Assembly (NCBI GenBank): GCA_003614675.1
Contig: ML002348.1
Location: 1 to 39,644, forward strand
DNA: 39,644 nt
Direction: 5' to 3'
DNA from: Dimargaris cristalligena
Lineage: Eukaryota
Below the pieces are notes generated by a model. It was not told where the DNA came from and did no database searches. It was given only the letters and a program-made list of their open reading frames with translations. The position numbers were made by a program, and so were the translations under genes. This document shows positions 1 to 39,644 of the stretch, in pieces (the stretch's first letter is position 1; each line of letters begins with the position of its first letter).

Positions 1-164
1 GTCAGCCTGGCCTCAATCGTCAAGAATATTCAATGGACCTGTACGAATAGGGAGGGGTGCATGACTAATCAAATAGTTGAGGAATAAAGATAATTAGCTG
101 ATTATTTATCAACCCATATCGCCCCAATTGGTGTAACTTAATGTACTAACTCATGTAATTTAAT

Positions 165-310
165 CATATGGGAGTGGTTCAACCAGGCTGTATAACGAAA
201 AATCCATTAGATGGGGCCAACATTACTGGTTAAAATGGCTACTCCCACATACTCTCCCATACACAAATCATGTAAAACCTTATACAGCTGGCTTGAATTT
301 CACCCATATG
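165..310 (+). mobile_element. MITE-like element, copy 1 (146 bp, ~30-bp imperfect TIRs)
   Basis: Ends CATATGGGAGTGGTTCAACCAGGCTGTATAA ... TTATACAGCTGGCTTGAATTTCACCCATATG are imperfect inverted repeats. Homologous copies in opposite orientation lie at 28882-29029 and 33796-33941. No credible coding capacity. Confidence 0.85.
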
Positions 311-2015
311 GACATTTGGCTAGCACCAGCCGTTGGCATCGGGGCTTTTGTAAGCGAATCAAAAGCCGTTTTGACGGTGCAGTGCCAGCCTTGAAAACTG
401 GACTAGCCTATTAGGAATAGATATAACCAAATCGGGCCAGGAGTTGGTGTTTGCGACAATAGTTTACCACCGAAACGTTACGCAAATGTCCCGCTGGATG
501 ATTGCCGATTAGTTACGGAATGCCCATTATTCGAAATAGGTCAGTAGAATAATTGGTAGGATGGAGGGTTTATCAGTATAGAGAAGGTTATACTGCAGTA
601 CAGGGTAGGAGATGGGTATAGGTTTATGAAGGAACATCGGTAAATGTCGAGTATAGGCCTTTCGCCCTTAAGGAGCTCGAATGGTTATGTGGATATGGGC
701 TTCGGATAACAGGGAGGGTTAGCGAAGTGGCATATCGAGGAGTGAGCGGGGTTCTCAGATGGGCTACCCGAACCGGGTGGTTAAATGTGGGTTTCCTAAA
801 CGCGATGGTATATTTAATAGCGAAAATGGCAGCGTCACTCTACGCTATGGAGCATCCCGGGAAATCGATATTTCGTAATTAAGCGCTATGGTCGGAGGCC
901 CGACTGAATAACTTAGGCACTCGGTTTTATCGGTGCTGTTGCCACGTATGGCTCGGGGAGCTGGTGCGAATATACTCCTCGGGGAATATGGAGCAGATAA
1001 GAAAGGGTGGAGCATGATCCCTAATTCATTAACATTGTCCCATGATAAACCACGCGGGTTTTGCCTTGGTAAACCTGCAGGGCATGTTTGATCGACTAAT
1101 TGTCTTTCGTTCAGAAAATTATCATGTTTTTGTATGGATGATTATCGTTTAGCTGGCTTATATATCTAAATAGCCAGTGAGCTTCTACTCCGACCATCGG
1201 TTTACTCGAAGGCAATGCTTTCCTCGAATGCCTATTAATTGGGATAAAACAAGAAAGAAGGGCAGATAAAAATATGAACCGAAGTTGTTTAGGGTTATCG
1301 AACTTTACTGGTGTTATTTGGAGGAGTTCATTTCCTCTTGAGGCCAACCAGCCAGAAATGGTGAGCTGTTGTCGTTGTGTAATTATAGTTTGTATTGGCT
1401 GGTATCGTGAGAGCGCTAGTTATAACAAAGAAATGTCCTCATTTCGACTTGATGTGATACAGTGTCTATCCTCCTTCCATTGATGCACTTATTGTCATGT
1501 GCTCAAGGACAAGCGTCCAGTTCTCCACTATAAAGGAATTATCAGTAATTATTATACTTTGGAGCACTTCATTTGAACAGGTCGGCCGGCGGATAGATCC
1601 TTTAATCAACAATACACTGCGAAGCCGATGAATTTTAAAGAGACCTCTCCACTTACCCACTCTCATCTATATTCTTCGCCAATCAGAGACACGCCTCTTC
1701 AGTTATTGGGACAGAGAGGGTGGGAGAAGCATTTGTAGCTGGAAAAAAAGTCAACGCCGGTGAGTCCACACATTGCCCGTACTTTGTATGAATGAGCTTT
1801 AGTCCCATGTACACCGACGCACCGTCGATTGGCAAAGGTATACTTTGCGGTCAAAGGAAAACCACAGTCCTATTCTGGCTTTTTTTTTTCACTATTATTA
1901 AAAAGATTGCCCTTGGTTTTCCCGACCTAGTGCATCGCCTTATACCCTCTCATTCGTCTCTTCCCGACGGCTATTTTCCACATACTCTTCACCCCCTCAG
2001 TTGCCACAGCCCACC

Positions 2016-2241
2016 ATGTCCGACAACGAATACATTCTTGAGGGCGACGTGAGCCTCTTCACGGTAAGCCAGCGTCCTATAACATTCACCTTTCGCTTAC
2101 CAGTATTCAGCCAAGCGGAATCACCCATGTAGAGCCTTCCTGTTAGGGATTGAAGCGTATGTAGGAACTAGTTGGTAGCAGCCCTGCCCTACACACCCTA
2201 GCAGTTAGTTGAAATAGGCAGCCTCTTGACCAACTCCTATA

Positions 2242-2272
<31 letters not shown>

Positions 2273-3182
2273 CGGCTGGGACAATCGACCCGGTATTAAA
2301 TCATGCCTTTAGGAACCCGAAGACTACTACAAGCCTGAACCCGACCCAACCTTCGAAACCTTCGAACGCGAAGCCGAAAATGTCCAACCTGGCACACCCG
2401 CCTCTGTACAGGTCCGGTTAGTGGGTAGCCATCCCCTCTGGGGCCACATGTTGTGGAACGCCGCCAAACTGTTCTCGCACTATCTCGATGCCCACAAAGC
2501 CCTGGTGCAGGGTAAGAATGTGCTCGAACTGGGGGCCGGCGCTGCGCTGCCGTCCATCGTGGCTACGCTGAACGGGGCCCGCCGGGTTGTCATCACTGAC
2601 TACCCCGACATCGACCTGATGAACAATATCCGGTTTAACGTGGACCGGACTCTCCCGGGTTACACCACCGCCCCCGGGGGTTCGGGCCAGGCCCGTGTGG
2701 AGGGGTTCCTGTGGGGGGCTGACTCCACCCCTCTGCTCAACCTTCTGGCGGATGAACCGTCGTCGTCGTCGTCGACATCGTCATCATCCCTTGACACCAT
2801 CACTACTATTACTGCTGCTAAGGCGGGTAACCGTAAATTCGACCTCATCATTCTCTGCGACCTAATCTTCAACCACTCCCAGCACACCCAACTGCTCCGC
2901 ACCTGTCGTGAATGTCTCGATACTTCCGATCCGGCTCACCCAGGGGAAATCTACGTGTTCTTCACCCACCACCGTCCCCACCTGGCCCACCGGGACTTGG
3001 CCTTCTTCACCAAGGCCCAGGAGGAGTTTGGGTTCGAAAGTGAGGAGTTTATGACCCGCATGATGATACCCATGTTCGAGAAGGACCAAGGGCCGGCGAG
3101 TGTGCGGGCAACCGTGCACTGTTACCGCATGACTCTGCCGACTTCCGCCCCAGAGGGAACTGAGTCGGATACGAAGGCCTAA
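2016..3182 (+). CDS. EFM7: Protein N-terminal/lysine methyltransferase EFM7 (NNT1), join(2016..2063,2313..3182), 305 aa
   Basis: Exon 1 MSDNEYILEGDVSLFT ends at GTAAGC; acceptor TTTAG then EPEDYYKPEP. Family motifs LVGSHPLWGHMLWNA, SAM motif VLELGAGAALPS, ITDYPD, DLIFNHSQH, VFFTHHRP. Confidence 0.93.
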
Positions 3183-4499
3183 TTTCCGAGGGCTATGCAA
3201 AATTGCCTGATGATTTCTCGGTTCATTTCATTTTTAATTACACCTTAATTGTTTAGTTCACTTTAGTTTAGTTTGCCTAAGAGGTGTGCCGTCTGTCCCG
3301 AACTACAAAACTATGGAAATGACTAGTTTCCGATTCCCTTTTTGTGAGGCTAGGGGTGGGGAACATCCCACCTTTTTAGTTGTTGACAAATAAGCAATGG
3401 TTAAAGCGAGAATGCCCAACTATGTCAGTCTATTCATTGAATTTTAGGTTGCACTCTACGACAAATATTAATTGCTTGATTCTCGGAGATCGCCGGATGG
3501 AAATGGTTCGATATATTTATAGGAAAACCATGTTCAGGCAAGAGCGGGAGGGGAGGAGACGTGGTGAATTCCAGACATGATCATATAGGAAGAGGGGTCA
3601 GTTTAAGAGTATCAAAGGCACAAATGGGAGTCGAAATGACGCTATTTATATCTAGTTTGAGCAACATATAAGACGGGCTAAATAGAAAACAACTAATGTA
3701 ATAAATAGGGGGGAAACCTCTCTGGTTAGGGTAGAAAACCAATGTGAAACCCCGCTTGACGAATAAGGTTTATGTAACGGCATGGAATCGATGAATAGAA
3801 GTGAGCACTCTAAGAGAAGGAGGACTAGGCGGATATTTAATAGTAGTAGAGAGCGAGAGGGAAGGTGGGAGGGAGGGATACTGACTAGGATAAACACAGA
3901 CGGCGTAATTTAAGATGGCGTATATAGTTGAAAAATCAAATAAACGAAAAAAAAAAAAGATAAGAAAAATCTGGCAGCAAAGGAAAACGGAAACGTAAAG
4001 AAATGGCAGGGAAAGAGAGAGAGGGAAGAGATACATTTACACTCGCAGAATCTCCAAGGATAATCTTGGTAATACACACACCACAACGACAGTAACATCA
4101 ATAACACAAAATAATAGATGACGCGACCATAACGAATTAACAATCAACGAATGTGACGATGATTATAAATAAAATTGAAAGTGAAAAAAGCGCACAGAGC
4201 GATGCATAAGAGAGTGAAAGGGATCGTGAGGAAGGTGCGACTAAAGGGGGCGGCGAATTCGGAAAGGGCGGGGGAAGGAATAGAGAAAGTAGCAGAGAAA
4301 GGGGGCGATATAAAATAATACGAGGGTGATCTTGGCGAAGGACAGGGCAAGAAATGAATGGATGAATAAACGGATACATTAATATGAGTCCGGAATACAA
4401 AAAACTATATTGCAAATCAGAGACCGTTTACCAAAAAAAACAACTACTGTGTATGTGGGTGGATGTATATATGTATGTATAAACTGGTGTTTCGCTCTG

Positions 4500-7181
4500 T
4501 TATTTCTTGTAGGTCATTGGTTTCCGGCCCTGGCCGTTACTCCCGCCCAGTGCGCCCGAAAATCCTTTGGCCGCCCCGCCTGTTGTCGACGAGGTTGAGC
4601 CCGGCGAATCGGCTGTCGAGGCATTTGCTGAAGCTGAAGCTGAGGCCGAAGCAGCGGCGGCAGCGGGGTTCCGTTGGAAGGCGGCCGAAGAAGGAGTCGA
4701 GCCACTTCCCCCGCTATGGCCATTACTACTAACCCCGCCTAATTTTCCCCGGTGACCCGAAGAACTAAAGGTCAGTCGACCATTATTGCCCGACCCCGAG
4801 GAACCACCATGATGGTTGGAGTGGTGGCTGTTGTTGTTGTTGTTGTTGTTGTTGTTATGGCTTCCACTTCCGCCGTGGCCCATACTGCTAAACAGATGGG
4901 AGTTGCTCGACCCTAAAGCCGAGGCCGTGGGGTTAGCCTTCCACTTAAACTCGACCATCAAACTGATATGATCCGATGGATAATGGGCATTTGGTAAACC
5001 CACGATACTCTTGGCGTAGTCGCTGTCGACCGGACCCAGCAGGCCCGTCGGGGTTAGGGTGGCGTTGGAGTAGAACACGTAGTCAATGACATCGCAAAAC
5101 GTGGGGGTGCAGTTGGTAAAGGGCAGTTCGGATACGGTTGCGTAGGCGGATTTCAAAGACAGGTTGTGCTGGAACCCGTCGGTGATGAACCGACTATAGG
5201 TGCACTTGGCCAGGTCGGCGTGACTCTTGTCCAACGTGCCCCGCGTCACGAACTCCACCACCCCGGACGAAGGAGTCGAGTTGAAATCACCACAGATGAG
5301 GGTGGACAGGTATTTGCGGCTATCGGGGGCCCCGGCCGGGACACTGCCGTAGCGATTGGTGAGGTGTTGGATTTCTTCCATCAGCATAGCAACTTGGACC
5401 ATTTTAACGTCAGTGAACTCGGGGTCCCAGTGGATGTGGCTGTTAGCCACCAGTAGTTTCGTTTGTTTAGCCTTATGTTCCAAAAGGGCGAACCCCGTGA
5501 TATTGTCCTTGGTCATAAACCGGTTAAAGGCATCATCGGACTTTTCAAAGTCCTTCCGCTGGAGGGCGGCCTGCTGGAACTCGAGGACGTGCTTTTCGAC
5601 CAGGTTGAACTTGGCGCTCTTGTAAAAAATGGCGCACCCGTCGACGGATTTGCGTTCCTGATCGGACATGGTACGGGCCCGGGATTTGGGCCAGAAGGTG
5701 CCCTCGTAGTCCCCGCCCTGTTTGAGCTGCTCCTTGAAGAGTTCCTCGTACTGGGAGGCCTCGACTTCCTGGAGACAGACAATATCGGCGTTCAGGGCCT
5801 GGACTTCCTGGAGAATGAATTCCTTACGGTAGTCCCAGGCCAGGACCCAGGAGGGTACGTAGCGGTAGGTTTGGGGGGACGCGTACTTGCTACTTAGGAT
5901 GTTGTAACTCAGGACCGACACGATTTCACAGCCGCTATTGCCGGCCTCCTTGTCCAGGGTGATCCACTCCCGCGTCCGGGGCTGGGAGGGGGCGGGGGCA
6001 TTGTCCCGCAGAAAAGCGACGGCGGGACCGGTCCCTTCCTTTTGCAGGATGGTTTGCAAGGGGTCTTGGAGGGGATTTCCCTCCAGGCCTAAAATATCCA
6101 AGTTGTAGAGGGTCCCCAGCTCATAGGGCAGGGAACTGATATTATTGTCAAACAGCAGCAGTTCCTTGAGCCGGGTCAGCATACCGAGTTCCGGCGGCAC
6201 GCTGGTCAATTGATTACACGAGGCGTTCAGGATAGTAAGGTTGGTCAGATTCTTGATGGCGGCCGGAAGGTACGTGAGCTGGTTATGGTTGAGAAACACG
6301 CGGGTCAGGAAGGTGTAGTCGAACAAATCGAGGCTGACGCTGCGCAGATCCATCCCGCCCATGTCGAGGCCGGACCAGGTGGGGGGTGGCGGGGTCCGAG
6401 CGACGGCATGCGTTCCGTTGGCTTGGGTAGTGGTGGTGGTGGTGGTGGCGGCGGCTTCGCTGGAGGTGGAGCTCTGGGTCGACGCGATGGGGGTCATGGG
6501 CAAGGGTTCGGCGGGATCGGAAGCGAATTGGGACGTACGGGATGCGACTAAGGAGGTACGGGCGTGGAAGTGAGGGGTCGCGGCCTGCCGGGTTTTCTGC
6601 TGTAGGGTAATCAGCTGCTGGTGGTGCGAGGACAAGGCTACGGATGCCACGGGGGCCAAGTTGGGAAGCCCACCGCCACCAACCGCACCCCCTCCGATGG
6701 GATGCAGGGATGGCGACAGGGATTGGCTCAAGTGGTGATGGGAATGGTGCGAGTGGTGGTGACCAGCGACCATCGCATTAGCGGATTGCTGGGAGGCCAG
6801 TAGGCCGCCGGCGTTGGGGGTCCCGGGGCTCGTGAATAGGTTGGGGGTAACGGGGCCGTATGCGCCCGACGGACCGAGATTGGGAGTACCGCCGCCCATG
6901 CCTAGGTGGGCTTGCTGGCCAAGATTACCCCCCATCTGATGGACCTGGGAGGCCTGTTGTTGCTGTTGCTGTTGCTGTTGATGCTGCTGCAACTTCTGGG
7001 CCAGATTGACTTGTATAGGAGGATACCGTGGCATAACGTTGGAGTAGAGGGCGGCTGAGGGACCATAACCATGGGAAGGGGAATTGATGGGATTACCGGG
7101 AGAAGAAACGCGAGTGGGCGAGGCGGGAGCGAGGGATGCACTTAACGGGGATGGTACCCCTGTATTGTGTCCGTAATACAT
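4500..7181 (-). CDS. CCR4: CCR4-NOT deadenylase subunit Ccr4 (LRR + EEP nuclease), intronless CDS, ~893 aa
   Basis: First ATG at 7181 (the ORF track starts at an upstream TTG). LRRs (LFDNNISSLPYELGTLYNLDILGLEGNPL) and EEP motifs SYNIL, DIVCLQE, CGDFNS, IDY, PSDH. Q/H/N/G/S-rich termini. Confidence 0.96.
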   Translation of the reverse strand: MYYGHNTGVPSPLSASLAPASPTRVSSPGNPINSPSHGYGPSAALYSNVMPRYPPIQVNLAQKLQQHQQQQQQQQQASQVHQMGGNLGQQAHLGMGGGTPNLGPSGAYGPVTPNLFTSPGTPNAGGLLASQQSANAMVAGHHHSHHSHHHLSQSLSPSLHPIGGGAVGGGGLPNLAPVASVALSSHHQQLITLQQKTRQAATPHFHARTSLVASRTSQFASDPAEPLPMTPIASTQSSTSSEAAATTTTTTTQANGTHAVARTPPPPTWSGLDMGGMDLRSVSLDLFDYTFLTRVFLNHNQLTYLPAAIKNLTNLTILNASCNQLTSVPPELGMLTRLKELLLFDNNISSLPYELGTLYNLDILGLEGNPLQDPLQTILQKEGTGPAVAFLRDNAPAPSQPRTREWITLDKEAGNSGCEIVSVLSYNILSSKYASPQTYRYVPSWVLAWDYRKEFILQEVQALNADIVCLQEVEASQYEELFKEQLKQGGDYEGTFWPKSRARTMSDQERKSVDGCAIFYKSAKFNLVEKHVLEFQQAALQRKDFEKSDDAFNRFMTKDNITGFALLEHKAKQTKLLVANSHIHWDPEFTDVKMVQVAMLMEEIQHLTNRYGSVPAGAPDSRKYLSTLICGDFNSTPSSGVVEFVTRGTLDKSHADLAKCTYSRFITDGFQHNLSLKSAYATVSELPFTNCTPTFCDVIDYVFYSNATLTPTGLLGPVDSDYAKSIVGLPNAHYPSDHISLMVEFKWKANPTASALGSSNSHLFSSMGHGGSGSHNNNNNNNNNSHHSNHHGGSSGSGNNGRLTFSSSGHRGKLGGVSSNGHSGGSGSTPSSAAFQRNPAAAAASASASASANASTADSPGSTSSTTGGAAKGFSGALGGSNGQGRKPMTYKK

Positions 7182-7605
7182 GAGAGGACACGGCAAACTG
7201 GTTGGTTGGTAAGGGGAGAGAATAGGGGGGAGGCAGTAAAGAAAGGGACGAACGAACGGTTTCTCGAAGGGCGCGCGGAGGAGGGTATGGACGACGCAAA
7301 GAGAGGAGAATAGAGTATGTGTGGCCCAAAGCCAACAACTAACTAAACTTCAAGTGGGACAATGGCACAGAGTGAGAGTAAAAAAGGAGAAAGAGAAAGA
7401 GGGGATTGATTGCAGCAATCCAAAGGGAGAGAATGGGTGAATAGGCTATAGGAAAGGAGTTGGAGAGCTTGACCAACTCTCTCTAAAACCCTACCTAGGG
7501 AAACGGAGCTATACTATACGCCCTTCCCTTTGAGTTTAGTCTAGCATCGCCCAAAGCCACTGCCGACTAGCTGGATACAATAAAAGCCCTCAAAGAATGC
7601 CACCC

Positions 7606-7713
7606 TCTTCCTGGGCAAGGCGGTAATAATAAAACACTTGGTCTTCCTGGGCAAGGCGGTAATAATAAAACACTTGGTCTTCCTGGGCAAGGCGGTAATA
7701 ATAAAACACTTGG
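7606..7713. repeat. Perfect tandem repeat, 3 x 36 bp
   Basis: TCTTCCTGGGCAAGGCGGTAATAATAAAACACTTGG at 7606, 7642 and 7678, head-to-tail with no spacers. Confidence 0.95.
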
Positions 7714-7871
7714 GAAAAACTCCCCACGGGTTTGCGGAGATGGAAGCCATTGCAGTTCACACTACTAGGAGAAGGCCCGGGAAAATGGGCATCAATGAAA
7801 GGGCTCTCTCCCTCTTTTCTTTGCATTCCTCCTAATAGAGTCTGTTTTTTTGCGTATGTGCTGCTGCGACT

Positions 7872-7904
<33 letters not shown>

Positions 7905-9850
7905 CAGCAATAGTAGAGAGATGTGAAGGGAGGAAACGTTACCAATAGCTGCAGTAACATTGGTTGGTGGTAGCTATATAGCAAAACCTCTTTGCCCTCC
8001 TATGCACCTCATCCATTCGCTACTTACCGCATGGGAAGGAAGAAAGCGGCACATCTCAATGGCAGCATACTAAGCTAAGCGCCGCCCTACTGGTCCAGGT
8101 CGGACAAAGAGTATATATAGGAAAAGGAGGCCCCATTTAAACTACTACTAGTAACTAAACAATCCCTCATCTCTCAGCACTAGGCAGCCAATTAATTCCC
8201 CGCTATTATCGTATTCTCCACGAGCTCTACAGTATTATATCTAAGCTATACAAGAACAATGATCTAGTTTATAAATACATTTAGGCGTTATGACTAAGCC
8301 CCGGGACCAGATGAGAATCAGTTTCGGTAGCCTTGACTTATCCTCCGGCATCGTATCAAGAAGCTAACGCGAAGACCACGTCTCCTTATACTCCCTTAAA
8401 ATTGAAAGTTATTAATTCCAGTCATCGGAAATACAGAAGAGGCGAACTGCAAATCCACTAATAAGATAGTAGACCAGGCCATAATATACATATATATATA
8501 AATATATGATTATAATGAATTAATTGATTGATTGATTATTTGTTGTTTAAAATGATAGAAGGGGGGGTGCAACTACTTATAGTAGAATACAATGCACGCT
8601 CAGATATCTAGGCGCATTATCGATCCATCCACCACCGACGGTTTTACCTCACAGGGACCTGTTCACCCCATAAGCTATGAATGAACTGGTCTCCCCGCTA
8701 CAAACGGTAACCCAACATCGGCTATAGCAGCGGAGATGTCACGTGGGTACACAATCATCATCACGTGTATTGTACTATATAAGTAGTTGCAATCTATGGT
8801 ATGATCCAAGATTAGTATCGAATCAGTGGGGGGTCGGGGGAGGTCCGCTATTTATACTACCAGCTCCCAAAATGGAACCTAGTGGATTAGAGTTGTGGGA
8901 CCAGGATGGTTGGGGGGTACCCAAAGGGAAAAGAACCAAGAGATCATCCTCGTACACTTGGTGTATGTGTGACCCTTCTGAGAGAGTGGGGAGGTTTTTT
9001 TTTTTTTTCAATCATTGTTATAATTTGATGGATTATTTTTGCAGCTACTTGGTCGGCTGGCCATGAGTTAAAGAAACCAGAGCACACCACCCCATATAAC
9101 TACAAAAACACCTTTCAATAATAGGAATTCAAATTACTATGTTCAGCAGCAAAACTCCCAGTTAAACAGCTCCATCTGTCTGTCCAATCCTGTTAGCATG
9201 AGCACACTGCGGCCAACTCGCTGGCATTGGTATTGCCTTATCACCGGGAATTACTCTACATCTACTACAGGCGATCACAATACTTATATGATGACTAGAT
9301 ATTTATTGAATACTCAGGTGCAATAATTGTACAAAAATACATTGATGGTAGACGAATGGTGGTGTGTATCACATGGTGAAGAGATATAAAAAAATCCCCA
9401 ACAATATATAACCTCTTTTTTGGTTTGGAATATAATAATAATAATAACGCATGTGGCTTGATGGGAAGGGGGGCGGGAATAAACTAACAACAGAACTAAG
9501 CCAGGAATAGGCAACGGGACCCGCTACAGCTAGCGGCGGAATAAAACGGATGAAGGGCTGTAGTGATGATAAAACAGTCTTGGCAACAGAAGGACGAGGT
9601 TCAAACACCTGGGCAAACGCATGGAAGATAAAACCCAGTAGCTTCCATCACCCATCGAAAACTAGATCATCCGTGTATGCAGCTTAATTAGCAAATATGG
9701 CAAATCAATCCCAATTTCTCTAAATATACTGGGAAGTTAACCTACATTTAACCTCCACTTTGTTCCAAATAAGAAAATCAACCCCAAACTTAGAGCGGAC
9801 GGAGGCCGGCTACGACCAGAGTCTTCCAACTAACCCACGGACCAGTCCAC

Positions 9851-12800
9851 TCACTCGTAACTTTCCGAGTCCGTTGACACACTCGTACTGGACACCTCAT
9901 CGACGCCGGAATCAAGACCGGTTTGCAGAGCCGTCGCAGCCTCACGGGCGGCCGCCGCTGCTGCATTGTAATAATGCGTGGTCAGCTCCTGGTCCTCCCG
10001 CAGCTGGGTCATCCAGAGTTGGAAATAAACCCCCTCGGAGTCAGTAAGCAATTCAGCATGCGAGCCACGTTCGACGATATGTCCGTCCTTGATAACCAGG
10101 ATGAGGTCAGCGTGGATGACGGTAGACAGTCGGTGGGCGACAATTAGAGTGGTGCGGTTTTGGGTCATGGTTTGCAGCGCCGACTGAATCTTGAGCTCCG
10201 TGTAGGTATCCAGGGCCGACGTGGCTTCGTCCAATAAAACCACCCGCGGGTTCTTGAGGATCGTACGAGCAATGGCAATCCGCTGGCGCTCACCCCCGCT
10301 TAGACGGGCTCCGCGCTCACCCACCCGCGTCTCGTAGCCCTCCGGCAGGGAAATGATCTTGTGGTGGATCTGGGCCGACCGAGCTGATTCCTCGATTTCG
10401 GAAAGGCTAACCGCGTCAAAACCCGCGCCCGCCTGACCGTACTGGATATTAAACCGGATGGTATCGTTGAAGAGGGTGGTGTCTTGGGGTACCATGCCTA
10501 AGTGGCTACGGAGGCGCCTGGGACTCAGATCCCGAATATTGCGACCATCCAGCGTAATCTCACCGGCGGTGGGTTCGTAGAACCGGTAGAGCAGTTTCAG
10601 AATGGTACTCTTGCCGCTGCCTGAGGGTCCAACTAGGGCCACGGTAGATCCGGCGGGTACCTTGAACGACACGTCCTTGAGGATGGGGACGTGGTCATTA
10701 TAGTAGAAGGTGACATGTCGGAACTCAATGTCGCCCTGTACTTGGTCCGAAAGGCCCCCGGGGGTTAACGTGGAGTGTGTCGTCAGGTGGTTGAAAGTGG
10801 TGATGGGCAGGTTAGGGTACGCTTGCGTAGGTGGGAAGCAGCCGACTGGCCCCAACTGGGCGTGGCTATCGTCCAGATCAATCAGGCAAGCGGTGGCAGT
10901 ATTCTCCCCTTCGGCCGACCCTTCACGCTCCGATGGATCATCACCCCTGGCATCGGTGCACTCGGGGGCCTCTGCCAGTACCTCCAGCATCCGCTCCATA
11001 TCCACAAAGTTCTTCTGAATCAGCCGGTAGGAGTTGCCAAACCAGTTCAGGGGGGCGTACATTTGGTTGAGATAGGCCAGATACAGGACAAAGTCGCCCA
11101 CTGTCATGTCGCCACTCATAATACGCCGGGTGCACAGCAAACAGCCAATGAGCATTCCAATCTGCATGGAGCAGTTCTGGACCGACCGGAGCACGTTGAG
11201 TGATACCACATTCATCCACTCCGCTGACTGGTACTTTTGCATCGCTTCGGCATACACCCGCACCTCGAAGACCTCCGCATTATTGTGCTTGACCGTCTCG
11301 TGGTTAAGTAGCGAATCAACGGCCTTGGCTTCCATTTCGTTGTCGTAGTTGTTGCTCCGACGACGGTGCTGTTTATGCCACTCGGTTAGGATTATGGTGC
11401 TGGCGATGTAGGCGGTCATGGTCAGAATCACAATACCCCCGAAATAGAGGTCAAAATGAAAGCTGAAGTAGAAGCACGCAATGGTGATGTCGGCCACTGT
11501 GGGTAGAATTTTGAACAGGATGCTGGACAGGAGGGACTCGATACTGGATACACCGCGGTCCTGGATGCGGAGAATTTCACCTGTCTTGCGGTTGGTGTGG
11601 AACTCGAGCGGGAGGCTATGGAGATGGGTGAAAATCCGTACCGCCACGGCCCGGGTGGTAAACTGGGACACCGGTGTCCAGCAGAAGTCATGCACCGTCT
11701 GAAGCAGCCCAATGTCCCCTTGGAGTACCTTCAGTAGGACAAAGGCCACTACATCGGCGGAGACCAGAGTATGGTCAGTGATATTATTGACCACGTTTTT
11801 ATACTGAGTAGGGACCAGTATATTGACCCACCGGCCGAGGGCCAGCATGGCGAAACAGAGGGCGATGTAAATGTAATTAGAGCGCGGCAGTTGGTGAGGG
11901 AACAGGAACGGGGCCAGTTGGCTCAATCGGGCGAAAAAGTCGGAGAGCGACATGGGTGGAATATCGGGCTTAAACTTGACGGTGGGGTTACGAATCTGGG
12001 CTTCGGAAGCAAAGCTAGTGGAGGGAGGACCGCCGCCGGATGTAACGGAGGTATGGTCATCGGCCGATGAGGAGGCGGACGACGTAGGGGCACACTCCCG
12101 GTCTATAAGGGTGGCTTCGAATTCACGCTGGTGCCGGCGGCATACTCGCTGGTAGGCAAGATCCGACAGGAGCAGCGTAGTTAGCACCACAGTCTGGACG
12201 AAAAATAGACCCGTCACGAATAGAGAGTTGGGGATGACGGCAAAGGCCGGAGCTAGGCCGAACAGGGCTACCCCGGTGACCGAAGTGTACACAACCGAAG
12301 TGCACCATGATAGGACGTGGTACGCCGACTCCTGGCCCAGAAGCGAAACGGGTACCGAGTGGGGACTTGGCCGAAACAAGATAAGGAACCAAACCCAAGC
12401 GAATACCCGCATCACCTGGCTGGTCAAGATCAGGTTCAAGATACCTCGCTCTGTTTCAAGCGTGTACTTATCCTGGTATATGGCTACCAGAAACAGCGTA
12501 ATGATCAAGTCGAAGTAAAGAACCGCGAGCTTGATGGCTCCGCGTATGCGCCGGACGGCACTGTTATTGGGCGCTTGGTGAAAATACGAATAACCGCCAT
12601 TAGGACCTATATGTATGCGATCGCGGGCGGATTATGGGGGAAGGGAAGTCGCCGATGACAATGGAGTAATACCAATTATGGAAAGAAGTATATATACATA
12701 TATAGCCAAGGGATAAATCAATGTGACAATATAAAAATATGGTTAGTATTAGCAATGAAGCGTGCGAGGCCGGATGGGTGTATTCACTGGGCAAAGAGCG

Positions 12801-15213
12801 GAATCTGGAAGTTCAGCCCAACACATATCGAATCACCAGCGGCTGTGAACCAAGCACTGCACTTGGATCTGGAAGAAAAAATAATAATAGTTTCAAGCGT
12901 GAATTGAAGAACAGAGAAGGACACCTAAGATGAATGAGTGAACGGCACCCGATTGATAGTCGGAAGACTCATCTGAAAGCGTAGCCTAAATAATGGGGTC
13001 TGTTGGAAAAACAATCAACGGGGCCCACCAAAAAGAGAACACGACATGCTCCCACATTAATAATTTGGGGATAGTCCATTATAAGCCAAGCCATTGATGT
13101 ATTCACTGCAAAAAAACCAGGTGATTGTAATGGCCCAACTGGGATGGAGGTGTGGTGCAACTGGGATGGAGGTGCGGTGCAAATCCCCAACGTGGGAAAA
13201 TCAATGAACAGTAGCGCACCGGGGTTTAAGGTTTAACCAGGAGGTAGGTAATAATATTAAACTTAGTGTGGCTTTGCGCAGTAGTGGCAGTGGCTCACCA
13301 GTCCCAAAATGTAGTAATGAAGTCAAGGTTTTCTCCAACAGCCATGTTTGGTTCTGGAATAAAACATACTGGCAGAGCACTAGATAGGAAACCAGCTATT
13401 AATGGTGAAGGATGGAAAGCAGAAAAGTACGGTGAAGGTAGAAGCGACGCAGCCGGGTTTGCACCCCATGCGCCATATTGGGAATAGACCAAATAAGTGA
13501 AGTAAGTATCCAGCAGCCCAACTCAATCTAATCCAATCCACTTCATTTTCGATTGAGAACATTGGAACGACTGGGAGGGGAGGAAAGAGAGAAGGGGGAG
13601 GGAGAACGATACGTTAGGATTGCCTCTCCCAACTGGCCACAGAAAAGAATCAACCTGAAACACAAAAGAACCATAATATGCCCCAGTGGACCAGCTTCAC
13701 ATAATCCCCACGCTATCACACATTTTCTCTCTCTATCTCTCTACCTGAATGGCTGTAATTCGCCTACGTAAGTCACAAAAGTGACTTTCATATGGCAATG
13801 GGCACACTCAGTGTAGGAAACAAGCCAGAAGGCGGATGATGGGCGTGGTAGGGGGGAAGAGGAAGCGCTCCAATGAGACATACACTGCACTAGAAGGGCA
13901 CCGTTTAGTCAAGAATGGAAACATCTATACAACGTATATATAGGGAGGACTAGGCTGGGCATATGGGAAAATGCTGGGAGGGACGAAATGATACACAGCA
14001 ATAGACAATCCTTTAGGGAACAGAGACCACAGCTTGGCATTTGAAACAGCTGTAGGTGAGTTTAGGCCCAGGCTTCCAGGTGCTACTGGTACGCATAAAC
14101 CCTCAACTCTCCGACCAGCTCGAATAAATCACAGGCCAGTCCCTAACTCCCAAAGAAAGTATTGCAGGCGAGTGGAAGTGATCACTTGCTGCTGCGCTCC
14201 CATCAGCCAATAACGACAAAAAAAATGATAAGGATCAAAAAAATAAATAGAAAGGTACACGATGGGAGGTGTATATTGGCAAAATCATCCGTGGGGACCC
14301 TGTCACAAAGTAGTCAGCTTGGCCAAAATCGCCACATCAATGCGGGAAGGAAATGTTTGGGGGAACATAATGGCACCGAGTTGCTCCTCCCCCTACTTGA
14401 CATACCCGCCCCCCCCGCTTTCTGAAAAAGAAAAAAAAGCCCCCCCACCTTCGTGTGTGGCTGCGGTGGGGACAGAGGTGTAGTGTACCGAAGTGGGTCT
14501 ACCGAATTTAGAAATGACGGAGTGCTGCAGCCGCAAGCAGCGGGCAACTGGTGCACAGCCATCTCATGCCGAGCCAGGTCAATACACACCAACTGCATGT
14601 TAGGTGGGCCAAAATAGAAACAGGCCGGAAGTATGGCGGTAAAACACTCCGCTAATAGTAGGGAATGCCACATGCAAAAAAAGTAGACGTCCACCTTTTA
14701 CTGATGGGCCAGGATATCCGGAAAGAATATAGAGAGAGATGGGTGGAAGAAAGAATAATGGGCAAGTTGTACAAAACCAACTAATGGTAGCCTCCATTGA
14801 ACACGTACTTCGGAAGGGGGAAATAAAGAAATCAAGCAACTAAGCGCGTTGGTATTCATTGGCGGCCGGACTTCTTTGGATCAATCCAAGCTTGAAACTA
14901 GAATATTAAATCATTACTTACCATAGGGAGCGATGGGGTTCGTGGCAACTGAATTATTATTGCCGAAAAATGAATAGTACACCGCACCCGAATGATTGGC
15001 AGCGGGCAGAACTGTGTAACCACATCGGGTGGCGTAGGAAGCCCGCCTTGATTGTAGCAGGCGGCGGGATCCACGTATGAGACTAATGACCAAATCAAAG
15101 GCGATAAGTACAGAAGGCAGAAGTAGATACACGATCAGGGCGTCACGATGCATATCCATGGTACCCAGGCGGTCGAAAAATGTATGCCAGGTTGTTATCG
15201 ATGGCAAGGTCAT
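9851..15213 (-). CDS. HMT1: Heavy-metal tolerance half ABC transporter (HMT1/ABCB6 type), complement(join(9851..12606,14922..15213)), ~1015 aa
   Basis: TMD motifs RKTGEILRIQDRG and DSLLNHETVK; Walker A GPSGSGKS, signature LSGGE, Walker B VVLLDE. An extra hydrophobic N-terminal domain favours HMT1/ABCB6 over ATM1. Exon 1 (MTLPSITTW...IAPY G|GTAAGT, phase 1) joins in frame to acceptor CATATAG|GTCCT at 12606, with a perfect TACTAAC at 12742-12748. Exon 1 assignment is less certain than the main exon. Confidence 0.88.
13136..13182. repeat. 22-bp tandem duplication inside the HMT1 intron
   Basis: CAACTGGGATGGAGGTG(T/C)GGTG twice, followed by CAA. Confidence 0.85.
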
Positions 15214-18200
15214 GCTGGTCAATCGGTGATTAATGAACGAGGGGAAGGGGAGAGAGGTGATAATGAAATATTATGGCAGGTGCAGAAAGATAAGTGGCGA
15301 ATGATAGAGAGAGAAAGGTAGCCGAGGGCTGGGTTCAATGCCACAATATAGTCAAGGTAAATTATCTGGGAGGAGGTTTAAGCTGAACAAGAGTGGCGGG
15401 GTCGAGTAGGTAGGTGGGTAAGATAAATGAGGGGAGGGAGAAGCCGGGTTAATATATGCAGCAGTAATGAGGAGGAGGGGGAGTTGAATAGCTGAGTTAT
15501 GGGGGAGGAGAGTTGACTATATCAATGTATTAGGTTGATGGCCATAGTATGAATGTGAGAGAGGGGCTAGGGCGGGGGATTTGGAATATTATAATGCACG
15601 AGTGGGCGCGGCGATGCGGAAAAATCGATGGAACGGGTATATATATACATATGGGGGATGGGGGTGCAATGAGGAAGAATTTATATATGAGGCAGAGATT
15701 TAGGGAAGTAAGTATGACAGTGCGTGTCAGAGATATATATATGGTCTCCATGGTGATAGGGTCAGCCCGAGTCCGATGATCAATGGAGGTGGCTACGGTG
15801 AAGCAGCGGCCCGGTCCCTAATTGGGAGATTTGATACACCTAAGTTGTGTAAACCATATCTAGGAATATTCATAGTGTGGCTCCATCCACAGTAGCCCTT
15901 GTATACCCGCCACAGACTATATCGCATACTACCAGACACCATACAGCTGCACAGCAGCCAAACTGCAAGTGGTAATAATGGTGGGGGGAAAAGTAAGGAG
16001 AGCAAGCGTAATACTAAGAATGAGAGGGGTGGGAGAGATCCAGACCGAGAGAAAAAAGAGGACGGGGGTGGGCGTGTTTCGGATCGGATACATAGTTGGG
16101 GGTAAAGTCCCGCACTCTGCCTTGAAACTACAGCAGGGGGGGGGGGTTGGGCGAAAGTAGTGGTGGTGGGTGCGTTTCATCAACTCCATATACCAGTGGG
16201 AATCCAGTTGAAACGCAGCACACCTGGTCCAATATACGGCCTATTTTTGTCAAGTGGTGTTACCCTCGTCCTTTTTTTTACTCACCCCCGTTCTCCACCC
16301 CCTTACCGTTCCCGACCAATATAAAGTAGCAATGAGGTGGCTGTATATAAATATTGTATCCAAATAAAAGTGCCCCACGCTTCCGTAGCCCAAGTTAGAC
16401 TTGGCCGCAACTAACCCAGCCAAGTCCAGTATAGCTCTGGCCCAAGGGGCATTCGCATTCCATAATACTACGTAGGACGGACAATGCAGGAGCGGATCGT
16501 GCTGCTTCAATGTCAAAGGCACCCCCGGCAGATGGCACTGGGTGAGCCGCAGAAGCAATAAATGAGAATGGGATTGGGCGACTGATACCGAGAGGGGTGT
16601 GGCGGATAGTGGAGCTGGGCCATCCATTTGGATGCAGCTTAAGTTGGCCTATGGTGGTGCAGTGTCGTGGGATACAAGGTGGAACATGTACTTACGGAAT
16701 GTCACAGTAGGCCAAGCGCCGCGGCTTTCAAGCGAACTAGGGAAGGGAAAGGTGGTGGAGGTGAATGTTTCGCTGGCAGCTGGGCTAGGGGGGGGAGAGC
16801 GGGGGGGGGGGGGGGTTGCACGAAATGGAGCCAAGGAAGCGAATGGGGTCGCCAATGGCTAACGCTTGTCACGACCTCTACTTGGACATGTGAAAGTCGG
16901 GGAATGGCAGTCAGAAAAAGGGTCAGGCGAACCAACCTGGGCGGTGGGGAACTCTTTAGATAGGGAAATGGAATATGAAGTGTATGGCTATGAGTATAGG
17001 TATGGTCGGATAGAAACAAGCCAGTGTTCGGACTTGCACAACCGACCCTATATATCTACTCCCTCCGTATCTATCAAGGCCGTGTATTACTTTGATACCA
17101 TTTCGGGTTGGCTGGGTTAGCAGCTCGGGGAGGGGAGCGGCAGTGCCACGCTGCTGATACTGATGTTGATACTGCCATCGCCTCCGCCATTTTCCCGCTC
17201 CGTATCTCCGGGAATGGGGATAAGATTTATCATTTCTGAATTGCAGTGTGGCACAGGATGTGGCTATGGCGGGACGAAACCAGCTTAATGGATTTCTTAC
17301 CTAAGAATAAAAAAAGTATGGATGAGTGGGCACGTGTTGTTGGTAATTAAATGGTGCCAAGTGATCAAATTGTATTGGGGGTGGGTGCGGAGTCTAAAAT
17401 AATCTTAGTCGGAGGTATTTGGGGAGCTACGATGCACGTATAATAAATTCGGGTATATTATATTGAAAAGTGGAGAAGAGGTGTGATGGAATGAGGGTGG
17501 TCTGTGTGTAGGTTAGTAAATAATGAGTGCACTGATTTTATAGCCCCAGAGAAACGGCGAGCCGACTTGTATACACTCTGATCAGGGGCGGATGAGACAC
17601 ATCCATGGTTGATTAGTTAATAAAAGGCCCGCGGGGCCCAGGCTATATTTCAATAAGGGCGGACAGGGGCTCTCGATTTTGCCACTGGGGTTTGGCCATA
17701 CAAGGAGCCGCGCAACTCCTTCTCCATAGTTCACTCCTATGGAGCGTTACGGGAGTGACAATGCGATCCACCGATGGTCCAAATCACCCACCTGTCCCTG
17801 GGCGCAAGAAGGCCGGTGACGGACGGAGCCGCTCCACCAAGGGGGGGATCCAATTCTACTTACATTCAAAAAGTCTCGGGACCGTAGGGCTATTCCCAGG
17901 CTATAAGTACCTGCCTTTGCCCTTTATATTTTTTCCAACACGGATAGTGCTTATTGATAGATACGTCCCAGTAAGTTTACTAGGCGCATATACCGAATAC
18001 TACGGAGTGGGGGTATAACGAAACCTGTGATACGATTAATAACGAGCCCGTGGTAGCCCGCGTGACCTGGGTAGGTTTCCGGAAAACAAGGACGGGGACC
18101 AAGTGGTAACTCTGCCGAGTTGAAGAAGTCACAAGCTCAGTAGGGCTGTGGGTATAGGTGTGGGTGTGTGAACGGGTCGATTCCTGGAGGATCCGATGGT

Positions 18201-19998
18201 CTATATTGTACAAGTGGAAATATCGAAGGGTTGAGGGATACTTGAATGTATAGATGAATGTAAGTCAATGTCGCTCTCAAGCTCTGTGTATCGAATAAAT
18301 AAATAATAGAGAAAATGAAAATTAGAATATGGGTGTGGAATCGAGAGAGGGGAAACAGTGGTATATGCCGAAAAGATTAAATTACTACTAGCAAATTGGG
18401 CGACGTTGGATAATCGGGTAGATTATTACCTTAAAAATTAAAGTCGAGTGGCAACCGATGGGTCCAGGTACGGAATGTGAGAGCTTATTTATACCCTATC
18501 AAACAAATGGACCATATCCACCACCACTGGCCGTGGATTAGCCCCCAAATACTGGACAGGGGTGGATGGAGTTAATAATGAGTGATCTTATTACCCACTT
18601 GTTTCCATTCTCCTACTGCGTCGGCCGATAGTTTGGGGCCCGTCCCGCTCCGCCAACAGGGTATATATTAAATCTACCCTCATTAGGGAGTCGATTAAAT
18701 CACCCCAACAATTTCAAAATGGTAATAAAGAAGGGGGGTAAACAAACGAGGATTCCGCTCAAACCAGGCATTCGACTCGGCACATCTAAGTATCCAGTCA
18801 TTATTATATTTCCTTGAAAAGAACGTGATTTGTGAAACAAGCTGCACAGTGAAGGGGATGTCATGCAGCTGAAAAACGGTCTGAAATTCAAGTAGAGTTT
18901 CAGCCAATGTAAAAGTGTAAGAGTATTTAATTTAGTGGACGACATTACCGAAGATCCGATGGTGAAGTGTTAACCCCCCCTCCCTCCTTCTCACCCCTCC
19001 CGTTTTGCACTTTGACTGCCTCGCTGTTGGGTTATACTGGGTGGCTATTAAGGAGGCATCCGAATGATGATCATGGCGGTGATGCCATTGACAGTGGGAG
19101 ACCGATGTTGAATGTCCTTGGTGCGGTTTAACTAGCGATAGAGGTAGGGTGCAGAGTGGAATGAGAGTACATGCCAGTTAGTTTGGGTGCAGCCTGACTG
19201 GTCAGCTCATGCCTCCCCTTAATGCACTGTCATCCCAAATGTTTCAGGGTTTGTCGGCCACACTTGGGACCTTTAACCCGGATAGTATGCTATATGAAAC
19301 AAATGGCGTATCAATTCCCGGGTACGGTTAGTGTAGTTGCACTCGGACTGGCTTAGGGGAGATACTATCTAACAGTAGTCGTGCATAATGAAGTGTAATC
19401 GGTATAGTTCACTCTCCCCCCAGGCCACCCACGACCCCTGACGAGTGGGATTATAGACTATCTTCATTTCCTCTAACCACTCATCGTAGAGCATGCACCA
19501 GCCGGAACACAATCAGTTCGGTAGAATGGGCCATTTGGTGAGTGGACGATGTTAATGGTGGCGGCGGCGGTGATGCTGAGACACGGGAACCCGAGTATGT
19601 ACGGAATGGAATCTACAGCCGGTAGTAGTTTGCTATTATGATTTGCCACTACCTACTTCGTTGGGTTATTATTATCTGCGCTTTACGATGGTTCGCTTTC
19701 ACTCTTGAGCAATGGGGGTATTGCGAGTGTTTCGGTATAACGTACCAATCCGTGGCAGGCGGATAAAACAAAATGCCAAGTAAATATGCGGATCAGTCGA
19801 GCTATAGACTGATCAAATAAAAGAAGCTTTGAACGGTCCGTTGGCGTGACGAAAATAGACAAATGGGGTTAAATCCCACCCATGACATGGACGGATCAAG
19901 AGGAAAAGTATCAGATTTCCGAAAAGGCAGCCGAAAGGGGTGGTTATACCCTTTGGTACCAGCTGGTAGGCTATATGCGGTGGAGGCGTGGCCGTTGT

Positions 19999-20043
19999 GC
20001 ATACATGGTCAAAACTGCATACATGGTTGAAACCGCATATATG
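19999..20043. repeat. Degenerate 18-bp tandem repeat (~2.5 copies)
   Basis: GCATACATGGTCAAAACT / GCATACATGGTTGAAACC / GCATATATG. Confidence 0.7.
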
Positions 20044-21530
20044 CACTATTTTTTTTTTGAAAGAAATTGAATCACCACCTTTAAACAGCGGAGGACCATC
20101 TCATCCTCTTCTATCCCCAACATGACGCTATTCGCTTTTCTCTTTTACTTCGCATTTGCGTATTTATTACTACGGAATTTAAGATGTTTCATCTGTGCGC
20201 GCAGAGTATCCTCTCGTATAATCTGCCTCATTCAAAGTCACACGCACACATTCTCTGACTGATAGGGCGGTGTTTGAAAAATAGTCGTTTTATTGATCAC
20301 CACTCGAATAGATATCTTATTCTTATAGACGGGGCTACTGGCGTACATCTACATCGCCTTCCCTACTACCAGTGTATTGTTTTGTTTATCCAGCCCAAGC
20401 CCCTCTCCACTCTCATCTATTTGCAGGTCTACCTATTTTAGAACAATCTTTGCGACTGTAGGTAAGAAATCCAAACATCAAAGGGATAATCGACAGATAA
20501 ACAAAGGTTTGGGGCTCTCTAGTTTCGGCGATTCACAACCCGACAAAGATGATCGCCAATTGAATCGGCGAGCGATTTGGAGGACAGGGTCGTCATGTTT
20601 CATCTATTATGGGAATATGGTGGGGGTTACAAAGGATAGGGGGGTCCAGACCTGCATAGTGGTGATGTTTCATCAGTTGTGTACATAACCCCCTGCGTTG
20701 CTTTATCTATTCCCTTTTCTCCCACTTGGCATTATGTAATTCCTAGTCCGACTCTAAATAGTGGACTCTGTGGCACCTACTGTATTTCACTAGGCTTGGA
20801 CACTGACCCGGATATCCTCCCTACGCTAGTCTAATACTTTCGGGCACTGATCTATATGTGACTGGTTCCTTACAAGGTACGCCTACATCACCCCTATTCC
20901 CCGGGAATATTTTAAGCATCGTCACCTGTTTCGTTTCATTTATTGCAATTGGCACTCTCCTCCCCACCATTCAAGAAAATCAAAAACGAAGGTTTGTGAA
21001 TAATTGGTGCAGTGAAACGTCGACACTATGGGCTGTGGAAAATTTCTCTAGATGTTTACTAAAGGGTGGGAGCTACTGCTAACCGCAAAGTGGTTTCAAT
21101 ACCACCTAAATACCAAAATAAGCAGGGAAAACCATCACCGACCTTGGTAAGTCCATTGTGCACAAATCTACCCACGCCTCATTTTATTGGGGGGGGGTTT
21201 GAGGTTTAATGCTGGGCCTGGGTAGAGAAGGTTTCAGGAAACTTGGTTGATATTTCCCACTCTAGGAAATCGACAGTGCTGAGCCGTTCAGTCCCATTAG
21301 TCCTGACGTAATCTCGGGTGCTTGAAAGCGCCCACCAGTCATTCATTCTACATAGAAACTGCCGACCAAGTGGGTTTCACCACGGCTGCGGAATCGACCC
21401 GCACTTGGGTATTGGCTGAAGGCCACACTCAGTCCGCCATTAGCTGCGGGGAATCTATTTCCGTTTTGTTCATTTCTTGTCCTTCATCAATATATTTTTC
21501 GTTATTTTATTTTTGCATTAGACTTTCGAA

Positions 21531-23001
21531 ATGGCGAAGAAATTCAAGGGTGAAAACAGTAAAGGTAGGTTGCCGGCGTATTTATGCGTGTGTTCACATT
21601 ACTCTTAGCCCACTAGGCCTGGGCATTCGGGCCATTGGCGACCTGGCTTGAACTAACGTTCTTATAATTCTAGTCGCTAGGCTCATTCGGCCAGACCGAG
21701 GTATAATCTCCCGACGGGGTCTACGCCCACTATCGTTGACGATACCCTCGAAACGAGTTGGCTGTCCTATCGACTCAATCGGTATATCGCCGTGCCTTTT
21801 GTTTCTACCAGTACTGACTATTTTTCTCAATATATATATATATATTTATGTGGACCGTGTTACAGTTTCGGCGGCCAAGGAGAAAAAGGCCGTTGCCCAG
21901 GCCGAGAAGGATAATAAGAAACGGGTTGAGCAGGAACGGAAGGAGAGCGCTACTTGGGCGGTTGGATCTAAGAATACGAGTAAGAAGGAGCAAGAGGAAG
22001 CCAAGCGGGTAGGTTCAATTGTTATATATATCTCGGATAATGAGCTGTTATAATGGTCCCTTGCGAGTGACAAATGGGTTTCGGCTGGCCCGACCAGGCT
22101 CTTCAACGAGAGCCAGAGTCCGGGGCTTTCACTGGCGACTGATGTCTTATAGAATAGTGCCATCTTATACTTTATTTTTTTCTATTAAAATGCCAAATTT
22201 AGTTGGAGAAACTGGCCCGTAAGAATGAAGCGGCTGAACTCCTTAAACTGGAAGAGAAGCAGATAACCAAGAGCAAACCACCGTCTAAGCCTGCCTCGTT
22301 GAAGCCCGTAACCGGTGCCGCGGTAAGTCTTTCAATATATGTTCTTTTAATGTGATTTATTTTGAGCTGCCCTTCCTATTTGGATATACTTTGATTAAGG
22401 CCTGTGGTAACGTCACCCCCTCCAACACACAAAATCATGGGGTATACCGACTGAATGACTCACATAATACATTGTCTTTGAATACTTGTATACCGCCTCT
22501 CTATAGAAAATCGCTATCAAGAAAACCGCCAAGGTGGAGAACTTCCAAAAGGAAATGCCCAAACCGGTGGCTTCGTACTCGGCTAGTAACATCAACGACG
22601 CCCTAGACCTCCTTTCCATTGTCAATTCGTCTGACCCCACCGCTGCTGAGACCTTGACCGAAGATCAGGATGTCTCCCAGTCATCTCGGCCGCAATCCCC
22701 GTCGACAAGTAAGCCCGGGAAATCAGTTGCCTCCCAAATCCAGGAAATCGACCGCCACCCCGAACGGCGTCACAAGGCTGCCTACGCGGCCTACGAAGCC
22801 CGTGAACTACCTATCCTCAAGGAGGAGTACAAGGGCCTGCGTCTTAACCAGCTTAAACAGGTCATGTGGAAGAATTGGCAAAAGTCACCCGAGAACCCCT
22901 TCAACCAGGTTCATTTGGCGTACAATGCCTCACGGAACGAAGCCACGGATGTGGTGCAGGATCAGCGCTCGCGTATTGAGGACCGGTTACGAACCGACTA
23001 G
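21531..23001 (+). CDS. CCDC124: CCDC124/Oxs1/Lso2-family ribosome-associated coiled-coil protein, join(21531..21564,21866..22008,22203..22322,22507..23001), 263 aa
   Basis: N-terminus MAKKFKGENSKV..AKEKKA; C-terminal ASNINDALDLL, DRHPERRHKAAY, LRLNQLKQVMWKNWQKSPENPFNQ. All three introns are GT-AG and phase-consistent. Confidence 0.92.
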
Positions 23002-23629
23002 TTGAGTCTCACTAGCCTCCCCCGTTAGTATACGTTTATGAACATAATTGTCATTTTTCTGTACCCATCTTCATACCATTTGAATTGATTCTTTTTGGTA
23101 CGGCAGATGTCTCTTACGGGAGGTGCCCGTGATGCTGAAGCACTATTTCGTAATTGATCATGCGAGTATAAGGGGGTATCTTTATTTCTTCGATTTACAG
23201 TTTGCCAGAAAACTAAGTAAACAAATGTCACGTACCCGTGTTTGTGACTAAAAATAGAACTGAAGGGAGCTAAGTAGAGGGGGGGGTTGAAAGAATGAGT
23301 TATCATCAAAAGGTATTTAAAAGCAGTGGGGCAGTAAAAGAGGTAGGTTGCCGAGTACGTAGTAGCAGTTAGATGGATGGGGGAGGATTATCCAACTGTA
23401 AAAATAGAGTGACTGGAAATCAAACTAGGCGACAAAGACGGAAATGACGTAAAAAAGGGGGAAAATAGGGAGGGGGAAGTAATGAATATTTCATTGCAAT
23501 AATGGTTATTATGGCGTGCTTGAATCACCGGTCCCATGGCCTAAAACTAAGGCATTCCTATGTCAACAAGACTCGCGCGGGGAGGAGGGGGAGGGAGAGG
23601 GGTACCACCACTTGGGCGATATGGCTGGC

Positions 23630-25822
23630 TTAATCAACCTGAATACGCATGTCCAGTTCGCCGAATTCGTTGAAGAAGGCCTATACAATACAACAATAGA
23701 GAGGAAGCGAGAGTAGAATGGGAGTATACCAAGGGGGTTCATTAAAAATATATAAATATATAGATATTATAATTACGCGTTAGTTAGTTTGTGGAGAGAG
23801 AGATGTATATGTGTGTTGAGGATGGCCACGAGGTTATCCATAACCAAATGGGGAAGAAAACACCCACAGTATCCACAAGGCGGACATATGCAAAGCACCA
23901 CCACCCTCCTCCTCCCACTCTCTCCTTCACCCCAAAGTCCGCTAGGACGCGGCGCAATTGTGTATACGGTCAGCCGTTCCAGCCGCTGTTGAACATTTAA
24001 TTCACACAATCGTGGATGGTGGTCGTGACCATATATATCACACTGGTCCCAAACAACAACCAGGTAATAAAGGGAAGGGGAAGGAGGAAGAATAATCTAG
24101 CCTAACTTAAGCATCGTCAATCTAAAAAAGGCGACTTACCGTGAACAGCGCAATAGCGTGACCCACATCATCGGCCCCCGCCATTTCCCGAATACTGTGC
24201 ATGGCCAACTGGGGACAACCGACGTCAATCGTCCGCAGACCCAATTTGGCACTCAAAATGGGGCCGATGGTCGACCCGCAGGACGAGTCATTACGGACCA
24301 CGAATTCCTGGAGGCGGATGGTGTGTTTATCGGCCAGGGCCTTGAGCACCAGGGACGTCGGGGCGGTGGTGGCGTAGCGCTGGTTGGCGTTGACCTTGAT
24401 CACGATGCCGTTGTGCATGACCGGTCGGTGCCGGGCCTCGTGCCGGTCTACGTAATTGGGGTGGACGGCGTGGGCCATGTCGGCGCTGATGAGGAAACTG
24501 GCGTGGATGGACTGCTCGAACGCCAGGGCATCGGAGGCCGGTAGGAGGTGGGAGGGCGCTGCGGTATTAGTGGCGGGATTGGAAGTGGCCGGGAACGTGT
24601 GGAAGGATTGCAGACGACGCAGGGTGGACTCCAACATGGCCGAATCGGCGCCGTAGGCCGATTGGGAACCGATTTCTTCGTTATCGAAGAGGGCAATCAG
24701 GCGGATTTGGGTGTCCTGGGCCAGGGTAGGTTGGGGACCAGAACCGGAGCTGGTACGCAGCGGGTCAGAATCGGCGGAATTAATGAGGGATTCCAGGGCG
24801 GTATAGGACATCATCAGATTATCCAGTCGGGGCGAATAAATGAATTCTTCGTAAATACCGCCCAAAGCGGCCGGTTGGGTATCGTAGAGGCAAAGTTCAA
24901 AATCCCGGATCTGCTGTACATCGACCTGCAGCTCATCGGCCAGTAACTGCAGGAGTTCCGGGTGGTGGTTCTTGGCCGTGTGACCATCATTAGCAATATC
25001 CTTGGCCATTGGCGGCGGCAGTGATGGTGACGAGGATGACGGCAAGGGGGAGGAGGAGGAGGTCAGACCTGCCCCAGGGGCATTACCACCATGGGAAGGA
25101 CGGCGGGTTTCCATGGCCTCGGATTCACTCTCGCTGGTGTCCGCGGTTTGGCGGGCCGCCGAGGGGGATTTGGGGGAAGCAGCAGTCCCGGAGGGATTAT
25201 TGAATCGTTTGGCAATGGTGGCCAAAATCGGGGTGAGGTGGGTCTCTTTATTGAAGGTAAACCCGTCGTTGACGGACCGATCGAGGTGGATAGCCAAGTT
25301 AGGGATACGCAGGATAGGGCGGTCGATGCGGACCAATCGGTTCGAGAAGGACGTTCCGTTTCCCTCAGCATTGTCGGCCACCATCACGCGACCGGCCAGA
25401 CTCAGGTCCCGGTCGAACCAAGTATGCCACAGTCCCCCGCCGTAGCACTGAACGCCCACCTGCAAATAGCCGGCGCGGTCCAGTTTGGAGATGGGTTTCA
25501 ATTTGAGGCAGGGACTGTCGGTGTGGGCGGCCACAATGGACACTCCCTGGCCGGGGCGGAACTGACCCCCGACGGCAAACGCGACGATACTCGAGGCGTT
25601 ACGGGTGAAGAAGTACTTGCCGTTGGGCTCGAGGCTCCAGGCCTGACGTTCTTTGAGTTCCTGGAATCCGTGGGCCACCAGGCGTTGGCGGCAGGCTTCG
25701 ACAGCGTGGAAGGGACTGGGCGAGGCATTGACAAAAGTCAAAAATTGATTGGCGTAGGCCCGGAGGGAGTTGACGTTGGCGGGTTTGCCCAGGGCGGCGA
25801 CGGAGGCTTTGGGAGGCAACAT
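23630..25822 (-). CDS. APE4: Aspartyl aminopeptidase (M18 family), complement(join(23630..23680,24140..25822)), ~577 aa; alternative upstream ATG at 26053
   Basis: SPSPFHAV, AHTDSP, YGGGLWHTWFDRDL, RLDN, DNEEIGS, SADMAHA, GSTIGP, MHSIRE. Donor ACG|GTAAGT at 24139, acceptor TATAG|GCC, terminal exon AFFNEFGELDMRIQVD*. Confidence 0.93.
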
Positions 25823-27042
25823 GGTAGTAGTATTGGTAGCGGTGGTATGGGTGGGGACGGTAGAGGGACGGCGGGGGGAGGGTGGAACCGTTAAATGCAC
25901 GGAAGGAATGCTATGAGTGCAAGGGCGGGGGGATATGCTCAGGAGGGAAAAGGGAGAGCCGCAAGGGGAGTCAGCCGAAGAAGGGGCCACGGAGCTGGGG
26001 GATGAGGCAACAGGAACGGCAGACGAAGGGGAACCAGGAGGCGACAGGGGCATTGAAAAGTGTCGACGGAGCGAACGAAGGACAGAAGGAATACGATAAG
26101 GATAAAGTTCAAGTGGAGGAGCGCACAAGCGGCACTTATATTCGACGGAGCAGCTGGCAGAAAAAGGGGGAAAGGAAGAGAAATGAGGTGAGGAAGAAGG
26201 AGACTGGCTCAATGACTGTCTATGGAACGAAAGTGAGGGGGATGGTGACTGTATAGCTATGGTCGGGGAGGATTGCGGTAAAGGAGCAAATGAAATCAGT
26301 TAGTTATTATGACTCCGAAAGTCAAATGATGAGGCGGGGTTGGCGATCCTGATAATTCCAAGGATCATACATAGAATATATATATATATATATATATATA
26401 AACGTATTGGACAGGCGGGTATAAATCACGCCGCTAAAGGAAAGTTGGTACAGTGCCGCAAGCTTGGTCGGTCGTGGGGAGCAGGCGCACGAGCAATAAT
26501 AATATTAATAACAGGGCCTGGAAGGTAGGGAATTGATATGTAGACTAATAGCCACGCTAAAAGCCGGGGCCGGTGCGCGATATTTATAACAATTAAGGAA
26601 CCCCAAGGCCAAGGTGCAGAGAGGCCCAAAGAATTAGCTGCCGCTCCCTATTCCCGCCACCTTTACCGAGCTGACTGCAGGTGGGAGGGAGACTGCCTTG
26701 AAACGAAATGGCTCGTATAACCAACCCCACCACTAACCATATAACTCAGATGAAGTAGAGTTTTATTTAAAGTAAATCTAAGGCAGGTGACCTTTTGGTC
26801 ATAATTTGCCATCCACAGGGAACATATTAAAGGATAGATGGCTCAAAAACCCTCAAAGGCTACACATATAACTCACTTACATTCCAATTGGCAAAGGCAC
26901 ACCTTACTCTACAATAGAAGGATGATGATTCCCGTTCCGAAGCCAAGCGAAAAAATTGCAATGGGTTGTGTGACATTACTATGGCCACCGGAGGGGTTTC
27001 TGAACCTACACTACTGGCATGGCCCAAGTTTCGAAACGAGTT

Positions 27043-27096
27043 TAATAATAATAATAATAATAATAATAGCATTGTTAATTATTATTATTATATTTC
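27043..27096. repeat. (AAT)n/(ATT)n inverted microsatellite
   Basis: About 8 TAA units followed closely by ATTATTATTATT; self-complementary. Confidence 0.8.
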
Positions 27097-28881
27097 TAAT
27101 AATAAACCCAATAAAGGTTGCTGGCTCAAACCATCATGTATACCAACTTAGGCAATAAGCAGCAAGGCACAGGGGCAAACAACGGCGTGGCCGGTCGATT
27201 GGTGACCCCCTCCTTCCACAAACATTTCATTTCATTTCTCACCTTAACCCACGCCGGCTGAGTAGTCTTTATAAAACCAGGTATATTCTAATATTTAACA
27301 AGTCGTTGGTCGTATCGAGCGGGGGGACCACGAGTCCCTCCTCCCCTCCCCCTCATCTGCATTCCCATTTTCGTTTCATGTCCTTCATTTTACCCCTAAG
27401 GTCGGTGGCATCTGGGAACGAGGGGAGAGAGTTGGGCTGCGAGGGATGGTAACTATTCCTCGTTATAGGTACATTTGGAACTACGGGGAACCACGTAACC
27501 CGTATACTAAAGTAAGCCAATAATGTCGACGATGGCATCAAGGTCCTACTACCACTGGCTGCATCCCCCGAATATAATATGCCCCTTGGGGGAAACAAGG
27601 GAAAAATGAGAAGATCCCGCGTTCCGGAGTTCTGGGTGGCGTAGTAGACCTGTTCAACTAAACTAACGCTGGCCTGTTCCATTTTAATACACGCCCGCCT
27701 CCAAGGCCATCTCCAACTGGTTTCTACTTGCCATCCACCCGCTAACCCCCGTCACGCTTGCACCGGACACTCGTCCGTATTCTCTCCTCCTCCTCCCTTA
27801 TTATACTATGTAGTTTCCCCATTTCATTAGTGGTCGAAGCACCGGAAGTTCCCGATTTGGCTAAACGCGACCAACTCTCTAGAAGCCCTAAATGTGAACC
27901 TTCGCATAGTTACCGAGCAGTCCACGGGGTCGCCGAGTGATCTGTAATGTTATCAGAAAGAGATGCCAAAAAATCAATTACTCCCTCTTCCAAGTCGAAA
28001 TAATATAACGTAATTAACTAACTGGCCTTATATCCATCCTGGTCCGGTAACCCCTGTGTGGAGTTGATCAGGTTTACCTCCGGAGGACCTTCCAATTCGC
28101 AATGGGTCACTTTATTAACCACATTGGCACTATTCCGGCCGTAAATGCCGTCTGTTCATTTCCCACTTCCCCCTCCCCTTCAATTATATATGTATATTTT
28201 GTTTACGCGTCGGTAGATGCGACCGGCGCAACCACCACCGCTGTTAAATACAAGTGAAAGAACCCATGATTCACCCTTCAACTCCGCCGCGGCCACCATT
28301 GATTGTCATTCACCTGTTCGAACGGCATTTCCGACTAAGAGACATCCCCCTCCTCCTACACGTTTTTCGAAAGTGGAATGGGTGACTAGACCCCGCTTTC
28401 TTTCATACAAATAAAATACTAACGTCATTTATACAATCCCAACCGCCGTTTTGATGCATTGGGCATCCAGCTTCCTCACTTTCTTGTTCTCTCTTGTTCT
28501 TTGCCAGTTGTTATTGAGTAGCCAGTAATAAGGTCTATTTCCCTTCCCGATTCCCTTAATACCATATATTCGTTTTCCCAGGCCAGCTGCACCGGGAAGT
28601 AGGGTATTTGCCGTCCAAACCGGTTGTGTGTGTGTGTGTGCGCGTGCCTTTTTAGCAATCGAGTCAAACATAGTCGATTGTAAGGCGATCTCGGTACTCT
28701 CATGGTCCCCCACTCCCGAAATTACTATGGGTGATCAATCCAGGAAATGGGAGTGGGGGATTGATAATTATTGGCTTGGGGTTAGGTGTGGTTAAAAGGC
28801 CCCCTGAAAGCGTGGCTATATTTTGATGGCAGTGTTTAATAATCAAGCAACTCGGAACATCCAATTGGCTCGGTACAATTA

Positions 28882-29029
28882 ATATGGGTGAAGTTCAGCT
28901 TGGCTGTATAAGGGTTTAACTGATATGTGTATGGGATATTAGTAGGATGTTTATTTTCAACCAGTAGTACTTTATTTGCCTCATCAAATGGATTTTTCGT
29001 TACACAGCCTTGTTGAACTACTCCCATAT
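28882..29029 (-). mobile_element. MITE-like element, copy 2 (more diverged)
   Basis: ATATGGGTGAAGTTCAGCTTGGCTGTATAAGG ... ATGGATTTTTCGTTACACAGCCTTGTTGAACTACTCCCATAT is colinear with the reverse complement of 165-310. Confidence 0.82.
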
Positions 29030-32000
29030 CCTAATGGCAATGTCAGGTGGAGGATGGTAGGAGAGGAGAAGGAGAAGGTGTACAAAGAAGAAGTCGAACA
29101 CGAAACGAAATCTCCCCCGAGAAGGAGTACGCAAGTTTTGGCCAATCTCTCGTGAGTGAAAATAAAATAAAACAATGCTGCCAAACTAGAGAAGACGAAT
29201 TAGACCTAAATCTGAAACAAGTGTGTGTCTCCTCGACTCGGTAGAAGGTAAACGGAGAGAGCAAGAGCTTAACGGTTATTCAAGACTTTTAAAAGCAGGA
29301 CAACAACCACGGGTGAACGGGTGGGGTTTCACCGTCTGCCCTAGCTAATCCATATGAGATTTACACCCGAAAAACGTGCCAACGTGCGGGTCAACCGGGT
29401 TCTAATAAACGCATTTGGATGAAAACTGATCAGGGTGTCCAAACAGTGGCTTTGGCTCCGACAGTCGTTTTTCTTCAAAAATAAAGCCAAAAGAATCCCG
29501 ACCCGTCTTAGTCCCGAAATAGTTCGCGTAGGTTAGACGCCTGCACCACGAGTTCGTTGATTACTGTTTTCCAACCCCGGCCGGATGCTGTCGGTATACC
29601 TGTCGCTATTTGGCTAAATAATGCGGTAATCTTCCCAAGTGATGAAAAAATAATAGATATAGTAATACCCAAATTCTGGCTATACATTTATAGCCTGATC
29701 ATTTTTCCCAGCTCATTCATGGACCAAGTCAGCTGAATAATTAATTGGCCAGCCCCCCATTTCTTTAACACTCGGTAAGGCTGTATTGGTTAAACTATAT
29801 TAATTACGCCCCGATATCTTCCAGCTTCATTTAGGGCCCGGAACCTTATTTAATAAATGATGCAACTATTTTTATATTACCTTAGATTCCAATTACCCAG
29901 GGTAGGTTCTATTGATTATTTTATTGTGTTATGGGTGATGTGTTTTATTGTTTTAAAAATAGTGCGTTGCCTTGTGCGCTTTGGTCAAATGATTGCCAAG
30001 CTCCATTTGAGTTTTCCATGCAGGAGGCCATTTATAATTTACCAGGCTATACTTTTATTCAGCCTTCTTTCTACTGCCGCCCCCTCCTTTGCGTACCGGC
30101 CTTTCCCTAGATTTAACCCCGGCCTTACCATCTCCTTGAAGTTTATGGACAGTGCCGAGGGCCTACCGCCCCCACAGCATTTTCCCCCTTCTCCGTGGAC
30201 CTACAAAGCGTCTCGCCATTGGCTGTATTGTCTTCTACTAAAATGACCTGGCCACAGTTATGGCCGCTAATTTTTGAATGGCGGACCTGCACCTGCATAC
30301 GTCGTCGCCTCCCACCTGACCAACATGGCTTATTATGGACAGAGTAATAGGAGGGAGGAGAAACTAGCGAGTGAATTAAAAAGAATCGGAATGAAAAATC
30401 CGCTCGTGATTCTTTGTGAAGTTCACTTAGTATATTCACCCACCCATCCATTTCTCCTCTTTTTCTTTTTGGTCTCACTTTATCTCTTTCTAGCGAAATC
30501 GCCCTATTTGGGGAATGGTGACTGTATGGGATCTATAGTGATAGCCTTATTCACTGGCCATAACAATCCTGTGGGTGACAAATAGGGTGTGAAAGATACT
30601 GGAAAAGGCGCTTAATTACCCCAAACTATACCCAGGTAGCCGACTCCAATAGGATATATGGAGTATTCCGCAGAAGTGGCGGAGAGGCCTGCTGGCATAT
30701 CATCGATGGTATCCCGATTAATTAAAGATGTCCCCATTTCTGATTATACCGCAATTAAGAAGAATAAATATGGGAAGGGTATTGGTGCCTGTCATTTGGG
30801 TAAGGCACCATACAAATGAATGATGGGTTAGGCGTGTCCATTTACAGGGGGTTCCTCACTCGGATATAAGGGTTCTCTACATGAAATCATCCGTGGGGTT
30901 TCATGGACGATGTGTTCTCAGTTAATTCCCGAATCACCAAAGGCCATCTCGGGATTTCGTGTCGTGTTCTCAAGGGCAACCCGGTGAAACGGTATTTGCT
31001 AATTGTTTGAAACACCGGTGCGTAGTGAGATTAGCCAGAGATTTAGTGGTGGTGATGGTAGAGGCAGTGGCAGTGGCAGTGGCAGTGGTAGTGTTGGGAG
31101 GGGCAATCCATCTCAATTTTCTCAAAAAGCCTGTCAATAGTGTCGTCGCATTCCTTACAATAGCCGTTCGTCTAGCCGGCCGAGTATTTACAGCACTTCG
31201 GAATCCAACGATGACGCATGTACACAATAGCGTGTTTCATCCCTATTAGAGGGGCAATACCAATTAATCCATTCTTAAAATCATTTTTCGTGTCACCGTA
31301 TTGGGAAACCGGTGAAATTACTAGCCCATTCGGGGTTCTATCGGATCCGGCATATTAAACTACATCTCCACTCTGTCACTTGGCAGACTCGGCGGTTGAA
31401 TCTTAATACATTATAATACTCTTATCCCATGCGTTGTTTGGTTCAATGTTTGCAATTTGTCGATTTAGCCTTATCAAGTCGGGTTCAAATTGTTTATGTT
31501 AATGCGTTGGCAGATGAGCCTAACACACCACGATCTGACCATTGTTGGACTAGTAAAAACGATTCCCACCCGGGTATATTGGGTACGCCCTTTTTACGAA
31601 ACATCTCGTAGATTTCAGAATCTAGCCCATTACAGCGCCAGCGGGAGAGTACACAAAGGTTCAGATAAGGTGTCGATTGTAATTTTTACAATATACTTAC
31701 ATTTATACACTATTAGATGTGTATAGTGGTAGAGTGGTCTAGTCAAATGGGTTCGGCACTCAAATTATTCTTCGGATATCTCGGCAGTCTGCCTGATTAC
31801 GAGTCGGTGGCATTTCGCTGACCGGTCAGTTGGGATCAGAGGCGGCGCGTGAGCCTAGGGTTCACTTTCAACAAATACACAACCTCACTATAGCAATTTT
31901 TTCTGTTAATTCTCTTTAAATAATTTTTATGAATCACATCGGTTCGTATCTAGCGGGGATGCAAGAAAAATTCAAATGCTGCAAAGATCATATAAGCGAA

Positions 32001-32589
32001 TATTTAGAGGTAAGGGTGGGTTTATCTATAGAGGTATTGTTATGCGTATACGTGCGGGGAGGGGAGAGGAGTATGAATGCCCAGATGCCATTTTCTGTTT
32101 GTATGTTTTTTTTTTTTTTTGAATTTCCGTTGGCGAAGTCGCAGAGGTATGTCCAGGCCACAACATCCCGTGTAGGAGTGTGTGAGGGAAAAACTGAATG
32201 GGGAATATAAAAATTCAGCTATATAGCACAGGTTATCCGAAATCCGTTAAGAAATGGTATATCCGGCCTTTGCTACACTGGATCGTAGTAAGATGTCGAA
32301 TAATATAGCTGCCTAGTGATAATGCGATTAGGTAGCCATCGGTAGCTTAAGACCAACGGTGTAGATAGATAGGATATTAGAAAGTCCCAAAGCGATAAAT
32401 CAATAGTGAATAAAAAATCAACATCAACACATCACGGTATGGTTTGTAGATCAATAGCTAACCTAACATAAAAAAATATGAGGAGCGGAAGGTGCGACAG
32501 AAGGGTGAGGAGGGGGACTACGATTCCTACGGGCGCACGCCCCACTGGTCTATACACCATTCTTGCCCATAATACCGACTCAGTAGCGA

Positions 32590-34784
32590 TTATTTAGGTC
32601 GGAAACTATTATGCAGTCCAATGGTTTCGGGGGCCGATTCTATTGAGGGGCCGTTCTTGGCGGTGTCATTGCGCATGGTTTCCAGCTGCATCAGGTAGTC
32701 GGGGGTCACATCACCGGCGACGTACAGCCCGTCGAACACGGACGTATCGAACTGTTGGATGTCCGGGCGCAGTTTACGGCAGGCCTGAACGAGGTCGTCG
32801 AGGTCCTGGAAGATGACCTTATCGGCCCCGATGGCCAAGGCAATTTCGTCTTCGTTACGCTGGTGGCCCACCAGTTCGCGAGACGTGGGCATATCAATCC
32901 CATAGACGTTAGGGTACCGGATGGGCGGAGCACAGGACGCAAAGTATACTTTTTTAGCGCCGGCATCGCGGGCCATTTGCACAATCTCGCGCGAGGTGGT
33001 ACCACGCACGATGGAATCATCCACCAACAGCACGTTTTTATTCACGAACTCCAGGGCCATGGCGTTGAGTTTCCGGCGCACCGATTTACGGCGCAGTTCC
33101 TGGCCGGGCATGATGAACGTACGGCCAATGTAGCGGTTCTTGATAAAACCCTCGCGGAACAGCAGGTTGAGCTTGTACGACAGCTGCAGGGCCGATACGC
33201 GACTGGTGTCGGGCACGGGAATCACCACGTCAATGTCGTGGTCGGGGCCCAGGGCCCGGGTCACTTGGTCGGCCAGGGACTCGCCCATTTCCAGCCGGGA
33301 CTTGTACACGGAGATGCCGTCGATGATCGAGTCGGGTCGCGCGAAGTAGACGTATTCGAAGACGCAGGGCGAAAAGATCTGGTCGTCCACCAAACGACGG
33401 CGGCTCACGGAGCGTTTTGAAATGATGATGGCTTCGCCGGGAAGGACGTCGGTCACATCGGTGAATTCGAGCGAGTCCAGCACTACGCTTTCCGACGCGA
33501 ACATGTAGTCGTAGCCGCTTTCCCGCTTCCGGCGGCCGAACACTAAGGGGCGGATACCGTTGGGGTCCCGGAAGGCGATGAGTCCGAAACCGGCAATCAT
33601 ACCCACGCAGGCGTAGCCGCCCTGGCACTGCTTGAACAAATCCTTGATGGAATTGAAGATGTCCTCTTCGTTGACACTGGGGATTCGTAATAGTGGTGGA
33701 AAATGGGGAAGGCCGAAAGGGTAGTGGAGGGGTCAGAGTACAGTTAGAGACAAGTCCACGGTTGCAGAACGAATAGAGATCACTACATAAATATACATAT
33801 GGATGAAATTCAAACCAGCTGTATAAGGTTTTACATAATACGTGTATGGGCGAACATATGTGAGAATAGCTTTTAACCAGTAATATTGGCCTCGTCCAAT
33901 GGATTTTTCGTTATACAGCCTGAATGAACTTCTCCCATATGCATGCTCATCTAGAGCAGCTGGGAAAAGGCAAACTACTTACCGGAATTTGCCGGTGGTC
34001 TGCAGATTGTTGGCCAGAATATTTACCAACAACTCGCTGTCCGAGTCAGTGTTGATATGGCGATGGGCATCGTGATCCAAAAAATGGCGCAGTTCAGCGG
34101 CATTCACTAGATTGCCGTTGTGGGCCAGGACCAGGCCGTAGGGACTGTTGACGTAGAACGGCTGGGCTTCGGCGTGGGCGGAGCTGCCGGCAGTGGGGTA
34201 CCGCACTGTGGTGCAGTGATATGGTACATGGATACATGATGGTATATAGAAGGAGGTAAGCGAAGGAGTAGGATGCCAACTAGTGACCCGATCGACCGCT
34301 ATTGAATATAGAATGGGCGTCGTCAAAACAACTGATTCCAGCTAGAATTAGAACCACCCTTACGGAATCTATAAAGCTGAATTTAATACTTACCGTGTCC
34401 AACGCCCATGCAACCGACCAAGTTGCGCAGATGGTCCTCGTCGAAAATATCGCGGACAAGACCGTTGCCCTTGCACTGGTAGAGACGCCCCTTGGCACCG
34501 CAAGTAACGATACCAGCAGCATCCTAGAGTATGGGGTAAACAAAATCGAAATATTCGGAATAAAAAAGTCAGAAATGGGCCATAATGGTTCCAGCCGAGT
34601 TATACAGCCCCCCGGGCATAATTAGTTTGCGAAGTGGCGGTGGGAGCCTTGGACTGCAGGGGACCCAAAAAAACAAATGTGCACATACCTGGCCACGATG
34701 TTGCAGCATACCGAGACTTTCGAAAAGGTCGGAGCAGGCGAGCTCCTTGGTATTGGAGAGGATCAGGGCTGATATACCACACAT
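32590..34784 (-). CDS. ADE4: Amidophosphoribosyltransferase, complement(join(32590..33676,33983..34205,34394..34523,34689..34784)), 511 aa
   Basis: N-terminal MCGI (Ntn Cys), [52 protein letters not shown] motif [13 protein letters not shown]. Three phase-consistent GT-AG introns. Confidence 0.97.
33796..33941 (-). mobile_element. MITE-like element, copy 3, inside ADE4 intron 3
   Basis: 146 bp, CATATG...CATATG ends, roughly 85% identical (hand alignment) to the reverse complement of 165-310. Lies within intron 33677-33982. Confidence 0.88.
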
Positions 34785-35873
34785 GGTGAATTAGAGGGAG
34801 TGGGTGGGGTGAAAAGATTGGACGGGAACTGGCGATCGCAATAAGTTGAAAACAGCACTATTGAGGGGTCTCGGTTACGGCTTTTCTGAATGAGAAAAAT
34901 GAAATAGAAATCCACGTATGCCGCTTGAAGTCACGGTATAATGGAATATATTCGGGTTAGGCGCGGTGACAGGGCACTGAATATGTATATATAAAGGTAT
35001 TAGCGACCGGGGATGTTAAAGGCAGTTGGGGTATGAAATCGAAGAGCTTCGGGGATCAGGATTAGGAGAGAAACGCAGCAAGGGTTGTGTAACTGATAAG
35101 ACCCAAAGGTGCACACTATGGAGGGAAAAGGTGGGGGAGGGAAAAGGGACACGGCAGTCAGTAGCTGCTAAAAAGTCAAGGAAAAGGGTTCAAGAGAGGT
35201 GGGCGGTCGTTACACAAGCCAGGGGAGTTCTGGGGCCAATAGTGGAAAGTATATAATGTCGAGTTAATAGTTAGTTGTACAACCCCATCCATAGTCACAC
35301 ACTCGCCCTTTTTTCCTGATCTTTGCCCTATCAAATGGGACTGTGTTTCAACAGCGGCCTTATCGCGCATCTTGGCCTAGGTGCGTCAACTCTCCCTAAA
35401 CAGCCGGCCCTTTTTTCTTCCATTATATTGCTGAAACAAACATGGGCGTGAATTATTTAATAGTAGTTGGGAATAGAGAAGAACTTAAAGAGAAAAATAG
35501 ACTGGATGCGGATGGAGGACCGCACCCAAAATAACCCTGGATCCAATGGTTTGGGGAAGACCGCATGTGTGGATATTAAAGGCTGGTCAATAACATATCT
35601 GAAATTGTCCGATGATGGCCCAATCAACGTGCGTTAAACCATCCACGCCCCAATCACCTGATCTGCCAATTTACGATGCAAGAGACAAATGGTCTTAAGG
35701 CAACCCCGCACTTCTCTGCGCTTTCCTATACTCTCCTCTGCCGTGAATAATGTCGGGGCGATTCACCCACTTCTGCTAACCACGAAACCGTAACACGTAT
35801 ATGGTCTACGATCCGCTCTTATAATGCTCGGTACTACAAACTCGGCCGTTCTCTGCCCTCAGAGAGTAGTTAG

Positions 35874-36119
35874 TTACACGGGAAATGGCTGTTCGCTCAA
35901 TTCCCGAACGAGTCTATTCTGCATGAACGGGAATGGCAATGGAATCAGCTACGTTATCCATCAGAGCCGCAGGAGTTGATCGAGGCCTTCTACGACGAGC
36001 ATCCTGATATAATTACTATCAAACCAAACTCTCCGGCTTTTCTATTCGCAGGATCAACAGGCGGATTCAAATTAGTTGCCACCAATAGTCAGACCAGCAC
36101 CCAACTGAAAATCAGGTAG
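35874..36119 (+). pseudogene. Possible chromodomain relic (chromoviral Ty3/gypsy integrase C-terminus)
   Basis: ATG-less open frame reads ...ESILHEREWQWNQLRY PSEPQELIEAFYDEHPD..., resembling both ends of a retrotransposon chromodomain with the middle missing. A G-rich tract follows the stop. Recognition by eye only. Confidence 0.3.
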
Positions 36120-37178
36120 TACTAGGATTCTAAGGCGGGGGCGACTTAGAGCGGCAGGTACTGGGCAAAAGTAGAAGTGCTAGCTTTAAGCCATAATGGC
36201 CATGGCTATGCACTGTAAAGAGTGTTTTTGAAACCCAGTGTTTTACTTGGCAGAGGCTCGCGGAAGGTCCTATAAACGATCAACTTTGTGTCATCTGATA
36301 TCCACAGAAGATTTCCTGATAGAAACCAAGGCTTGGCGATTAGTCTAACCATACCCTCTCATATCGGTTCGTATACTTGGCTGCTATCACGTCAATTAAT
36401 GCGGAATACGTACCCCGCGAGCGGACAGGTGTGTGAAGCCAGGGGTGATGCCTTGTCATTCGCTATTTTTCCCGAAATATATTTTTTCGGCCACAAATGC
36501 CTCTCACCCCACCGGTCCATTTTAGGCGTACACGCCTTATTAATCGATTACTTGTTGTAGTATGTTGGCACATGCATCGCCTGGAATCGAAAGTTCCGCG
36601 AGTATATTATTAGCCGCCAATGAAGTAGCCAACCGAGCAGAATTCCAGTGGAATTGAGCACTGTTGTGTAGGATTTCGAATCGAATGTCAATCCCAAATA
36701 ATGGCTGGCAATTCACCTTTAACCCGATCGACTTTATGTCTTCCCAGACGGATGTTTTATTCAGCCGGACCGAACCACCCCCCCCCTCATACAATTACTA
36801 AACATTCATTTGCCCAGCCCACTGAACCGATCCACCTGCTAACGTGGACGTCTGCTTACCGTTCCGTGATATTCAAAACCTCTTGGGGGAAACTGATACC
36901 CGCCACCGTTTCCAGTCGATGGGCTGGACCTAAAACATTTGGTCATCGCTCAGCGAGGGACCGGCGTACCGGGAATATTTAATCTCGTCTGGCTGGCAAT
37001 CGCACTGGAGTACCACTGTCCTCATTGAACGCTCCATAATCTATTATATTAGCTGTTTACTCTTTAGTGTACCCCTGCATGAATCTCCCAGACTGTCATT
37101 CGGATCATATACATCAACCAGTAGCTCGCCTTACTACCTCATATCGCCTGCCGCGTTCGCCTGCACCTGAAACTAACC

Positions 37179-38633
37179 ATGCTACTCAAAGTAATGCCGC
37201 TTTTTCATCATTGATACTTCACTCAACATCTACTCTACCAAAGTCCTACTCGACCACAGTTCTGAATTTTGCTAACTTTACTGTTTTATTACGTTTCCGC
37301 TATGGTATCCCTCTAGTCCCTCGTCGGGGGCCTCTTTGGGGCTGTATTAGCCATCGGCCTCGTTGATGCACGCAAAGACTTTGTCACCACTGAACTAACT
37401 AATTCGCAAATCAGTGACCTCAAGATTTACGCCAGGTAGGTGCAACCACAGAGGCACCTATGTCAAGAAGTTTTAAACATGTTTCACACGAGTATTATTT
37501 GTTAATCGACCAGCGCCTACCTACACGTAGTGCCACCAGAATATTTCGCAATAACACTCATTGTAAATATATAATCCAAAATGTCTCATCGTTGCCTTTT
37601 CATTCTTACATATAGACTTGCGGCGATTTCGTACGATAACATTACTACTTGGGACTGCAAAGACTGTGCGGAGGTTGCCAATTCCACTTTGGTGGAGAGT
37701 TTCCAATCCAAGAAGAAGCGTGCGGTGGGTTACGTGGCCATTAACAATGACATCAAATCAGTCAGTATGGTTTTCCGCGGCACGGATAACATTAACCAGT
37801 ATTTGACCGACCTGCAAATCAAGAAGAAGGATTGGCCCGATTGGGCTAAGGGTAGCGCCGTCCACACCGGATTTTTGGAGGCTTACGAGGCCGTGAGTGA
37901 CTCCCTGTATAAACAGGTTACAAACCAACTTGCGAAGCATCCTAGTCATAACCTAACCATATCAGGGCATTCCCTGGGCGCAGGTAAGTCGAACTGCTCT
38001 ACTATTCAAAATGGCTATCTGTTGGTCTATGGTCCAATCATTATAATTAACATACATATTCGGGTTGAATACTCATTAATTCAAGGAATATTCCTGACCG
38101 GGGCCTAGTGCAAAGAGCTGGTTCGGGGTTTTTCGATTGTCACACTATGGTGTTGGGGTTTTAGCCGTCGACCGACACTTACCAAAATGGATAGTGTGTT
38201 TGTTTTTTCAACCATCTAATTGTTTTCCGATTCTCCTTCTTACACTCACACCCGTTCCTTATTTTAAGCACTCGCCTCCCTGGCCGCCGTCGACTTTGTT
38301 CACCGTAACAAAACCCTGGCCAGTATTATGCGGGTGGTGACATTTGGGAAACCACGCGTTGGTAACCAGGATTATGTCGACCATTACAATTCCCTCGACC
38401 TCGACAGCATTTTCGTGGTTAACAAAGACGACATTGTGCCTCACCTGCCACCTAAAATCCTGGGATACCGCCAGGAAAACGGCGAAAACTGGATAAAGCC
38501 GGATAGTAAGGGCAACGAAACCATTTCATGTCCCCAGGTAGACAATGAGGCTAACCCCAACTGTTCGGCCAGCGTGAAATTCCGCAAACTCAACATAAAG
38601 GACCATCATTGGGCTTGGAATGTTGAGATGTAA
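37179..38633 (+). CDS. Secreted class 3 lipase, join(37179..37190,37317..37435,37616..37983,38269..38633), 287 aa
   Basis: Signal-peptide-like MLLKSLVGGLFGAVLAIGLVDA; VFRGT, VHTGF, nucleophile motif GHSLG, TFGKPRVGN, DIVPHLPP, terminal DH. All introns are GT-AG and in phase. Confidence 0.92.
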
Positions 38634-38888
38634 ATTTGTGTAAATGGCATTTATCAACATTTGCAACCTCGTTTATGGCCAAGATTTAGCATTGTTAAAT
38701 CATGATTATCTTTCTATATCACTATAGTTTGCATTTTAGCACCACTTACTTAGTATTTATATATATTCTTTTTTACAATAAATATCTTATTATACATATG
38801 GGTTTGCTTAATGGCAAGTAATGTTATTTTAGGAGACATTGTATTTCCCTTTACCTCCATCCAGTCATTTTTTGATGAAATCTTAGTT

Positions 38889-39644
38889 GGGGTACTAAGG
38901 GTAATAGAAGCAATAAATCAAAGTATTACCCAGATTTACCACTCTTAGTCCATCAAGAGTCCTAAGATTAGGCTTCTAATAGTAGGCAGGGGCTAGACTC
39001 AGCTAAGTAGTTCACTAGTACTAGGTATAGGTATAGTACTAACTAATAAAGGCTATAGTAGGTATATATATAAGGGATGTGCAGTGGGCATACTTACTAG
39101 TTGGTATAAGGGGGAGTAATTGTATATAGAGTTTATTAGGTAAATAAGGGGTAAGAATAAGCTAAGGCATCTAACTGACCTTAATAGAGCCTAGCTATAT
39201 GTATATAGGGATAACTCCAGAGGGATATCCCAAGAGGGAATACTACTAAGAATAATGGTTAGGTAAATAGGCTGACTGGGTAGCTACTAGTATTTGGAAG
39301 ACTTGGATAGTAACTGGAAGAGGCTTATGGATCAGTACTTGAGTAATTAGTGTAAAGGGGTGGAGTCCGGGTAGGGGGAAGGTTATATATAATGATGGAT
39401 AATCATTGTCACCCAAATTAACCACTCTTAGTCCATCAAGAGTCTCAGGGATAGGCTTCTAATGGTAGGCAGGTATTGGGCATGGCCAAGTGGGTTACTG
39501 GCATTAGGTAGGGCTGATACTAACCAAATAAAGCAAGTGTCACTATGTATGCAGGGGATGTGCACCAATGCACACTTACTAGTCAGTATGGGGGGTGAGT
39601 GTATATAGGGTTTATTGAGATAAACTAAGGGGTCAGAATAAGCT
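38889..39644 (-). repeat. ~482-bp diverged direct repeat (partial copy plus next copy running off the window) of a decayed coding unit
   Basis: ACCACTCTTAGTCCATCAAGAGTC is identical at 38938 and 39421, and colinearity continues to AGAATAAGCT at 39163/39644. Both copies carry GTAAGT...GTTAG on the minus strand. Only one CpG in ~970 nt. Confidence 0.85.

Follow-up and report, generated by a model that had tools for sequence, protein, structure and literature searches.

Introduction

The looping out of intron sequence reportedly has its yeast background in the classical RP51B/RPS17B experiments. The closest precedent is provided by the zipper stems of S. cerevisiae introns, RPS17B among them, which were probed in vivo according to the available part of that study (PMC12350175). 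In artificially enlarged mammalian introns, engineered 20-nt inverted repeats looped out the insert and stimulated splicing in vitro in HeLa extract (PMC1326234). Fungal introner-like elements (PMC3609843) and symmetrical (stw)introns (PMC8469720) are described, in the accessible sections of those reports, as having stable predicted structure or 45-55-nt terminal inverted repeats. In SOS splicing, as set out in the excerpt consulted of PMC12779559, the pairing of inverted transposon termini within a transcript lets the cell remove the insert.

Among the fungi compared in the available part of PMC8042348, Dimargaris cristalligena ranks lowest in gene density and highest in intron length, so that a long intron in its HMT1 gene fits the species; the same portion of that study gives species median intron lengths of 29-197 bp, and the HMT1 intron, at 2.3 kb, lies far above them. 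Here we describe an inverted repeat within this intron, its placement relative to the splicing signals, and how it compares with the systems above.

The HMT1 stem compared with described systems

The window, by which we mean the whole stretch of 39,644 nucleotides analyzed here, carries HMT1 on its minus strand, and we confirmed that a 20-base inverted repeat truly brackets about 2 kb of the unusually large intron of HMT1, a metal-transporter gene. Read on the minus strand, 14900-14881 (the 5' arm, 14881..14900) is complementary to 12907-12888 (the 3' arm, 12888..12907) with 19 of 20 positions paired, arranged as 11 pairs, one U/C mismatch and 8 further pairs that include one G-U. At the DNA level the arms form an inverted repeat of 18/20 identity (90%) with 1973 nt separating them, the single informative difference between them being the G-U, and a repeat search returned this arm pair as the top inverted repeat in 12500-15000. 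RNAduplex gave -23.4 kcal/mol for the 20-mer arms and -25.0 kcal/mol for the 30-mer arms.

These readings agree exactly with the arm coordinates and pairing reported in an earlier note on this DNA, and its distances of ~20 nt to the donor and ~140 nt to TACTAAC were borne out as well. The donor GTAAGT begins at 14921, with 20 nt separating the donor G from the 5' arm, and the 3' arm lies 139 nt upstream of TACTAAC (12748-12742). The note had further described the stem as closing a 2.3-kb intron; that size holds for the intron as a whole (2315 nt), whereas the loop actually closed is 1973 nt. This looped-out interior (12908..14880, minus strand) is non-coding and matches no Rfam or Pfam family. 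The whole window yielded 0 matches against Rfam, and the interior is single-copy within the tested range, which covered the window and contigs from three DNA runs. It includes a 22-nt tandem repeat at 13131-13174 that is polymorphic between assemblies.

Set against the zipper-stem definition in the available part of PMC12350175, the locus has the helix (19 pairs, both arms being flanked by the donor at 14921 on one side and TACTAAC at 12748 on the other) and the distances (20 nt and 139 nt), whereas its total linker of 20 + 139 = 159 nt falls outside the 42-85 nt given there. By analogy, then, the HMT1 stem may work like a zipper stem, and by the published definition it is not a member of that class. 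Scale and setting differ too, as far as the same source describes them: yeast zipper stems close a few hundred nt and were probed in vivo in budding yeast, whereas the HMT1 stem closes ~2 kb in a zoopagomycete and is known from sequence and predicted folding (PMC12350175).

[quoted passage not shown] Introner-like elements and stwintrons resemble HMT1 in having repeats that draw the two ends of the intron toward each other and suggest a mobile origin, but in the accessible sections of those reports they form multi-copy families of ~100-200 nt whose repeats reach the splice sites (PMC3609843, PMC8469720). The HMT1 arms, unlike the repeats described there, lie inside the intron with the splice signals outside them, and we found no family. 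SOS splicing, in the excerpt consulted, is apparently independent of the spliceosome and produces diverse junctions other than GU-AG, with C. elegans and human cells as the only systems in which it is known, whereas canonical GT-AG signals outside the arms explain removal of the HMT1 intron (PMC12779559).

A two-exon model for HMT1

A protein database search identified the ORF at 9851-12631 as an ABC transporter of the ABCB6/Hmt1 type. Its best match, at 100% identity, was a 997-aa Dimargaris cristalligena protein that NCBI names Hmt1, encoded on a 48,949-nt contig of another assembly (P0001). When 15159-14922 was joined to 12606-9851 and translated, the product equalled the 997 aa of P0001, itself a predicted annotation, letter for letter. 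The coding part of exon 1 (14922..15159, minus strand), delimited by its ORF, its translation, P0001 identity and homology to D. verticillata, opens with the ATG at 15159-15157 as in P0001, has a further in-frame ATG at 15213-15211, and encodes the first transmembrane helix. Exon 2 (9851..12606, minus strand), placed by its ORF, domains and P0001 identity, encodes the rest of the N-terminal membrane domain, ABC_membrane, ABC_tran and the stop codon.

Homology extends across the proposed junction. Exon 1 aligned with the N-terminus of the D. verticillata orthologue (17/61 identities, E 3e-5), and both sides of the junction align with that protein. Within exon 2, the first in-frame ATG comes only after a transmembrane segment that is conserved in four Dimargaritales proteins; because conserved sequence precedes this ATG, an upstream coding exon is needed.

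Between the exons, splice signals, frame continuity and P0001 identity delimit a GT-AG intron of 2315 nt in phase 1 (12607..14921, minus strand). The donor GTAAGT occupies 14921-14916, the acceptor AG 12608-12607, and a candidate branch point, read from the sequence as the consensus TACTAAC (12742..12748, minus strand), places the branch A at 12743. Counting AG dinucleotides across the intron revealed an AG-free zone (12607..12788, minus strand) that ends in the 3' splice site AG at 12608-12607; no other stretch of the intron goes as long without an AG as the 180 nt leading up to the acceptor, and the 135 nt from the branch A to the acceptor hold no AG where 5.7 are expected (97 AG in 2315 nt, Poisson P 0.0035). 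The intron thus has the features of a U2-type intron, namely GT-AG boundaries, donor and branch-point consensus and use of the first AG after the branch point, and once it is removed the reading frame is open, encoding a product with homology on both sides of the junction.

At the level of sequence and homology, the identity of the product with P0001, the homology of exon 1, the lack of an early ATG in exon 2 and the AG-free run uphold the two-exon model and the junction 14922/12606 that the earlier note had proposed. Its further suggestion that the stem gives this model independent support fell away, as an inverted repeat carries no information on splicing. It is well supported by these signals that the gap between the upstream ORF and the main HMT1 ORF represents a genuine 2315-nt spliceosomal intron with yeast-like signals.

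Predicted folding and a proposed loop-out

When the whole intron was folded together with 50 nt of each exon, the stem was present in the minimum free energy (MFE) structure, with its 19 pairs at probability 0.88-1.0, and it dominated the thermodynamic folding. The intron as a whole was slightly more stable than its shuffles (MFE -692.6 vs -668.1, sd 14.5). In local folds, which represent the transcript before the 3' arm has been transcribed, the 5' arm was about half paired (mean probability 0.48-0.56), and in the MFE structure the donor G was also covered by weak outer pairs.

In the MFE structure the donor G and the branch A are 58 steps apart, a path that local hairpins shorten and a figure that is not the zipper-stem measure published in the available part of PMC12350175. 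Across 20 shuffles with the signals kept, the donor-branch path had a median of 74.5 and a range of 2-136, and 6 of the 20 were as short or shorter. By this modeling, the closeness of donor and branch point in the MFE structure is not special to the real intron. The ends of any long RNA tend to lie close together in predicted folds, and the compactness of the shuffles agrees with this.

We propose that the arms pair in the pre-mRNA and that ~2 kb would thereby be looped out. The linker between donor and branch point would become ~160 nt instead of 2173 nt, and U1, BBP and U2 would then meet this giant intron much as they would the ~300-nt intron left after removal of 12888-14900. The repeat may either have evolved in place or represent the termini of whatever inserted the 2 kb. 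We put forward only tentatively, as the likeliest of the readings weighed here, that the arms pair, loop out ~2 kb and cause the intron to be handled like a 300-nt one, whatever their origin. We infer that the stem may form in vivo and may help splicing.

Were the stem to work in this way, it would extend the bridging of donor to branch point from the few-hundred-nt introns of budding yeast to a 2-kb span. The host would be an early-diverging, uncultured-style mycoparasite with unusually long introns, and the stem would constitute a natural counterpart to the engineered 20-nt repeats that rescue enlarged introns in vitro.

Insertion, chance and gene-model alternatives

Two rivals to the loop-out reading are serious. 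In the first, a ~2.0-kb non-autonomous DNA element, of which the arms are the inverted termini, inserted 21 nt past the donor of a former 302-nt intron, the pairing of the arms being an unselected by-product and splicing tolerating the insert for other reasons. We consider this account unlikely as it stands. Several observations favor it: inverted repeats of 18/20 identity lie at both ends, as in a DNA transposon or MITE, and deletion of 12888-14900 leaves a 302-nt intron, near the 306 nt of the ADE4-like intron elsewhere in the window. An insertion into a short intron would yield closeness to both donor and branch point automatically, and because a MITE insertion gives zipper-like geometry in just this way, placement statistics cannot separate a selected stem from insertion termini. 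The window also contains a MITE family of three copies with terminal repeats of ~31 nt, one copy lying within a short intron, and both HMT1 arms start with TA and are adjoined by AT-rich flanks, an arrangement compatible with a TA target duplication.

Several results speak against an insertion origin. At up to 3 mismatches, the 20-mer arm occurred in the window only at the two arms themselves, and the intron searched by BLAST against the window returned low-complexity matches only and no dispersed repeats. At 80% likeness, three DNA runs yielded only contigs tiling the HMT1 locus (6, 6 and 1 records, the independent run giving 1 of 261,543, under a filter that omits some records). The earlier note had named, as the case that would overturn its reading, arms that are transposon termini found elsewhere; no further copy of the element or of its termini appeared in the window or in contigs from the three DNA runs. 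A transposase remnant was likewise absent, with 0 of 16 intron ORFs reaching the Pfam cut-off. No unambiguous target-site duplication could be assigned, TA being palindromic and inseparable from the repeat and the 3-, 8- and 9-nt flanks differing. Finally, 18/20 terminal identity is more than one would expect an old element, decayed elsewhere, to retain without constraint.

One sub-threshold Pfam hit, C1-set in an intron ORF (E 0.0091, 16.8 bits against a cut-off of 21), was taken as noise. Metagenome contigs scanned with P0001 gave 11 pattern matches, none of them a relative. In the independent DNA run, a single 18,073-nt contig spans the stretch and differs from it at 9 sites within the intron, all of them outside the arms; these comprise 6 substitutions, a 22-nt deletion of one tandem-repeat copy and two 1-nt indels. 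The absence of differences in the arms is uninformative on constraint, because only ~0.15 would be expected in their 40 nt.

The second serious rival holds that a long intron under neutral evolution acquired the inverted repeat by chance, with the stem having neither a role nor a mobile-element origin. We scored ungapped helices at 3 for GC, 2 for AU, 1 for GU and -4 for a mismatch, on which scale the observed stem reaches 39. A helix as good appeared anywhere in the intron in 31 of 300 dinucleotide shuffles, which favors chance. The window likewise contained 71 helices of score at least 39 within 3 kb spacing (19 on the minus strand and 52 on the plus strand), many of them low-complexity and some with an arm in coding sequence, and the arm pair itself gave a BLAST E of 0.27. 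Duplex energies point the same way, with equal values for the 5' arm at unrelated sites: among minus-strand partners in the window for the 30-nt 5' arm region, the lowest energy was -25.4 near 2351, followed by -25.0 at the 3' arm and then -23.6, -22.7 and -22.6. The inverted repeat as such is ordinary, and its unusual feature is its position near both splicing signals.

It is this placement that weighs against chance. A helix as good with its 5' arm in the first 100 nt arose in 9 of 1000 shuffles, and requiring in addition that the 3' arm fall within the 400 nt ahead of the branch point reduced this to 0/1000 and 1/1000 in two runs; helices that equalled or exceeded the stem both in strength and in closeness to the two signals occurred in 2 of 5000 shuffles. 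Natural sequence gave a similar picture, in that 16 of 7496 same-length pseudo-introns, taken every 10 nt on both strands of the window, reached the score, all 16 holding the HMT1 stem itself, and none of the 7480 without that stem reached its score and placement. Both the shuffle and the pseudo-intron figures are optimistic, since the placement windows were set after the stem was seen. The stem of the earlier note was moreover the best case picked from a 39.6-kb window, a further point for chance, and by our own arithmetic the chance figure, corrected for the ~3-10 introns inspected, becomes roughly 0.004-0.06. We regard plain chance as unlikely.

RNAduplex applied to whole regions, the 100 nt after the donor against the 400 nt before the branch point, was rejected as a test, with 475 of 1000 shuffles as low as the observed -52.9 kcal/mol; because long interrupted duplexes accumulate and leave no discrimination, it was replaced by the ungapped-helix score. 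A 12-nt copy of the 3' arm core lies inside exon 2 (12453..12464, minus strand; 3 matches vs 0.13 expected). As an alternative, mutually exclusive partner of the 5' arm this copy was set aside, its duplex of -22.4 kcal/mol holding rank 5 among minus-strand sites in the window.

The weakest rival, in which the gene model is wrong (a different first exon, extra exons, or an upstream ORF that belongs to another transcript) and the stem is irrelevant to bridging donor and branch point, is very improbable: P0003, the 623-aa model on the window's own contig, leaves out exon 1 and corresponds to the two-exon product only from residue 298 onward, and position 14405 offers another in-phase donor with an open frame, but the two-exon product matches the independent annotation P0001, exon 1 aligns with D. 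verticillata where the rejected alternative first exon at 14406-14697 shows no similarity to the orthologue (best E 1.2), all four Dimargaritales proteins have conserved sequence upstream of the first exon-2 ATG, and canonical splice signals and the AG-free zone are present. The locus illustrates how first exons here come to escape gene callers, with P0003 lacking the whole N-terminal membrane domain.

Other introns in the window

Three long introns were modeled in the window, those of HMT1, an ADE4-like (amidophosphoribosyltransferase-like) gene and an M18 aminopeptidase. The ADE4-like intron, placed by modeled splice signals at 33982-33677 (306 nt), contains a 146-nt MITE at 33941-33796 that is recognized by its terminal repeats of ~31 nt; these repeats recur at ~165-310 and ~28884-29027, so that the window has three copies. 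Between the MITE termini and the splicing signals of the ADE4-like intron there are 41 nt on the donor side and 47 nt on the branch-point side, and the placed helix of this intron, which 0 of 1000 shuffles matched, is the MITE terminal repeat itself. In the M18 aminopeptidase 5' intron (~620 nt, donor 26880/26876, branch point ~26304), we found no helix joining donor and branch-point regions, with 969 of 1000 shuffles equalling it, and by this model that long intron would be spliced without such a helix. The structured-intron pattern of which the earlier note had taken HMT1 as the clearest example is accordingly not general in the window, with the M18 intron lacking a helix and the ADE4-like helix belonging to a MITE.

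The ADE4-like MITE and the HMT1 insert are alike in being inverted-repeat-bounded inserts in otherwise short introns, with termini near the donor and branch point that would pair. They differ in that the MITE is 146 nt long with ~31-nt repeats and three copies, whereas the HMT1 insert is 2013 nt long with 20-nt arms, is unrelated in sequence and has no other copy that we found; a direct comparison of the HMT1 arms with the MITE termini gave no sequence match.

A broader idea, which we regard as doubtful, is that Dimargaris introns grow by self-looping insertions, that is, by elements bounded by inverted repeats; pairing between the termini of such an element in the pre-mRNA would leave the spliceosome facing the short ancestral intron as before. 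The ADE4-like MITE and the HMT1 insert, with its termini kept and the rest decayed, would then represent two stages of this process, and retention of the arms would be selected. If true, self-looping insertions would provide a direct connection between the termini of mobile elements and zipper-stem function and would help explain kilobase introns in a fungus with strict yeast-like splice signals. The HMT1 stem and the ADE4-like MITE suggest a testable route by which inverted-repeat-bounded insertions may enlarge introns while leaving splicing intact.

HMT1 gene models and sequence differences within the intron

Closer inspection of P0003, the 623-aa gene model from the window's own contig (window 9851-12606), placed its first residue at residue 298 of the two-exon HMT1 product, and by eye two internal stretches of that product are also missing. 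The model is without the entire N-terminal membrane domain and looks mis-called. In the orthologues annotated in Tieghemiomyces parasiticus (P0002) and Dispira simplex (P0004), the starts fall at most about 25 residues from the equivalent of the exon 2 start, and the exon 1 equivalent is missing in both. Starts so near this point, lacking exon 1, hint that a hard-to-call intron occupies the position equivalent to the HMT1 intron in both genera.

Comparison of the window with the independent DNA run over 12400-15300 revealed nine differences, every one of which (9/9) is intronic. These data sets differ at a 22-nt tandem repeat and at G/C homopolymer runs (window 13131-13174 and 14408-14451), with the repeat present in two copies in the window versus one in the independent DNA run and the homopolymer runs of the HMT1 intron showing single-base differences between the DNA runs.

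At 12453-12464, within HMT1 exon 2, the core of the long-range intronic stem's 3' arm recurs as a 12-nt copy. This 12-mer has three matches in the window versus 0.13 expected, and the duplex of the exon 2 copy with the 5' arm is valued at -22.4 kcal/mol, although by energy this site does not stand out. The copy lies in the codons following the conserved DKYT motif.

Other introns, a repeated element and the ORF-poor region

The M18 aminopeptidase gene, on the minus strand, likely has a 5' intron of 620-632 nt (about 26249-26880). Its signals comprise GTAAGT/GTGAGT donors at 26880/26876, ACTAAC at 26304 and an acceptor at 26257 or 26249, both in-phase; pairing of the intron start with the region before the branch point, as in the HMT1 intron, is absent from this intron.

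For the amidophosphoribosyltransferase-like gene, the ORFs flanking a 306-nt intron (33677-33982, minus strand) divide the Pfam GATase_7 profile into 10-64 and 66-121. One copy of a palindromic, MITE-like element lies inside this intron. The element measures about 145 nt, has terminal inverted repeats of about 31 nt and occurs three times in the window, at about 165-310, at about 28884-29027 and at 33796-33941. The donor is 41 nt before the intronic copy and a CTCTAAC branch point 47 nt after it, and without this copy the intron would measure 160 nt. AT-rich, palindromic sequence flanks the element, which makes a target duplication indistinguishable from the repeat.

The top-scoring helices of the window come from G and C homopolymer runs in 15300-24000. 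Long runs of this kind lie, for example, near 16800 and 18970, and the region comprises about 8 kb without a long ORF, the sole exception being a Ccdc124-like ORF at 22507-23001.
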